64,000 bases of DNA from Thermoproteota archaeon (GTDB lineage: Archaea > Korarchaeota > Korarchaeia > Korarchaeales > JAOZGB01), in the NCBI GenBank assembly GCA_037917685.1, contig JAVCBU010000003.1, positions 221,320-285,319 on the forward strand, given 5' to 3'. Each line of letters opens with the position of its first letter. The first letter of the stretch is position 1. Of this stretch, positions 1-64,000 are shown piece by piece. The translations under genes and the position numbers were made by a program. Under the pieces are notes generated by a model. That model saw only the letters and a list, made by a program, of their open reading frames with translations. It made no database searches and was not told the DNA's origin.

Positions 1-351
1 CTCCACATAGGAACAGTCGTCGGAAAGCTTGAGTCCCCACTAGAAGAGGTAAAGGCAATAAGACAGTCCCTAATAGAAGAGCTAGATCACATGAAGAAAA
101 CGTTCCCAGTAAGCTCTGGAGGGCTGCACCCAGGCCTGCTCCCGGAAGTAATGAGAATATTCGGGACAGACTTCGTTGTACAGGTAGGAGGGGGAGTATG
201 GGGCCACCCTTGGGGTGGGAAGGCGGGAGCGATGGCGGTGAGACAGGCGATAGAGGCGACACTTAAAGGAATAAGCCTAGACGAATATGCAAGGGAAAAA
301 CCGGAACTAAGAGAAGCTCTGAAAAAGTGGGGATATGCGAAGCCAAAATAA
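1..351 (+). CDS. rbcL: Form III ribulose-1,5-bisphosphate carboxylase large subunit, C-terminal part (5' end outside window)
   Basis: Frame 1 is open from base 1: LHIGTVVGKLE (loop 6 Lys), PVSSGGLHPG, QVGGGVWGHP, ELREALKKWG. Confidence 0.9.
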   Translation, partial: LHIGTVVGKLESPLEEVKAIRQSLIEELDHMKKTFPVSSGGLHPGLLPEVMRIFGTDFVVQVGGGVWGHPWGGKAGAMAVRQAIEATLKGISLDEYAREKPELREALKKWGYAKPK

Positions 352-528
352 CCTAAATATCCATAGGAGTGAATGCCCTGTGTGGTTAGTCGCGCGCAAA
401 GCCAGGCTTAAGCCGAAGGCAAATCCGTAGAACAGCCAATCGTACCCGTAGCACGCTTTATCTGTGACTCAAGGTCTAGAAGCTACGATCTGACCGGGTA
501 CGCGTGGAGGCTGAGTTGATGTTCTGGC

Positions 529-925
529 TTACCATTTCCGCTTTATGTTTGGTATTCTGTCGAATGCTTTATCGGTTGATACTACTATGCCGTCGTGCTG
601 GAGGGCTTCAGAGGCTACTCCTGCATCGAAGTAGTCGAGTTTGTGCTCCATTTCAAGCTTCGCAGACAGATATAGTGTTAGCGGTGTTATTCTACCCATC
701 CTGTCCTTGACTTGTGGATAGTCTGCCAGGAGTAGGGCTAGCTTTTCCATCCTCTCCTCAGGGGGGAACCCTCGGCTTTTCAGGACAATGTCAAACTCCA
801 CTAGGGCTAGGCATGAAAGAACGTAGTCCTCCTCCCGTAGCTTTTCCATGAATACATGCCTTTTCATGTTTCGGACCCGTGGAGTCGGCGGCTGCGAAAA
901 GGACGACAGTATCTAGTACTGGCAT
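529..925 (-). pseudogene. vapC: PIN-domain (VapC) toxin, frameshifted near 850-860
   Basis: ATG at 925 overlaps the antitoxin stop (TAATG) and reads MPVLDTVVLFAAAD..KHEKA. The remainder (MEKLREEDYVLS..LDYFDAGVA..STDKAFDRI) is in another frame; the span is 397 nt (3n+1). Confidence 0.75.
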
Positions 926-1146
926 TATCCTCCACCTAGCAGGTATCTTGTAGCCTCATGCTCCTCCTCTCTGAAGCTGAACCCGTCCAGGCATCCCTTA
1001 AAGCTTTTCCCCTTAACTGGGACTAGGACTATGCCCCCTCTGAAGGGTATGACTATAAGCTTGTCACCCTTGCCTATACCAGCTTTACTCCTAACCTCCT
1101 TCCCAAGGGTCACCCTGTACTTATTATCGACCACGACAATGCTCAT
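925..1146 (-). CDS. AbrB/MazE/SpoVT-family antitoxin
   Basis: MSIVVVDNKYRVTLGKEVRSKAGIGKGDKL swapped-hairpin motif, directly upstream of a PIN gene. Confidence 0.85.
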   Translation of the reverse strand: MSIVVVDNKYRVTLGKEVRSKAGIGKGDKLIVIPFRGGIVLVPVKGKSFKGCLDGFSFREEEHEATRYLLGGG

Positions 1147-1260
1147 TTCCCCACTAGTCAACAATATAAACCACAAATATTTAATGATTCTGAGCTGGAG
1201 AGGCCTGCCTTAAACTTTACATTGCTGGATGCGGAAGGTTTAGCATGTTTCAACAGTTCT

Positions 1261-2097
1261 CTACAGTACCTCTACTATTCTGGTGTAGTCTTTCCTCGGG
1301 ATTAACCTCGAGGCCTTCGTATAGTTTTGGAGTGCAGCAGACGCCATTGGGAGCATCTGCCTGTTCCTAACCCCTGTTTCAACTATGTACCTCAGGTCTT
1401 TAGCTGCAAGTTCAATATAGAACTTCGCCCTTGTCTCGCTTGGGAGCATCCTGTTCCAGTAGTACTCCAACGCCTTACCGGTTGAATGTTCACGCATCAC
1501 TTCCAATATTCTCTCAGGTTTTATACCTAGAGATCTTGTTAGGGCGAGGGCCTCAGCGAGACTAGAAACCGTAGTTATAAGTATATGGTTAACAATCATC
1601 TTAACCCTACTCCCGTAGCCGGGAGGCCCTATGTAGAAAGGCTCCCCCATAGCCCTCAACACGTCTAGAACCCTTTCATAGACCTCCCTACTGCCTCCAA
1701 CCAGAATCTTAAGCTTGCCTCTCTCCGCAGCGTCAACATTTCCGAGCACCGGAGCGTCTAGGAAATGGAACCTTCTACTCTCAGCCTCTAAGGCCATCTT
1801 CTCTGAGAAGGCGGGGTAAACAGTGCTCATGTCTACAAATATGGTGCCAGGCCTAGCTTTCCGAAAAGCCTTCCGCAGAATCTTTTCAACCACGTCAGCA
1901 TCCCTAAGCATAGTAATATAGACATCTACATCAGAGGCTAAATCGCCAGGCCCGCCTGCGATGTCTGCCCCCAGCTCCCTAAAGGGCAAGGCCTTCTCAA
2001 CAGTCCTATTATAAACCTTAAGCTGAAATCCAGCCTCTAAGAGACGCCTAGCCATCGGTGCACCCATCATGCCCAAACCGGCAAATCCAACCCTCAA
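1261..2097 (-). CDS. NAD(P)-dependent beta-hydroxyacid dehydrogenase (3-hydroxyisobutyrate/tartronate semialdehyde reductase family)
   Basis: GFAGLGMMGAPMA, YNRT, DMSTV, FLDAPVLG, GSRVKMIVN. Confidence 0.9.
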   Translation of the reverse strand: MRVGFAGLGMMGAPMARRLLEAGFQLKVYNRTVEKALPFRELGADIAGGPGDLASDVDVYITMLRDADVVEKILRKAFRKARPGTIFVDMSTVYPAFSEKMALEAESRRFHFLDAPVLGNVDAAERGKLKILVGGSREVYERVLDVLRAMGEPFYIGPPGYGSRVKMIVNHILITTVSSLAEALALTRSLGIKPERILEVMREHSTGKALEYYWNRMLPSETRAKFYIELAAKDLRYIVETGVRNRQMLPMASAALQNYTKASRLIPRKDYTRIVEVL

Positions 2098-2240
2098 CTC
2101 TCACCACCTACATATCCAATACGGCTTCCTTTAATAAACAAAGCCGGAAACATCCAGCTTGTTCGGTGTTGGGGTGTGGGGATTTCCATGTCACATGGTA
2201 ACTTTTAACTTTCATGCATAGGTTACTGGTAGTGGTTGTC

Positions 2241-2645
2241 TTGCCCTTGAGAATATCAGTTGTAGACTCCGACCTTTGTGTTGGCTGTTTCAGCTGTGTC
2301 CTGGCATGTACGAGAAGGCTCGGCCTTGTCGGATATGGTAAGTCCGCCATAAGGGTTAGAAGTCTTGGAGCAATAGAGCGTGGCCACATAGTGGTTGTCT
2401 GTAGAGCCTGTCTCGACCCTCCCTGCGCTGCCTCCTGCCCCGAGGATGCTCTGAAGCCCAGGGAGGGTGGTGGGGTGACGTTTAATCCCGACATGTGTAT
2501 TGGCTGCGGCTACTGTGTGGAAGCCTGCCCCTTTGGAGCTGTAAACTGGGATAGCGAGGTGAATAAGCCTATCTTCTGCATCTACTGCGGCTACTGTGCC
2601 AAGTACTGTCCGTACGGCGTGATAAAGCTTGAAGAGGTGGGATAA
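2241..2645 (+). CDS. 4Fe-4S polyferredoxin (DmsB/HycB-like), small partner of AOR
   Basis: CVGCFSCVLAC, CRACLDPPCAASCP, CIGCGYCVEACP, CIYCGYCAKYCP; stop overlaps the AOR start. TTG start at 2241 preferred over 2214. Confidence 0.85.
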   Translation: MPLRISVVDSDLCVGCFSCVLACTRRLGLVGYGKSAIRVRSLGAIERGHIVVVCRACLDPPCAASCPEDALKPREGGGVTFNPDMCIGCGYCVEACPFGAVNWDSEVNKPIFCIYCGYCAKYCPYGVIKLEEVG

Positions 2646-4384
2646 TGGAAGCTCTAAATAGAGTTCTGTATATTGATCTTTCACGCAAGAAGTATTGGGT
2701 TGAAGACCGGAGCGACCTCTTCGAAAAATGGCTTGGAGGAGTAGGTGTAGGGGTGAAACTTCTCCAGGAGGAGACAAATGGAAACACCGATCCTCTCGGA
2801 CCTGAGAACACTATTGTGTTCTGTGTTGGCCCGTTTAACGCGGCCTATCCGATGGGCTCGAAAGTTGCAGCCTTATTTAAGAGCCCGCTCACAGGGAACT
2901 TGGGGGAAAGCTACGCGGGGGGTAGAGCTGGGACGGCTCTGAGGCTGGCAGGCTACGGGGCCCTGGTGATAAAGGGTAGAAGCAACTACCCCATGTATAT
3001 CGCCGTACACGGTGGGAAAGTCTACTTTAGGGATGCGCGTGGGCTATGGGGCATGAGCAGCAGCATAACGGTTGGAAGGGTTATAGCTGAAAGGGAGCCC
3101 ATGGCTGGGCAGAGGACAATAATGAGGATAGGGCTGGCGGGAGAGAAGCTTATACCTTATGCATGCGTTGTAACGGAGACCTGCAGGCACTTCGGCAGGC
3201 TGGGCCTCGGGGCTGTTTTCGGCTCGAAAAAATTGAAAGCGGTGGTAATCTCTGGGAACCTTGCCATCCCAGTCATGGATAAACAAGCGTACCGTGAGAT
3301 GTACGACCGGATTTTCAGCCTCGCCGTGACTAGCGGCCTCATGAGAAAGTATCACGAGCTAGGGACACCGATGAACGTGAACCCGTTGAACGAGCTCGGA
3401 GGCCTACCGACCATGAACCTTAATACGGGGCGATTTGAACACGCTGAGGAGATGTCAGGTGAAGCGCTAGCCTCAAAATACCTGGGTAGGAGGCTTGCAT
3501 GCAGCAACTGTCCTGTTGCCTGCATCCACCTGGCAGCCCTCCGGGAGGAATACCCGCACGAGCCCTACTTCTACAAGACAAGCTTCATAAACTATGACTA
3601 CGAGCCAATATATGCCCTCGGAACCATGCTTGGAGTAAAGACTGGGAGAAGAGTGCTCCAACTAATAAAAGTAGTTGAGGACTACGGTCTCGACGCTATG
3701 AGCCTCGGGGTAACCCTTGCATGGGCGACGGAAGCCCAGGAGAAAGGCATAATAGACCTGGGAGAAATCAAACTCAGCTGGGGAGATGTAGAATCCTATA
3801 CGAAAGCCATACGGCTGATTGTAGAAGGCTCAGGGGTCTTCTCAGACCTTGCAAAGGGAGTTAAACACTGCGCTGTAAAATATGGAGGCGAAGAGTTCGC
3901 CCTCCATTACGGCGGGCTGGAAATGCCTGGCTACCATACCGGGCCGCTGGCACATCTAGGATTCCTAACGGGTGCCAGACACAGCCACCTTGACTCGGCA
4001 GGATACTCTCTAGATCAGAAGCTAAGGCAGCTCCCCAGTCCAGAGGAGTCTGTTGAAAAGCTTACAGAGGAGGAGGCTAGGAGAACCGTGCTCAACAGTC
4101 TTGTTGTATGCCTCTTCTCCAGGGGGATATACACCTTCCAGCATATATCGGAAGCTTTGAAACCCTTTGGCATAAACTACACTGTTGAAGACCTTGAAAA
4201 ACTTGGAACAGCGATCTACAGGGAGAGATGGAGGATTAAGCTCGAGTTTGGCTTCAAAGTCGAAGACTTGAAGGTGCCAGAGAGGGTGTATGAGACACCA
4301 GCAGGCCAGTGGGGAAACATAGACAGGGAATACATGGAAACAGCAATCAGCAAGTTCAAGGAGAAAATTGAGAGCCTCACATGA
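2645..4384 (+). CDS. aor: Tungsten aldehyde:ferredoxin oxidoreductase family protein
   Basis: KSPLTGNLGESYAGG, GRLGLGAVFGSKKLKA, ACSNCPVAC, DYEP, EDYGLDAMS, SLVVCLF. Confidence 0.92.
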   Translation: MEALNRVLYIDLSRKKYWVEDRSDLFEKWLGGVGVGVKLLQEETNGNTDPLGPENTIVFCVGPFNAAYPMGSKVAALFKSPLTGNLGESYAGGRAGTALRLAGYGALVIKGRSNYPMYIAVHGGKVYFRDARGLWGMSSSITVGRVIAEREPMAGQRTIMRIGLAGEKLIPYACVVTETCRHFGRLGLGAVFGSKKLKAVVISGNLAIPVMDKQAYREMYDRIFSLAVTSGLMRKYHELGTPMNVNPLNELGGLPTMNLNTGRFEHAEEMSGEALASKYLGRRLACSNCPVACIHLAALREEYPHEPYFYKTSFINYDYEPIYALGTMLGVKTGRRVLQLIKVVEDYGLDAMSLGVTLAWATEAQEKGIIDLGEIKLSWGDVESYTKAIRLIVEGSGVFSDLAKGVKHCAVKYGGEEFALHYGGLEMPGYHTGPLAHLGFLTGARHSHLDSAGYSLDQKLRQLPSPEESVEKLTEEEARRTVLNSLVVCLFSRGIYTFQHISEALKPFGINYTVEDLEKLGTAIYRERWRIKLEFGFKVEDLKVPERVYETPAGQWGNIDREYMETAISKFKEKIESLT

Positions 4385-5150
4385 CCTCACATGTTACGGG
4401 TAAAGCTGCAAGTAGAGCTGCACCCTTTGCAACGGCATGTTTAAGCCTGGTCTTCAGAATCCTAGGCTTGAAACCTGGCAGTAGATGCTCGTAGACCAGG
4501 CTTCTAAGCATTCGAATATCTAGTGCTAACCCTATACCCCCGCCGAGCACCAATACTTCAGGGTCTAAGATGTGGACAAGGCTGGCTAGAGCCTTTGCTA
4601 ACACCAACATTCTCTTAGGTTTGTTTACAGCACTCTTGTCTCCCTTAAAAGACCAGCCAGAATAGTAGGCTTCAAGATGGTCTGGTAGTCCGCATATGCA
4701 TCTATGCCCATCCATCCCTACATACGTGTGGCCAAGCTCTCCAGCATTGCCGGCTCCGAGGTAGGGTCTTCCATTAATTATTAGTCCAAGCCCTATTCCT
4801 GTTCCTATGGTTACTCCGGCAAGGCTAGAAGTATATGGGTGTTCAAGCTGGTGGGAGGCATGGGCGAACGCTTCAGAATCCTTGAAATACGAAACATTCT
4901 CCGCCGGGGGCAGCCTGACCGTGGCTTTAAGGGACGCCATATAAACCCTATCAGCGTTTATTCTTACACCCGCCAGGGCTACTCCAAAAGCGTCACACTT
5001 ACACCTTCCAGCAAGCTTCGAAATGAACTTGTCAAGGCTACTTAAAATGTTCAGGCTGGTTTTACCTTGATATATAAGCCTAAACCTCCCGCCCTGTAAT
5101 TCTACTGCTACTATATTAGTGGCTCCAACATCCACTCCGATTGTGTCCAC
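4377..5150 (-). CDS. ROK family sugar kinase
   Basis: GVDVGATN, GTGIGLGLIING, GAGNAGELGH, CICG..HLEAY, ILDPEVLVLGGG. Confidence 0.85.
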   Translation of the reverse strand: MDTIGVDVGATNIVAVELQGGRFRLIYQGKTSLNILSSLDKFISKLAGRCKCDAFGVALAGVRINADRVYMASLKATVRLPPAENVSYFKDSEAFAHASHQLEHPYTSSLAGVTIGTGIGLGLIINGRPYLGAGNAGELGHTYVGMDGHRCICGLPDHLEAYYSGWSFKGDKSAVNKPKRMLVLAKALASLVHILDPEVLVLGGGIGLALDIRMLRSLVYEHLLPGFKPRILKTRLKHAVAKGAALLAALPVTCEVM

Positions 5151-5197
5151 GGCAATACATGGGTTACGATTATATTTATCTGTGCATGTTGTACTGT

Positions 5198-6142
5198 ATG
5201 GATTCCAGAGATCTCATATTGAACTTCGCGAAAGATCACGGTGTCAACATTGTAAGTGATGGTGACCTGGACGGGATATTCGCAGCAGGCCTACTTCTCC
5301 GGGGCCTGAACCTCTGTGGCGTCGAGGCCGGCTTAGACTCTGTAAGTTTCCCTCATCCTCGAAATCTCATTGGGATGAGGGTTGAAGGATCTTTTCTAAT
5401 AGAGCTTCCCCCATCGAAGGGGCTAGAATATTCCGGGTGGAACCTGCTTGTCGACCACCATGGTGGGGTGAGTGGCCTGCTTCTCTACAGGGATGGGAAG
5501 GTTGAAAACCACCTTATGATGGACGGAGCGAGCGTGGCTGAAATAGTTGTGAAGGCTCTTAGACTTGAACTGTCCTCTGAAGCGCTGCTTCTCGTCGACG
5601 CTGTTGGTAAGATAGACCAGGCAATCTACGACTCAAAGTTGATTGAGGACCTTCACAAGGCGTACCGGCTTGAAATTTCAAACCCGGACATGAGGGTTAG
5701 AGTTGCTGGCTGGGTTTACAAGGGAGAATGGCGGAGGATAATAGAGTGGGCTACAGAGACAGGCGGGAAGTGGAGCCTAGTTGAAGAGAGGGAGAAACAC
5801 CTCTACAATAATAGGGTAAGCCTGTGCAGTGGCATAGTATATTTCACATATGATGGTTATGACCCTCTTGACCAGGCAGCTATGAGGGGCGCCATGTTCA
5901 AGCTCGAAGAAGAGTATAAGGTTGTTATAGCAGTAAGGATTGAGGACGGCAAGCCTGTCTCAGCCAGTATTGGAACAAAACAAGATATTGACCTTCAACC
6001 CTTGTTCTCGAAGCTTGCAGCTTGCGGGCTAAGCGCCGGTGGTAGGGGGAACATAGGAGGAGTTCAGGTATCAGGCTTAAGCCTGGGAAACTTCCTAGAG
6101 CTGGTTAGGAAGGCGCTCTTAGAGATCGGGCTCTGTGAATAG
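5198..6142 (+). CDS. DHH/DHHA1 family phosphoesterase
   Basis: DGDLDG, LVDHH, C-terminal GGRGNIGG. ATG at 5198 preferred. Confidence 0.75.
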   Translation: MDSRDLILNFAKDHGVNIVSDGDLDGIFAAGLLLRGLNLCGVEAGLDSVSFPHPRNLIGMRVEGSFLIELPPSKGLEYSGWNLLVDHHGGVSGLLLYRDGKVENHLMMDGASVAEIVVKALRLELSSEALLLVDAVGKIDQAIYDSKLIEDLHKAYRLEISNPDMRVRVAGWVYKGEWRRIIEWATETGGKWSLVEEREKHLYNNRVSLCSGIVYFTYDGYDPLDQAAMRGAMFKLEEEYKVVIAVRIEDGKPVSASIGTKQDIDLQPLFSKLAACGLSAGGRGNIGGVQVSGLSLGNFLELVRKALLEIGLCE

Positions 6143-6937
6143 CTGTATCACGCCCATACCCATCGTCTTGTGCGTTCCAATATTAGTATACGTTGCAGCC
6201 TTCACTATTCCCGCCAGCAGTCTTGAATACTTCTCATGGTCCCTCTCGCTGAAACCTCTCTGCCTATCCACTATGTAGGCTACGTTGCCTATGAACCCCG
6301 GCAGCTTGAACTCGCCCTCCAGCCTTCGTGTTTCAAGCTTGTATCTCTTAGCTGTGACACATCTAGAAACCCACTCCTGAAGTCCCTCATACTCATGGGA
6401 GAGGAGGCTGGGATCCACGGTTTTGAATATTGAGAGCATGGAGTTCAAAATCCTCAGAGGAGTAGGAAACAAGTCATACAAGTTCGATGCCGCCATTTTG
6501 AAGCATGTAGGTGTTACAAACCTTAGGGTGAAGCTTTTAATAGGCTTGCTTCCCCCTATGATCTGCCTGAAACTTGAGGCTTCGAACTCAGCATTGGCAA
6601 CATTAAAATCTAGGCCGCCTACACTTATAGATCTCCCCAGGGACTCTATCATCCTAACACCGAAACCCTCAAAGCCCTTACTATATACGCAGACCGTAAA
6701 ATGGTAGAGACTGTTCTTCCTAATATGTCTGGGCATTCTTAGAAGCCCTCTTTCATCCCTGTAGAGTATTGGCGTCACAGAGTATGTTTTACGCTTTTCA
6801 TAGTCGTGGAGAAACGATGCAAGCTCGGGGTAGGCTTCTCCAAGCATCTTGAAGAATACCCCTTGGATATCGTGTCCTGTGAATTCTATGTTCCCCTCGG
6901 ACATGGCTGTAAGGTTAAACCTAAGCTGCTGTATCAC
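6119..6937 (-). CDS. cas6: CRISPR precrRNA-processing endoribonuclease Cas6 (stand-alone)
   Basis: ELASFLHD..KTYSVTP, FTLRFVTPTCFK, PTPLRILNS, GFIG, C-terminal G-rich loop IGTHKTMGMG. Confidence 0.88.
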   Translation of the reverse strand: MIQQLRFNLTAMSEGNIEFTGHDIQGVFFKMLGEAYPELASFLHDYEKRKTYSVTPILYRDERGLLRMPRHIRKNSLYHFTVCVYSKGFEGFGVRMIESLGRSISVGGLDFNVANAEFEASSFRQIIGGSKPIKSFTLRFVTPTCFKMAASNLYDLFPTPLRILNSMLSIFKTVDPSLLSHEYEGLQEWVSRCVTAKRYKLETRRLEGEFKLPGFIGNVAYIVDRQRGFSERDHEKYSRLLAGIVKAATYTNIGTHKTMGMGVIQLFTEPDL

Positions 6938-6988
6938 ATGTGTGAAGGGGTAAGACTAATATATAACACTATGCCACAGCTTCACGCT

Positions 6989-8260
6989 CTAGCCTACCGT
7001 AACGTTGTACGACTCCCCGTTAATTATAACCTCGTAGTCTCCCGGCTTGAGGTTTAATACCTCTATGGTTGTCATGGCACAGCCTATGCACTGGATACAC
7101 TCAACATTAAGACTATAAAGCTCGATTTCCACCACCAGCCTTTTATCCTCCAGTGTAAGGCTTATCCTTGGGGTATAGCATGGATCTGGGGTTTCGACAG
7201 TGTGCGAGATATATAGTGAGCCGTTGCTACCCTCCACCTTCACGCCTGGAGGCTTAAACATGCAGCTACAGCTGTACTGGTAGCTCCAGATCATGCCGCC
7301 TTCAAGAGCTGAGTCGATGAGTACTGGTAGGAAACCTGTTGAAATGGCATCCTCAACCGCGGACCGGGTTGCATACCTGTCATGACCCGCGATCACAAGG
7401 ATAACCTGTCCTCTAAACATGCCTGGAGGGTTGTAGTAAACCTTGTAATTGCTGTCTGTCTCCAATGCTCCAGATATGCTGGGTGGAAGCAGGAACCTTG
7501 AGAGAACGCCTATGTCCTGGTAGGCTAGAGGTCCGCCGAGGACTATTAGTACCTTGCTATCAATCCCCTCCGTAAAGTTTTCCATGGTGTACAACCTATA
7601 GGTAAGACCACGTTCTCTTAGAATTTCTTCTATAACAGGCAGGCTTAACCCCCTGTCTATACTGTTCGCCACCACACCAATTTCATCCTTGGCGTCGAAG
7701 CCGTTGACCATTATGTTTGCATGGCTTGGGCCGCACCTAAAGCCCATTTGTTCAAGGTCTACCCCCTGCTCTAGCTTCGCCCACTTAATTACAGCGTCGG
7801 CAGGCATAAAGTTCCCCTCTGTAACCATGTAGCTCGACGGGTCAGGCGGCAAGTGGATGATTCCCGCTTTCAACAAGAGACCTAGTGCGCATTCCAGCGG
7901 CTTTTCGGAGCCTTCAAGCGTCGTATTAGTTTTCAAAGCTGAATAGTTAATACCAGGGTATATCCTCGCTGTTGCCTCTATGGGTAATGGTGTCATGGGC
8001 CCGGCTGGAAGCCATATCCCAAGCCGGAAAACAACTGTTTTGAATTCCACCTCTCCACCGTCAACGGTTCTATGCACAATTGTACTCTCCCAGGCGTCAA
8101 CACCTACAGCCCTAAGCCTATTGACTGCATCTTCAACTGAGATATGCTCCCTTAGAACAACACCTATATGAGACCCGGTAGGCGGACAAGATATAACAAA
8201 AGTACAGGCAGAAAATAGGATAGCTGTGACGAGGATCACAACACCTTTAGAAATCTTCAT
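6989..8260 (-). CDS. Secreted/lipoprotein-like cell-surface protein with a C-terminal PrcB-like Cys-containing beta domain
   Basis: N-terminal hydrophobic signal; VANSID..VLIVLGGPLAY..VIAGHDRYAT module; TPDPCY..CIQCI tail. Confidence 0.55.
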   Translation of the reverse strand: MKISKGVVILVTAILFSACTFVISCPPTGSHIGVVLREHISVEDAVNRLRAVGVDAWESTIVHRTVDGGEVEFKTVVFRLGIWLPAGPMTPLPIEATARIYPGINYSALKTNTTLEGSEKPLECALGLLLKAGIIHLPPDPSSYMVTEGNFMPADAVIKWAKLEQGVDLEQMGFRCGPSHANIMVNGFDAKDEIGVVANSIDRGLSLPVIEEILRERGLTYRLYTMENFTEGIDSKVLIVLGGPLAYQDIGVLSRFLLPPSISGALETDSNYKVYYNPPGMFRGQVILVIAGHDRYATRSAVEDAISTGFLPVLIDSALEGGMIWSYQYSCSCMFKPPGVKVEGSNGSLYISHTVETPDPCYTPRISLTLEDKRLVVEIELYSLNVECIQCIGCAMTTIEVLNLKPGDYEVIINGESYNVTVG

Positions 8261-8300
8261 CAAATATAATCTCTCATGCATGGAATTTAAGCATTTCTAG

Positions 8301-8326
8301 AAAGCTTCAATGATTGTTGAAGCTTT
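8301..8326. promoter_or_regulatory. 10-bp perfect inverted repeat, possible operator of the 6989..8260 gene
   Basis: AAAGCTTCAA-TGATTG-TTGAAGCTTT just upstream (minus-strand sense) of a TATA-like CTTAAA. Confidence 0.4.
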
Positions 8327-8430
8327 TATGTATGGGCTCAACATTCCCAGCAGGGGGAGGGAAAATCGCCGTTACAGATCTATTTCGCCATGTTAGAATC
8401 TCACATAGCAAAAAAGGAGAAGGGGAGGGT

Positions 8431-10104
8431 TTACTCTTTCAATCTCTTATACGCTTTTACAGCGTCGTAGGCCACTATTGCGCCTAAGATGAATAGGACC
8501 AGGCCTACTATTCCGAATATCCCGTTTAGAGTTAAAGCTACCGTTGGATAGTTTGCGAGGCTTCCCTTCACTATGGGTGTTCCGAGTTTTATCGCGCGGA
8601 AGAACCCTGCAGATTCAAAGATTAAGGCAGCTTCACATGTTATTATCATAAATAGCGCTGGCGCCAATGTGTATATTGTTGGTCTCTTAGTCTTAGCTAG
8701 GAAGATTGTTACGAGGGTTAGCGCCAGGCCTGCTAGTAGCTGGTTTGAACCACCGAACAACAGCCACAGGTTTATCCATGCCCCTGTGTATGCGAATATA
8801 TCAGCTATTATTAGCCCTATCAATGCCCCCACATACTTGTTCCCGAGAACTCCTCCTCCCACCATGTCTCCCCAGACAAGCCAGAAGAATCTCACAGCTA
8901 TTATCCCTATCGTTATGGCGTATAGCTCAAGCCACATGGCGTAGAATGCTTTAATCCATGCAACCCCGGCTCCACCCGGTGCTATAAGCTTTGCTGCCCC
9001 TGCTACGAGGCTTTCCCATTTTACTCCTCCAAGTGTCTTTATTTCATCGGGTGTTAGAACCATATACGCCGCTAGGGATGCCAGGGCGAGTAATCCCTCT
9101 GTAAGCATTGCTCCTGCCCCTACTGGCAGAGCGTCGGTTTCAACATCTAGCTGGGTTGCTGATCCTGAGGTTGATACCAGGCTATGCCATCCTGAAATCG
9201 CACCACAAGCTATTGACACTGTTAGGATCGGCCAAATAGGCCCCGGGTTCCAGAAGTTACCGGTTGTCCCGAGTATTCCCCCCCATGCTGTCTGCTCGAT
9301 CTTAACTCCTGTTACCGGTGAGATCAGGGCCGCCAGGATTAGGAGTATGATTCCGAATATTGCTGGGTATGATGCCACGTATACTACTGGCTGGGCGAAA
9401 TACATTAACGGTGCAACTGCGCCGATAAACAGTATTATACTTGTAAATATCATCCAGAAGGTTAGGTTTGCGTACTCTATCGGGTATAGCTTGCCCAGGA
9501 TTATGCCTATTATGGTTATGATTAGTCCTATGGCTGTAGATGTCCCTATTCCCATTTTTACTTTAAACATCAGTACCCCGCTTGCTATTCCCCCTATAAT
9601 CAGGAATATGATTGATAGCACTGAGACCGGGTATGTTTTGAAGAATACGCTGCACAGGACTGCGAAAACCGCTATTATTAGGATCAGGTAGAAGAATAGG
9701 AATCCCATGAGCATCTTTCTTGCCCTTGGGCTTATATACTCGTAGGTTAGCGGCCCCATCGTTTTACCTTCATTCCTGACAGACATGAAGAGGGATGAGT
9801 AGTCATGGATCCATCCTATGAAAAAGTTTCCAAGTAGTATCCAGATGAGGGCTGGAACCCAGCCGTAGAATAATGCGATAAAGGGTCCTAGTATCGGTCC
9901 TAGGCCTGCGATGCCTTTAAACTGGAATCCGTACAGTACGTACCTGCTTACAGGGAAAAATGTTATTCCATCCATGTACATGTGGGCTGGAGTGGCCTTC
10001 TCGGGGTCGGGCTTCCAGACATTTTTGTCGTACCACTTTGCGTAGAGCTTGTACGCCGCGGCGTATACTACTAGACCTAGAACTACGAACCAGAATGGAT
10101 ACAT
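8431..10104 (-). CDS. cstA: Carbon starvation protein A (CstA) family permease
   Basis: TPAHMYMDG, IAGLGPILGP, YGWVPALIWILLGNFFIGWIHDY, IACGAISGWHSLVS, GAMLTEG, LWLLFGGSNQLLA. Confidence 0.95.
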   Translation of the reverse strand: MYPFWFVVLGLVVYAAAYKLYAKWYDKNVWKPDPEKATPAHMYMDGITFFPVSRYVLYGFQFKGIAGLGPILGPFIALFYGWVPALIWILLGNFFIGWIHDYSSLFMSVRNEGKTMGPLTYEYISPRARKMLMGFLFFYLILIIAVFAVLCSVFFKTYPVSVLSIIFLIIGGIASGVLMFKVKMGIGTSTAIGLIITIIGIILGKLYPIEYANLTFWMIFTSIILFIGAVAPLMYFAQPVVYVASYPAIFGIILLILAALISPVTGVKIEQTAWGGILGTTGNFWNPGPIWPILTVSIACGAISGWHSLVSTSGSATQLDVETDALPVGAGAMLTEGLLALASLAAYMVLTPDEIKTLGGVKWESLVAGAAKLIAPGGAGVAWIKAFYAMWLELYAITIGIIAVRFFWLVWGDMVGGGVLGNKYVGALIGLIIADIFAYTGAWINLWLLFGGSNQLLAGLALTLVTIFLAKTKRPTIYTLAPALFMIITCEAALIFESAGFFRAIKLGTPIVKGSLANYPTVALTLNGIFGIVGLVLFILGAIVAYDAVKAYKRLKE

Positions 10105-10143
10105 GTCGGGTCTTATACTAAGTGCCGTATTAGCTTTTAAAAT

Positions 10144-10773
10144 TTGCCGATAGCTTTAAGGATTGTGGGACTTGGGGTCCTTATAGTTTTCACTCTGACG
10201 GCTGTGATGCTTATATCCTACTTCTACGGTAGACATGTGAACTATTCGCTTCAAAGAGGTTACTGGAAGGTCCTATCAGGGGTTGTTAAATCGTATTCCA
10301 AGAAGGTTAGCTATAGAAGTCTCGGTTCTTCGATGTTTCAAGTTTCATTCCCTTGCAATCCGCCGTTAAAAAGGGTTGAGATAACAGTTCTACTTATGGA
10401 TAGAGAATTCTTAACCCATTACATAGCCTCAAGACTTATGGGGAGGAGTGACGAGTTTATTCTCAAGGCTTCTTTCAGTAAAGACCCAGACTTCACCTTT
10501 CAGATAGGCGGAAAGGCAAAGGGAATGGACAGGCTTGAGCCTGGCTGGGTTGGCTTTGAGGTTTATACTGATAATAAAGCTAGAGCCATAAGGCTTCTAG
10601 GAGATAACGAGTTTAGGAGAACTATTAGGAGACTTAAAGGCAGAATTAACCTTCTTGTTATAGGTGAAGGGGTGCCAAACATTCTGGTTAGGTGCAAAGC
10701 CGAATCTGAAGTGGCAAGGCTTATGCTTAGGCTTGCGGAGAGAGCCTCCCACCTAGTGGCATCTAAGGTTTGA
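10144..10773 (+). CDS. N-terminally anchored membrane protein resembling DUF1682/CCDC47
   Basis: Single TM followed by SYFYGRHVN..YW and VEITVLLMDREFL..D.FILKA. Resemblance recognised by eye only. Confidence 0.5.
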   Translation: MPIALRIVGLGVLIVFTLTAVMLISYFYGRHVNYSLQRGYWKVLSGVVKSYSKKVSYRSLGSSMFQVSFPCNPPLKRVEITVLLMDREFLTHYIASRLMGRSDEFILKASFSKDPDFTFQIGGKAKGMDRLEPGWVGFEVYTDNKARAIRLLGDNEFRRTIRRLKGRINLLVIGEGVPNILVRCKAESEVARLMLRLAERASHLVASKV

Positions 10774-11256
10774 AAGGATTCCAATAAAATTTTCTGCTTC
10801 TTCAACTGACATGTCTCCCTCAGCTACTATATCTATTCTTCTAGCCGTCTCCTTGCACATGAATGCTACCTCTATTTTAGTCCATCTTATCATGTCTCCA
10901 AGTAAGAGGTACTTCCTCCTTCCAGCTTTTTTAATAGAGTACCCTGCGTTGTGGCCGTTAATCTTCACAAACCCTGACCTAACAGAATTTCTGGAAGCCT
11001 TAGCCACCCATCTATCCAGGTTAAAACCTAGGATGGGTTCCCTGACCGTTATCTTTACGGCTAAAGGCTTTTCACCCCTTATAATATTGAGTGTAATGTA
11101 GCCCGATGCAACCCACCTATCTCCACCTGTCTCTCTCACGAGTTCAACATCTATATAGCCTGCAGGCCTAATCTGCCATTCTTCAGGTAGGAGGATACTT
11201 ACGAACCTTACCTCTCCAAGGATTGGATTTTTGGCGTCGATGTTAGCTTTCTGCAT
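10753..11256 (-). CDS. Hypothetical protein within the CstA/ArsA cluster
   Basis: 167-aa ORF with ATG start, convergent with and overlapping 10144..10773; ends LRCH. Confidence 0.65.
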   Translation of the reverse strand: MQKANIDAKNPILGEVRFVSILLPEEWQIRPAGYIDVELVRETGGDRWVASGYITLNIIRGEKPLAVKITVREPILGFNLDRWVAKASRNSVRSGFVKINGHNAGYSIKKAGRRKYLLLGDMIRWTKIEVAFMCKETARRIDIVAEGDMSVEEAENFIGILSNLRCH

Positions 11257-11324
11257 TCAATATGGGCATCCTAAATTAAATATTAAAAGTGTGATGTGCC
11301 CAGAATACTCTGGCTTGAAAAGGT

Positions 11325-11579
11325 ATGCTCAGAAGGTTTAAATCAATATTAAGGGATTTCTTCTACGGCTTTGCCGTTCTAACTCCAGTTAAGTCTCTCA
11401 AGAAGGCTAAATTCATAGAGGACTCTGCAATGATGATTGTTGCCCTGGGCGACATGCTTGGTATACCATTTGCGCCGCCGATTTACAAGCTTAGAATTTT
11501 GCCATACTTTATTCCAATGGTCGGATTATGGAAGGAGTACATTTTAAAGGAGAAAGATATAGTGGAGAAGCTCGAATAG
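11325..11579 (+). CDS. Small CstA/ArsA-associated protein (cory-CC-star-like), paralog 1
   Basis: FFYG..MIVALGDMLGIPFAPPIYKLRILPY..WK..KEKDI. Confidence 0.75.
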   Translation: MLRRFKSILRDFFYGFAVLTPVKSLKKAKFIEDSAMMIVALGDMLGIPFAPPIYKLRILPYFIPMVGLWKEYILKEKDIVEKLE

Positions 11580-11642
11580 AAGCTGAAAATTACAAACTTT
11601 TTTAAGCGGTGCTTTCCCCAACTATTAAGTGGTGATTGCAAG

Positions 11643-11930
11643 GTGTTATTCAAAAGGAAAAAGAAGGAGGAGGGGTCTGGAGAGGAGGTTAAGGAGGCTA
11701 TAAAAGGAGTTTTCTATGGTATGGCTTCGCATCAAATGGTTAGATACATGCTTAAGACAAGGATGTACCTTGAGCATCTCTTCATGTTGATAACCCTCGG
11801 CGACATGTTGGGGATACCGATACTTCCTCCTTACTATTCTCTAAAGCTTTTGCCCTATGCCCTACCTAATATTGAAAGTTGGAAGAGGAGGCTTTTCAAG
11901 GAGAGAGACATAACAGACATGCTTTATTAG
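11643..11930 (+). CDS. Small CstA/ArsA-associated protein (cory-CC-star-like), paralog 2
   Basis: VFYG..LFMLITLGDMLGIPILPPYYSLKLLPY..WK..KERDI; clear paralog of 11325..11579. Confidence 0.8.
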   Translation: MLFKRKKKEEGSGEEVKEAIKGVFYGMASHQMVRYMLKTRMYLEHLFMLITLGDMLGIPILPPYYSLKLLPYALPNIESWKRRLFKERDITDMLY

Positions 11931-11939
11931 GGGATAGGT

Positions 11940-12944
11940 ATGCCCGTATCCCTACCCGAATTTCTTAGAGAAAACCCGGACATTAAGATAATAGTCTATG
12001 CAGGCAAGGGGGGCCTAGGAAAAACCACCTGTAGTGCCGCAACAGCCTACTGGTTCGCCAAGCAGGGGAGAAAGCCCCTATGCTTTAGTACAGATCCCCA
12101 GGCTTCCCTAAGCGACATATTTGAAAGAGATATCTTTGGGAAAGGCGTCGTGGAAATCATACCCAACCTCTACGTTGTAGAGATAGACGCTGACCGGAGA
12201 ATCTCCGAGTTCCAGGATGAGATCAGAAAGCAGATAAAGGAGATGTACGGGTTAGAAGAGGTTCCGGGGGAGATTGAAGAGTATATCAAGACGTCTGCCT
12301 ATGAGCCCGCGATGCATGAATCTGCAACCTATGATGCAATGGCAGACCTAGTCGCTAGTGGGAAGTATAATCCCTATATTTTCGACATGCCGCCCTTCGG
12401 CCACGGGGTTAGGATGATCTCAATGGCTCAGATACTTGACGCATGGATTGACAAGATGGAAGAGACCAGGAAGAAGGCTGCCGAATATGCTGCAGCAGCT
12501 GCTAAGCTTAGGGGAATCTCATCTGAAACCGAGGACGCTGTTATAAGGGAGCTTACATCTATTAGGGAAAAGCTTGACTTCTTCAGGGACATGCTCACAA
12601 ATGAGAGAACCTGCGCGTTCTTCATGGTTCTAATACCAGAAAAAATGGCTATACTCGACACCAAGAGGGCTCTAGAAATGTTTAGGAAGCTTAAAATAAG
12701 GCTTAGCGGTGTGATTGTCAACCAGGTTTACCCTCCAGAACTACTTGAAAGGAGAGACATAACCGACTTTCTAAGGAGAAGAATTGAAATGCAACAGAGA
12801 TATATGAAGGTTATTAACAGGGAGCTCGGGGAGTACGTCAGGGCTGTAATACCAATGTTCGACAGGGAGCCGAAGGGGATAGATATGATTGCAAAGGTTG
12901 CCGAGCACATGTTTGAAAAGCCAGGTTTGGAGGTGTTTGAGTAG
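11940..12944 (+). CDS. arsA: TRC40/GET3/ArsA family ATPase (catalytic motifs intact)
   Basis: GKGGLGKTT deviant Walker A, STDPQASLSD Switch I, FDMPPFGH Switch II, VIVNQV. Confidence 0.92.
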   Translation: MPVSLPEFLRENPDIKIIVYAGKGGLGKTTCSAATAYWFAKQGRKPLCFSTDPQASLSDIFERDIFGKGVVEIIPNLYVVEIDADRRISEFQDEIRKQIKEMYGLEEVPGEIEEYIKTSAYEPAMHESATYDAMADLVASGKYNPYIFDMPPFGHGVRMISMAQILDAWIDKMEETRKKAAEYAAAAAKLRGISSETEDAVIRELTSIREKLDFFRDMLTNERTCAFFMVLIPEKMAILDTKRALEMFRKLKIRLSGVIVNQVYPPELLERRDITDFLRRRIEMQQRYMKVINRELGEYVRAVIPMFDREPKGIDMIAKVAEHMFEKPGLEVFE

Positions 12945-13960
12945 TGTCAGGCCATGTAACCTTTAAGATGTTTATCGAGCAAAACCCCACGGTTAAATAC
13001 CTCTTTACGGGGGGCAAAGGAGGGGTTGGAAAGACCATAGTGGCTGCTGGTATAGCCGCCTATTTTGCCGAAACCGGGAGAAAGACTCTTATAGCATCCC
13101 TTAACCCGGTACACTCCCTTTCAAGCCTTTTTGAGCAAGACCTCTCCGGGGGAGTTATAAAGGAAGTCTCAGGCATCGACAACCTATATGCGATTGAAGT
13201 CGACATCACAGACAGGGTTAGAAGGTATAAAGAACAGCTTACCGAGAGGCTAAGATGGTTCCTAAAGTGGGCTGACATCTCTGTAAAGGCCGACGAGTTC
13301 ATAGAGATAGCTTCAACTAACCCAGCATTTGAGGAGAGCGCCATGTTCGACGAAACCATAGATATAATGCTCAGAGAGGGTAAAAACTTTGACAAGATAG
13401 TTTTCGACTGCGCGGCCGTCGCAAACGCTGTGAGGCTTCTAGGACTTAACAAGATATATGGAATGTGGCTTAAGAGGATGATTAAGAGCAGGAAAGAAGC
13501 TTTGTCCCTAAGGGTTAAACTCTCATTCAGGAAGGATAAGGTTATGGAGGAGATAAAGAAAGACCCAATGATGGCGGATCTAATAGAGATGAACAGGAAG
13601 ATAACAGAGGCGTCAGGCATCTTCGGGAATCCCAAGCAAACAGCATTCTTCTTCGTAACTCTACCATTATCTCTCCCAATCTCCGTGGTTGAGAGGTTTA
13701 TAAGGATGGTTCAAGGTTTCAACATAGCAGTAGGCGGGGTTATAGTAAACGGAGTGCTTAGGAGGGAGCTTGCTGAGAAGGGAACAGAATATCTTAAGAA
13801 TAAATATGAGGAGCAGAGAAGATACATGGAGATCATAAGAGAGAAAATGTGGCCTATGGTTAGAGCTGTAATACCGCTTTATGAGACCGAAATAGTCGGT
13901 GTAAGAATGGTTAAAAGAATCGCCAGCGATCTGGCATCCTGGACTCCAGAGAAGATGTAG
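12944..13960 (+). CDS. arsA: TRC40/GET3/ArsA family ATPase with degenerate Switch I/II
   Basis: GKGGVGKTI, SLNPVHSL (Asp->Asn), FDCAAVANAVRLL; GTG start overlaps the upstream TAG. Confidence 0.9.
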   Translation: MSGHVTFKMFIEQNPTVKYLFTGGKGGVGKTIVAAGIAAYFAETGRKTLIASLNPVHSLSSLFEQDLSGGVIKEVSGIDNLYAIEVDITDRVRRYKEQLTERLRWFLKWADISVKADEFIEIASTNPAFEESAMFDETIDIMLREGKNFDKIVFDCAAVANAVRLLGLNKIYGMWLKRMIKSRKEALSLRVKLSFRKDKVMEEIKKDPMMADLIEMNRKITEASGIFGNPKQTAFFFVTLPLSLPISVVERFIRMVQGFNIAVGGVIVNGVLRRELAEKGTEYLKNKYEEQRRYMEIIREKMWPMVRAVIPLYETEIVGVRMVKRIASDLASWTPEKM

Positions 13961-14100
13961 AGCGTAGACATGCAATATTTCACGTTCCTAAACCCTATTT
14001 CTACACACAAAGGTAACAGGTAATTTAACAATACATCTTCACCTCCTAGGAGGTGAGAATCTATTTAGGATAGAATCCACTATTTAACTTTCATGGTTAT

Positions 14101-15072
14101 ATGAACTCCGGGAAAATTCTCGTCGCCGGCGCCGGACCTGCAGGTCTTAGCTGTGCCTACAATGCCTCTATAAAAGGCTATAAAGTCCACCTTTTAGAGA
14201 AGAGAGGCACCCTAGCCTACAAGCCTTGCGGCGGGGCCGTACCTGAAGAGGCTTTTAAATACATCCCATTCGCGGGCAAAAAGTTTATACTGAATCGTAT
14301 AGTTAGATGTAGGCTTACTATCCGCTGGAAGACTGTTAAGATTATTGAGGGTGAAACCTCCGGCTATATTATAGATAAGAGAACCCTCCTGGAAGAGCTA
14401 TTATGCGCCGCGGAAGCTGAGGGGTGTAAGGTAAGCCTGAACAAGAGGGCAAAACCGTCCATGGCAGAGGACTACGACCTGGTAGTTGACGCTACAGGGC
14501 ATGAGAGGGCTCTAGCCCTACAGATGGGTGTAGACTACTCGGGTTACAAGCTTATACCAGCCTGCCAGCTATACTGTAGGGGGCAGGGTCCTGATGAAGA
14601 TGAGATTTGGGTTGAAATAGTAGCCTACGGCTACCTCTGGGTGTTCCCACATGGAGGCGTATACAATGCTGGGATAGGAGGCTTCTCAAGTCCAACCATC
14701 CTAAGAAGGATACTCCTGTCGAGGCTTGAGGAGGCCGGTTTAAAACCACTGTCGAAGCCGAGATTTTCAGCCTTGTCTGTTGGAGGCGTTATAAAAACAT
14801 TGAAGGCCGGAAGACTTATAATTATTGGGGAAGCCGCAGGCATGGTTATGCCATCGGTCGGTGAGGGGATAAGATATGCTCTTTACTCAGGGAAGATATG
14901 CCTCCGAGACTACCGTGAGAGATGGGAGGCGGAATACGGTTCCAGGTTTAGAAAGGCTCAAATGCTTCTAAAAATGCTACTATTAATGCCTGGGAGAATG
15001 AGGGTTAAAGCGATGAAGTACATGCCCATCCCGATACTAAAACTTTTCTACCAGGGAGCCCTCTCCAGCTAG
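14101..15072 (+). CDS. Geranylgeranyl reductase-like FAD-dependent oxidoreductase
   Basis: GAGPAGLSCA, KPCGGA, VVDATG, GYLWVFP, GEAAGMVMPSVGEGIRYA. Confidence 0.85.
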   Translation: MNSGKILVAGAGPAGLSCAYNASIKGYKVHLLEKRGTLAYKPCGGAVPEEAFKYIPFAGKKFILNRIVRCRLTIRWKTVKIIEGETSGYIIDKRTLLEELLCAAEAEGCKVSLNKRAKPSMAEDYDLVVDATGHERALALQMGVDYSGYKLIPACQLYCRGQGPDEDEIWVEIVAYGYLWVFPHGGVYNAGIGGFSSPTILRRILLSRLEEAGLKPLSKPRFSALSVGGVIKTLKAGRLIIIGEAAGMVMPSVGEGIRYALYSGKICLRDYRERWEAEYGSRFRKAQMLLKMLLLMPGRMRVKAMKYMPIPILKLFYQGALSS

Positions 15073-15163
15073 CATGTTCCAAATTTTAAACCTGTTCCAG
15101 ATAGTTTTATTTTTGGTTCATATGGTAAATTCTAATATGAAATCAGCGTACAATAATGTTAAA

Positions 15164-17326
15164 ATGAAATTTACGGTCTATGATGCCATCGCAGCTATCA
15201 TAGTCATAGCCCATCTCTCACTATTAACAATGGGAAGTGCCGGGCTCCCGACAGGTTGGGATACACCGTACCATCTTCTAATGGGGAAAATGTACGCTGA
15301 CTACGGTAGGGTTACTCTGTGGGACTACTACGAGTACGCCCCTGTTGGGAGGCCCCAGGTCTATCCGCCGCTCCTCCACGTTATAATTTGGTGGGTGCAC
15401 AGCCTTACAGGGGTGGGCTACATATCGATCGGCAGGTTCTTTGCAGTAGTCCAGTTCCCCCTGGCTCTGCTTTCAATATACTATTATGTAAGAAGAATAT
15501 TCGGGTGCCCCGAAGCCCTGTACAGCCTTATAACCCTCTCGTCTATTTCCATGTTTTGGATGTGGGAGGTAACCGTTGCCCCGACTGCGGTGCTTGTGAT
15601 ACTTTTCCCCGCATTCCTGTACTACTTTTACAAGAAAAGCCTCATACCCTCAACCCTGATACTTGTATGTGCATTTTACATGCATCTGGGGATGCCCATC
15701 GTATTTGTAGCTTCAGCCATCATGATAAGCCTGCTTGCTGCAGCTAAGAAAGTTGGATACTGGAGCTTCCTAGCAAAGTGTTTAGGGATAGCCCTGCTTT
15801 TGTATCTACCATGGCTTATCCACGTATTAAAGAACCTTGAATACATACACGCCAGAATGATGGTCCACGGGTTCCAAGGTATAGCTTTAGGTTTCATTGC
15901 TGGAAACCTGGTATACCTGGTGTTAACGTTCGCAGGCCTTATAATTTCAATAGTAGAATATGGGAGGGGAACCCTAAAGTATCTTGTCCCGATAGCTGGC
16001 TTCATAGGGTTCCTTCCGACGTTCTCCTACGGGGCAAGATACTTCCTCCACTCACCTGTTGCAAACTCTATCCTTGCAGGAATAGCCGCTGCATGGGCTG
16101 TTAGAAAAGCTAGGCGGAGGCTTGCAGGGTGGGAGGGGAAAGCCCTAGCTGCAGCGATAATAATGGTGGTCTCCCTTCAGGCCGTGTGCGAGCCAACCCT
16201 AGGCTTAAGAAGGCCTTTCCAGAAGACGCCGAGACATCAGGGTAAGCGTTGCTCTTCACCCCTTCTGTCAGAGATTATGATGGCAAGTGGCGCTATGCCA
16301 AGCGACCCTTGGAGATTCTCATGTTCAGACCCGGATCTGCTAGCCCTCTCCGACTGGATAAGGGAGAACATCCCCGAGGATGAAATCCTCCACGTAAACA
16401 TGGGGGCTGTAGCAGCTTATATCACACTAACCACAGGCAGGCTGACAGACAGCGGAATGTACGGTGAGGTTAGAACAGAGGAGATGATGGCCGCGATACA
16501 TCAGGGTAGGAAGTCCGGGATATTCGTCTTCACTCCCTACGGGCCAGGAGGCAGGAGGATACCGGCAAACCTACATGGTAAGGAGCTCTTCCAGTCAGGC
16601 CCATACAAGGTTATAGAGATCTACCAGCCTGAACATGCAGACCTGACCTTGCTTAAAGGAAAGGTAAATATAAGCTGGGTATCCATAGCGGCAGGAAAGC
16701 CTGGGGATCTTGAAAACGCTAAAACACTACTTGAACAGCTGAACTATAAGTCAGTCGTAGTAGTGGTTCCCCAGGACAGGGTCAACAAGAGAAACCTACG
16801 CTTTATATCCGAAGTTTTCCAAGGGTACAATCTCGCCATGGAAATATTCGTCACAGACTGGGGCACCCTCCAAGACGTGTTAAGCCAGGTGAAGGCCAGC
16901 GGTATATCTAAAGTCATCCTATTAGTAACCCAGGACACACTCCCAGCCGGGGACCCAGCACAGGCTAGGGAAATGGTGGAAAGCGTGGGAGTTCAGATTT
17001 ACTACTCAATAGCTGGACCGCCCCTTGTCGACCCAGGATGGGACAGGCCTAGACTAAGAAGCTTTCTTGAAGGGGGAAACGTTATAGTACATATTCCAGC
17101 GCTTCCTGTCCTCGCTGATATTCTTGAGGCGGACCTGCAGGTCCTCGGCGATTGGGACTGTAACATCAAGGTTCAGGTGGACCTTGTTAAGGACAAGCCC
17201 CTAAGGGAAGATGTTCTGGCAAATACCCTAAGCCAGGCTTCCTGGTTCGACGTGGAATTAGGGGTAGGTATACCTGGAGACATGCTGTATCAAGCCCTGG
17301 ACATGATAAGCATTCTGCTAGGGTAG
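15164..17326 (+). CDS. Polytopic GT-C-type (PMT/STT3-like) membrane glycosyltransferase with a C-terminal soluble domain
   Basis: GWDTPYH after TM1, WDYYEYAPVGRPQVYPPLLH, about 11-12 TM segments, then LSDWIRENIPEDE. Confidence 0.6.
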   Translation: MKFTVYDAIAAIIVIAHLSLLTMGSAGLPTGWDTPYHLLMGKMYADYGRVTLWDYYEYAPVGRPQVYPPLLHVIIWWVHSLTGVGYISIGRFFAVVQFPLALLSIYYYVRRIFGCPEALYSLITLSSISMFWMWEVTVAPTAVLVILFPAFLYYFYKKSLIPSTLILVCAFYMHLGMPIVFVASAIMISLLAAAKKVGYWSFLAKCLGIALLLYLPWLIHVLKNLEYIHARMMVHGFQGIALGFIAGNLVYLVLTFAGLIISIVEYGRGTLKYLVPIAGFIGFLPTFSYGARYFLHSPVANSILAGIAAAWAVRKARRRLAGWEGKALAAAIIMVVSLQAVCEPTLGLRRPFQKTPRHQGKRCSSPLLSEIMMASGAMPSDPWRFSCSDPDLLALSDWIRENIPEDEILHVNMGAVAAYITLTTGRLTDSGMYGEVRTEEMMAAIHQGRKSGIFVFTPYGPGGRRIPANLHGKELFQSGPYKVIEIYQPEHADLTLLKGKVNISWVSIAAGKPGDLENAKTLLEQLNYKSVVVVVPQDRVNKRNLRFISEVFQGYNLAMEIFVTDWGTLQDVLSQVKASGISKVILLVTQDTLPAGDPAQAREMVESVGVQIYYSIAGPPLVDPGWDRPRLRSFLEGGNVIVHIPALPVLADILEADLQVLGDWDCNIKVQVDLVKDKPLREDVLANTLSQASWFDVELGVGIPGDMLYQALDMISILLG

Positions 17327-17332
17327 CCAGCG

Positions 17333-18199
17333 ATGATAACCACAATAATACTTGCAGGTGGGCTTAGCAGAAGGTTCAATCTTAGAGACAAGCTTACATA
17401 TAAGTTGGAAGGAAAAACCCTGATAGAGCACACCGTAGAAGCCGCGTCCGAGATTTCCGACGAGATAGTGGTCACCGTAGACAACAGTAGAAGACTGGAG
17501 AAGTACAAGGGAATCCTAGGCATGCATGATGTTACCTTCGCAGTAGACGACTCCTCAAAGGAGAGGACACCCATGAGGGGCATAATAGCGGGGGTTAAAG
17601 CCTCCCAAGGAGACGCCATAATAGTAATCCCGGGGGATGCTGTCCATATTAAAGGGGAAACACTGAGGCAACTTGTGGAGCCTTTAAAACACGGCTTTAA
17701 GGCTGTATCACCGATTGCTCCCAACGGCGATGTTGAAACCCTTTTCCAAGCTGTCGATGCAGGAGAAGCCAGGGTAAACGCTGACCTGCTTGGCAGGTAC
17801 GGGTGGAGAAGAGCTGACGGACTGCTCAGGCTATCGGAGAGTCAGTTATACATAGCCTTCGAGGACTACTGCCAGTTTAAAACGATTAACAAGCCTGAAG
17901 ACTTGAAAGCAGCGGATAACCCGCCCCCTCCCCTAGGCGAATCATATGTGAAAGCCGTGCAGAAGGAGAGGAGAATAAGCATCTCAGACGTGGAACCTGA
18001 TCTCTACTGGGTTGAAAAGCTCGTTGAACATGGAGAATACTTCCTAGCAGGAGTGCTCTCTATGGTGATACTTGGGGAGGCCGTAGCCCCGGGGGTTGAA
18101 GCATTTCGGAGAGAAGCTGCAAGATACTTAGACGCAGGCATAATAATGTTCGTGAGGCACGCCCTAAAAGATGCACTCTGGCTTCAAAGACAGGTTTAA
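17333..18199 (+). CDS. mobA: MobA-like molybdenum cofactor guanylyltransferase/NTP transferase
   Basis: IILAGGLSRRF..DKL, PMRGIIAG, IPGD, INKPEDL. Confidence 0.75.
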   Translation: MITTIILAGGLSRRFNLRDKLTYKLEGKTLIEHTVEAASEISDEIVVTVDNSRRLEKYKGILGMHDVTFAVDDSSKERTPMRGIIAGVKASQGDAIIVIPGDAVHIKGETLRQLVEPLKHGFKAVSPIAPNGDVETLFQAVDAGEARVNADLLGRYGWRRADGLLRLSESQLYIAFEDYCQFKTINKPEDLKAADNPPPPLGESYVKAVQKERRISISDVEPDLYWVEKLVEHGEYFLAGVLSMVILGEAVAPGVEAFRREAARYLDAGIIMFVRHALKDALWLQRQV

Positions 18200-18204
18200 A
18201 ACTA

Positions 18205-18360
18205 TCATGCCCTCTTAATAAGTTTTTTGAAATGGTCTAGTGCCTCCTCAACGGTCAGCACGTCACCAGGCATTCCGTACTCCTGTAGCTTCTGCGCAAG
18301 CATAGTTATATGGGGAGGCTTAATATACGCCTTCCTCAATATATCTACCTGCCTGAACAC
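18205..18360 (-). pseudogene. C-terminal remnant of an ECF ATPase (EcfA')
   Basis: Reads VFRQVDILRKAYIKPPHITMLAQKLQEYGMPGDVLTVEEALD..., resembling the tail of 21816..22649 (LTPPQITLLAQRV); in frame after the TAG of the truncated ecfT. Confidence 0.75.
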
Positions 18361-18870
18361 CTAAAGACCTATAGACCTCAGGGCAAGCCCAGCCATATAA
18401 CAAAGGGAGAAGGGAACCTTGAGTGACCTTAAGCCCACTACAACATCCCTCTCCCTCGTGGTGCTAAGGAAGAAGATGATTATCAGGATGGCGAATATAA
18501 GCCTAATATAAACCATCATTGCCCACCTAAGGTTCTCCCAGCAAATCTTTATAGGGCCAATCTCAACCAGAACCCTATACTCAGGCCTATACCCCCCGAA
18601 AAATGTGTAGGCGATAGCAAGGACGAAGAACAGGTTGATAAACGCAAGCTTATAATTCTTAATAATCCTGAGGTCAACCTTCCCATACTTAAAAATAGCA
18701 AACATAAACAGAATCCCAACAACATTCAGCTCAGGAATCTCCACGAGCATAGGATAGGCGCTTACAACAAGCAAGAATAAAAGCCGCGTCAAGGGGTGAA
18801 GCATTAAAATAGGTGACTCCTCAGGCAAGTATCCAAGAAGGCTTCTCTTCATCTTACCCATATGAAACAC
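18361..18870 (-). pseudogene. ecfT: 3'-truncated ECF transmembrane component T
   Basis: ESPILMLHPLTRL..LSTT..GLRSLKVP..GLALR; stops before the conserved ARG motifs. Confidence 0.8.
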
Positions 18871-18894
18871 CTGCTAAAGAAAAATAGGGGGGAT

Positions 18895-19314
18895 TTAGGC
18901 CAGCCATCCCTTACAGAACGCTCTGTGTCTGACAACCAGTGGAGATAGGGCCTTCAACAGTATGATCCCAAAGATCAGGCTTGGTATGCCGTTTCCAATG
19001 GTCCAGCCAGAGAAGAACAGTGGCACGCTTTCAACTGTAATGAGCCCTATGGCCTGTAGTGCAGTCACAGCCCAGGCAGCGCCGATGACATTGTTAATTA
19101 TCACACCAAAGAGAATATACCCTATATAGTCCTTGGCTGATGTAAGCCTTGGGTCAAGCTTCATATACTTGAATGCTAGCAGCGGGATCAAGCCCTGAAG
19201 CAGGTTTGAAGGTAGATAAGCGAAGCTTACGTAGAGCGGAGCCCCGGCCAGCGAGTTAGATATGAACGGGAACAGGAAGCCAGCAGCGACGCTCCAGAGG
19301 CCGAACCAGATCGA
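18895..19314 (-). pseudogene. 5'-truncated ECF substrate-binding (S) component
   Basis: Frame continues upstream of the track start (IWFGLWSVAAGFLFPFISNSLAGAP..SNLLQGLIP) with no initiator before sfsA; WTIGNG..LKALSP tail. Confidence 0.65.
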
Positions 19315-19333
19315 CTCCCCTAAATACCTAGAT

Positions 19334-20038
19334 TCAATCTTTGTTTAGGGGTAGAAGTGTGACGGGTATCCTCCTAACCGGCTTAATCTCTAATCCATTA
19401 AAGGTGAAAGTATATGCTATTATGCCTACCCCCTTGTCAAACGCCTCCACAAGACCCCTTGAGAATTCCGGATCTGTCGCCCAGTTAGGCATGAAAATCT
19501 TTGCATCTGGCCTCATTACTAGGAAGAGAACATAGGCCTTTAATCCATCTTCTACAGCCCTAATAAGGGTTTTCAAATGCCTTAAACCCCTGTTGGTCGG
19601 GGCGTCCGGGAATAAGGCTGTCCCCCCGACGACTAGGGTGCATCCTTTAACCTCCACTAGTGTAGGCGGGCTTCCGAGGACCTGGAGGTCAATCCTGCTA
19701 TCTCCGTATTTTACCTCCGGTCTAATACCATGTTCGGCTTTTATCTCCGGAATGACTCCAGCGCTTAATAGTTCAATTGCTAGGCTCGTGTGAAGTCCAG
19801 AGTTGACAACTGTCCATATAGTACCGTCATGTACAGCTATTACCTCGCAGTCCGTCTTCCTACGTTTCCCTTCAACCTCTATGAACATGACTTTCACATC
19901 CGGCTTTAGAAGCTCTCTAAGCCTTCCAGGATCTCTAAGATGGCACCTCCTAACACCCTTCTCAGTCTTTATCAAGACTGTGAACCTGTTAGGCCTCCCC
20001 TTGAATAGTCCTACTTTCTTTCTACCTTCAACTATCAA
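19334..20038 (-). CDS. sfsA: DNA/RNA nuclease SfsA
   Basis: RPNRF, HLRDPGRLREL, SRIDL, VEVKGCTL, FPDAPTNRGLRHL. Confidence 0.93.
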   Translation of the reverse strand: MIVEGRKKVGLFKGRPNRFTVLIKTEKGVRRCHLRDPGRLRELLKPDVKVMFIEVEGKRRKTDCEVIAVHDGTIWTVVNSGLHTSLAIELLSAGVIPEIKAEHGIRPEVKYGDSRIDLQVLGSPPTLVEVKGCTLVVGGTALFPDAPTNRGLRHLKTLIRAVEDGLKAYVLFLVMRPDAKIFMPNWATDPEFSRGLVEAFDKGVGIIAYTFTFNGLEIKPVRRIPVTLLPLNKD

Positions 20039-20265
20039 CCCGCTACGTCTAGCTAGGAAGGGTCGTCCATTATTTAATAGTACATGTTTTAGATTCTCAA
20101 TCCTCAAATATGATTAGAGTAGGATAACCTACCACCTTTAAGGCAAAGAAACGTCATCATCGAAGTATAATTCCACTTTAAAGCTGCTATGACTACGTTT
20201 CCATAGTAGAGTATGATCTCGTCCCCTGTACCTAAGCTTCCTCTTCACACATTGGAAGAATGATT

Positions 20266-20649
20266 TCACATGGAAAGAGATTCTATTTCTTCCTTCATTT
20301 TAAGGTATTGTTCCTTCGTTATCTTTCCCCTTGCATACCTTTCTTTAAGTATGTTGAGAGCTCTTTCGCTGCTTCTATATGATTCGCTTCTTCTAAGTTC
20401 GGTGAATAGATAATATCCCCCCACTAATAATAGTAGGAGAAAGACAAGCACTATTAGGTACATATAAACCCATCCGTATCCTCCTCCACCCATCATTCCA
20501 TGATCAGAATGTTCGCCGTATTCTTGATGTCCATGTCCGCGCCAGCCCCACGATGACCACATGAATTTGGGTAAAATAGTTATCAATAGTATAAAGGCCA
20601 AAATGGCCCAGATCAGATTTTTGTTCTCTCTAGACATTAAGATATACAC
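20266..20649 (-). CDS. SHOCT-domain membrane protein with a His-rich loop
   Basis: ALNILKERYARGKITKEQYLKMK; two TMs flanking GHGHQEYGEHSDHGMMGGG. Confidence 0.8.
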   Translation of the reverse strand: MYILMSRENKNLIWAILAFILLITILPKFMWSSWGWRGHGHQEYGEHSDHGMMGGGGYGWVYMYLIVLVFLLLLLVGGYYLFTELRRSESYRSSERALNILKERYARGKITKEQYLKMKEEIESLSM

Positions 20650-20973
20650 CTTTGTAAAGTTGTAAATCTATATATTCTAGCTATCATCCTAATAGTTTTC
20701 TGCGGCTTACTGTAAGAGCTGTTTCCGGGGGTAGAGCAAGTCCTAGTGATTTTAAAATCTCGAAATCTGAAATATTAAGCCCTTTAAATTCAGGATAGGC
20801 TGGTATTCAATGGATTGTCGCCGCCAGATTCTAGAGAACCGGAATGTTAGGAGGCATGATTTGTCAAAACCGTTGTCTAATTTGATTTCACGTTTAATCA
20901 TGGGCTCAGGTTGTAATTATATTTTAATTATTTAGAAACCTTATAAGAGGCATGGATTCCGAGGTGGGATAGA

Positions 20974-21828
20974 TTGGGAGTGGTGGAAATTAGGGATCTA
21001 TGGGTTAAGTATAGTGTTGGCGACTGGGTTCTTAAAGGAATAAACCTGGACGTTAATGAAGGCGAGTTTGTAGTTATAATGGGGCCTTCTGGATGTGGGA
21101 AATCTACACTGTGCTACACAATTAACGGAATTATACCACACCTCTTGTCCGGGAAAGTTAAGGGAAGCATAAGGGTTGGTGGCATTGATACTTTGAAATC
21201 TTCTGTTTCCAGGATTTCGCAGCTTGTAGGGATGGTTTTCCAGAACCCGGACAGTCAGCTTACAGCGTTGACGGTTGAGGATGAGGTTGCATTCGGCCCG
21301 GAGAACCTTGCCCTGCCGAGGGAAGAGGTGGAGAGGAGGGTTGAGGAGGCTTTGTCGCTGGTCAGGCTCGTCCACGCCAGGAAGAGGAACCCCCAAAGCC
21401 TAAGCGGCGGAGAAAAACAAGCGCTTGTAATAGCCTCTGTTCTGGCTTTGCGTCCTAAGATACTTGTTTTGGACGAGCCTACCTCCATGCTTGACCCTAT
21501 AGGCCAGAAGAGGGTTTCAGACCTGATAGTTAAGCTTAACGAGGAGGAGAACATGACTATAATCGCGGTGGATCATAGGATAGAATGGGCTTCTGAGCAT
21601 GCGGATAGGATAGCGATTATGGAAGATGGCAGGATAGTGCTTGAAGGCTCGCCTAGAGAGGTCTTCTCCCATAAAGACCTGGTTAGGAGCATAGGTTTCA
21701 GGCCGCCTGAGGTTACAGAACTCTTTTATATCCTTGAGGATGAGGGCTTAAACGTTGAAGAGTACCCTGTTGTCCTAAGTGAAGGTGAAAAAGCTCTGCG
21801 AAAGGTGGTGACGGGTTGGAGGAAATAA
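20974..21828 (+). CDS. ecfA1: ECF transporter ATPase A
   Basis: GPSGCGKST, VFQNPDSQL, LSGGEKQ, LDEPTSMLDP. Confidence 0.92.
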   Translation: MGVVEIRDLWVKYSVGDWVLKGINLDVNEGEFVVIMGPSGCGKSTLCYTINGIIPHLLSGKVKGSIRVGGIDTLKSSVSRISQLVGMVFQNPDSQLTALTVEDEVAFGPENLALPREEVERRVEEALSLVRLVHARKRNPQSLSGGEKQALVIASVLALRPKILVLDEPTSMLDPIGQKRVSDLIVKLNEEENMTIIAVDHRIEWASEHADRIAIMEDGRIVLEGSPREVFSHKDLVRSIGFRPPEVTELFYILEDEGLNVEEYPVVLSEGEKALRKVVTGWRK

Positions 21829-22649
21829 TAAGGGTTGAAGACCTTTATTACACCTATCCAGGCGGTGTTGAGGCTTTAAAAGGAATCTCCCTATCCATCT
21901 TTAAAGGAGAGTTCATAGGGCTAGTAGGTGAGAACGGGTCAGGCAAGACAACCCTTGCAAAACATTTTAACGGCCTCCTCAAGCCTACCAGGGGCAGAGT
22001 ACTTGTCTTCGGAGACGACACACGCCGCGCTAGCACGGCAAGCCTCTCAAGGAAGGTTGGATATGTCTTTCAAAATCCAGACTCGATGCTCTTCGGCAGA
22101 ACAGTTCTGGAAGAGGTTTCCTTTGCGTTGAAAAACATTGGTGTCCCAAGTGAGAAGTGGGAGGACATGGTCAGGGACGCTCTGAGAAAGCTTGACCTCA
22201 ACATACCCCTGGATGCGAACCCTCACCTGCTAAGCATGGGGCAGAGGCATAGGATAGCGATAGCAGACGTCCTCGTCATGAACCCGGATGTCTTGATTCT
22301 AGATGAGCCCACGACAGGCCTCGACTATAAAAGGTGCATCCAGCTAATGGAGACTGTTAAGAAGATCCACCGAGAGGGGAGAACAGTTATTCTAATAACC
22401 CACGACATCTCCCTAGTAGCAAGATATGTTGGGAGGGTTATAGTTTTGAAGAATGGAAGCCTGCTGGCCGAAGGCGACCCTCACAAAATACTATCCGATG
22501 TTGAACTCCTCCTGAAAAGCAACCTGACCCCGCCTCAGATAACCCTACTGGCCCAGAGGGTTAGGGACCTAGGATTCTCCCCTGAAACCATAAAAGTTGA
22601 GGAGATGGTTCAGCAAGTATTAGAAATCGTCGGGAAACCTACCATTTAA
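21816..22649 (+). CDS. ecfA2: ECF transporter ATPase A'
   Basis: GENGSGKTT, VFQNPD, LSMGQR, LDEPTTGLD, ITHD. Confidence 0.92.
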   Translation: MEEIIRVEDLYYTYPGGVEALKGISLSIFKGEFIGLVGENGSGKTTLAKHFNGLLKPTRGRVLVFGDDTRRASTASLSRKVGYVFQNPDSMLFGRTVLEEVSFALKNIGVPSEKWEDMVRDALRKLDLNIPLDANPHLLSMGQRHRIAIADVLVMNPDVLILDEPTTGLDYKRCIQLMETVKKIHREGRTVILITHDISLVARYVGRVIVLKNGSLLAEGDPHKILSDVELLLKSNLTPPQITLLAQRVRDLGFSPETIKVEEMVQQVLEIVGKPTI

Positions 22650-23460
22650 CAGGTATATATCCAACCCCAAGCACAAATCTAAGGTAGAAGCCCAGCACTA
22701 CCGCGGAGAGCAGGCATGCCAGCCAGGCATAGTCGGCACGTTTCATTTTAAGCTCGTGCAGGAACGTTCTATTATCCTTCGCGCCGAAGCACCTAGACTC
22801 CATGCTCATCGCGAGCTGAACGGTGAACTTCACCATCCTTGTTACGAGGGGTATGAATATTGGAATGTAATTCCTTATTTTCCTGAATATGTTTCCACGC
22901 TGCATCTCAAGGCCCCTGGACATCTGAGCCTCTATTATCTCCCTTGTCTCAGACGCCATAACAGGGATAAACCTCAACGCAATGGTGAATATGTATCCAG
23001 CCTTGTATGGGAGGCCGGCCTTCATGGCTGCCTGGACAGCATCCCTTGGGAAGGTTGTTGAGAGGATTATAAGCATGCATGTGATTGGGTTTAGGATTAG
23101 AAAGGCCTTCCCGAAGGCATATAGGAGGCCTATCTCGGTGTATTTCCAGTTGAGAACCGGGATTGTAAATATGACTTTCCCAACTTGGAGGGGCGCCCTT
23201 CTAGGCCAGAAGACAAGGCATGCTAGGATGAATACGAGGCTGTTGAACGCTACGAAGAGAAACCTTTTAGGTGTGAGCCTTGCGAGCAGCCCGACAACTA
23301 TGATGGATACATATATTAGCCCGTTAAACCTTGGATCGGAGAAGCATATCGAGAGAGCCAGGATAACTATGAACCATAGAAACTTGCTTCTGGGGTCAAG
23401 CCTATGGATAAGGGTTTCCCCAGGGATGTAAAGCCCGTAGAGTGTTGACACAGGGGTCAC
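22639..23460 (-). CDS. ecfT: ECF transporter transmembrane component T
   Basis: HRLDPRSK, IALRFIP, EAQMSRG, MSMESRCFG. Confidence 0.92.
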   Translation of the reverse strand: MTPVSTLYGLYIPGETLIHRLDPRSKFLWFIVILALSICFSDPRFNGLIYVSIIVVGLLARLTPKRFLFVAFNSLVFILACLVFWPRRAPLQVGKVIFTIPVLNWKYTEIGLLYAFGKAFLILNPITCMLIILSTTFPRDAVQAAMKAGLPYKAGYIFTIALRFIPVMASETREIIEAQMSRGLEMQRGNIFRKIRNYIPIFIPLVTRMVKFTVQLAMSMESRCFGAKDNRTFLHELKMKRADYAWLACLLSAVVLGFYLRFVLGVGYIPVKW

Positions 23461-23481
23461 CTAAGGTAAAGAAGGGGGTTA

Positions 23482-24315
23482 CTATAGGAACTCTATCCTG
23501 TCAGCCCAGTACAAGCCCCACTGTTTCACTATCGGGTATAGTATGAACGCCAACACCTCCCCGACGATTGCTGTAACGATAGCATTGTTTACCACCACGA
23601 AGGGTGCGAAGAAGCCCCATATGAACTCTATTGGCAGGCCTACAAGAGGCTTAGCGACGTCAAGCCACCAGCTAATATATAGTGAGCACCACACGCTTCC
23701 AACCAGGACCCCCCAGAAGTAGTAGTCGAATACCGACCTGGCAGATCTCATGCTGTGGTCTTTCATGAACTTGTATGGTATGTATGCGAGTATGAAGTTT
23801 CCAACGAATCCTCCTATGCTGCCTACCCCAAGGTATCCTGCCAGTAGGTCCGCTATGAAGTTTCCTACAGCCGTCCCAACGCAGCCCGGTATTCCGAAAA
23901 GCATCCCGAAGATTGGGCTAAGCATGTTTGCAGGCCTTATCCATGTGAACCCGGGAATAATTGTTAGCCCCCCTGTTACCGTGAGTCCGCCGCCGTATAC
24001 CGCCGCTGACAGGGCTGCAACGGCGACGTCTACGCTATCCCACTTTATCCTCTGCTTCACCAGGCGGAAGGGGAATTTGAAGGTGTAGCCGAGGAAAACC
24101 TCCATTATGAAGAACGCGGTGCCTAGGATCCAGAGTATTCCGCCGACTACGAGCCAGAATGGCCTCCCAAGCTTGAAGAATGCTTTAGCCCAGACCCAGT
24201 TCTCAGGCCCTTGCCTGGCGAACGTTACAGCCCCGTGGATGGAAAGGATTATCGCTACCACGGCTACGATTATAGCCGGAATGTACATGGTCCTACTCTT
24301 CTCCATCCCCCTCAC
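23482..24315 (-). CDS. ECF substrate-binding S component (QueT-like) with N-terminal TM extension
   Basis: VAALSAAVY..IRPANMLSPIFGMLFG..GTAVGNFIADL..GFVGNF. Confidence 0.8.
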   Translation of the reverse strand: MRGMEKSRTMYIPAIIVAVVAIILSIHGAVTFARQGPENWVWAKAFFKLGRPFWLVVGGILWILGTAFFIMEVFLGYTFKFPFRLVKQRIKWDSVDVAVAALSAAVYGGGLTVTGGLTIIPGFTWIRPANMLSPIFGMLFGIPGCVGTAVGNFIADLLAGYLGVGSIGGFVGNFILAYIPYKFMKDHSMRSARSVFDYYFWGVLVGSVWCSLYISWWLDVAKPLVGLPIEFIWGFFAPFVVVNNAIVTAIVGEVLAFILYPIVKQWGLYWADRIEFL

Positions 24316-24596
24316 CCCTTAGCCTTTTTAACAGCAATCCAACCTATCACCAGGCCTATGATTATGATAACGGCAGCGATAATGTTCGTGGCATAGCCTA
24401 TCTCTGGAGGCTGCTTCCCATATATGCCTAGCTTGGATAGCAAGTGGTAGCCGAGAAGCACGATAATCCATAAGATACCTATGAAGACCAGCGGCATGCC
24501 TAGAGGTGTTTTCAAGCTGTACTTAACTAGCAACCCTATCAGAAGGAATATCGCTCCTAGAATCCATAGGATTGTGATCGGCTCCATCATGACCAC
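24312..24596 (-). CDS. Small three-TM membrane protein coupled to the S component
   Basis: Hydrophobic 94-aa ORF whose stop overlaps the next start. Confidence 0.65.
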   Translation of the reverse strand: MVMMEPITILWILGAIFLLIGLLVKYSLKTPLGMPLVFIGILWIIVLLGYHLLSKLGIYGKQPPEIGYATNIIAAVIIIIGLVIGWIAVKKAKG

Positions 24597-24680
24597 CTTC
24601 GTTTTTCGGCATATCTAGCCTAGACTTTAATATAAATTTTGGCTATGGTTTCGCAGCTCTTATGATGGTTAGTGCCATGT

Positions 24681-25265
24681 TCACGCTGCCTTCGAAAATA
24701 TTGCGGCCGCCATTGTTAGTACTCCAACCACGGAGAGAGTTAGCCCAACTGTAAGGTTGTAAAACCTTAGGAGGTATCCTAGGACAAGGGTTAGGGATGA
24801 AACACCGAAGAGAAGGGCTTTAAGACTCTTAAACTTGAGGTAGGCATACCAGAAGATCGCTACGGCAGGGGCTAGAGTAAGCATGGAAACCGCGGCTGAA
24901 AGGGCAGGGTAGCCCGCCAGCCTAAATGCAACCGTCAATACGCCCAGGATGAGGGGTGTAACCATGTATTTCATTTCCTCCCATGCTATAAGTATGGCGC
25001 CGGCCAGCAATATGCTGCTCGAGGCCGCCCCGAAGACCACTACAAGCTTCTCTCCCAGCTCGACCGGGGTGGTGAAGGTTAGAGGCGAGTATGACTTCGC
25101 CGGGGAGGCGGCGCCCTCGGCAAGGCCTATCATCAGCATGAGCATGCTCCACATGAGGAGGGGTTTAAGCTTTGTCATGGCGTACTTCAACAGCAATATT
25201 CCGAACATTACCATAGCCGAAACTATGAGGAGAGATCTTAATACTATCTCTATACTGGTCATCAA
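24681..25265 (-). CDS. Hypothetical polytopic membrane protein
   Basis: 194 aa, about 7 hydrophobic segments. Confidence 0.65.
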   Translation of the reverse strand: MMTSIEIVLRSLLIVSAMVMFGILLLKYAMTKLKPLLMWSMLMLMIGLAEGAASPAKSYSPLTFTTPVELGEKLVVVFGAASSSILLAGAILIAWEEMKYMVTPLILGVLTVAFRLAGYPALSAAVSMLTLAPAVAIFWYAYLKFKSLKALLFGVSSLTLVLGYLLRFYNLTVGLTLSVVGVLTMAAAIFSKAA

Positions 25266-25356
25266 AGTCGACTTATCAGCTGTTATTATTTTAATTTTAT
25301 CTCACAACACCTAGTAGTCTCGAAATTATTAAGTAAACCAGTGGCTAACTATAGAT

Positions 25357-26679
25357 ATGTCTGAAAGCCTGCTGCTTCAGAACATACGGGTTTTACTAAC
25401 ACAAGACCGTACTAGAAAAATAATGAGAAACGTCCATGTTCTAATCGAGAATGGTAAGATATCTAAGATCTCACGCCAACCCTTGAAAGCCGATATTAAG
25501 ATCGACTGTAGCAGGTTTATGGCGGCTCCCGGGCTCGTAAACTCGCACACGCATATTGCAATGTCACTCTTCAGGGGTGTAGCAGACGATCTACCTCTCA
25601 AGGAATGGCTGTACGAAAGAATATGGCCTATGGAGGAGCACCTAACACCTGAAATGGTTAGAACAGGAGCCCTGCTTGGAATAGCGGAATCCATCCATTC
25701 CGGTGCCACATGCTTCGTTGACATGTACTTCTACGAAGACCAGATCGCCGAAGCATGCGTCGAAGCTGGGGTAAGGGGAGTCCTAGCAACAGGTTACATG
25801 GACTACGGGACACCTCAGAAACGCGACCCCTTCAAGGTTCTATCAGAGGCTGAAAACTACGTCAAAAGATGGAAAGACAGAAACCCCCTGGTGACCCCAA
25901 GCCTTGGCCCCCACGCACCCTACTCCTGCAGCCCTGAGCTTCTTGAAAAGACGGCTGAACTATCCGCCAGGTATGACATTCCCGTACACATCCACCTTGC
26001 AGAGGACAGGGAGCTAGCAGACCAGGTAAAGAGGAAAAGCGGAGTAACATCCACCGAGCTCCTAGACAGGACAGGCCTTCTAGATAGAAGACTGATAACA
26101 GCCCACACCATCTGGATCTCCGACTCAGATATGAAACTCCTAGCGAGAAGAAGCGTCCTAGTAGCCCACGTTCCCGTGACCAATGTTAAGATGGCTCAGG
26201 GAATAGCTAAAGTCCCCGAGATGCTGAGCCAAGGCGTAAACGTAGGCCTTGGGACAGACGGGGCTGGAAGCAACAACCTTCTTGACATGTTCGAGGTGAT
26301 GAAGACAGCCGCTATAATCCACAAGCAAAGGCTTTCTGACCCGACAGCCCTGCCGGCTCAGAAAGTCCTTGACATGGCGACAACAATCCCTGCAAGAGTG
26401 CTCGGGCTGCCAACAGGCTCGATCGAGGAGGGAAAGGATGCTGATATAATCCTCGTAAGTCTCGACAGGCCTTGGCTTACCCCCCTACACAGCCCAGTAG
26501 CCCATCTCGTTTACAGTGTAAGAATAGGAGATGTAGACACCGTCCTGGTAGCAGGTAAAATAGTGATGCTTCACGGCCGCATCACGACCTTCAGCGTCGA
26601 GGACACGATTAGGAAGACTGAAGAAGATGCCTTAAAGCTTGTCAGAGACTCCGGCGTGGAAAGCTTCCTAAAACAGTAG
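25357..26679 (+). CDS. mtaD: 5'-methylthioadenosine/S-adenosylhomocysteine (5'-deoxyadenosine) deaminase
   Basis: PGLVNSHTH, RGVADDLPL, DMYF, PHAPYSC, HIHLAE, LGTDGAGSNN.LDMF. Confidence 0.85.
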   Translation: MSESLLLQNIRVLLTQDRTRKIMRNVHVLIENGKISKISRQPLKADIKIDCSRFMAAPGLVNSHTHIAMSLFRGVADDLPLKEWLYERIWPMEEHLTPEMVRTGALLGIAESIHSGATCFVDMYFYEDQIAEACVEAGVRGVLATGYMDYGTPQKRDPFKVLSEAENYVKRWKDRNPLVTPSLGPHAPYSCSPELLEKTAELSARYDIPVHIHLAEDRELADQVKRKSGVTSTELLDRTGLLDRRLITAHTIWISDSDMKLLARRSVLVAHVPVTNVKMAQGIAKVPEMLSQGVNVGLGTDGAGSNNLLDMFEVMKTAAIIHKQRLSDPTALPAQKVLDMATTIPARVLGLPTGSIEEGKDADIILVSLDRPWLTPLHSPVAHLVYSVRIGDVDTVLVAGKIVMLHGRITTFSVEDTIRKTEEDALKLVRDSGVESFLKQ

Positions 26680-26707
26680 CCTAACACACGCCTAGAATGC
26701 TATAAAG

Positions 26708-27955
26708 CTACCTCCATGACTGCAGATACTTCTCCTGCTCCTCTGTAAGGCTGTCTATGGATATACCCATTGATTCAAGCTTGTAGGACGCAACCTTATA
26801 GTCTATCTCCTCTGGTAACACGTAGACCCTTCTTTCCATCTCATCATGCTTCTCAACGATGTACCTTGCCGCAAGAGCCTGAAGCGAGAAGCTTAAATCC
26901 ATGATGTCAGCTGGGTGTCCATCGGCAGCAGCCAGGTTTACAAGCCTCCCATCGCAGAGCAGGTATATCCTCCTACCATCTCTAAGCCTGTACTCCGTTA
27001 TGTTAGGCCTAGGCTCCGTCTTGCCTACAGCTATCTCCTCCAGGTCTCTCTTGGATATCTCAACGTCGAAGTGGCCTGCGTTAGCAAGTATTACACCATC
27101 TTTCATCCTTTCAAAATGCTCCCTCCTAATAACGTTAATGTTTCCCGTCGCAGTAATGAAGATGTCTCCTATCTCAGCGGCCTTAGACATGGACATAACG
27201 GTGAATCCATCCATTCTAGCCTCCAAGGCTCTGATAGGGTTAACCTCTGTCACTATAACGTTACCTCCCATGCCGCTTAGCCTCATAGCCAGGCCCCTGC
27301 CAACCCAGCCGTAGCCTGCGACTACAATGTTCCTACCAGCCAGCAGCAGGTTGGTGGCTCTAAGCAGCCCGTCTATCGTGGACTGCCCCGTGCCATACCG
27401 GTTGTCAAAGAGATACTTACACTTCGAGTCATTCACGGCTATAACAGGGAAGGAAAGGATGCCCTCCCTCTCCAACGCCTTATACCTTTTAACACCGCTT
27501 GTTGTCTCCTCAGATCCGCCGATAACTCTACCAAGCAGGTCTTTCCGCCTGGTGTGGAGCATAACGCCGAGGTCTCCGCCGTCATCTATTATAATATCAG
27601 GCTGTAGGGATAGTGCCCTATCAAGGTTTGCATAGTACTCCTCCTCCGTCTCTCCACGCCAGGCATAGACATGTACTCCCTCATCAGCAAGGGCTGCTGC
27701 CACGTCGTCCTGGGTTGTAAGAGGGTTACTACCAGCAATACTGATCTCTGCACCAGCATCCCTTAGGACAAGCGCAAGAAAAGCTGTTTTCATCTCCAAG
27801 TGTAGGCAGCAGGCGATCCTCAAACCCTTGAAAGGCTTATCCCTCTCGAACTCTCTTCTAATAATGTTTAGGACGGGCATGAACCTTGAAACCCAGTCTA
27901 TCTTCGCCCTACCATCCGGGGCAAGACCGATATCCTTGACAAGGTAGTCCTCCAC
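26708..27955 (-). CDS. ahcY: Adenosylhomocysteinase (SAH/SIH hydrolase)
   Basis: [57 protein letters not shown] start at 27955 preferred. Confidence 0.95.
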
Positions 27956-28063
27956 AATTGGAAAGTTGAAGGTGCAAACTATTAAGCTTGAACATAAGGA
28001 TTCTGTTAATCGATGGTGTAAATCTTTAAGAAACAAAACAGTAGTGGCAGACCACAACCTATG

Positions 28064-28090
28064 GTGTTACTTTTTTACGAAAAGTAACAT
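28064..28090. promoter_or_regulatory. Putative NikR operator
   Basis: GTGTTAC-N13-GTAACAT palindrome abutting a TATA-like TTTAATAA, about 40 nt upstream of nikM. Confidence 0.7.
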
Positions 28091-28128
28091 TTAATAAGAA
28101 ACAGGAGTTCTAACCTAAATGGTCTAAA

Positions 28129-28800
28129 ATGCATATTCCTGACGGATATCTAACACCTATAATAGCGGGGACTTGTTACATTATAAGCATAATAATATTG
28201 TATCTATCATGGAGGAAATATCTCAAAGGTCCAGGTATCCCAGGCCTACTATCAGACTTAAACACGAGGATAAGCTACCTATCAGTGATAGCTGCTGCAA
28301 TATTCGCCGCTCAAATGCTTAACTGGCCTATTCCCGGTGGTACAAGCGCCCACCTCGTCGCAGGTGCCCTGGCGGGGATGATCCTTGGACCTAGCGGAGG
28401 TGCCTGTGCGATGTCCCTGGTCCTGCTGGTGCAGTGCCTAATCTTCGGAGACGGCGGAATTACAGCTCTTGGAGCTAACATCCTAAACATGGCTATAATA
28501 GACGTTTACGTAGGGTACATTGTGGCCGAGGCTGCTTCCAAGATCTTCAAAGACAAGGGGAGGGGGGTGGCCTTCGGATCCTTTCTTGGAGGATGGCTTG
28601 GAATAACGCTTGCAGCCATAGCCTGCGGCGTTGAGATAGGTCTTTCACCTGCCTTCGGCTATCCCCTGAGCGTAACCGTCCCGGTTATGGGTGTGTGGCA
28701 TGCGGCTCTAGGCCTTGTAGAGGGAGCTATCACGATGTTCGTAATAAGCTACCTGTCAAGGCTAAATCCCGAACTAGTATTTGTGGGTGGTGCAACGTGA
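28129..28800 (+). CDS. nikM: Ni/Co ECF S component NikM/CbiM
   Basis: MHIPDG N-terminus, FAAQMLNWPIPGGTSAH, QCLIFGDGGITALGAN. Confidence 0.9.
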   Translation: MHIPDGYLTPIIAGTCYIISIIILYLSWRKYLKGPGIPGLLSDLNTRISYLSVIAAAIFAAQMLNWPIPGGTSAHLVAGALAGMILGPSGGACAMSLVLLVQCLIFGDGGITALGANILNMAIIDVYVGYIVAEAASKIFKDKGRGVAFGSFLGGWLGITLAAIACGVEIGLSPAFGYPLSVTVPVMGVWHAALGLVEGAITMFVISYLSRLNPELVFVGGAT

Positions 28801-29066
28801 AGAGAGCATACATAATCATAATAGTGCTGGTGGTTCTAAGCCCCTTGTTCGGGGTTATAGGGGCGGAGATAGTGGGGTACAGGGAGCCGCTTGAAGTGGC
28901 CGCGGAAAAAGTAGGCCTTGAAGAGTCTGAGCCCCTCTGGAGCGGCGTTCTACCAGACTATACCTTCCCAGGAGCGAACGACGCAGTAGGATACATAATA
29001 GCAGGATTTATAGGGGTGGCTATACTCCTGTCGCCGCTAATAATAGTAGGGAGACGGAGGAAATGA
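28797..29066 (+). CDS. nikN: NikN/PDGLE-domain auxiliary membrane protein
   Basis: GTG at 28797 (GTGA overlap); two TMs, EPLE..AEKVGL, LPDYTFPG. Confidence 0.8.
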   Translation: MKRAYIIIIVLVVLSPLFGVIGAEIVGYREPLEVAAEKVGLEESEPLWSGVLPDYTFPGANDAVGYIIAGFIGVAILLSPLIIVGRRRK

Positions 29067-29785
29067 AACCATACAGCGTGGTAGAGCAACTACTTGAAAA
29101 GACGGCTGAATGGATGGATGCTGTCGAATCAGCTACCGGGAGTAAGAGGCTTTCAGGGATCCACCCCCTAGTATTCCCCATATCCTTCTTCATCCTAACC
29201 TCGGTAGTTGCATTCTCGAATACCCTGCTTATACCCGTTGCTGCGGTGGCCCTGGCAGCGGTAGCCTGCAGGGATCCACGCCTGTTAAAACTTCCACTCC
29301 CAATCCTAATATTCACAGTTATAGCCCAGGCCCCGAGAATCCTGCTAGAGCAGTTCCAGACAACAGTGTACCAAGTACTTACAATAGTCCTTAGAACCTA
29401 CGCGTCGATGACAGTTATGCTGGCTTTAACCATGATTTACGGAATAGGAAGAATACTCCAAGGGCTCTCATACATGGCAGGGGAGAAGTTTTCCCTTGCA
29501 GTCTCAACACTTCTAAGGATGGTACCAGCCCAGATTAGGGAGATAAGAAGTATAGTGTTAGCGCAGCAGTCCAGGCTCCTCCACAAGCCAGGCTATACCA
29601 GGGTTTGGAATTCAGCAGCCAGAGGCGCGGCAATCCTCATATCCAGGAGCCTCGGTAAATCTACAGCCCTAGCATCTGCATACAAGTCTAGGATATGGGG
29701 CCAGGACCATGAGGAATACAGCCTTGGAGCCTCGGCACTCTTCCTCATAGCATCAGCATCTACGGTGGTCATCCTATGTGTCTAA
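29063..29785 (+). CDS. cbiQ: Ni/Co ECF T component NikQ/CbiQ
   Basis: LAQQSRL..AYKSRI motifs, multiple TMs, operon position. Confidence 0.8.
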   Translation: MKPYSVVEQLLEKTAEWMDAVESATGSKRLSGIHPLVFPISFFILTSVVAFSNTLLIPVAAVALAAVACRDPRLLKLPLPILIFTVIAQAPRILLEQFQTTVYQVLTIVLRTYASMTVMLALTMIYGIGRILQGLSYMAGEKFSLAVSTLLRMVPAQIREIRSIVLAQQSRLLHKPGYTRVWNSAARGAAILISRSLGKSTALASAYKSRIWGQDHEEYSLGASALFLIASASTVVILCV

Positions 29786-30498
29786 GAGCTGTGGGCGTCT
29801 CATACAGGTATCCAGACGGAACCTTAGCAGTTGAGAATGTAAGCCTGGAGGCGGAGCCCGGCAGGGTAACCGCTGTCCTTGGGGCGAATGCGTCTGGGAA
29901 AACAACCCTTATACTTCTCCTAGCCGGGCTTCTCGAGCCAACAAGTGGGGAGGTAACGTATGATGGGAGCCCCATCACTATGCTTGGATGGAAATATAGG
30001 AGAATATGTGGTGTGCTATTCCAGAACCCTGAGGATCAGCTTATAGCACCTGTTGTATACGACGATATATCGGTAGGCCCAAAACAGGTGGGCATGGACG
30101 TCAGGGAGGCAGTCCTAGTAGCAGCTTCAAAATCCAATGTGAGAAACCTTCTAAGGAGGTACACACACCGACTAAGCGGCGGACAGAAGAAGAAGGTTGC
30201 TATAGCAGGAATCATCGCGTACAAGCCAAGAATACTGCTGCTGGACGAGCCCTTCTCAGGCCTAGACTGGAAGGGATATGAAAGTCTCACCGGCATACTA
30301 CGAGCCCACAAGGCTGAAGGTGGAATAGCTGTCTTCACTACACAGGACCCTGAAATAGCCTTCCACCTAGCTGACATAATCATTGTTTTAAGGGAAGGTC
30401 GCATCATAGACGTGCTAGAAGGCGGAAGCAAGCCTACAATTGAGCTTGTAAGGAAGGCGGGAGTAAAACCTCCCTCAAGCATTTACAGCCAGCTTTAA
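29776..30498 (+). CDS. cbiO: Ni/Co ECF ATPase NikO/CbiO
   Basis: GANASGKTT, FQNPEDQL, LSGGQKKKV, LDEPFSGLD. Confidence 0.88.
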   Translation: MCLRAVGVSYRYPDGTLAVENVSLEAEPGRVTAVLGANASGKTTLILLLAGLLEPTSGEVTYDGSPITMLGWKYRRICGVLFQNPEDQLIAPVVYDDISVGPKQVGMDVREAVLVAASKSNVRNLLRRYTHRLSGGQKKKVAIAGIIAYKPRILLLDEPFSGLDWKGYESLTGILRAHKAEGGIAVFTTQDPEIAFHLADIIIVLREGRIIDVLEGGSKPTIELVRKAGVKPPSSIYSQL

Positions 30499-30512
30499 CC
30501 CATCCCAATACT

Positions 30513-31292
30513 CTAGATGCCTATTCCAAGGCTTATAGCTCCAAACCTGCACTCATCAACACACTCCATACAAAGTACGCACTCAGACCTCGCAGGCCGG
30601 CCCGCGGCAAGCCGGCCCGGGGTTAGAGCATCAAACCTGCACTTTAAAGTGCATACTTTACAGTTTCTACACTTCTCTGGGTCAACCTTCAAGCCTACAG
30701 GCTTCACAATGCTGAGAAGCCCGAGAAAGCCTCCCAAAGGGCAGACATGCCTACACCAAGATCTGCTTCCCCAAGCCTCAAACAGGAACGGGGCGAGTGC
30801 CACTGGTAGAAGGGATAACCCGGCTTCCTTAAGCCTCCCAAGCCCACAGATGCCTCTCACAGGGCATACCACGCAGAAGATAGGATACCTACACAGATAC
30901 GAGAGCAAAATGAACGCCCCCGCAAAAAGATACTTTCCACCGGTTCCAAGAGCCATAGACAATGCCGGGGATCCCTTTCTACCTGAACCCTTCACGGGAA
31001 GAATGCATCTATAAATATCTAGGGCAGCCCCAACCGGGCAAAGCCAGCCACAAAAGAATCTGCCAAGGAAAACCGTCAACAGCACTGGCAGAGCAAAAGC
31101 AACAGCCAAGGCAAGCATCAGAAATCTGAGAGACAAAATTCTAAGTATCCCACCATATGGGCATGCCACACTTACCCATCCCGAGATCCAGCATACCCCA
31201 GACGATAAAACTAAGATTGAGGCCGCCAAGCTTAGAGCCTGAACAAAAAGCCTTAACCTGCTCCACCTCAAGGCTTCACCCTTGGCTCCCAC
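30513..31292 (-). CDS. napH: NapH/MauN-like membrane 4Fe-4S protein
   Basis: GRFFCGWLCPVG, WCRHVCPLG, CRNCKVCTLKC, CVLCMECVDEC. Confidence 0.8.
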   Translation of the reverse strand: MGAKGEALRWSRLRLFVQALSLAASILVLSSGVCWISGWVSVACPYGGILRILSLRFLMLALAVAFALPVLLTVFLGRFFCGWLCPVGAALDIYRCILPVKGSGRKGSPALSMALGTGGKYLFAGAFILLSYLCRYPIFCVVCPVRGICGLGRLKEAGLSLLPVALAPFLFEAWGSRSWCRHVCPLGGFLGLLSIVKPVGLKVDPEKCRNCKVCTLKCRFDALTPGRLAAGRPARSECVLCMECVDECRFGAISLGIGI

Positions 31293-31837
31293 CCAGTTCT
31301 ACAAGCTCCTCCCGCTACCACGGTTATAGCATCCCACGGGCAAGCTTCAACACACCTCCCACACCCAACGCAATCCTCAACCAGCACCCGGGGACCCCCG
31401 CCGCTTATCTCTATAGCCCCCACAGACTCCCTCCTACACACATTGTAACACTTCCTACATTTCCCACCCCTACTCCACACAATGCAAGCATCCCTATCTA
31501 TCACAGCTGTACCAATGTCAGCCACCAAATCCTTAGAATATCTTAACGCACCTGAAGGACAAACCCTGGCACACTCCCAGCACCCAATACATACACCCTC
31601 CACCACGGGTGTGAAAGCATTAAAGCCAGCTGTCAAAGGTAAAATCTTGATGGCGCCTGAAGGGCAGACTTCGGCGCATCTTCCACATCTCACACAGGCT
31701 ACTGGGAAAACCTCCTCCGTAACCGCTCCCGGTGGCCTGACAAAGTCCCTCCTTGACCCCCTTAAAGCCACGGTGATAAATGTTGAAGCAAGGCCTGCAA
31801 TGGAAAGCTTCAAAAAATCTCTCCGTCTAACCTTCAA
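31268..31837 (-). CDS. napG: NapG/MauM-like Tat-exported 4Fe-4S protein
   Basis: RRRDFLK Tat motif, VRPPGA, CVRCGRCAEVCP, four Cys clusters. Confidence 0.8.
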   Translation of the reverse strand: MKVRRRDFLKLSIAGLASTFITVALRGSRRDFVRPPGAVTEEVFPVACVRCGRCAEVCPSGAIKILPLTAGFNAFTPVVEGVCIGCWECARVCPSGALRYSKDLVADIGTAVIDRDACIVWSRGGKCRKCYNVCRRESVGAIEISGGGPRVLVEDCVGCGRCVEACPWDAITVVAGGACRTGWEPRVKP

Positions 31838-31898
31838 CCTACCATAATAATGCGTGGATAGAATGTTTTAAAACTCTAGTAACCGCTGAAACATGGGG

Positions 31899-31957
31899 TT
31901 TGATCAGATGAAATCCCGGCGTCATTTGATCCGCCGCGGACACCTCATCATCTCAAA
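31899..31957 (-). ncRNA. Candidate box C/D methylation-guide sRNA
   Basis: Minus strand: UUUGAG-AUGAUGA(C box)-GGUGUCCGCGG-CGGA(D')-UCAAAUGA-CGCCGGGAUUUCAU-CUGA(D box)-UCAAA, closed by a UUUGA/UCAAA terminal stem; intergenic. Confidence 0.7.
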
Positions 31958-32177
31958 TCTAGTATGTGTAGGGCATTTAAAAGTTAACAATAGCATTTCA
32001 CATGATAAGAAAAGATGTTACCCTATTTGTTGACCCTTCTACACATTTCCACATGTTACTTTGGAGCCGATACCCTGATCGATGAGCCTGATCAATAAGC
32101 TTTAGCAATTTACTGGTTTATATGCGCGTTCGGGTCATAAACTCTTGCTGTGGGGGCTCTACGCTGAGAACAGGAGC

Positions 32178-33833
32178 CTATAGCTTTATTCTGAGAGTCT
32201 TCTCTCTTATGAGGGTTGGTGGTAGCAATCCCCCTAGGAGTATGGCTGAGTAGGATAGGAGGAAAGTTGATATGGATGCTATCCCCATGGATTGGAGGAG
32301 CAGGGAGGCTACACTGGCTATATAGGAGAAGGCCAATGTTAAGAGTACTGTTTTGAAGGCGTTGCTTGTTTTCAGGCCTAGAATGGCCAGTAGGGTTAGT
32401 GTTGGCGCAAGGTAGATGATACCGAGCAGTATGCTCTCTAGGCTTCCGGCTATTAGTATGGCTACCTCGGGGTTTACAGCTGTAAGCCCCTTGAAAATCT
32501 TTTCCGTGGCTGTTAGGCTGTAGATTAAAGGTTGTAGCGAGTAGTAGCTGTAGGCGTGAAGTGCCGGGCTTTCCGCGATTAATGATGCTACACGTGGGCT
32601 CCATGTGTAGTAGAACTTGTTAAACGAGTTTAGGAAGCTGGATCCTAGGAAGGTTTTCATAACGCGTTCGTCTCTAAACCTTCTGAGCAGCTGAACCTCT
32701 CTTGAGAGTTCGCTACCATAGGTTACAGTAGCTATAATACATCTTTCCTCTTTTTTAACTTGTACTGACACGGCTGCCGCCCTATGTATTTCCCCGCTTA
32801 CACCCTTAACTGTTATCCTGTATACGCCGGGGTTTTCTCCAGCCCTTATGGTTAGAACGGTGCTTCCAGGCGGGGTTATACTGTACGTGGCTAGGCTTGC
32901 CGTAAAGTCCTGTGGGACGCCAGATAGGGACAGGCTTATAGTTTCAGGGCTTCCCGATAAGAGTGTAACAAGAACCTGGATGGCTACTTCCTCACCGGGG
33001 CTAACCGTGACCGTTTCAGGCTGGACTGTGATTTCAAAGTCAAACATTGGCGTTTGGGTTTCCGTTGGAGGCACCGTGGTGGAGGGTGGCGGTGTAGTGG
33101 TTGGTGTTATGTTCGGACTAACATATACCGATACCATCGAGCTGTCAATTATAGTACTGCCAACATACAGGTTTACAGTAATATTTATAACGCCCCACGT
33201 GAGAGGTTTGATGCTAAACTCCACGGGGTAAGTTTCGCTTGGTGGTATCATAATTGACCGCTGAACCGGGGAAACCTGGATCTCGGTGCAGACCGGGACA
33301 ACCCTAAACTCGGAGGTTTTACTCATGGAGTTAAACACGTAGACAACCATCTGGTAGGTTTGCCCTTCAACCATGTCCTCGGGAACTATAACAGATGATA
33401 TAGGCCCGCCCTGGAAGGGTACCGTTGAAGGTGGAGGGGTTTCACCGCCGCAAGAGGTGCAGTTAAGCTGCCGGGAAACGGAGTCCACCAGGATGCTTCC
33501 ATAATATACCTTAACAGTCATAACATGTAGGCCGGGCACCCTGCAGACGGCGACGAACTGGTAGGTTCCCGAACCCCGGCCTGGCAGGGTGAGATCTCCA
33601 ATATAGGAGAATTCTCCCCCCTCCTCGCCATAGTAGATGCTTACTGTGACATCCTTGTGCTCGAAATTCTTGAGTTCAACCATCACATTGTAAAGGCTCC
33701 CCATGCAAACCTCAGCCGGGATACTTACACCTATAATCCTAACATCCGGAGGCTCAACGGCGGAGAGTAAAGCCACGGCTAAAGTTCCAGCCACATAAAC
33801 AATGATAAAAACAACCACCAGGTTCAGTCTCAA
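32178..33833 (-). CDS. Cell-surface protein with Ig-like domains and a CFI-box-CTERM domain
   Basis: Signal peptide, P/T-rich linkers, CIIATVTYGSELSREVQLLRRFRD..FYYTWSP, C-terminal TMs. Confidence 0.85.
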   Translation of the reverse strand: MRLNLVVVFIIVYVAGTLAVALLSAVEPPDVRIIGVSIPAEVCMGSLYNVMVELKNFEHKDVTVSIYYGEEGGEFSYIGDLTLPGRGSGTYQFVAVCRVPGLHVMTVKVYYGSILVDSVSRQLNCTSCGGETPPPSTVPFQGGPISSVIVPEDMVEGQTYQMVVYVFNSMSKTSEFRVVPVCTEIQVSPVQRSIMIPPSETYPVEFSIKPLTWGVINITVNLYVGSTIIDSSMVSVYVSPNITPTTTPPPSTTVPPTETQTPMFDFEITVQPETVTVSPGEEVAIQVLVTLLSGSPETISLSLSGVPQDFTASLATYSITPPGSTVLTIRAGENPGVYRITVKGVSGEIHRAAAVSVQVKKEERCIIATVTYGSELSREVQLLRRFRDERVMKTFLGSSFLNSFNKFYYTWSPRVASLIAESPALHAYSYYSLQPLIYSLTATEKIFKGLTAVNPEVAILIAGSLESILLGIIYLAPTLTLLAILGLKTSNAFKTVLLTLAFSYIASVASLLLQSMGIASISTFLLSYSAILLGGLLPPTLIREKTLRIKL

Positions 33834-33923
33834 TTTTAACCCACATCAAACTAGAGAGACACTATTTTAAAGTTAAACCCGCAACACCCTTAACTACATA
33901 CTAAAGCTTTCAGGGCACGAGCT

Positions 33924-34847
33924 ATGAGTGTGGACTTAAACCTTAAAGTGTCAATCAACAGGGAGAATGTGAAGAAAATCTCAACATTAATATCGAGAAG
34001 CAGGATTTACACACCTAAATACGATCTTGAAATCTTCCCTCCGAGGACCGACCCCGCCGAACGACAGTTGGCATTCTTCACCGCTATGGTTGCAATCGAT
34101 CACAGAACAAGCGCCGTATACCCCTTTGAAGCGTGGATCAACGGGAAAAAGTATAAGGGGTCAGACCTACTATTCAAGCTTGGCGTGGAAGTATACCGGC
34201 GCGAACCAGATTTCTACACGCCGGAAAACCTATCAGAACTCGGCCAGTCTAAGGCTCTCAAACTACTATCGTACCGTGGCATGGTGATATGGGACCTTCA
34301 TGTTAGAACCCTGCTACTGCGGGATCTTGGAAGGAAAATCATGTATAAGTACGGGTCTTACACCGAGCTGTTAGACGTCGATACCGTAAAGGGTCTTCTG
34401 AAAAGGCTTTCATGGTTCATAGCGTATGAAGACCCCGTGGCTAAAAAGAGCTTCCTGCTAGCAAAATTCCTCCATAAGCGTGGCCTTACAGCCTTCAAGG
34501 ATGAGGAGAACTTCCATGTCCCAGTGGATAACCACCTTACAAGGATAGCCTTCAGGCTTGGAATAGTGGAGCTAGACGACTACACGGTCATAGACAGGGG
34601 GATAGAGCTGAATCGTTCCCAGGATCTTACAATAAGGATGAAGGTTAGAAATGCGTGGAAACTTGTTTCGGAATCCTCCAGGGTAGACCCTTTCACCCTA
34701 GACGACTTTCTCTGGATGCACGGGAGAACAGTATGCCTTCCAGGATCCCCAAGATGCCAGGATTGTATTCTGAAGGCTGCATGCAGGTCCCTTGAAATCG
34801 GCTACTTCCCCGGCGAGCATAAGCACAGTCTAACATGGTACTACTAG
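33924..34847 (+). CDS. HhH-GPD/DUF2419-like N-glycosylase with an EndoIII-type [4Fe-4S] motif
   Basis: DPVAKKSFLL, VPVDNHLTRIAFRLG, LDDFLWMHGR, C-x6-C-x2-C-x5-C. Confidence 0.65.
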   Translation: MSVDLNLKVSINRENVKKISTLISRSRIYTPKYDLEIFPPRTDPAERQLAFFTAMVAIDHRTSAVYPFEAWINGKKYKGSDLLFKLGVEVYRREPDFYTPENLSELGQSKALKLLSYRGMVIWDLHVRTLLLRDLGRKIMYKYGSYTELLDVDTVKGLLKRLSWFIAYEDPVAKKSFLLAKFLHKRGLTAFKDEENFHVPVDNHLTRIAFRLGIVELDDYTVIDRGIELNRSQDLTIRMKVRNAWKLVSESSRVDPFTLDDFLWMHGRTVCLPGSPRCQDCILKAACRSLEIGYFPGEHKHSLTWYY

Positions 34848-34891
34848 AGGTCCAGCGACAGTATAGAAGAGGGAGGGTATAAGTATTTCTT

Positions 34892-36052
34892 TTATGGTGT
34901 GCGGTAGGGCTGAGGTATCAGTCTTTCGTCTGGCGCGTAGCCTGTGGCGAAGCCCCAGTAGTACTCGTCCATCAACGCTTCCTTCGCCAACTTGTTCGTA
35001 AGATAGGCCAGCCAGAGCCCAGCAGGGACCAGCACGAGTAGGCCGAGTATTCCGAACATTGCTATTGTGTTCCAGGTTGCATGGATGAGCATGGAGTACA
35101 GCAAGGCTGGCACCATCCCGCTTATCTTCGTCTCTAGACCGTTAACCTTCAGGTAGCCTATCCACCAGCCTATAAGGCCTGTGCAAAACATGTGCATAGC
35201 TGCTGTTATCACCCTTATGAAGATTATTGCTACGGCGCTAGCTGCTAAGCCCCTTGCAACGTATAAGATGTTCTCCATTAGGCTGAAGCCCAGGCCGGCT
35301 GCTACGCCGTATATGAGGCCGTCCAGGTGGTCGTTTACCTCGCCGCCAAGCCAGCGACTCCTAGCTATAAGATAGACACCCAGGATTTTAAGGGGTTCTT
35401 CGACGAAGGCCGCTGATCCAGGCCAGCCGAGGAACAATGATGAAACTATCTGGTTTAGAATTATCGCTGGAAGGGAGGAGAATGCTCCCCATCCGAACGC
35501 TAGGGCTATAAGCCAGGTGGGCTCAGGCTCGTATCTGTCATTAGACCTGATCCAGTAAAGATAAACAGCTATCGGCACCAGCGACGCAATGAAGGCCGGT
35601 ATGAAAAGTGAGGCTACCCCCATCGCTGAAAGCATTACAAGGATCACGATAAGCCCGGCAACGAAGCCTAGAATAGCATATGCAAGATACCTGCCAGATC
35701 TCGAGATAACGTAGGGGTTAAGCCTTTCATAGACAGCCCGAGAAGCCCTGTAAATAGGATTCCTCCTCTTAGTCGCCATAGTATGGATAAGCCTGACATT
35801 GCCTATGACAGTGGCTCTCAGAGTATAGCCTGGATCTATATACTGGCTACCAGACTGTATGGTCCGCCTATACGATGACAGAGGTCTAGCCTCAGTTCTG
35901 GCCCTGCAGTTTGGACAGTAGGTAGCGATAGACGGTATAATTCGGCCGCAGCTTGGACACTGCTTAGTCACTAGCGGCTGTCCACAGTAGGAGCAGTAAA
36001 GGCTCTCCGGCGGGTTCAACCGCTTGCAAAACGGACACTCCCTTGCTGACAA
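34892..36052 (-). CDS. prsW: PrsW family intramembrane metalloprotease with N-terminal double zinc ribbon
   Basis: Four CxxC motifs; DRYEPEP, FVEEPLK, GLGFSLMENILY, MH, IHATWN. Confidence 0.9.
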   Translation of the reverse strand: MSARECPFCKRLNPPESLYCSYCGQPLVTKQCPSCGRIIPSIATYCPNCRARTEARPLSSYRRTIQSGSQYIDPGYTLRATVIGNVRLIHTMATKRRNPIYRASRAVYERLNPYVISRSGRYLAYAILGFVAGLIVILVMLSAMGVASLFIPAFIASLVPIAVYLYWIRSNDRYEPEPTWLIALAFGWGAFSSLPAIILNQIVSSLFLGWPGSAAFVEEPLKILGVYLIARSRWLGGEVNDHLDGLIYGVAAGLGFSLMENILYVARGLAASAVAIIFIRVITAAMHMFCTGLIGWWIGYLKVNGLETKISGMVPALLYSMLIHATWNTIAMFGILGLLVLVPAGLWLAYLTNKLAKEALMDEYYWGFATGYAPDERLIPQPYRTP

Positions 36053-36138
36053 GTCTAATCTTCAACCCCCGTGGAAACATTAATTTATAAATGTTAGCCA
36101 CCTGCATATGGGTAGGCACTATGCTAGGTGGCTGGCAT

Positions 36139-38769
36139 ATGAGGTTTAGGATAGGGTTTTTACTACTTTTAACCTTGGCTTCAATAGTGGTGTTAAGAGC
36201 TGGCTGGAGCTATTCAGTCTCAGGCCTCATGGACATAGGCCCAGGTGAGGCTGGTACCATATTTTGTAGTGTTGAGAAGCAGGCCGTCGAGGTTTACGGT
36301 AGGCCTAGCCCCCAGCTCCCAGATGTTGCCTTGGAAGCCATCGACAGATGCCCGGACTGGCTGAGGGAGAAGCTGAAGGAGACTTTCAGACTGCTCATGT
36401 ACGAGGATTTGAAGGTTAAAAGCTATTCTAGGGCTTCAGTTGGAGACTTGGATGGGGATGGCCTTCCAGACATTTTGGTAGGCTCTATAGAGGGAATCCT
36501 ATACTGCTACCAGAATCTTGGGGTTTTAGGGTCTCCTCTATGGGTGAGCCGTGAAGCCTGGGTTAGAGGTGTAAGGGTGGAGAGCTTCAGCTCGCCCTGC
36601 CTTGTAGATCTAAACCACGATGGGCTCTTAGACCTGGCGGTCTGCTCAGGAAATGGAAACGTTAGATTCTGGTTCCATGTTGAAGGTGAGCAGCCTGGCT
36701 GGGTGGAGGCCAGCTGGATGTTCCAAGGTATAAGGGTTGCTGAGAAGTCGTCTATTGCCTTTATAGACCTGGATGGAGATGGACTTGAGGATATGATAGT
36801 AGGCACAGACAACGGGCTTAGATGCTACCTAAACACTGGGGACCCATCAATTCCAGCCTGGACACCTGCAAACTGGATAGTTTCCGGGTTAAACACGGGA
36901 AACTGGACCTACCCGTCTGCATGCAGAATAAATGGGAGGGTACACCTATTCGTAGGGCTGCAGGACGGGACTGTCAAGGTTTACAGGCTTAACATTGAGG
37001 GAGAAGCCCTCAGACATAAAGAGCTGCCCGGGGGTGGGATCTGGACTGATACAGGCATGCTTTACTGGGTTGATGTTGGCTACCATGCAGCTCCGTGTCC
37101 CGCGGACCTAGACGGAGACGGAAGGTTAGACCTCATACTCGGGTCTTCAGACGGCTACCTATACCTGCTTAAGGGATACGGAACCAGGGAAGAGCCGGTA
37201 TTCCCCCACTGGGTCGAGTACACAGAGCTAAACTACTACCCCAGCATTGAAAGGCTGACCGTCGCCGGAAAACATAACAGGGCCTATGTAGAGGAATATG
37301 CCAGTCTCCTGCTTAGTGTCGAGGACAAGTACCTGGATGAAGTCGCATACTGCATCGCCAACGAGCAGCCTTCAAACCTAAAGATTCTAGCCGACAGAAA
37401 CAGCACCCAGATATATAGGCGCATAGCAGAGTCAATATATAGGGTTGAGCCGAAGCTTGGATATGTGAAGCTTGTAGAGCTGCCCGGCATGACAACTCTC
37501 GCCTTCAACAATGGAGATGGGTGGACAACCATACCTCCGGAGGTCTACTATCAAAGGCTAGTTATGCCCAACCGTTACATATTATTCCCGTGGAGGTGGC
37601 CTGGAGACTACGATGGGAACCTCCCATGGGAGTATCTCCCATGGGACGAGACCTACGGCGTATCACTCTACAGTAGGGTTAAGGACGCCAGAACACCTAC
37701 CGAGGCGATGTGGAGGCTTGCGTGCTGGCTTAAAAACGATGTAAAAGCATACTATCATAGTGGTATACACGGTAAGCCCCCGGGCTGGTACATGATTTAT
37801 AATCACCTTACAGATAAGGACTACACAATCTACTGTGGAGAATTCTCAATAATAACAATGGTAGCAGGGAGATCTATATTGATCCCCGTTGCCAACACAT
37901 TAAACCTTGGAGACGACCACCAGTGGGACGAGTTCTACAATGAAGAGGGAAGATGGGTTCACATAGACCTTTCAGCAACCCAGCCCGGAGACCTAGATGC
38001 GCTCAGAGACTACTTCGACAATCCAAGAGTCTACGAGGAGAAGTGGCATAGCCAGGTTTCAGCAGTAATGTGGCTTGAGCAGGCGGGGAGATACGACCAT
38101 CTACAGCCTAGGACCAGGCAGATGGGCTACAGCCGGACAGCAACCCTGAAATTCCATGTTTCCGACGCGAGGGGGAGGCCTGTTGACGGGGCGAGGGTCG
38201 AAGCCTGGACCATGAGAGGAGCCCCAGCCCTCCTGAACTACACCGACGCCTACGGCTGGGCAAGCCTTGAACTTGGCGGAAAAGAGTATGTTATAAGAAT
38301 TGTAACCAGGCTCGGTATCAGAGAATACAGCCTAAACGTAGAGGAGGACGAAACCTACATTTTCAACGTTAGACTGGAGGGCGAGCTTCCAAGCACCATT
38401 GGAAGGCCAACGGCTAAGCACTATAGGCCAAGGGAGCCATGCTACACCATCAGCCTGAAGGCGCGGATAGTAGAGGCACGCCTGGAAAACCCCCACTGGG
38501 GCAGGAGATTCGCGGAAAGGATGGGGTACAAGGACTACTGGATACTCCCCCAGGCAGACCTGGAAGTATACGTGCTTGACAGGCTGAACTATGAGAGGTA
38601 CATCTCAGGAGAGAGCTTCAAAACCTACTATGCCTTCACACTAACAGGAAAGCTGAGTGTAAAGCTAGTCTTCCCCAGAGACCTAGACGTTTACATAGTA
38701 TTCTCAAATACAAGGCTGCAGGATACAACAGTAACCCTGGAGTACAGCGTAGAAGTCTCAGACGGGTAG
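36139..38769 (+). CDS. Secreted FG-GAP/VCBS-repeat protein with a transglutaminase-like domain
   Basis: Signal peptide; four D-x-[DN]-x-D-G-x-x-D repeats; YCGEF..DDHQWDEFY..WVHID Cys-His-Asp triad; carboxypeptidase-regulatory-like segment. Confidence 0.8.
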   Translation: MRFRIGFLLLLTLASIVVLRAGWSYSVSGLMDIGPGEAGTIFCSVEKQAVEVYGRPSPQLPDVALEAIDRCPDWLREKLKETFRLLMYEDLKVKSYSRASVGDLDGDGLPDILVGSIEGILYCYQNLGVLGSPLWVSREAWVRGVRVESFSSPCLVDLNHDGLLDLAVCSGNGNVRFWFHVEGEQPGWVEASWMFQGIRVAEKSSIAFIDLDGDGLEDMIVGTDNGLRCYLNTGDPSIPAWTPANWIVSGLNTGNWTYPSACRINGRVHLFVGLQDGTVKVYRLNIEGEALRHKELPGGGIWTDTGMLYWVDVGYHAAPCPADLDGDGRLDLILGSSDGYLYLLKGYGTREEPVFPHWVEYTELNYYPSIERLTVAGKHNRAYVEEYASLLLSVEDKYLDEVAYCIANEQPSNLKILADRNSTQIYRRIAESIYRVEPKLGYVKLVELPGMTTLAFNNGDGWTTIPPEVYYQRLVMPNRYILFPWRWPGDYDGNLPWEYLPWDETYGVSLYSRVKDARTPTEAMWRLACWLKNDVKAYYHSGIHGKPPGWYMIYNHLTDKDYTIYCGEFSIITMVAGRSILIPVANTLNLGDDHQWDEFYNEEGRWVHIDLSATQPGDLDALRDYFDNPRVYEEKWHSQVSAVMWLEQAGRYDHLQPRTRQMGYSRTATLKFHVSDARGRPVDGARVEAWTMRGAPALLNYTDAYGWASLELGGKEYVIRIVTRLGIREYSLNVEEDETYIFNVRLEGELPSTIGRPTAKHYRPREPCYTISLKARIVEARLENPHWGRRFAERMGYKDYWILPQADLEVYVLDRLNYERYISGESFKTYYAFTLTGKLSVKLVFPRDLDVYIVFSNTRLQDTTVTLEYSVEVSDG

Positions 38770-39023
38770 ACTGGCCTAAGGCCTCTCCCACACCTTGCAG
38801 CATCGGTGCCTCCAAGCAAGCAGGCTCCCAGGCTCAAGAGACAGCCATCCATAGTTCCTAACTATTAGAGTAACAGTAACATTGAAAAAGCCACTCATAA
38901 ACTCCTCTATCCTGTTATAAGAGCTACTCCAGGACTGGCCAGGCTGAAGTTCTACGATGGTGCCGTTAACTCTAACCCTGACGCCGACAATGGAGACGAC
39001 TACTTAACCATGGATGTTGGGAC

Positions 39024-39297
39024 ATGATGGTTGGAGAAGTAATAACACTATACTTTAAAATGTAAGGGTGAGATCTACGCGATTTACAAGCTCGAGTTTG
39101 TAACTGGCGAGCTTGCAGATGTCTGCGAGGGGAAAACCAAGAAGATAGAAAAGTTCATAAATAAAGCTAGCAGCTGCTCTGATGAAATAACTATTACTTA
39201 CGACCTGCTCTTGAGAGATAACGATGGGGGAGACATAGAGACATACTCAATGTTGTGCTACCCATCACACTTGACGCTCTACGAAATAAAGGCGTAG
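39024..39297 (+). pseudogene. Small frameshifted hypothetical gene
   Basis: MMVGEVITLYFK continues as CKGEIYAIYKLEF..YEIKA* only if one A of the AAAA run at 39057-39060 is removed. Confidence 0.4.
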
Positions 39298-39561
39298 ACA
39301 CCACTGGTCCAAATTTATCTCAATCATCAGGGGAAGAAGTGGATAATGAATATCTGAATAATGTTTCTAACCTCCAGTAAACATTAAGTTAACATAATTG
39401 TATACATAGAAAATTGGGTGATTCTGGCTTTGCGAATAAAAGAATAGATCGAGCTATCCGGATGGCCTTTGATTCAGGGATAAATGCTAGCAGGGGGCGC
39501 CCGGAAGGCTGGACGGCATAAACTTATATATAAGTTCTTTAACTCTTATTAATGAGTAGAA

Positions 39562-39726
39562 ATGCCTGTGATTAAAGGAAAATTTAAGGAGGCTCTTATA
39601 TCAACAAGAGTTACAGCAAAGATTGGAGACCTAGTGCAAATGCTAGCCGACGAGGAAGGACTAACAACATCAGAATGGATGAGAAACCTCATAATAAAGG
39701 AGCTAAAAGAGAGAGGACTACTCTAG
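39562..39726 (+). CDS. Ribbon-helix-helix (CopG-like) DNA-binding protein, 54 aa (below ORF-track cutoff)
   Basis: MPVIKGKFKEALISTRVTAKIGDLVQMLADEEGLTTSEWMRNLIIKELKERGLL; TTATATA box about 35 nt upstream. Confidence 0.75.
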   Translation: MPVIKGKFKEALISTRVTAKIGDLVQMLADEEGLTTSEWMRNLIIKELKERGLL

Positions 39727-40097
39727 ACACATAGCTGTCCATTCAAACCTGAACATCAGACCTGATAAATGGGAGACACTTTCTTTAAGCCTCTAAAACT
39801 GAACTGTGATATATAACAGTTTCGTTAAGTTCGATGCTCAGTCTAAACCAGGGGCTAAATTGAGCCGCTCAAATCAAACATCCTTAGTTTAGGATGATTT
39901 AAGATCTCCATAATCTTCTTAGGATCGTTCTTCGTAGAGTACACCTAAGCTTTCTTGACTACAGCCCTAGTGTAGAAACGTTCTGCTTCCCCGTAAAGCT
40001 TGCATATAGTGCGCGCGCAAATCCAGGTGTAGAAGTAACCCTGGTAGAAGAAATCTGTACGGGATTCGGGGTAAACATATAATAATCGCATGGTGAT

Positions 40098-41132
40098 ATG
40101 GTAAGCGTGGTAACTGAGTTACCTACCCTTTGTAGGCCAACGGTTTGGTTTCAGAACGGGCAGGTTGTAATGCTTGACAGAAGGAAGCTTCCTCATAGCA
40201 AAGTGTACGTGAAACTCCGATCCCCAGAAGAGGTTGCAACGGCAATAGAAAGGATGGTAATACAAGGCGCTGGGTCAATAGCCATAGCGGCTGGCTACGG
40301 CATCTTACTTGCAATATATAGGAATAGGGGGAAGCGTTCAAGCCAGGTATTAGAGGCAGCTAAGAGGGCTGCAGGAAGAATGCTCAGGACGAGGCCGACA
40401 GGACAGGAGCTAGCCCAGGTTACAGCGGAGGTTGTTGAAGCTGTCAGGCAGGCCATCAACGAGAACAAGGATCCCTACACTAAAGCATATAACAGGCTGA
40501 GGGAAGTAGAGAATGAATTTAGGAGAATAGCATATCTATGCGGCAGGAAAGCTTCAACCCTCCTTCAGGACGGTGACACAATTCTAACACATTGTTTTCC
40601 AGGCTGTGCTCTCTACTACATGCTTAACGAGGCTAAGAAACAGGGGAAAAAGATAAGCGTGTATGCGACGGAGACAAGACCCTACCTACAGGGGGCGAGA
40701 CTAACATGCCTAACCCTGGTGGAGGCTGGATACACCCCCACCCTAATCACAGATAACATGGTAGGCTACCTTATGTGGAAAGGCCTAGTTGATAAGGTGT
40801 TCCTTGCAGCTGATAGAATAGCCATGGATGGTTCGATAGCAAACAAGATTGGAACCTATAGCATAGCGGTGCTAGCAGCAAGACATAAGGTACCATTCTA
40901 CGTCCTGGGCTACGAGGGGCCAGACCCCAACACTAATACCTGGGAGGACATGGAGATAGAGGAGAGAAACCCTCAGGAAGTACTATACTGCATGAAAGCA
41001 AGGACAGCCCCCGAAGGCGTTCAGGCATACTATCCAGCGTTCGACATAACACCGCCAGAGCTCATAACAGCGATAATAACCCATAAGGGAATATACCCCC
41101 CATGTGAGATAGCTAAAACAGTAGAGGTTTGA
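40098..41132 (+). CDS. mtnA: Methylthioribose-1-phosphate isomerase-like protein (MtnA/eIF2B family), divergent
   Basis: LDRRKLP, RPT, ILTHC, ETRPYLQGARLT, ADRIA..ANKIGTY, PAFDITP. Confidence 0.8.
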   Translation: MVSVVTELPTLCRPTVWFQNGQVVMLDRRKLPHSKVYVKLRSPEEVATAIERMVIQGAGSIAIAAGYGILLAIYRNRGKRSSQVLEAAKRAAGRMLRTRPTGQELAQVTAEVVEAVRQAINENKDPYTKAYNRLREVENEFRRIAYLCGRKASTLLQDGDTILTHCFPGCALYYMLNEAKKQGKKISVYATETRPYLQGARLTCLTLVEAGYTPTLITDNMVGYLMWKGLVDKVFLAADRIAMDGSIANKIGTYSIAVLAARHKVPFYVLGYEGPDPNTNTWEDMEIEERNPQEVLYCMKARTAPEGVQAYYPAFDITPPELITAIITHKGIYPPCEIAKTVEV

Positions 41133-41434
41133 TACAGCGGGTAAACAAGCAGCCGCCAGGCGCGCGCCCTAAACCTTAGACCTTTCTTCACAGAGCTTTA
41201 AATCCTACTTGGAAAGCTGGAGAAACTTAGCGCTACTTTCAACAATCCGAGAATGCCCATCATAGAAAGCCATGCGGCCCACCAACCACATTCAAAAATA
41301 CAGATCCGGAAGAGGAGAGATGAGCGTTCAAAGCATGGTAGGGCAAGGCGTACCCCCTACAATGTCTAACCTTCCACCCCTAAACGTTCCACACAGCTAT
41401 GGCTGAGGAGGGCTGACAAGCCGTGGCTACAACT

Positions 41435-42166
41435 CTAATTCCTCAGGCAGAGCCTAGCCACCTCTCTCAGCCTTCCGCCGTAATCCACGTTGCCATACGG
41501 AACGTAGCTTTCAAGCTCAACCCAGGCATCCGGGTTTACACGTTTAACAATCTCCTTCACCCTTCGCAACGATTCAAAGGTTGTCAACTCAACCATTATA
41601 GCAGCGCTGCAGCTGATACCGGCCTTGTAAAGGTTCTCCAAAGCCTTAATCTGCAGGCTGAAACCTCTGCATCCAGTCACCTCCCTAAATTCTGCCTCGC
41701 AGGCACCCTTCAAGCTAACCCGCACGTGGAGAAACTCACGGAAACTTCTAAGCATGCCTACAGTCCTGGAGTCGAGCAGAGTTCCGTTGGTCTCGAGAAC
41801 AAAAACTCTACCATCCATGCCGGCCTCCAGACGTTTAAGAACCTCGAAAAGATGCCTCCTACAAAGCAAAGGCTCATTCCCACTAACCCTTACAATCCTA
41901 AAACCATGCCTGTCGGCGATGCTTAGAAGCCGGCTGGCAACCTCTTCAGGGCTGAAGAATCCAAGATAGCCGAGCCAAGGCCTGTCTCTCACCCTACCGC
42001 TCCAGCAGTAGAAACACTCAAGGTTGCAGCCCACGCAGTCAGCTGTGGCAGAGCCGCCGTAGAAGCGGGTGGCCCTAAAACGGTAGTACTTCCTATAAAC
42101 ACCCCTACAGGCAAACCTTGAAACCTGACGCGCCCTCCCCAAAGGGTCGAGAAGCCTTCCCACCAT
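41435..42166 (-). CDS. Radical SAM protein
   Basis: CVGCNLECFYCWS (CxxxCxxC), RVSGNEP, LETNG, VRVSLKG. Confidence 0.88.
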   Translation of the reverse strand: MVGRLLDPLGRARQVSRFACRGVYRKYYRFRATRFYGGSATADCVGCNLECFYCWSGRVRDRPWLGYLGFFSPEEVASRLLSIADRHGFRIVRVSGNEPLLCRRHLFEVLKRLEAGMDGRVFVLETNGTLLDSRTVGMLRSFREFLHVRVSLKGACEAEFREVTGCRGFSLQIKALENLYKAGISCSAAIMVELTTFESLRRVKEIVKRVNPDAWVELESYVPYGNVDYGGRLREVARLCLRN

Positions 42167-42424
42167 CAACCATAAACCCATACTACTATCTAAAACTTCA
42201 CAGCCACATCCATAACCCTGGCAAATAGGCACACCTACAGTGGGACGACGCCACATCTGGTGAGAATCCAGGCGTAAAGCCCATAACCACGCGAACATGC
42301 CAACACGCCTAAATATATCCAATTAACCCATTAAAGTTCGATGATCGGACATGCCTGCGTAAATTTTCCATTTCTCCATGGGTTTTAACGAACCTTTAAA
42401 TTCCCCCGTGGGAAATAGAATCTG

Positions 42425-43000
42425 ATGGGTGGAGAGATCAAAATTGAATCGACAAGGTTCATACCTCTAACCAGAATCCTCGGTTTCATAAGGAGTTCAA
42501 AGGTAAGCGGGATACTTAGTATTGAAGGGGGAGGCCATGAATCTAAAATCTATTTTATAAGTGGGTTACCCCTCTCCCATGTAGGGGATGAAGATTTCAC
42601 ATTAAAGGTTCTAGAGAATAAGGTTGATGCTAAACTAATCTTTAATCAAAGAGAAACCGTGGAGATGTGTGCTCAGGTTAAAGCTTCTATGGAAAATATA
42701 ACAAGCGATGTAGACCTAAGCCTTGTGGACACGAGGAGGATGTTAGACCTCCTCAGAAGGGAGCCTGGCATACACCTTTTCATGGTGGACGGGAACTTAA
42801 TAGTGACGCTCAGAGACACCATCCTGCTCTGCTCCATAGGTGGAGAAGAGGTTAAAGTTAAAAACGTAGATAGAGCACTCAGAGGGATGACTGGAAAACT
42901 AACAATCCTAAGAAGCAGAAACAAACTGGTATACAGAATTATCGCAGAAACCCTGAAGGAGAGGATGGGCCTACTCCCATTATTCAGGGTGGAGTTCTAA
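42425..43000 (+). CDS. Hypothetical protein, DUF4388/PATAN- or DUF2226-like
   Basis: LTRILGFIRSSKVSGILSI..SKIYFISG pattern. Confidence 0.5.
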   Translation: MGGEIKIESTRFIPLTRILGFIRSSKVSGILSIEGGGHESKIYFISGLPLSHVGDEDFTLKVLENKVDAKLIFNQRETVEMCAQVKASMENITSDVDLSLVDTRRMLDLLRREPGIHLFMVDGNLIVTLRDTILLCSIGGEEVKVKNVDRALRGMTGKLTILRSRNKLVYRIIAETLKERMGLLPLFRVEF

Positions 43001-43237
43001 AGGGTGAAATCAACATTAAACGATGTACCCCGTGGGAAACGCCCCTTGACACAAATGGGAGCCCTCGGTAAACCCTTAAACTCTAATCTTCCATTCAAGT
43101 CTTGGTCGGTCGAATCCTGTCTAATGTACTGGTGAACCCTGTATGTTCAATGCTTAACCATCAACGCGTGGCGCCGTGGCCAGGTTTACATGGATAAAGC
43201 CCTCAACCGGCATTCTAATGGTGTGCAGATGTCATGG

Positions 43238-44026
43238 TTAGAAGACACATTTTATTCTCCCACCGTCCACGGGGATCATGGCTCCAGTTATGTAGCTGGC
43301 TTTTTCGCTTGCAAGAAAGACAACTGTTGAAGCTATCTCTTCAGGGCTTGCTATTCTACCCGCTGCGGTACCCTCAGCCATCCTCCTGAGCACTTCTTCG
43401 ACAGTCTTGCCCTCTGCCTTGGCGAGATGCTCTGCATACTGCCTGAGCCTGTCGGTCAGCGTTAAACCCGGCATTACCCCGTTCACAGTTATATTATACC
43501 TTGAGAGTTCTATTGAGAGCTGCTTAACAAGGCCCGCAAGGCTCAGCCTCAGAATGTTTGAGAGAGCTATGTCAGGCTCAGGCTGCCTAATAGCTACAGA
43601 GGTGAGAATAACTATCCTACCCCACCTCCTCTCGATCATGGGGGGAGCTAAAAGCTTGCACAGCTTAACAGCACTCATAAGTAGAAGCTCATACGCCAAA
43701 TCCCAGTCCCCATCATCCAAAGTCATGAACCTACCCGGCCTAGGACCCCCTGTGTTGAACACAAGTATGTCCACCCCACCCCTCTCCAGTACATGGGCTG
43801 CCAGCTTTTCAACGTCGTCTCTTGAAGTCAAATCAGCTTCAAACCATTCAACATCGGATCCAACCTCGCTTCTTATCCTCTTAGAAGCCATCACAAGATT
43901 CTCCCGGCTCCTAGAGGAAATTATAACATTAACACCTTCCCTTGCAAGCTCCTTAGCAACTGCAAAACCTATCCCCTTGCTTGAAGCTGTAACAAGGGCA
44001 CTCCTATTCCTAATTCCAAGATCCAA
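43238..44026 (-). CDS. Short-chain dehydrogenase/reductase (3-oxoacyl-ACP reductase-like)
   Basis: LVTASSKGIG, DILVFNTGGP, LSNILR, ASYITGAMIPVDGG. Confidence 0.9.
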   Translation of the reverse strand: MDLGIRNRSALVTASSKGIGFAVAKELAREGVNVIISSRSRENLVMASKRIRSEVGSDVEWFEADLTSRDDVEKLAAHVLERGGVDILVFNTGGPRPGRFMTLDDGDWDLAYELLLMSAVKLCKLLAPPMIERRWGRIVILTSVAIRQPEPDIALSNILRLSLAGLVKQLSIELSRYNITVNGVMPGLTLTDRLRQYAEHLAKAEGKTVEEVLRRMAEGTAAGRIASPEEIASTVVFLASEKASYITGAMIPVDGGRIKCVF

Positions 44027-44108
44027 GAACCCTCACCACTTGTTGGACGCCGAAGATAGTTTTAAACTTGAAGCATGGAAGTTTACAGCGCTTGGAAAAC
44101 ATAGGAGA

Positions 44109-44333
44109 AGCGTTAAGGACTCATACAAACTCCTATGCGGCGGAGTAGCTGAAGCATTGAAAATCCTAGGACTTAACCCCCGCGTGAACAGGGGAAACAT
44201 AACTGTGAGGGGGAGAAAGATTTCAGGAAGCGCCCAGCACCGGCTCTACGAAGCAATACTGCACCATGGAACTTTTATGGTTAGGGTTAACATGGACACC
44301 CTTGAGAAGGGCTGTTTCAGCCTTCAACCTTGA
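44109..44333 (+). pseudogene. Internal fragment of lipoate-protein ligase A
   Basis: SYKLLCGGVAEALKILG..NITVRGRKISGSAQHR..ILHHGTF; no start codon, lacks N- and C-terminal parts. Confidence 0.7.
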
Positions 44334-44668
44334 ACTTCACCCTTCCCTTTACGTAGTCCCTTATGAAGCCAAGCTGGTGTTCAGGTGGGACTTTAAGGGT
44401 TATGATGAGGTTTGTAAGCCTCCACCTCTCCTCAGGGGAAAGCCTGGCTTTAAGCCTCCTAATCTCCTCCCTCCTCCGCTCCTCTTCGATGCCTCTGCAG
44501 TGTCTGAGCAGCCTCCCGTAAGCCTTAACAATCGCCTCCCCAGGCTCAGCATCATAGCGTGCACGCATAGGTCTAACACTGTATAGTGGGGGGTTAAGCT
44601 CGACTATCTCACCTTCATACTTGAATGATATAGGCTTGTACAGCTTTACATCTGGGCATTTAAGCACC
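44317..44668 (-). CDS. Hypothetical protein
   Basis: Coherent ORF (KCPDVKLYKPISFKYEG..FIRDYVKG); start uncertain. Confidence 0.45.
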
Positions 44669-44712
44669 TCCTCAAGATATTTAACTATGGGGATTCTAAT
44701 GGAATTGTTGGG

Positions 44713-45213
44713 ATGAGGGAGATAGTATATAAGCCTATAGGGGTGATCCATACACCTTTTAAGACGCCTAGTGGGACGCCTATTCAGGCTTCGGCGTCGA
44801 GGGGTGTAAAGGGGGTTGTTGAGGTTTATCCAGAGTTTATGGAGGGGTTAGAGGACCTGGATGGTTTCTCGCATATTATTCTAATATACCATTTTCACCT
44901 TTCAAAGGGGCCCTCACTTAGGGTTAAACCCTACCTGGATGATAAGCCTCATGGTGTCTTCGCTACTAGATCGCCGAGCAGGCCTAACCCCATAGGTCTT
45001 TCTGTGGTACGCCTCCTCAGGGTTGAGGGGAACAAGATCTATGTTCAGGATGTAGACATAATAGATGGCACACCACTTCTAGACATCAAGCCCTACGTGC
45101 CCGAGTTTGACGTTAGAGAGGTTACCAGGAAAGGCTGGCTTGAGAAGGTGATAAGTAAACTACCTGGGGCCAGGGATGATGGAAGATTTGCAAAGCAAGC
45201 ATCAAATAGGTAG
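44713..45213 (+). CDS. tsaA: tRNA m6t6A37 methyltransferase TrmO/TsaA
   Basis: PIGVIHTPFK, LEDLDGFSHI, GVFATRSPSRPNPIGLS, DGTPLLDIKPY. Confidence 0.93.
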   Translation: MREIVYKPIGVIHTPFKTPSGTPIQASASRGVKGVVEVYPEFMEGLEDLDGFSHIILIYHFHLSKGPSLRVKPYLDDKPHGVFATRSPSRPNPIGLSVVRLLRVEGNKIYVQDVDIIDGTPLLDIKPYVPEFDVREVTRKGWLEKVISKLPGARDDGRFAKQASNR

Positions 45214-45611
45214 AGCTAGCTCTACAAGTCTTTCATCACTAAACTTCCCTGTTGCCAGGGTGAAATCTCCAAAGTAAGATCTATGTGGATCCCGTGAAAT
45301 TTCATGTTTTAAGGGTAGCCTTATTTATCTTCCAGCTCCAAGAGATATTTCACCCCTAGTTCCATAAGCTTTTCCTTCTGAGGCTTCACCTCCTCTTCAA
45401 GCTTTAAGAATCCAACTAATGAATCAGGAACTCGACAGGCAGGGTGTAGCCATTAAAGCAACAGGTAAAACAAACACCTATACATGTTTACACTCCAACA
45501 GCCAGAACATTTCAATAAACAATAATAAATACCCTTACCGAAATTTTCCTATTATTAAAGCCTAAACTACAATATTTATATTTGTCAACAGAGATAATTG
45601 CTCAGATCGCC

Positions 45612-46403
45612 ATGGAAAAAGGCGAAACCCCACCAGAAAAAGAACCTACCAAGCATGCTGAAAACCAGCCCAGCACTCCTCCTCCGCCTCCTCCGCCTCC
45701 GGAGCCTAAGGATAAGACGAGACGGAAGATCATAGGTGCGGGCCTTCTTCTTGGTGCGCTCGCTGTGCTCGGATATTTCGGCTGGCCTTCGATAAAGAGG
45801 AGGATTAAACGCCGGGAAGAGCCAGCTAAACCTGCTACTAAGACCCCGTCGCCGACGTCCCCCCAGCCTAGTACAGCTCCCCCTGGGTCAACTCCCCCTG
45901 TGTCATCTCCCCCTGGGGGCGGGTCGCCTACTCCTACTAGTACGCCATCTGAGACTCCAGCTGGCGGTGTTGTTGTCCATGAGCCAGTTCCGATTCCTTA
46001 TGATATGCCTAGGCCTTACCTGGGCTTGGATGTTGTCACCGCTGCATCCAGTGTTTCCACGGAGTCTCCGGTTAGGCATATAACGGTCGAGTTGCTCTGT
46101 AAGAATCTGGGAACTGGTGGTTCCACTTGCTTCCTTGAAGTTTTTCACATTGCAGGCGTTGGGGAGCCGAGGCATATGCCAATGCCAGCGAGGCTCTCAG
46201 ACTTTGAAAGGATAAGCATCGAGACCCTCTACCTTCCGCCAGGGTCGGGTGTAACGAGAATGCTGACTATCGATATACCTGAGGAGTCGCTTGGGGTGAT
46301 GTTCATCCTCACCGATCCCCTGCTTGACCCTTGTAGGAGGGTTTTTGAAACAAATGCGGACTTCGAGGCGGAGTCCAGGCGACTTGTCTACTTTGGGAGG
46401 TGA
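45612..46403 (+). CDS. Pro-rich membrane-anchored protein with a twin-arginine-like signal
   Basis: Poly-Pro N-terminus, TRRKII followed by a hydrophobic helix, P/T/S linker, C-terminal globular domain. Confidence 0.65.
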   Translation: MEKGETPPEKEPTKHAENQPSTPPPPPPPPEPKDKTRRKIIGAGLLLGALAVLGYFGWPSIKRRIKRREEPAKPATKTPSPTSPQPSTAPPGSTPPVSSPPGGGSPTPTSTPSETPAGGVVVHEPVPIPYDMPRPYLGLDVVTAASSVSTESPVRHITVELLCKNLGTGGSTCFLEVFHIAGVGEPRHMPMPARLSDFERISIETLYLPPGSGVTRMLTIDIPEESLGVMFILTDPLLDPCRRVFETNADFEAESRRLVYFGR

Positions 46404-46408
46404 ACCTG

Positions 46409-48241
46409 ATGCCTAAGTATGTTGTCCATGTCCATGTGATGGAGAAGGCTTCCGAAAGGCTTTTTCAGGAGCAGTTTATGGATGCAAGGCCCATGGTAGA
46501 CCACCGGGACATCGCTGTAGTCGGTGCCATAGGCCCGGACCTGTTCTTCTGGGCTCCTGACTACGAGATATGCCGGATTATGCTTAGAATTCTAGAGGCG
46601 TACGATGAGATTAGAAAGCTGTACGACGCCACCATAGGGAAGATAGCTGATGCCATAGAGGCCGTAGAGGAGGCGGTTGAGGATATGGCTGAGAGGATAG
46701 CCCCCCACACGGCTAGCATAGTTGAGGCTGTGATACGTGAGGCTAAGGAGACGGCTGAGATGTTCGAGAGCACACTGAAAAGGGGAGCGCTTGCCGCAGC
46801 ACTTGGCCTAGACGACCTAGTAGCAGACTTAGGAGACATGCCAACAGTAACCAAGAGAATATTCGACCTCTTTAAGCCACCACTCCAGGATGGGAAGCCG
46901 GAGGCTCAGTGGTACTGGTTCGACATGCTCCACTACAGGCAGACAGGCGACTTCGCGAGAAACCTCCTGGAAAACGCTACAACCCCGATGCAGAAGGCTT
47001 ACGCATACGGATACCTGACGCATATAGCCACCGACGTCGTCGGACACGGCTACGTCAACCAGGTGGTGGGAGGACCCTACAGGACACACGTGCAGAGACA
47101 CGTAACAGTGGAGAACTTCATCGACGCATGGGCCTTTAGGGAGTACTATGGGGGAGACATCTCCACAGGCCTCGTTGACATGCTATCCCTGCCTGACCAG
47201 CTGCCGGAGGAAGTAGTAGACCTATTGTGCAACGCCTTCCGCCAGACATACCGGGATAAGCCCCACCCTGCACTCCTGCCTGGAGACGGGTTCCTAACAA
47301 AGGAGCATATAAGGCAGACTTACACACTTTTCAAAAGGGTGACAGAGCTGCTTGAAGACCACATAGAGCCTCCTGAAGAGCCGTTCACCGGCGTCCTAGA
47401 CGCGGTTTGGGAAGCCCTCAAGGATGCCTTCAAGCCCCCGCCGGAGCCCCCCGAGGTGGGAGACGGGGACTGCGGAGTACTAGACTACCTATCCTTTGGG
47501 CTGACAGAAAAGTCGAGGGAATGCTACAGAAGCCTTGTCGAAAGCATAAAGGAATGGCTGGAGTACCTGGCCGAGCTTATGGAGTGGATCCTGGAGGAAA
47601 CACTGGCGCTTTTCGACTTCCTACTCTCATCGCTTCTCCTATTACCTGCAATGGCCATAATAGGCATATTATACCTGATCCAGCTGGGCCTGTACAGGCT
47701 ACTACTCCTAATAAGAGACCAGCTAGCCCTCCACGGCTTAACATACCCGAGCCACGGCCTCCTAGACACCGCACACGGAAGAAACCTGACAACACCATAC
47801 CAGTGTGGCTACAGCCTTGAGCTGTACCCTGCAGTGTACAGTGCCGATGAAAACTGCCTACAGTGCCCCTCCCACGGGCCTGAGAGACCCCAGACGCTAC
47901 CAGCAAGCTATCAGGAGCTAGCATCCCCCCAGGACTTCATAGAGGGGGCACCTGTAGACCTTAAAGCCCTGCACAGCTATGCAAACGCCCAGACACCCCA
48001 GGAGACAAGGAACCTATACCTGGAGTTCGGCGGCATTGCAGCCCCAGGCCAGCAAAGATTCAGGCAGATAGCAAGCGCCGTAGAGCTTGCAGTATGGATG
48101 ATAAAAAACTGGAAAAAGAACCCTGACGCAACCACAAACTGGAACCTAGACTCAGACCGAGGATATGCCTACAAACAGTGGACTGGAAGGCTCCCCACAA
48201 GCCCCCCAGACCACACGGTAGAGGGTGAAAGCTACATCTAA
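46409..48241 (+). CDS. Zinc-dependent phospholipase C family protein
   Basis: MPKYVVH, GAIGPDLFF, DMLHY, GYLTHIATDVVGHGYVN, RHVTVENFIDA. Confidence 0.85.
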   Translation: MPKYVVHVHVMEKASERLFQEQFMDARPMVDHRDIAVVGAIGPDLFFWAPDYEICRIMLRILEAYDEIRKLYDATIGKIADAIEAVEEAVEDMAERIAPHTASIVEAVIREAKETAEMFESTLKRGALAAALGLDDLVADLGDMPTVTKRIFDLFKPPLQDGKPEAQWYWFDMLHYRQTGDFARNLLENATTPMQKAYAYGYLTHIATDVVGHGYVNQVVGGPYRTHVQRHVTVENFIDAWAFREYYGGDISTGLVDMLSLPDQLPEEVVDLLCNAFRQTYRDKPHPALLPGDGFLTKEHIRQTYTLFKRVTELLEDHIEPPEEPFTGVLDAVWEALKDAFKPPPEPPEVGDGDCGVLDYLSFGLTEKSRECYRSLVESIKEWLEYLAELMEWILEETLALFDFLLSSLLLLPAMAIIGILYLIQLGLYRLLLLIRDQLALHGLTYPSHGLLDTAHGRNLTTPYQCGYSLELYPAVYSADENCLQCPSHGPERPQTLPASYQELASPQDFIEGAPVDLKALHSYANAQTPQETRNLYLEFGGIAAPGQQRFRQIASAVELAVWMIKNWKKNPDATTNWNLDSDRGYAYKQWTGRLPTSPPDHTVEGESYI

Positions 48242-48955
48242 TAAGTACAACCCCTCCCCCCTTTTCCAGGCACCGCATATAAGTACAGGACTCATCTGTA
48301 AAAAGCGGGGCGTGAAATATTTAAACGCTGAACACCCTATAGGTCTGGGAGCCATGGCAAGATCGGGAAGGGTGTTGTACCCCTATTATTGGTTCTGATC
48401 CTTCTCCCAAAAACGTAAATAGCACCATCCCACATTAAGAGTTTCACCCTAACTGTTAATCAGGGGATAAGGGATATCGCCGACGAAGGTAGCATGTGGT
48501 ACGATGCCTATGGGAACACCGTTGCAAGGATAGAGTTGGCAAGCGACTTCCTATCAGTCAGAGAGAAATTCAGCATCGTCAGAGTATACGATACAGTTCA
48601 AACCTAATCTACAGCTTAGACCTTGACAAGTGGGCCTTAAATAGTACGGGGTTAAACCTATCCTCCAACCCTAGAAGAGTTAAAGGGTACTACTATGACT
48701 GGCTATGCATGAGATGGAAGATCTGGCAGTCCGGAGTATGCAATGAAACCCATGGATCCCCGGACTTCTCACATCCAGCATTTAAACAAGCATTCAAGTG
48801 GATGGCTAGCATATCGGTGGGTGGTTGCTACCTAAACATATCTTTCTACATGTCATGTCACGACCCATACATAAGGATCGCCGTAAACTCTTCTACAGCT
48901 GGGCTGTTACATCGATAAGGTAAACCTTATATTTGGTAAACTATATATTAATTCT

Positions 48956-49186
48956 GTGAGCAGATACGTCACCGTTTCCGCTAAGGTTCCTCGTAGGCTG
49001 AAGGAGCTAATGGATAGGTTTGGAATAAAGCCTGGCCCTATTATTAGAAGGGCTTTGGAGGAGGAGGTTGTGAAGCGTGTGTTGAGAGAGGTTGAAGATG
49101 ATGTAAAGGAGCTTAGCACTAGTCTGTCTCACATATCCGATGAGGAGATAGCTAGGCTGATACGCGCCGATAGAGAGGGTAGGTAG
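48956..49186 (+). CDS. vapB: RHH-type VapB antitoxin
   Basis: YVTVSAKVPRRLKE..IRRALEEEV..IARLIRADRE. Confidence 0.85.
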   Translation: MSRYVTVSAKVPRRLKELMDRFGIKPGPIIRRALEEEVVKRVLREVEDDVKELSTSLSHISDEEIARLIRADREGR

Positions 49187-49187
49187 C

Positions 49188-49601
49188 ATGGCGAAGCAGT
49201 ACCTTTTCGATGCTAGTGCCGTTGTAAATATGGTGAAGAGGGGTGCTGTGATGGCCCTGGCAGAGGGCTGCTCTCTAGATCTAACAGTCTACGAAGCTCT
49301 CAATGCTGTTTGGAAAGAATCCGTCTTGCTTGGAAGAATTGATTCAGAGATAGCATCAAAGCTAGTGGAGAACATAGTTAAAGTCCTAAGCGTTATCGGG
49401 CAACTAACCATAAAGGGGGTGGAGGAGAAAGTTTATGAAACAGCCGTAGAGGAAGAACTAACCATCTATGATGCCTCATACATCTTGGTTGCAGCCAGGG
49501 AAGGCTTAACGCTTGTAACAGACGATGAGAAGCTACTAGACAAGGCGTCTAAACACGTACCTGTAGTGACCAGTAGAAAGCTTCTGGAACTCCACGGCTA
49601 G
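49188..49601 (+). CDS. vapC: PIN-domain VapC toxin
   Basis: YLFDASAV, YEALNAVWK, LTIYDASYI, LVTDDEKL. Confidence 0.9.
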   Translation: MAKQYLFDASAVVNMVKRGAVMALAEGCSLDLTVYEALNAVWKESVLLGRIDSEIASKLVENIVKVLSVIGQLTIKGVEEKVYETAVEEELTIYDASYILVAAREGLTLVTDDEKLLDKASKHVPVVTSRKLLELHG

Positions 49602-49790
49602 TCGTAACCCTAAATGTAACACTGAAGTCTGGAATCCTATGAATAAACTTTATCCGCCGATTTTCACTTAAAGAGGAGAAGGGATAAGAATAGCGGCTGA
49701 TAGGAATATGGGTATGAATGATGCCTACGTCGCTTCTAAGCTAGATGTTAAGGGTTAGATTTAGGTTAAGCCATCCTTTGAGGAAAGCCT

Positions 49791-49942
49791 TAGGAGGCTT
49801 CGTCATGCAGTGTCTTCATAACGTCGCTGTAGGTAGCCCTAAGGTCCTCCCTGTTTAGCTTCATGAAAAGTGATCTGCGTTTACTATGCGATTTCGGCGT
49901 TACACCCCTACAATGTAAAAGTTTATGGCGACGATCATTGAT
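49791..49942 (-). pseudogene. Degenerate partial copy of the PaREP1 gene at 54338..54748
   Basis: Near-identical DNA to ~54456-54613 (aggcttcgtcatgcagtgt..ctatgcgatttcggcgttacaccc..atgtaaaagtttatggcga) with a small deletion. Confidence 0.8.
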
Positions 49943-50530
49943 CGCGCGCGAAATCTCTATCAAATTCTAAATTGCATTTGTTACATTTCAACAACCTCTG
50001 CCCATTCGGGCTTTTCTTTAGTTTACGCCCACATATCGGGCAGAGGCTGGATGTACTTTTTTGATTCACATATTCTACTACCAATCTGTTCCATAAAGCC
50101 TTATACTCGATGGAAGACTGTAGTTTTCTAAAGTTCCACCTGTTTAGCCTTCTCCTCACCTTTTTGTTCTTCTTGTTTATTGATTCTCGCATGTGCTTGA
50201 GGTTTTCCATTACTATCTTGGCGTTATATTTCTCTGCCTCGGAAATGATTATCGAGGACACCTTGTGGAGATAATCCTCGATCTCCTTTTTCTCTTCCAG
50301 AATACTTCTGGAGAACCTTCCGCATCTTTAGCGGCTTCTTGGAGAGCTTCCTCCGGGTTTTCTCTCCTTGGGGTAGTTGTCGTGAATTCTCTTCGCTTTG
50401 TATATGTCCAGCCTAACAGTCTTTATAACGTTTCCGTGTAGATCCAAAACTGAATAAGTCGCATTCTTCTCATTGATATCTATGGTCATAGTCGTGTCAC
50501 CCTTACACCTTCCTTCAAATATTTGTCTGC
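49943..50530 (-). mobile_element. tnpB: IS200/IS605-family TnpB relic (frameshifted, truncated)
   Basis: RuvC-I IDINE in one frame; EDYLHKVS..IVMENL..WNFRKLQ..IEYKA..TSSLCPICG..CNKC..DRD in another. Confidence 0.85.
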
Positions 50531-50622
50531 TAAAATTGTGAACGCAACTCTTAAACCTGCTTTGCCATGTTATAAACATCATCCGAGCCACCTTACCTGT
50601 TGCTTATAACTGCCACCCATAT

Positions 50623-50671
50623 ACCATTATACTTAAAATAATGGTGTAAACCATATTTTACTGGTGTAAAC
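50623..50671. promoter_or_regulatory. Putative antitoxin autoregulatory operator
   Basis: ACCATTAT-ACTTAAA-ATAATGGT inverted repeat around a TATA-like core, plus TGGTGTAAAC direct repeats at 50642 and 50662. Confidence 0.5.
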
Positions 50672-50672
50672 T

Positions 50673-50912
50673 ATGATTTATGGTGTTGAAGTTAAAAAGG
50701 TGGATGATCAGGGTAGGATTGTCATCCCATCTGACTGGAGGTCCAGGGAACTTGGCGATGAAAGGGAGGTTTTCATAATCAAGTATAAAGGATACCTGAA
50801 AATAGTGCCAAAGAAGAGAGTAGACCTAACCAGGTACTTTGATAGCGTAGACCTCGAGTCAAACATAGGCAGCTGGCAAGACTTTGAGAGGAGATTCTAT
50901 GAGGTTCCTTGA
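50673..50912 (+). CDS. AbrB/MazE-family antitoxin
   Basis: KKVDDQGRIVIPSDWR. Confidence 0.88.
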   Translation: MIYGVEVKKVDDQGRIVIPSDWRSRELGDEREVFIIKYKGYLKIVPKKRVDLTRYFDSVDLESNIGSWQDFERRFYEVP

Positions 50913-51318
50913 CGCAAACGTATTCGTATATGCCTACTACAAGCCGAGGGGGAAACTCACCAAGGAGCAGAAGGATTTAAAGGACAAAGCAAAGGCAATA
51001 GTGAAGGCCATAAACGAGGGCAGAGAAGAGGTTATCACAAGCGTGGTACACCTCTCCGAGATATCAAACATCCTAAAGAGGGCGATGCCAACGAGCGAAC
51101 TCCACAACTTCCTGCTTGGTCTATACTCAAGGGAGAACGTAAAGATAGTTGGGGTAACAAGCGCCGACTACCTACTAGCAATCGAACTAATGAACGAACT
51201 AGACATGGATCCAAGCGACACACTGGCAGTAGCCATCATGAAAAGAAATAACCTAAAAGAAATATACACGTTCGACAAGGGATTCGACAAGATAAAAGAA
51301 ATAAAAAGAAAACCATAG
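50899..51318 (+). CDS. vapC: PIN-domain VapC toxin
   Basis: MRFLDANVFVYA, HLSEISNIL, DPSDTLAVA, IYTFDKGFD. Confidence 0.9.
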   Translation: MRFLDANVFVYAYYKPRGKLTKEQKDLKDKAKAIVKAINEGREEVITSVVHLSEISNILKRAMPTSELHNFLLGLYSRENVKIVGVTSADYLLAIELMNELDMDPSDTLAVAIMKRNNLKEIYTFDKGFDKIKEIKRKP

Positions 51319-51431
51319 AGAGATGAAAAGAAGAGCAGAAAGCTCAAAGAGGAAAGAGAAGATAGGGTAATCAAAGCTAAAAAAGGTATTAGGGGTCAAC
51401 TCTATCAGGTGAAAAAAAGATTTTCCTCTTC

Positions 51432-51848
51432 CTAAAATATTTTCCTCTTCCTAAATGCCCAATACGTGTAGAAAATCATCCATGTAGCTGTGAGAGGCAG
51501 GACAACTGTAAGCCAGTATTTGAGGCTTGTGAGGGCGGAGAAGCAGTTGACAAACAGGAATACAAGGAAGTTGATGTAGAAAGCTCTCCTCTGCCAGCCA
51601 TACCTCTCTATAGAACGCATAGCCTCTAAGGCAGCATGCCCCTCCCTTGTCAGCATGTACCTTCCATCAGCCCCCTTCTCAACAAGGCCCTTAAGCTTTC
51701 CCAGGTGGAAGTCAAGTTTTCCGCTACTCTTCAGTCCAAGCCTAGCCTTAAGCTCGGAAAAGCTCATCGGCCCCTCGTAGAGCATCCTAATGATGCGAAT
51801 ACGGATCGGGTGAGAAATGGAGTCAAAGGTACTTTCAGGCTCCCGCAT
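51432..51848 (-). CDS. ArsR-type winged-helix regulator with two C-terminal TM helices
   Basis: FDSISHPIRIRII..SFSELK..SSGKLDFHLGKL; hydrophobic tail. Confidence 0.8.
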   Translation of the reverse strand: MREPESTFDSISHPIRIRIIRMLYEGPMSFSELKARLGLKSSGKLDFHLGKLKGLVEKGADGRYMLTREGHAALEAMRSIERYGWQRRAFYINFLVFLFVNCFSALTSLKYWLTVVLPLTATWMIFYTYWAFRKRKIF

Positions 51849-52409
51849 ATACCCTCAGAAATTATCCCACAATACAGCTTTTAACCCTATCTACAGGTTT
51901 CATGGTCAATAAAAGTAGACATCCAAGTCTCCGGCTGAAGAAACCTCCACATCGCTGGCGAACCGGATCCGAGGCTCCGAGGCAGGCTTAGCCGCCTAAT
52001 CTACCTCGAAAGGTGAGCCAGGCGCGCCCTCCAAAGCGAAAAGCTTTCAATCCCGTTTAAGCCTTTTTACTATTTTTAATAGTTTTTTGGTAGATATCGC
52101 TTTATCTTTGGAGGGTTGATTTTTACTGTGTTATATTGTTTGTCTGGGAGCGGTTAGGTTTAGCTGGCTGTTAGAGGCGGGGTTAACCTGTATACATTTG
52201 ATTACGATGTTGGTGTGGAACATTGATATGCACATCCTGCGCGGGGCTTTATAGTTGTTGTGGAGAGTCCTATGGTTTTTACACGTTATTTTTTAATTGG
52301 TGCAGCATGCTTTAGGATGTCTCTCTGGGCGTTATCCTTGGTGTAGAGTGGCAGCTTCATATTAAGTAGTAAATTTTAAATAATAGTAATATATTTTTTC
52401 TAGTTCGGC

Positions 52410-52637
52410 ATGGTTAGGGTTAAGGTTACGAGGAATTATCAGGTTACGATTCCGGCTGAGGTGAGGGATGAGGCTGGGATTAAGATAGGGGACTACCTTG
52501 AGGTCTCAGTTGACGGCGACAGGATTGTATTGAGGAAGGTTCCGGTTGGGAGGCTGAGGCTTAGGACTGGAAGTAAGCTTGCACCTGAGGAGATTGAGGC
52601 TATCATTATAAGGGGGCTTGCTGGGGAGGTTGTTTGA
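52410..52637 (+). CDS. AbrB/MazE-family antitoxin
   Basis: VKVTRNYQVTIPAEVRDEAGIKIGDYL. Confidence 0.9.
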   Translation: MVRVKVTRNYQVTIPAEVRDEAGIKIGDYLEVSVDGDRIVLRKVPVGRLRLRTGSKLAPEEIEAIIIRGLAGEVV

Positions 52638-53047
52638 GGGCTGTTCTGGATACGAACGTGCTTGTATATGATACTTTTGAGGACAGCATGTTCCACGCTG
52701 AGGCTTCGGCTATTATGGATGAGCTTGAGGCATGGGTTCTCCCGTTGATAGTTGTTTATGAGTATGTATGGTTTATGAGGGGGCTTGGAGTGGATGCTAA
52801 GACCACTCTTAGAAAAGTTGAGGATTACACTTTGTCGCCTAAAACCTTAATGGTTGAGGGTGACAGGGGTATCGTTAGGTCGGCGCTTGGCATTATTATT
52901 GGCGAGGATGCCTCACTCTCAAGGTTCAATGATAAGGTTATTCTACTGGTGGCTGGGAGGATGGGCATACCAGTTGTAACCTTCGATCAAAGGCTTAGGA
53001 CTCAAGCTGAAAAGCATAAGGTGCCATATTATCCGAGAAAGCTATAG
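52634..53047 (+). CDS. vapC: PIN-domain VapC toxin
   Basis: VLDTNVLVY, VVYEYVW, FNDKVIL, VTFDQRL. Confidence 0.9.
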   Translation: MRAVLDTNVLVYDTFEDSMFHAEASAIMDELEAWVLPLIVVYEYVWFMRGLGVDAKTTLRKVEDYTLSPKTLMVEGDRGIVRSALGIIIGEDASLSRFNDKVILLVAGRMGIPVVTFDQRLRTQAEKHKVPYYPRKL

Positions 53048-53098
53048 CTGGCGCCGGGGTTTAGGGGTGAGCGCCGTTCCAAGAGCGTTACGGGTGCC

Positions 53099-53205
53099 AT
53101 TGGGCCTCTTAGAAATGGAGTGTTTTAGGATTTTGCATTCTCTTTAACAACCCAATTCTACTGTTTCGTGTTATTGGGCTTCTTAGAAGTGGAGTGTTTT
53201 AGGAT
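53099..53205. repeat. Two 33-bp direct repeats (31/33 identical) separated by a 41-bp unique sequence
   Basis: attgggcYtcttagaaRtggagtgttttaggat at 53099-53131 and 53173-53205. Confidence 0.8.
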
Positions 53206-53769
53206 AGCCTCCTCCGTTCCCCAATGTAGCATGGTGCTTGTTAGCGCCGGGGATTGCTGAAACATAATCCATCCTAAGTGGTGAGACGGGGGGTTGGCGG
53301 CTTATAAGCGTGGGAAGGGCTATGATAAGGTCTGGGGTCTAGGGAGATAAGTCTAACGCTATGTCTCCTGTATGGCTGGATGGTTTGTGTATGTTGGTGG
53401 GGGCCGAAAACAAAACAATACATATTCCCTTGGGAATCTCCACAGGAGAGGAGGGGCCAACCCGCAAATATAAGGATTCTGTGTCTTTCAAGGCCACCTA
53501 CGCCTCGCCCGGTGCCTAGCCCATTGGAAGCATGGCCTATAAAGACTTTTCAGCATGCCTTAAAGGACTTATAAGCCAAAACTCATGCTGGACTTAGGGG
53601 TGACAGGAATAATTATTTCCGGGGTTGGCATGACGGTGACAACTGAATCTTGGATTATCATTTTACATCGGGGCGGTGTTAAGTGGAGGGTTTCAAATGT
53701 ACCTTCTAATTTATGCGCTTCCAATCTCATATTTATATATTTTGGGGGTTAATCCTTTACTGATAAGAC

Positions 53770-54180
53770 TTGTCCGGCTGGGCCCTGATCGAGGAGGTTA
53801 AATCCAACCCAAAACTCAGAAGAAGCCTAGCAGAAAGCCTGGCGGAGGACATAGCACTAGAGATAATCTCGAGACCTGAAATAAGGAAGCCGCTGATCCT
53901 AGGGATCATAGAAAACGTAGCGACAAAGCAAGACGTGAAAGAGCTGAAAACCTACGTGGACACAAGGTTCGAAGAGCTGAAAACCTACGTGGACACAAGG
54001 TTCGAAGAGCTGAAAACCTACGTGGATCTAAAGTTTGAAAGGTTTGAGGAGAGGATTAACAGTGTTGAGAGAAGGATCGACGATCTCTACGGGGTTGTAA
54101 AGGCTACCCTCATAGCTATAACAGTCACCCTGGCATCTACGATAATAACCCCCCTAATCCTTAAACTTCTGGGAATATAA
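53770..54180 (+). CDS. Coiled-coil protein with hendecad repeats and a C-terminal TM anchor (DUF1640/CCDC90-like)
   Basis: VATKQDV, (ELKTYVDTRFE)x2.6, C-terminal hydrophobic helix. Confidence 0.75.
   Translation: MSGWALIEEVKSNPKLRRSLAESLAEDIALEIISRPEIRKPLILGIIENVATKQDVKELKTYVDTRFEELKTYVDTRFEELKTYVDLKFERFEERINSVERRIDDLYGVVKATLIAITVTLASTIITPLILKLLGI
53939..54026 (+). repeat. Perfect 33-bp coding tandem repeat (about 2.7 copies)
   Basis: gagctgaaaacctacgtggacacaaggttcgaa at 53941, 53974 and partially at 54007. Confidence 0.9.
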
Positions 54181-54337
54181 GTAGGAATGGCATGCCGATA
54201 AAGCGGGTTTTTAGAGGTTGCAGCTAGACACAGAGCTAAACAAACCCATATCTACGGTAAACCAGCAAAATGTTACATAGATAAACCAATTAAGAATAGA
54301 AGAGCAGTAAGATAACCCCAACTGGCAAAACATTCAG

Positions 54338-54748
54338 TTATAGATCTCTACTCAGCCCTCCCAACTCCTGGTCGGCTAGCTTTTTAAACTCCTTGATTAT
54401 CCTTTTGACTTGGTCGATGGCGTATCTTGCCTCCTCAGGGTTGTAGATTCCCTCGTAGAAGGCTTCGTCATGCAGTGTCCTCATAACGTCGCTGTAGGTA
54501 GCTCTGAGGTCCTCCCTGCTCACCTTCCTGAGAAGTAATCTGCGTTCACTATGCGATTTCGGCGTTACACCCAGCTTCCTGGCGATGTAAAAGTTTATGG
54601 CGATGACCATCGATAGAAAGGCTTTATCCGCAGCATTCCGGTAGAGAAGCATATCCTTGGTTTTGAGAGCCTTACTAAACTCTTCCTCAGCATATTTTAA
54701 AATCTCCTCAGCCGTTGCAAGGGAACTATCGACAACCCTCCCAACCAA
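54338..54748 (-). CDS. PaREP1-family (HEPN-like) protein
   Basis: YRNAADKAFLSMVIAIN..PKSHSERR..LHDEAFYEG. Confidence 0.8.
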   Translation of the reverse strand: MVGRVVDSSLATAEEILKYAEEEFSKALKTKDMLLYRNAADKAFLSMVIAINFYIARKLGVTPKSHSERRLLLRKVSREDLRATYSDVMRTLHDEAFYEGIYNPEEARYAIDQVKRIIKEFKKLADQELGGLSRDL

Positions 54749-54970
54749 GGGGTCCCACTAACTTATTAAACAGTAGGCTAGTATTTAAGGGTGTAATAGT
54801 TCAAGATGTTTAAATCTTCCCATGGCGTGACACGCATGGTTTCTTGAAGTTCTTTAAAGGGGTCTCCCCTCCGAATAAATGTAGGTCTGAATATTCTGCT
54901 TAACTCACGTTGTGCGAAATTGCGAGCCTTTCATGGAAAATTTTTTAAAGAAGGGAGAGAGCAGATAGTT

Positions 54971-56530
54971 ATGAACCAGAAAATTTTAATTTTAACCTTG
55001 GTTTCGGGGCTAATCCTTGTTAGTGGATTGTTCCTTTGGAGCATGGAGAAAATAAAAACTTCAAAAAAGCCTCCTACAACCACGCCGACATCTACACCTC
55101 AGGCCGAAGTTAAGAAACCAACAAAACTTTCTCAGGTTAGGGTTGCCTCCCTCTATCGAAGGGTAACAGACGGTGGAGTCATTGGCAGGGATCTGGATGA
55201 TGTTATAGAAATTCTCAAAGAAACCTGTACGGACTTCATATTCCAGGGATGGATGAGATTTGACCCCTGCCCGGAAACTTGTGACGAATTACCCTGGGAG
55301 GAACGGCAGAAATGCAACATAAAAGGTTACAGTTACGAACACCTTAGAAATGCGATTTCAGAGATAAAAAGGGAGATGCCTGATGTTATATTTGGTGGAG
55401 GGCAGGCGATGGAATTCTTAAATCCCGAATGCTGGAATCCGCTAACCGGAGAGTTTTTTGGCAGGGATGAAACCTGGGCTATGGCATTAGACCCGTCAAA
55501 GTGGGGTATTAACATGTCAAAAGAGGAGTTTCAAACCAAATGGGCAGTAAGTCAGGGTTGGGTGGAGGAGGGCCAGCCATATAACCCGAAGGAAGAGATG
55601 CCTTTCTATTTTCCCGACGTCACAAACCCGGATTTTCAAGACCTGTTTCTGAGTTGGGCGAAAAAGCAGATAGATTGCGGAGTTGATGCATACTGGATTG
55701 ATATGTTATTTAGGCAAGCAAGAGAGCTTAGGAGAATAACGGGAGACGAGAATCATCCGGCCGTGGTAGAATCATATAACGCTTCTTCAGAGATAGTGGA
55801 TAGAATTCATGAATATGGAGATTCAATAGGGAAACATATTTATGTTATCAGTTGGGCGGAGTGTGCAACATTCCCGTTTCCCCAGCCTGAGCTCGATGGT
55901 GTTGTGGTAACTTTTTCATCTAAGGAAGTTCGCTCCTTAGATTTAGATGAAGAGAGATGGAATAAAATGGTGGAAATAATCAGAGGAAAATTAGGGGATA
56001 TCCCAATATTTGCTATCTTTGACTATGGATTAGATAATTCCCCTTTAGCGGTTTTCAGCCAAGAATTAAGTAAGAGCCAAGCAAGAAATTTTTTGAGAAT
56101 AGCCGATGAATTCCTCCAAGAAAAGGGGATCATTCTCGTCTATCCTATACATGGAGGCAACATGGGAGTAAAAGATGTTAGAAAGCTTTCCTATGGCAAA
56201 TATAATTGGTATGACAGTCTTGCCCCTGAATTCCAGACCTACGAAACAATCAGAGAGCTTGCCCGAGAGAAAGCAGCAAAGGGAATGCTCTCCCATGTTA
56301 AGGACGCTTCCCTTCAAGAAAGGGTAACCAATGGGAAACTCACCAACAGAAGTGTAGGAGACGTGATTAACCTACTAAAAGAAGCAGAAACCGACCTCAT
56401 CTTAAGGAGCTGGTGGATACGGTGTCCGTTTCCCGAATCTCCAGAAACAGCATCGCCTCCTGACCATTCTTCTGATTATGTGAAAATACAAATTTCAGGC
56501 AGAAAGAGGCTATACCTATCAACAATTTAG
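54971..56530 (+). CDS. Membrane-anchored hypothetical protein (possible TIM-barrel glycoside hydrolase) with a decayed second copy of its domain
   Basis: N-terminal TM and PT linker; FPDVTNPDFQDLFLSWAKKQIDCGVDAYWID resembles TIM-barrel hydrolases. Confidence 0.6.
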   Translation: MNQKILILTLVSGLILVSGLFLWSMEKIKTSKKPPTTTPTSTPQAEVKKPTKLSQVRVASLYRRVTDGGVIGRDLDDVIEILKETCTDFIFQGWMRFDPCPETCDELPWEERQKCNIKGYSYEHLRNAISEIKREMPDVIFGGGQAMEFLNPECWNPLTGEFFGRDETWAMALDPSKWGINMSKEEFQTKWAVSQGWVEEGQPYNPKEEMPFYFPDVTNPDFQDLFLSWAKKQIDCGVDAYWIDMLFRQARELRRITGDENHPAVVESYNASSEIVDRIHEYGDSIGKHIYVISWAECATFPFPQPELDGVVVTFSSKEVRSLDLDEERWNKMVEIIRGKLGDIPIFAIFDYGLDNSPLAVFSQELSKSQARNFLRIADEFLQEKGIILVYPIHGGNMGVKDVRKLSYGKYNWYDSLAPEFQTYETIRELAREKAAKGMLSHVKDASLQERVTNGKLTNRSVGDVINLLKEAETDLILRSWWIRCPFPESPETASPPDHSSDYVKIQISGRKRLYLSTI

Positions 56531-56961
56531 AGAAGCATTAAGAGAAATAAAGAAAGAGCCTCCTGATGTGATTCTTCAAGCGGGCCAGGTTTGTTTTTAT
56601 GGGATAACTGGTTTGAGTAGGGATGTGATACCATCCCCCATTTACTACTACCGATTAGTGGTTAAATACCCTCTCAACGCCTGTCCTAAACCTGTTAGTC
56701 TCTTTTCTCCAGTCTCCATTAATGGTGCCCTATTTACACGTCTTAAACCTTAACCTAAAATGTTCAAGGATAAACTGTGGTTTCTTCCATCATTTCCTAG
56801 ATTTGAAAAAATGTTGAAATTCGTAATCCTCAATAATCTAAGTTTCTCTCATACGCCCTCCCCAGAAGATAGATAAAAGGGGTTCAATTTACCCTTACAT
56901 CTTTTCTTAATTAAATCCAGGAATTCCGGGACAAGCTCTAGATGATACCTATATTTTCCTC

Positions 56962-58290
56962 CTACCGACTATTTTGAACTATTAGCTTTATGAGGGAGCT
57001 TGTAAAAAGCCATTTATCCAGGAGGTCTCCAGCCTCCCTCCCACAGGTTTCCGAGAAAATATCTCTAAAACTTTTAAGGGTTGCTGAAGCCTCCTGGTCC
57101 CTGAGAAATCTCTTAAGAGCTCTCCAGAAGCAATCGTCTCCAACTGACCTTCGAAGCATGTGGAGGAGCCACGGCCCAACCAGGTATGAGGCGTCCGTGA
57201 GCTGTCTCTCACCGTACTCACTCAGCGGGGTTTCAAGTAGCTCTGGATTTTCATCTATCATCCCAACGAGGCGTTTTTTAGCTTCATCTAGCCTCTTATC
57301 TATATTAGCTCCTAGGAAAGCCTCCTCCGCTACTAGTTGAAGGTAGCTGGCGAACCCTTCATCTAGGAAGCGGGATGGGACTTCCTCCGCCGAGGGAGGG
57401 TTCCATAGGTGTGCCAGCTCATGATAGATAGCGTTAGCCCCATGGGGATCTCTGAATGCTCCCCTGGGAAGCAGGGCTCCAGCGACGTCGGCCTGGCCTC
57501 CCCAGCCTTCTGGAAGCTCTATGATTGTGTAGCCAAACCACTTTGGCGGTGGACCTATGAGCCCCCTGTAGAGATCTAGACATCTCCTAACCTCCTTAAG
57601 CATCTTAACACCGTACCTTCGGTCTTCTGGGAATACGTATAGCTGCAGGTCGCCCTCGTCTATTGTGGTAAACCTGGAGATTGAGATGTCGATTCTCCAG
57701 CTTGGAAGCTTGCTCTCGTAAATGTACCGCCTCCAACCCCCCATTTCCCGGGCTTCTAGGAGCTTCCCCGGGTTGGCAACCGTATATTCCCTCGGAACCT
57801 CAACTTCCAGCCTGTAGGTAAACCTTTGCCTTGGAAGATAGCTGACAAGCTTCCTAAACACTGGGGGAACTGGTACCGGGTAGGAGAAGGCATCAGGCCT
57901 TATTATTGAGTAATCCTCACCTATCCTATCACGAACGTATGGGAATATCTCTTCATAAGAGCTTATCCCACCCTCATAGCTTAGGTTGACCCCTAACTCA
58001 CCTCCAGGTTTTAAGGGCTTATTCAGTTTTAGCTCTATCAGATTTACCGTCAAACCCTTAAGATCTCTAAACTCCACCAATCTTTGGTTTATGCTAGCAA
58101 TCTCATGACTGCAGGACGAGGCCGTCACGCTCAGCCCCCTATTCAAAACCATTACAACCTTATCTAACTCTAAGCCCCTGCTCCTGAGATGGATGGCAGC
58201 ATCGGCTCTCAAGATACCATGATAAGGAAGTATCTCAAGACTAAGAAAGTATCTATCCAGATCTAGGGCTAAAGACATATCCGCGAACAT
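56962..58290 (-). CDS. M1-family (gluzincin) zinc aminopeptidase
   Basis: HELAHLW..FLDEGFASY, Y.VGPWLLHMLR..VGDDCF. Confidence 0.85.
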   Translation of the reverse strand: MFADMSLALDLDRYFLSLEILPYHGILRADAAIHLRSRGLELDKVVMVLNRGLSVTASSCSHEIASINQRLVEFRDLKGLTVNLIELKLNKPLKPGGELGVNLSYEGGISSYEEIFPYVRDRIGEDYSIIRPDAFSYPVPVPPVFRKLVSYLPRQRFTYRLEVEVPREYTVANPGKLLEAREMGGWRRYIYESKLPSWRIDISISRFTTIDEGDLQLYVFPEDRRYGVKMLKEVRRCLDLYRGLIGPPPKWFGYTIIELPEGWGGQADVAGALLPRGAFRDPHGANAIYHELAHLWNPPSAEEVPSRFLDEGFASYLQLVAEEAFLGANIDKRLDEAKKRLVGMIDENPELLETPLSEYGERQLTDASYLVGPWLLHMLRRSVGDDCFWRALKRFLRDQEASATLKSFRDIFSETCGREAGDLLDKWLFTSSLIKLIVQNSR

Positions 58291-58870
58291 ACCGCAGACC
58301 TAAAATATAAATCTCCGCGGACACGCAACAGAGCAACAAGAGACCCCGATACATGCATGACCACTTTAAAAGCTCAACACCCTATTTTAAAGCTCATTTA
58401 AAGCCTCCAAGCCCCTAACCCTTTCCGTATCTAAATCCCTCGCTAGACATGGATCCGTAAGGTGATGGTAGAGCCCTATTCCAAACAGGCCCGAGGAGAG
58501 CCTATCTACCTGTTGGACAGTAAGCTATCCCAGCCTGAAAACATACCATACACTATTACCACACCCTCAAAGACCACCATGCCTCAAGCTTCTGAGAAGA
58601 AGCCTTAAGAGATATGTAATACACAGGGAGTCAAAAGCTGGCGGGCTAAACTGCCCCTGCCAGGTTGACCTTTAAATCGAAACCTACAATTAAAGCGAAT
58701 AAGAATTGGAAGGATTTATATCATCTGATATTATCATTTGCTATTTTATATAAATCTTTAAAATTTTAAGTAGAAGCTTTTTGATAATTAATGAAAACCA
58801 AAAGTATTTTATTATAATTCAACGCGAAACGCTTATAAATACGCTTAGTATCTAATGGGTGTAGCAAACT

Positions 58871-61800
58871 ATGGATAGACCCACAGTTGAAATTGGTACA
58901 AGTATTGAGATTAGCCTCCTAACCCTAACTACAATAGTACTCATCGGCATGGGCGGAATAACCATAGCCTACTCAAAATCGAAAATCTGTAGCATACCTT
59001 TGCAGGCATCAGACCCACCAGTCTTAGAAATAGCAGTGAAAGATCCAGGGGAGGTTTCCCTCTGTAGAATGGCAAACTATACAGTGACAATTCGGAATAT
59101 TGGTGACGGCAATGCTACAGATGTAAATATCACGGTGGAAATGCCGCAGGGATTCTGGTACGATTCAGGCTCATCAGAGATAAACGGCACGCCTACAGCT
59201 CCCGACCAGGATGGTAGAAACATTACGTGGCATCTAGATTTAATCAGGCCTGGTGAAGCATACATAATCACGTTTAACATGACGGCTGGATGTAAAGCCC
59301 ATGTAGAAGCTGCATTCAGGGTCATAGGGGAGTATCTAGACGAGTCCGGCAATGAGTATTCTACCGTCGCCCAATCAGATGTTATAAAGGTGAGAAAGCC
59401 TAGCTTAACAATTCAAAAAGTCCCAGTCATCCAGTCTGCCTATAAGTGGGATACTGTAACGTGGACAATAAAGGTTAAGAATACAGGTCTAGCCCAAGCC
59501 GATAATGTAACCATAATAGACTCGTTAGGGGCTGGACTCACACTCGTATCGTCAAATCCAAATATTGATGGAACCCTCCCTAATGGGTCGGTTTACTGGA
59601 AAAATATACATCTGGATGTAGGCGAAGAATACGATATAACATTAACCGTAGTTGTGTCAGGCTGCGAGGATGTTTACGACGATGCCAGGGCATACGTCAC
59701 GTGTGGAGGCCAAACATGTGATTCAGCTTCTGCAACGGCGTCAGTCAGCCTAACCATTAGGGAGCCAAAAATGAAGGTTGAAGGCTTAACAGTTCAACCT
59801 CCAACCGTGTCGCCCTGCACTCCATCAACAGTGACTGTTACTCTTAAAAACGATGGAGATGGAACAGCATACGATCTAAATAGCACATTCATTCTACCCC
59901 CCGGGCTGAATTACCAACCCGGCACCGGGATTCCAACGCCGGAAATAGATGGAAACAAGCTAATATTTCATTTAGGGGATATTGGAGCTGGAGAATCGGT
60001 AGATATCAAGTTTAATGTCACGGCGGATTGCGGCGTGCAGGGTTCAGCTCTCATCTTAAATCAGCAGGAATACCTTGATGAGTGTGGCGTATATTGGTAT
60101 CCCCCTGTAGCATTCCTAACTATTAACATGGCTTCACCTTCAATCTCCATCTCGAAAACCGGCCCACACGAGGTATTAAATGTCAGTAGTGGAGAAGTGT
60201 ATACTATAACCGTTACATGCAGCGGCCTACAATACTGTGGTAATCCAAGAGTAATAATTGAAGATGAGATACCTGAAATGCTTGAGTATGTGGGAGCCGA
60301 TATACCGCCAAACACCACACAGGGAAACATGCTTATCTGGAATCTCGCAGCTAGGGATACGATAACAATACATGTTACTCTTAAACCATCTCCACAGGCA
60401 AGCTGCGGGCGGCATGGTTTCAACAATGTATATGCAACACTCTACTGCTGCCCGGCATGCTCAGCCTCAAGTTCAGACAGCTACTCAATAAGAATTGTCT
60501 GCTCAACCCCTTCCGACTGCTTCATGATAAGAACCTATACAAACGTATCTAGCGTCGAACCTTGTAAAGCGGTAAACTACACGTCAACAATAGATTTCAG
60601 CGTAGACAGCGTAAACTCAACATTATCAAACATGATCTACTCACATTGCGAAGAGACCGGTCTTAAAGAGGAGTACCTTGGGCCAACATACCTATACCTT
60701 CCGAACGGAACTAGGCGAGCCATCAACCCCACCATGGTAACTGATACATGTATAGTATGGAACCTAAGCATGTTAAACTTCATTGTTAACAGTGGAGACC
60801 AGCTAAGAATAACATATAACCTGCTGGTTAAATGCTCAGCAGCAGGATACATGCATGACCGAACAGGATTCTCGATGGACGCGAAAAACTCAGCCGGGCA
60901 ATCGTTGAACTGTTCAGGCACGGTCCACCACGCAAAATACATAGATATTAATAGGCCATCTATGTCCATCTATGAGAATCCACCGCTTACGGTAAACTTA
61001 TGCTCTAACCAAACTAGGAAGCTATACATTACGGGAGCCACGGTTGATAGCCCCGGATACAATGTAGAGGTGAGGGCGTACATCCCAGCCGGGTTTACCC
61101 CTGTCTCACTGCAGTCTAACATAACTTTCAATAATGGAACATCTCTCATTGCTAACGCGTATATGGAGGGAAATATTCTCATATGGAACAAGACAAATGT
61201 GGGTCAGTTGTCAAAAGTCACATGCGGCTTCACAGTCACCTTTAACCTTACATCATGTTGCGATACGTCAACATTCAACTATAAATCTGAACTCTACTAT
61301 GAAGACTACTGTGAATACAGCGGAAACTGCCAGGCAGGCTGCGTATGTTCCCATACAGTATCATATAGTAGTGGAAACATCTACACTTTGAAGCCTATTC
61401 TCCTATTAAGCAAGATGCCTGAAATAGTCTACGCAGCCTCAAATGAGGTAACTTGGCAGCTTGAAGTTTCAAACAGGGGGAATGGGACATGCTACAGCCC
61501 TGAAATAGTGGATAATCTAGGGCCTGGACTTATATTCGTATCTGCAGATACTCCTCCCGGATGGGGATACACGGTTTCAGCCGATAGAAAAACGGTTATA
61601 TTCAAAAATGACACGTTTAGCCCGGGAGAAACCGTTATATTCAGGATTACAGCCAAAATGACAGGTTGTACCGGGCTCTATAATAATGTCACTGTCAGAT
61701 GGGGATGCTGTGGAGAATATTGTCAGGTGGTTAACGATAGCTCCTCGATAGTAGTCCCAAATGGGAAGCTTCAGGCGATAGATAGTATTGTGCCTGAAGT

Positions 61801-64000
61801 TGTAGATTTCTGCGGCGAAGCCAATGTAACACTGCTTATAAAGAACGTGGGGATAGTAGACATCTACAATTTAACCGTTAAATACGCTATGCCAGCATGC
61901 TTCTACTATGATAGCAGTGTCCAGGCCCACGTGTACAATTCTACAGTTAGATATTCATTTTCCCCAAATCAGACAGCGCCTGACGGTTCATGGGCCCTAT
62001 GGAACTTCACAGGAACAGTTTTCGATGTCTTAAAGGTCGGTGAATCTCTTAACATAACGTTTAACGTGACTGCAAGCTGCCCATGTAACAATGGGGGAGG
62101 ATACTCAGAACTATACATCACATACTATAAGCCATGCAACGAGCAGGCTCCCCCAGTCATCCTTCATGGAACCGCAAGATACAGGATGCTAACACCTAAT
62201 TTACAAATAGAGGCGCCGAGCTATGTCTGCGGAGAGCCTGGAGATACAATCTGGTGGAACCTGACAGTAGTAAATCAGGGGGAGGGAACAGCTGAATATG
62301 TAAATGTGACAGTTGAGCTTCCAAGCACCGTCTCATACAACGGCGCACAGCCAACGCCAGACATTGTTAATGGGCAAGTATTGGGATGGGTCAGCCAACG
62401 TAGAGGAGGATCAATGCCGGATCTTAAACCCGGAGAATCATTTAAAATAAACGTCAGCCTAAACGTTGCAGGATGCGAATATAAAGGCTACATCCATGTT
62501 GGGGTGGAAGACGGCTGTGAAGCTTGCACCTACGAGGAGAAATGGTTTAATGAAACATCCTATATCCACAGCAAGGTTAGAAGGCCTTCGATTACCGACG
62601 TACACAACACTATAAACGCGTGTGGAAATGCAACCTGGAGCTTTAGAGTTAGGAATAGAGACCCATGTCTAAACCTATACGCAGCAACCGTTAACATAGG
62701 CGGTTCAACATGTTATAACTATACGGTGCAGGATAACCTGCCAGACGATGTTAATCCGGTTAGCTCTCCAAGTTTGGCGGAAAACTCAAAAATATACTAC
62801 CATAATAGTACAGGAACATACAACGTTCCCGTTTACCCATATGGCACTACTCCTACACCGCTCCCCCAAATGTTTGCATGGGTGCGCCAGGTCGGCAACA
62901 GTCTACAGTGGATGGTTTATGCTGAAACAGCTAATCCACTACCCCCAGGCGGATACCTCGAGTTCGAATATAATGTTACATCAGCTTCCTGCGATCTCCA
63001 TAGGCAGATGCATACAATAACCACCTATAATTTCAAAGATGCATGTGAAAACTCGAGGGATGTGTCAAAGGATGTAACCGATCGAGTGAAGCTTCCCTCG
63101 ATTACGGTTTCAAAGACGCCAAGCAGTCAATACGCAGATCTCTACAGCATAGTATGCTGGGACATCATAGTTAGAAATGTTGGGAACGGTACAGCTTACA
63201 ATGTAACAGTATTCGACACCCTATGTCCCTCCTTATCCTTCGATTCTAACAGTCAATCTCAGACCCATCCTGCATGGGACACGGTTAAAATACTGGCTAA
63301 CGGGTCAACTGTGATATACTGGAGGAATATAGAAATACCAGCCGGCGGGATGCTTCAGATACATGTATGTGCGAACATCACAGCCTGCCCGGTCCCTCCA
63401 AGCCATCCCTACAATAATGTCTATGCTATATGGAGCTGCGATAACAAATGCAATTCATCTGAGGTTGCCCACGCCCATGCAGATGTCTATATGCATGGTG
63501 TCCCCTCCCCGCTCTCTAAATCCCCAACCAAGTTTGACGTGTGTGGAAACCAAACTGTAAACATAACTGTTCATAATATAGGGGCTACAATCTTCGGATT
63601 CTGCATAAATGAAACCCTCCCATACGGGCTAGAACCATTAAACAGAGATGCGAATGGAAATGTGAAAGCTAACATAACGATAGACGGATCAACATACATA
63701 AATGTACCCAGCAACAGAACCTACGTCTCCAACACCTACACGATAATAATCTGGAATCTAACCAGGTTAAGAGTGCCTCAAAACACGGATATGAGCTTAT
63801 TCTTCAGGGTTCATGTAAACTGCAGCTTTCACGACAGTATAGAAACAGTCAATTTAACATACTGGGATTCATGCGGCGAAAAGCATAGTTTATGGAGAAG
63901 CGATAACCTACGCAGGCTTGCCCCGGATGTAACTCAAAGCTACAAGGAAAAGGTGAACCCTCCCGGCAGACCGGAGAGGTTTGAGATAGTAACCTGGAAG
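58871..64000 (+). CDS. Giant Cys-rich DUF11/Ig-like repeat cell-surface protein (>1,710 aa, 3' end outside window)
   Basis: ATG 58871, N-terminal TM, repeated YTVTIRNIGDG/WTIKVKNTG..IIDSL/WDIIVRNVGNG..VFDTL. Same frame at all points checked through ..FEIVTWK at 64000; absent from the ORF track because it has no stop. Confidence 0.88.
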   Translation, partial: MDRPTVEIGTSIEISLLTLTTIVLIGMGGITIAYSKSKICSIPLQASDPPVLEIAVKDPGEVSLCRMANYTVTIRNIGDGNATDVNITVEMPQGFWYDSGSSEINGTPTAPDQDGRNITWHLDLIRPGEAYIITFNMTAGCKAHVEAAFRVIGEYLDESGNEYSTVAQSDVIKVRKPSLTIQKVPVIQSAYKWDTVTWTIKVKNTGLAQADNVTIIDSLGAGLTLVSSNPNIDGTLPNGSVYWKNIHLDVGEEYDITLTVVVSGCEDVYDDARAYVTCGGQTCDSASATASVSLTIREPKMKVEGLTVQPPTVSPCTPSTVTVTLKNDGDGTAYDLNSTFILPPGLNYQPGTGIPTPEIDGNKLIFHLGDIGAGESVDIKFNVTADCGVQGSALILNQQEYLDECGVYWYPPVAFLTINMASPSISISKTGPHEVLNVSSGEVYTITVTCSGLQYCGNPRVIIEDEIPEMLEYVGADIPPNTTQGNMLIWNLAARDTITIHVTLKPSPQASCGRHGFNNVYATLYCCPACSASSSDSYSIRIVCSTPSDCFMIRTYTNVSSVEPCKAVNYTSTIDFSVDSVNSTLSNMIYSHCEETGLKEEYLGPTYLYLPNGTRRAINPTMVTDTCIVWNLSMLNFIVNSGDQLRITYNLLVKCSAAGYMHDRTGFSMDAKNSAGQSLNCSGTVHHAKYIDINRPSMSIYENPPLTVNLCSNQTRKLYITGATVDSPGYNVEVRAYIPAGFTPVSLQSNITFNNGTSLIANAYMEGNILIWNKTNVGQLSKVTCGFTVTFNLTSCCDTSTFNYKSELYYEDYCEYSGNCQAGCVCSHTVSYSSGNIYTLKPILLLSKMPEIVYAASNEVTWQLEVSNRGNGTCYSPEIVDNLGPGLIFVSADTPPGWGYTVSADRKTVIFKNDTFSPGETVIFRITAKMTGCTGLYNNVTVRWGCCGEYCQVVNDSSSIVVPNGKLQAIDSIVPEVVDFCGEANVTLLIKNVGIVDIYNLTVKYAMPACFYYDSSVQAHVYNSTVRYSFSPNQTAPDGSWALWNFTGTVFDVLKVGESLNITFNVTASCPCNNGGGYSELYITYYKPCNEQAPPVILHGTARYRMLTPNLQIEAPSYVCGEPGDTIWWNLTVVNQGEGTAEYVNVTVELPSTVSYNGAQPTPDIVNGQVLGWVSQRRGGSMPDLKPGESFKINVSLNVAGCEYKGYIHVGVEDGCEACTYEEKWFNETSYIHSKVRRPSITDVHNTINACGNATWSFRVRNRDPCLNLYAATVNIGGSTCYNYTVQDNLPDDVNPVSSPSLAENSKIYYHNSTGTYNVPVYPYGTTPTPLPQMFAWVRQVGNSLQWMVYAETANPLPPGGYLEFEYNVTSASCDLHRQMHTITTYNFKDACENSRDVSKDVTDRVKLPSITVSKTPSSQYADLYSIVCWDIIVRNVGNGTAYNVTVFDTLCPSLSFDSNSQSQTHPAWDTVKILANGSTVIYWRNIEIPAGGMLQIHVCANITACPVPPSHPYNNVYAIWSCDNKCNSSEVAHAHADVYMHGVPSPLSKSPTKFDVCGNQTVNITVHNIGATIFGFCINETLPYGLEPLNRDANGNVKANITIDGSTYINVPSNRTYVSNTYTIIIWNLTRLRVPQNTDMSLFFRVHVNCSFHDSIETVNLTYWDSCGEKHSLWRSDNLRRLAPDVTQSYKEKVNPPGRPERFEIVTWK

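Follow-up and report, generated by a model that had tools for sequence, protein, structure and literature searches.

Get3 and ArsA, together with NifH and MinD, form part of a single class of dimeric ATPases in which it is debated whether both nucleotide sites act equally. Get3 (TRC40) forms homodimers in which both sites are equal and which, in eukaryotes, carry a CxxC zinc site. Some archaeal Get3 homologues are held by a CxxC zinc site as well. ArsA (PDB 1f48), which has the same fold and belongs to the same family, is a single chain of two domains; according to the available part of PMC12415280, its two non-equivalent sites lie opposite one another in a (pseudo)dimer, both are competent for hydrolysis, and the signature lysine acts in trans at the active site of the partner. 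The same text describes an Asp-to-Asn exchange at switch I that yields a non-hydrolysing ArsA and has also been used to trap ATP-bound Get3, and Asp57 of yeast Get3 is reported to activate the attacking water (PMC10248533, available in part). ArsA binds metalloid by three cysteines; it does not itself transport but acts on a secondary carrier, ArsB. A pair of distinct Get3-like chains from adjacent genes, BagA and BagB (Rv3679 and Rv3680; PDB 6bs3-6bs5), is found together in one solved entry, so that 6bs3 offers a precedent for a heteromeric Get3-like assembly. A purely functional analogy is provided by the nucleotide-binding domains of CFTR, which have the unrelated ABC fold and, according to the abstract of PMC5626490, hold two nucleotides at one interface, one hydrolysed and one retained.

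The closest described gene arrangement is the cstA-cstX-cstY-arsA cluster recognized from genomes by Castillo & Saier (2010, Int J Microbiol 2010:187373; PMC2963123), who proposed that the ATPase acts on CstA, a member of a widespread nutrient transporter family, through CstX. In the text available to us, the Asp of an 'SXD' motif is remarked in passing to be one that 'can be substituted only by N'; the ATPases are treated as one class, a catalytic difference between paralogues is not stated, and neither the word 'heterodimer' nor a proposal of a heterodimer with one dead site occurs. The paper lists Thermococcus kodakarensis KOD1 among the carriers of the cluster, and we found an S2 homologue (P0352) in Thermococcus. 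Among the matches listed in a literature search for 'CstX', this paper alone was relevant. The papers listed in further searches contained no description of such a pair as an asymmetric heterodimer, and a bench test of the cluster was not found in the literature searched. Judged from the text available, the gene cluster and the Asn option have thus been known since 2010, and what we did not find in the literature searched is the reading as a heterodimer with one dead site.

We analyzed a window of 64,000 nt from a Thermoproteota archaeon (positions 221,320-285,319 on the forward strand of contig JAVCBU010000003.1, assembly GCA_037917685.1). It contains a module of seven genes, which encode CstA, CstY, a PsbP-like protein, two CstX/DUF7990 paralogues (S1 and S2) and two ATPases (A1 and A2). 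The CstA-family membrane transporter (557 aa; 8431..10104, minus strand) matches Pfam PF02554 at E 2.4e-96, while a comparison with solved structures returned zero chains at E<=0.01. It is followed by the genes for a CstY-type protein of 209 aa (10144..10773, plus strand) and for a soluble, conserved 167-aa protein of no named family (10753..11256, minus strand). The plus strand then carries S1 (84 aa; 11325..11579), S2 (95 aa; 11643..11930), which is 40% identical to S1, A1 (334 aa; 11940..12944) and A2 (338 aa; 12944..13960), the latter with a GTG start. The ATPase pair is thus flanked by the genes for CstA, CstY and CstX and by a geranylgeranyl-reductase-family gene.

This arrangement agrees with the 2010 description, in which, as far as the available text goes, single-domain ATPases of about 330 aa are accompanied by a CstX of about 90 aa and, in archaea, by a CstY of about 210 aa with one helix. 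Here the ATPases are likewise of ~330 aa and lie beside CstA, an 84- and a 95-aa CstX and a 209-aa CstY, ars genes are absent in both cases, and the 30% identity of A1 and A2 (over 328 columns) falls within the 25-31% given for adjacent ATPase paralogues (cluster 15). Neither the 167-aa protein nor a CCDC47/TtfA-like fold of CstY is named in the available text of PMC2963123. On sequence criteria, A1 and A2 are CstA-associated ArsA homologues of the 2010 cluster type. The original prediction had likened them to a split ArsA and had not recognized the module around them; in our analysis the pair is neither a free-standing Get3 nor a split ArsA, and forms the ATPase part of a CstA/CstX/CstY module.

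Both ATPases belong to the ArsA/Get3/TRC40 family by profile. They exceed the cut-off of Pfam PF02374 ArsA_ATPase (24.3 bits) with 225.3 bits for A1 (E 1.3e-66) and 190.8 bits for A2 (E 4.4e-56), and that of NCBIfam TIGR00345 (135 bits) with 212.5 and 196 bits; the closest solved structures are 3zq6 for A1 (E 3.9e-56) and 3ug6 for A2 (E 3.2e-48), both from the Get3/TRC40 group, with which A1 and A2 have the motif layout in common. More specific models were not matched. Scores for the ArsA equivalog TIGR04291 (88.0 and 88.2 bits for A1 and A2; cut-off 650) and for NF041417 (129.6 and 110.4 bits; cut-off 800) were low, the characteristic two-domain chain of ~580 aa and the ars genes are missing, and the few cysteines, which were counted without residue alignment to ArsA, do not provide a Cys triad. 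On these scores, the single-domain build, the scarcity of cysteine and the gene context, we rejected an identity as an arsenic pump. Orthology to BagAB was likewise rejected, because the scores for BagA NF053622 (46.9 and 42.1 bits; cut-off 400) and BagB NF053621 (38.9 and 26.2 bits; cut-off 521) are far under the cut-offs and involve the N-terminal region only. The profile matches to BagA/BagB (E 2e-8 and 1.2e-3) extend over the N-terminal 60-80 residues, which marks these proteins as distant, and a CstA context was not found for them in the passages searched. We also considered tandem ArsA-like proteins of 600-700 aa as fusions of A2 and A1 and discarded them, since in 16/16 both halves scored about equally low against A1 and A2 (22-32% identity).

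The catalytic signature of the family is present in A1 and incomplete in A2. A1 combines the P-loop GKGGLGKT (aa 22-29, nt 12003-12026) with a switch I STDP (aa 50-53; Asp52 codon GAT at 12093-12095) and a switch II DMPPFGH (aa 149-155, nt 12384-12404) that keeps D, P, G and H. The P-loop of A2 reads GKGGVGKT (aa 24-31, nt 13013-13036), and the deviant Walker A motif with its signature lysine (GKGGxGK[ST]) is present in both proteins. However, switch I of A2 is SLNPVH (aa 52-57; Asn54 codon AAC at 13103-13105), and its switch II DCAAVAN (aa 155-161, nt 13406-13426) retains the D and one A alone of DTAPTGH. In a HMMER alignment with 3ug6, a Get3 homologue of Methanocaldococcus, 'slnpvhsl' falls over 'stdpahsl', which puts Asn54 at the position of the catalytic Asp; the same alignment places 'fdcaavanavr' over 'fdtaptghtlr'. 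The terminal Asp of the LSD motif is also lost in A2 (S61), whereas it is kept in A1 (D59). These motifs are as originally predicted from the two ORFs, and the prediction that both proteins lack the CxxC zinc-dimer motif holds as well: a regular-expression search over both proteins found none, with three cysteines in A1 and one in A2. S1 and S2 contain no cysteine. The further claim that the Asp-to-Asn change equals the hydrolysis-deficient Get3 substitution agrees with published work on ArsA and Get3 (PMC12415280 and PMC10248533, available in part), according to which Asn at this position stops hydrolysis, so that the natural change in A2 corresponds to an experimental block of hydrolysis.

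The original prediction had made its case depend on whether Asn is conserved in orthologues of A2, and it is. Among A2 homologues with 57-100% identity, S-L-N-P-[VI]-H-S and D-[CT]-A-A-V-A-N were found in 120/120 and an Asp at the Asn54 position in 0/120. Because the homologues share these motifs over such a range of identity, the pattern reflects neither chance nor a read error, and a mutation private to this genome is ruled out. The P-loop, the Walker B Asp155 and Asn269 of the VxVN motif are each present in 120/120 homologues, and Pro311 and Glu316 in the loop after the VxVN motif are each kept in 119/120. This conservation argues for nucleotide binding by A2 having been retained under selection rather than for decay. 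In the A1 set, STDPQ (with Asp52), the P-loop and G154-H155 occur in 121/121 sequences, and wherever both genes of a related locus are N-terminally complete, the pair is Asp/Asn (15/15). In a tree of 60 single-domain family members (FastTree, midpoint root), the A1 clade is sister to the A2 clade. Asn stands at the catalytic position in 17/20 tips of the A2 clade and in 0/40 other tips, and Asp in no A2-clade tip; P0122 (SLSTLH) and P0133 (aberrant N terminus) are A2-clade representatives without Asn.

A1 and A2 are also inherited together. A1, A2 and S2 occur in the identical 19 of 43 genomes of the phylum, and CstA in those 19 and, as a fragment, in one further genome that is 72% complete. 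Since the members of a phylum are related, this overlap of 19/19 represents fewer independent events than it seems to. The two ATPase genes adjoin in 18/19 genomes, and in 17/19 the CstA and S2 genes share a contig, at most about 4 kb apart; in one genome (G001) the A2 match contains an in-frame TAA, and in another (G011) the genes are split over separate short contigs. The S2 gene is always directly 5' of A1, and the order S2-A1-A2 is fixed across several archaeal phyla. At the junction (12929..12946, plus strand), the TAG stop of A1 and the GTG start of A2 share one base, and a Shine-Dalgarno-like GGAGGTG stands 8 nt upstream, a signal by which the two genes are translationally coupled. Co-inheritance, adjacency and the one-base overlap fit an obligate pair.

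Based on these findings, we consider it fairly probable that A1 and A2 are the halves of one heterodimeric ATPase of the Get3/ArsA type (deviant Walker A) with a single working catalytic site. We infer that the two proteins heterodimerize, that A2 binds nucleotide and that it has lost hydrolysis. In contrast to Get3, the two sites would be distinct; in contrast to ArsA, they would be contributed by two single-domain chains, with one site incapable of turnover. ATP would occupy both sites and close the dimer, the A2 site would keep its ATP unsplit as a latch, and the signature lysine of A2 would act in trans to complete the site of A1. Only this site would hydrolyse its ATP and thereby reset the dimer, the motion being passed via switch II of A1 to the helical subdomains. 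Such a predicted natural dimer with one dead site would make the two-site question testable without engineered mutants.

Unlike Get3, the pair lies in a transporter gene cluster. Much as ArsA acts on ArsB, the helical subdomains might grip CstX and thereby link ATP turnover to CstA, with the membrane-anchored CstY as docking subunit; we put this forward tentatively, as a possibility somewhat short of probable. The complex would drive or gate transport by CstA and would be neither an arsenic pump nor a general tail-anchor targeting factor. CstX is highly conserved: across phyla S2 is 66-90% identical and better conserved than the ATPases, the precomputed family PF25952 (DUF7990 in Pfam 38.1 and in the Atlas) is assigned to all 120 listed S2 homologues, and the invariant residues of CstX comprise G, D, PPYY, P, P and D-x-T-D. 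All 19 genomes with S2 also contain a match of the S1 type, weaker than the first, and the position of its gene differs between loci (18 related loci). In predicted complexes with A1+A2 and two ATP, S2 was placed with a score of 0.60 (runs 0.51, 0.60 and 0.60), with at least 78% of contacts in common between runs and a partner pLDDT of at least 57; the best control reached 0.12, in the run in which A2 was replaced and A1 retained. The docking mark is reached by 116/157 solved complexes and 2/215 mismatches, and at a score of 0.60 or under by 18 of the 157 solved complexes and by both passing mismatches, so that the models hint at docking of S2 on A1+A2.

We then weighed a reading that keeps the asymmetric heterodimer and assigns the module to membrane-protein biogenesis, which we regard as unlikely. 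The Get3-like pair would capture either CstA segments or the hydrophobic CstX hairpin and pass its cargo to CstY, and the PsbP/SciW-like protein would serve as a holdase. One indication for it comes from CstY, in which hydropathy indicates a single strong N-terminal helix (maximum KD19 2.58 at aa 7-25). As modelled by AlphaFold2 (pLDDT 90.9), this helix is followed by a globular, cytoplasmic alpha/beta domain of the CCDC47/TtfA fold: VIA-align matched the model to 7tm3 chain 4 (Z 17.0, rmsd 2.3 A, 201 residues) and 6w6l chain 7 (Z 12.6), both presumably CCDC47, to 9i78 chain 4 (residues 76-368, CCDC47 by residue range; Z 15.1) and to TtfA 6t84 (Z 12.1), against only Z 7.2 for the best hit outside this set. 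No Pfam family was found for CstY at E<=0.01, so membership in the CCDC47 family is not apparent from sequence, and the chain, 209 residues in length, has no long C-terminal extension and lacks the latch helices by which CCDC47 docks to the ribosome. CCDC47 is described as part of the PAT intramembrane chaperone in the accessible part of PMC12572126, and our search found no literature linking it with TtfA.

The 167-aa protein gave no Pfam or NCBIfam match. Its model (pLDDT 89.3) yielded weak Foldseek matches of the PsbP/Mog1/DcrB/SciW type (best E 9.4e-4, TM about 0.5), among them SciW bound to a transmembrane domain. Cys134 and Cys166 are invariant, and Cys166 is followed by a His in 6/7 sequences, forming a C-terminal Cys-His. 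CstY and the 167-aa protein are each conserved in 7/18 related loci. On these models, the accessory CCDC47-like and PsbP/SciW-like folds point to membrane-protein biogenesis at least as much as to transport. In addition, Get3 is a membrane-protein targeting factor (available part of PMC10248533), and S1 and S2 contain a hydrophobic stretch that is borderline for a membrane helix (maximum KD19 about 1.56-1.58; S2 1.56).

Several points count against a biogenesis function. CstX is among the best-conserved proteins of the module and has invariant residues, which is more in keeping with a fixed subunit than with a client. E. coli CstA homologues are not known to need such ATPases. A common fold is no proof of function, and TtfA is a transport factor by its PDB title, so that the CCDC47/TtfA fold suits a transporter-accessory role as well. 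In its fullest form, which we hold to be unlikely, the module would be a prokaryotic membrane-protein assembly machine in which a dead-site-latched Get3-type heterodimer loads CstX or CstA segments onto a CCDC47-fold receptor; if true, it would be an archaeal/bacterial counterpart, possibly a forerunner, of eukaryotic GET targeting and PAT chaperoning. The module brings together a transporter of the CstA family, a motor resembling Get3 and a protein with the CCDC47/TtfA fold, three components whose eukaryotic counterparts act on membrane proteins, and it could represent either a new way to drive or gate a secondary carrier or a prokaryotic route of membrane-protein assembly.

It is improbable that A1 and A2 are each homodimeric and act in one pathway, A1 as the motor and A2 as a scaffold or nucleotide sensor that does not hydrolyse. 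Homodimers do prevail among the solved members of the family (Get3 entries), and co-inheritance and adjacency indicate a common pathway, not contact. However, the S2-A1-A2 order is coupled across several archaeal phyla, the predicted S2 placement falls from 0.60 to 0.12 upon replacement of A2, which lends slight support to contact, and a heteromeric assembly has been solved in 6bs3. Moreover, the invariant signature lysine of A2, given the trans role described in the available part of PMC12415280, would be of little use between two dead sites.

A point against the asymmetric heterodimer is that Asn54 might leave A2 with slow hydrolysis or be offset by a different residue. That A2 is compensated for Asn54 and the altered switch II to the extent that both sites turn over is very improbable: its whole nucleotide-binding frame is conserved and, in the available text of PMC12415280, both ArsA domains hydrolyse ATP at unequal rates, so that unequal need not mean dead, yet the same substitution was made there deliberately to obtain a non-hydrolysing ArsA, following its use in trapping ATP-bound Get3, the switch II Gly-His and the LSD-terminal Asp are lost as well, and no tip of the A2 clade carries Asp.

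A metagenome scan for the gene context of P0148, the single-domain representative nearest to the A1 clade, returned weak matches and a 40%-identical bacterial A1/A2 pair (locus L027), which is accompanied by two CstX genes. No CstA match was found in the 9,025 bases scanned of the 9,296-base contig; the link to CstA is therefore not absolute in every locus. Conservation of the pair at the sequence level extends from archaea (Thermoproteota and Asgard) into bacterial MAGs. In the archaeal window, the 140-nt gap 3' of A2 contains a perfect 18-nt palindrome, tcacctcctaggaggtga (14039..14056), which is a possible operon end or binding site.

The two touching ATPase genes, A1 (11940-12944, + strand, 334 aa) and A2 (12944-13960, + strand, 338 aa, GTG start), encode full-length members of the ArsA/Get3 family by profile (Pfam PF02374, E 1.3e-66 for A1 and 4.4e-56 for A2; NCBIfam TIGR00345, 212.5 and 196 bits, cut-off 135). 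A1 and A2 share 30% identity, and the solved structures closest to them are the archaeal Get3 homologues 3zq6 and 3ug6. A1 carries the motifs GKGGLGKT, STDP and DMPPFGH, and A2 carries GKGGVGKT, SLNPVH and DCAAVAN; in an alignment with 3ug6, A2 Asn54 lies over the Asp of STDPAH and A2 AAVAN over APTGH. The open reading frames and this alignment bear out every observation of the original prediction, namely that A1 keeps the switch I Asp and a DxxPxGH switch II, while A2 keeps the P-loop but has SLNPVH and DCAAVAN. The predicted lack of CxxC likewise holds for both sequences and, compared with Get3, the pair is not of the zinc-bridged homodimer type. The pair is not an ArsA pump, scoring 88 bits where that profile requires 650, nor is it a BagAB orthologue, with 26-47 bits where 400 and 521 are required.

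The Asp-to-Asn change in A2 is not private to this genome, since Asn is kept in all of the 120 best A2 homologues (57-100% identity), each of which contains S-L-N-P-[VI]-H-S and D-[CT]-A-A-V-A-N. By the labels of their MAG records, these homologues come from Bathyarchaeia, Baldrarchaeia, Korarchaeia-type, Nitrososphaeria and Asgard MAGs, with a few assigned to Anaerolineae or Bacillota. Also unchanged in 120 of 120 are the P-loop, the Asp of Walker B and the VxVN-motif Asn269; Pro311 and Glu316, in the loop after that motif, are each kept in 119. This pattern indicates that the nucleotide-binding frame of A2 is under selection with its catalytic residues replaced. On the A1 side, F-S-T-D-P-Q-A-S-L and G-H are kept in 121/121 sequences, and in related genomic loci Asn occurs in all 17 A2 copies with an N terminus and Asp in all 15 such A1 copies. 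Among 1.84 billion cluster representatives, a search turned up a second type, bacterial and from Methylomirabilota MAGs, with STNPVH and DTAPTAN. The catalytic asymmetry of the pair is real and conserved.

In a FastTree tree of 60 single-domain sequences (midpoint root; tandem proteins and fragments below 295 aa left out), clades A1 and A2 come out as sister groups. Of the 20 A2-clade tips, 17 have Asn, against none of the 40 elsewhere; none of the 20 has Asp, and the three without Asn are P0122 (SLSTLH), P0133 (whose N terminus is aberrant) and P0144 (in which the region is missing). The simplest reading of the tree is a single ancient duplication, after which one copy lost catalysis. Within the A1 clade, the cluster representative P0257 is an A1-type protein whose switch II is degenerate too (SIDFQA, DMPSLYYS). 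A few tandem two-domain ArsA-like proteins have Asn at the switch I position of just one of their halves; in P0139 this is the N-terminal one (SVNPAH, with VDMAAGAH), in P0197 the C-terminal one (SINPSH). The one-dead-site state thus seems to have more than one origin within the ArsA/Get3 family. That such tandem proteins are A2+A1 fusions was rejected after comparison of their halves.

The pair forms the end of a seven-gene module, a context absent from the original prediction. The other members are the transporter CstA (8431-10104, − strand), the 209-aa one-helix protein CstY (10144-10773, +), a 167-aa soluble protein (10753-11256, −) and the small CstX paralogues S1 (11325-11579, +) and S2 (11643-11930, +). 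The stop codon of A1 (TAG) and the start codon of A2 (GTG) overlap by one base, with GGAGGTG eight bases upstream, and the order S2-A1-A2 is contiguous in 18 related loci of the genome collection wherever the contig permits. A2 is present in 19 of 43 genomes of the phylum (14 of 25 high-quality ones), which are kin and therefore represent fewer independent gains and losses than the counts suggest. A1 was found in exactly these 19, as was S2, accompanied each time by a further, weaker match to CstX. The two ATPase genes adjoin in 18 of them and lie on separate short contigs in G011. CstA occurs in the same 19 genomes, on the contig of S2 and within ~4 kb in 17, and as a fragment at a contig end in one 72%-complete genome. 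Presence is uneven inside three genera (1/5, 11/21 and 2/4), and always concerns the whole set. One A2 match, G001:C49:4917-5924, contains an in-frame TAA, which might reflect an error in sequencing, a damaged gene copy or a wrongly joined contig.

The paralogues S1 and S2 share 40% identity, and S2 belongs to DUF7990 of Pfam 38.1. Conservation is stronger in S2 than in the ATPases (G, D, PPYY, P, P and D-x-T-D are invariant); the hydrophobic stretch of S2 (KD19 1.56) is borderline for a membrane helix. Both proteins match NCBIfam NF041419, 'cory-CC-star protein', below its cut-off of 80 bits (S1, E 1.9e-4, 21.3 bits; S2, E 2.9e-8, 33.6 bits); if these matches are real, the Get3-like pairs of Actinobacteria may have small proteins of the CstX type beside them too. 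We predicted the complex of S2 with A1 and A2, two ATP included, using a score that concerns the placement of S2 only. It reached 0.60 (runs 0.51, 0.60 and 0.60), with at least 78% of contacts in common between runs and partner pLDDT of at least 57; among the controls, the best, with A2 replaced, scored 0.12 and both unrelated partners 0.00. Of 157 solved complexes, 116 pass the docking mark, 18 of them with a score of at most 0.60; of 215 mismatches, 2 pass it, both at 0.60 or below. The prediction lends weak support to docking of S2 on the pair.

CstY has a strong N-terminal helix, and its domain model (pLDDT 90.9) matches 7tm3 chain 4 (Z 17.0, rmsd 2.3 A, 201 residues), 9i78 chain 4 (Z 15.1), 6w6l chain 7 (Z 12.6) and TtfA (6t84, Z 12.1), after which the next structural match drops to Z 7.2. 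The residue range of 9i78 chain 4, 76-368, is the one given for CCDC47 in the 9i78 paper (PMC12572126), and we infer that 7tm3 chain 4 and 6w6l chain 7 are CCDC47 as well. No text linking CCDC47 with TtfA was found in the searched literature. In the 167-aa protein, Cys134 and Cys166 are invariant and a His follows Cys166 in six of seven sequences, giving a conserved Cys-His at the C-terminal end (the alignments of this protein and of CstY each hold seven); a further, near-invariant His lies in a G-G-H stretch. This Cys/His set might form a metal or redox site. The model of the protein (pLDDT 89.3) gives weak PsbP/Mog1/DcrB/SciW-type matches (best E 9.4e-4, TM ~0.5), which we take as a lead.

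In this class of ATPases, each subunit extends its signature Lys to the nucleotide of its partner, and the water that attacks is activated by the switch I Asp; with Asp-to-Asn, the protein no longer hydrolyses ATP but can still close on it (PMC12415280, PMC10248533). In our working model, A1 and A2 would form a heterodimer in which ATP is bound and retained at the A2 site, A2 Lys25 completes the A1 site and turnover occurs at the A1 site only; the A1 switch II (DMPPFGH) would relay this change towards the helical subdomain and CstX. Less firmly, the ATPase cycle may drive or gate CstA, as ArsA does ArsB, with CstY as a membrane dock. Such coupling to CstA transport is a tentative proposal, with somewhat less than an even chance of being right. 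The main rival on output, a role of the module in membrane-protein assembly, is suggested by its Get3-like and CCDC47-like parts; we regard it as unlikely. For the ATPase itself, the rival readings are that A1 and A2 form two separate homodimers or that A2 is still active; we consider the asymmetric heterodimer likely, and the A2 site is probably dead for hydrolysis.

The gene cluster itself has been known since 2010, when Castillo and Saier (PMC2963123) described from SEED gene context that cstA clusters with a ~90-aa cstX, that archaeal clusters add a one-helix cstY of ~210 aa, and that single-domain arsA homologues of ~330 aa are present, at times as neighbouring paralogues with 25-31% identity. 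In their proposal, CstX couples the ATPase to CstA, on which it acts. They remarked without conclusion that Asp in the 'SXD' motif 'can be substituted only by N', and nowhere use the word 'heterodimer'. The present locus agrees with these CstA-associated ArsA homologues on all features tested. No description of the pair as a one-dead-site heterodimer was found in the searched literature, whose scope lay outside the BagAB papers, which may bear on the point; as far as we found, the catalytic asymmetry is undiscussed in print.

On a high-G+C metagenome contig, probably bacterial, two CstX-like genes are followed by an A1-like gene (SVDPQAS, DLVPLGH) and an A2-like gene (STNPVHS, DTAPTAN) at L027:3825-6862, with a transposase-like ORF downstream and no CstA match in the 9,025 bases examined. 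In the window, a perfect 18-nt palindrome, tcacctcctaggaggtga (14039-14056), lies between A2 and the next gene, a member of the geranylgeranyl-reductase family (14101-15072, +; TIGR02032, 135.8 bits, below the cut-off of 158.8), which is followed by a gene for a 750-aa membrane protein that matches PMT_2 weakly (15074-17326, +; E 2.5e-4). In none of the 18 related loci was either gene found next to the pair. Elsewhere in the same genome, where no ArsA-family gene has the full DTAPTGH, two further full-length members on other contigs (L019:1459-2406, +; L022:1228-2406, +) have SSDPSP or SSDQAP in switch I and DTAPAGG, lacking the His, in switch II. Each adjoins a UbiA-like membrane prenyltransferase-type ORF, one of them also a 398-aa geranylgeranyl-reductase-like ORF, and the two form one tree group apart from A1 and A2.
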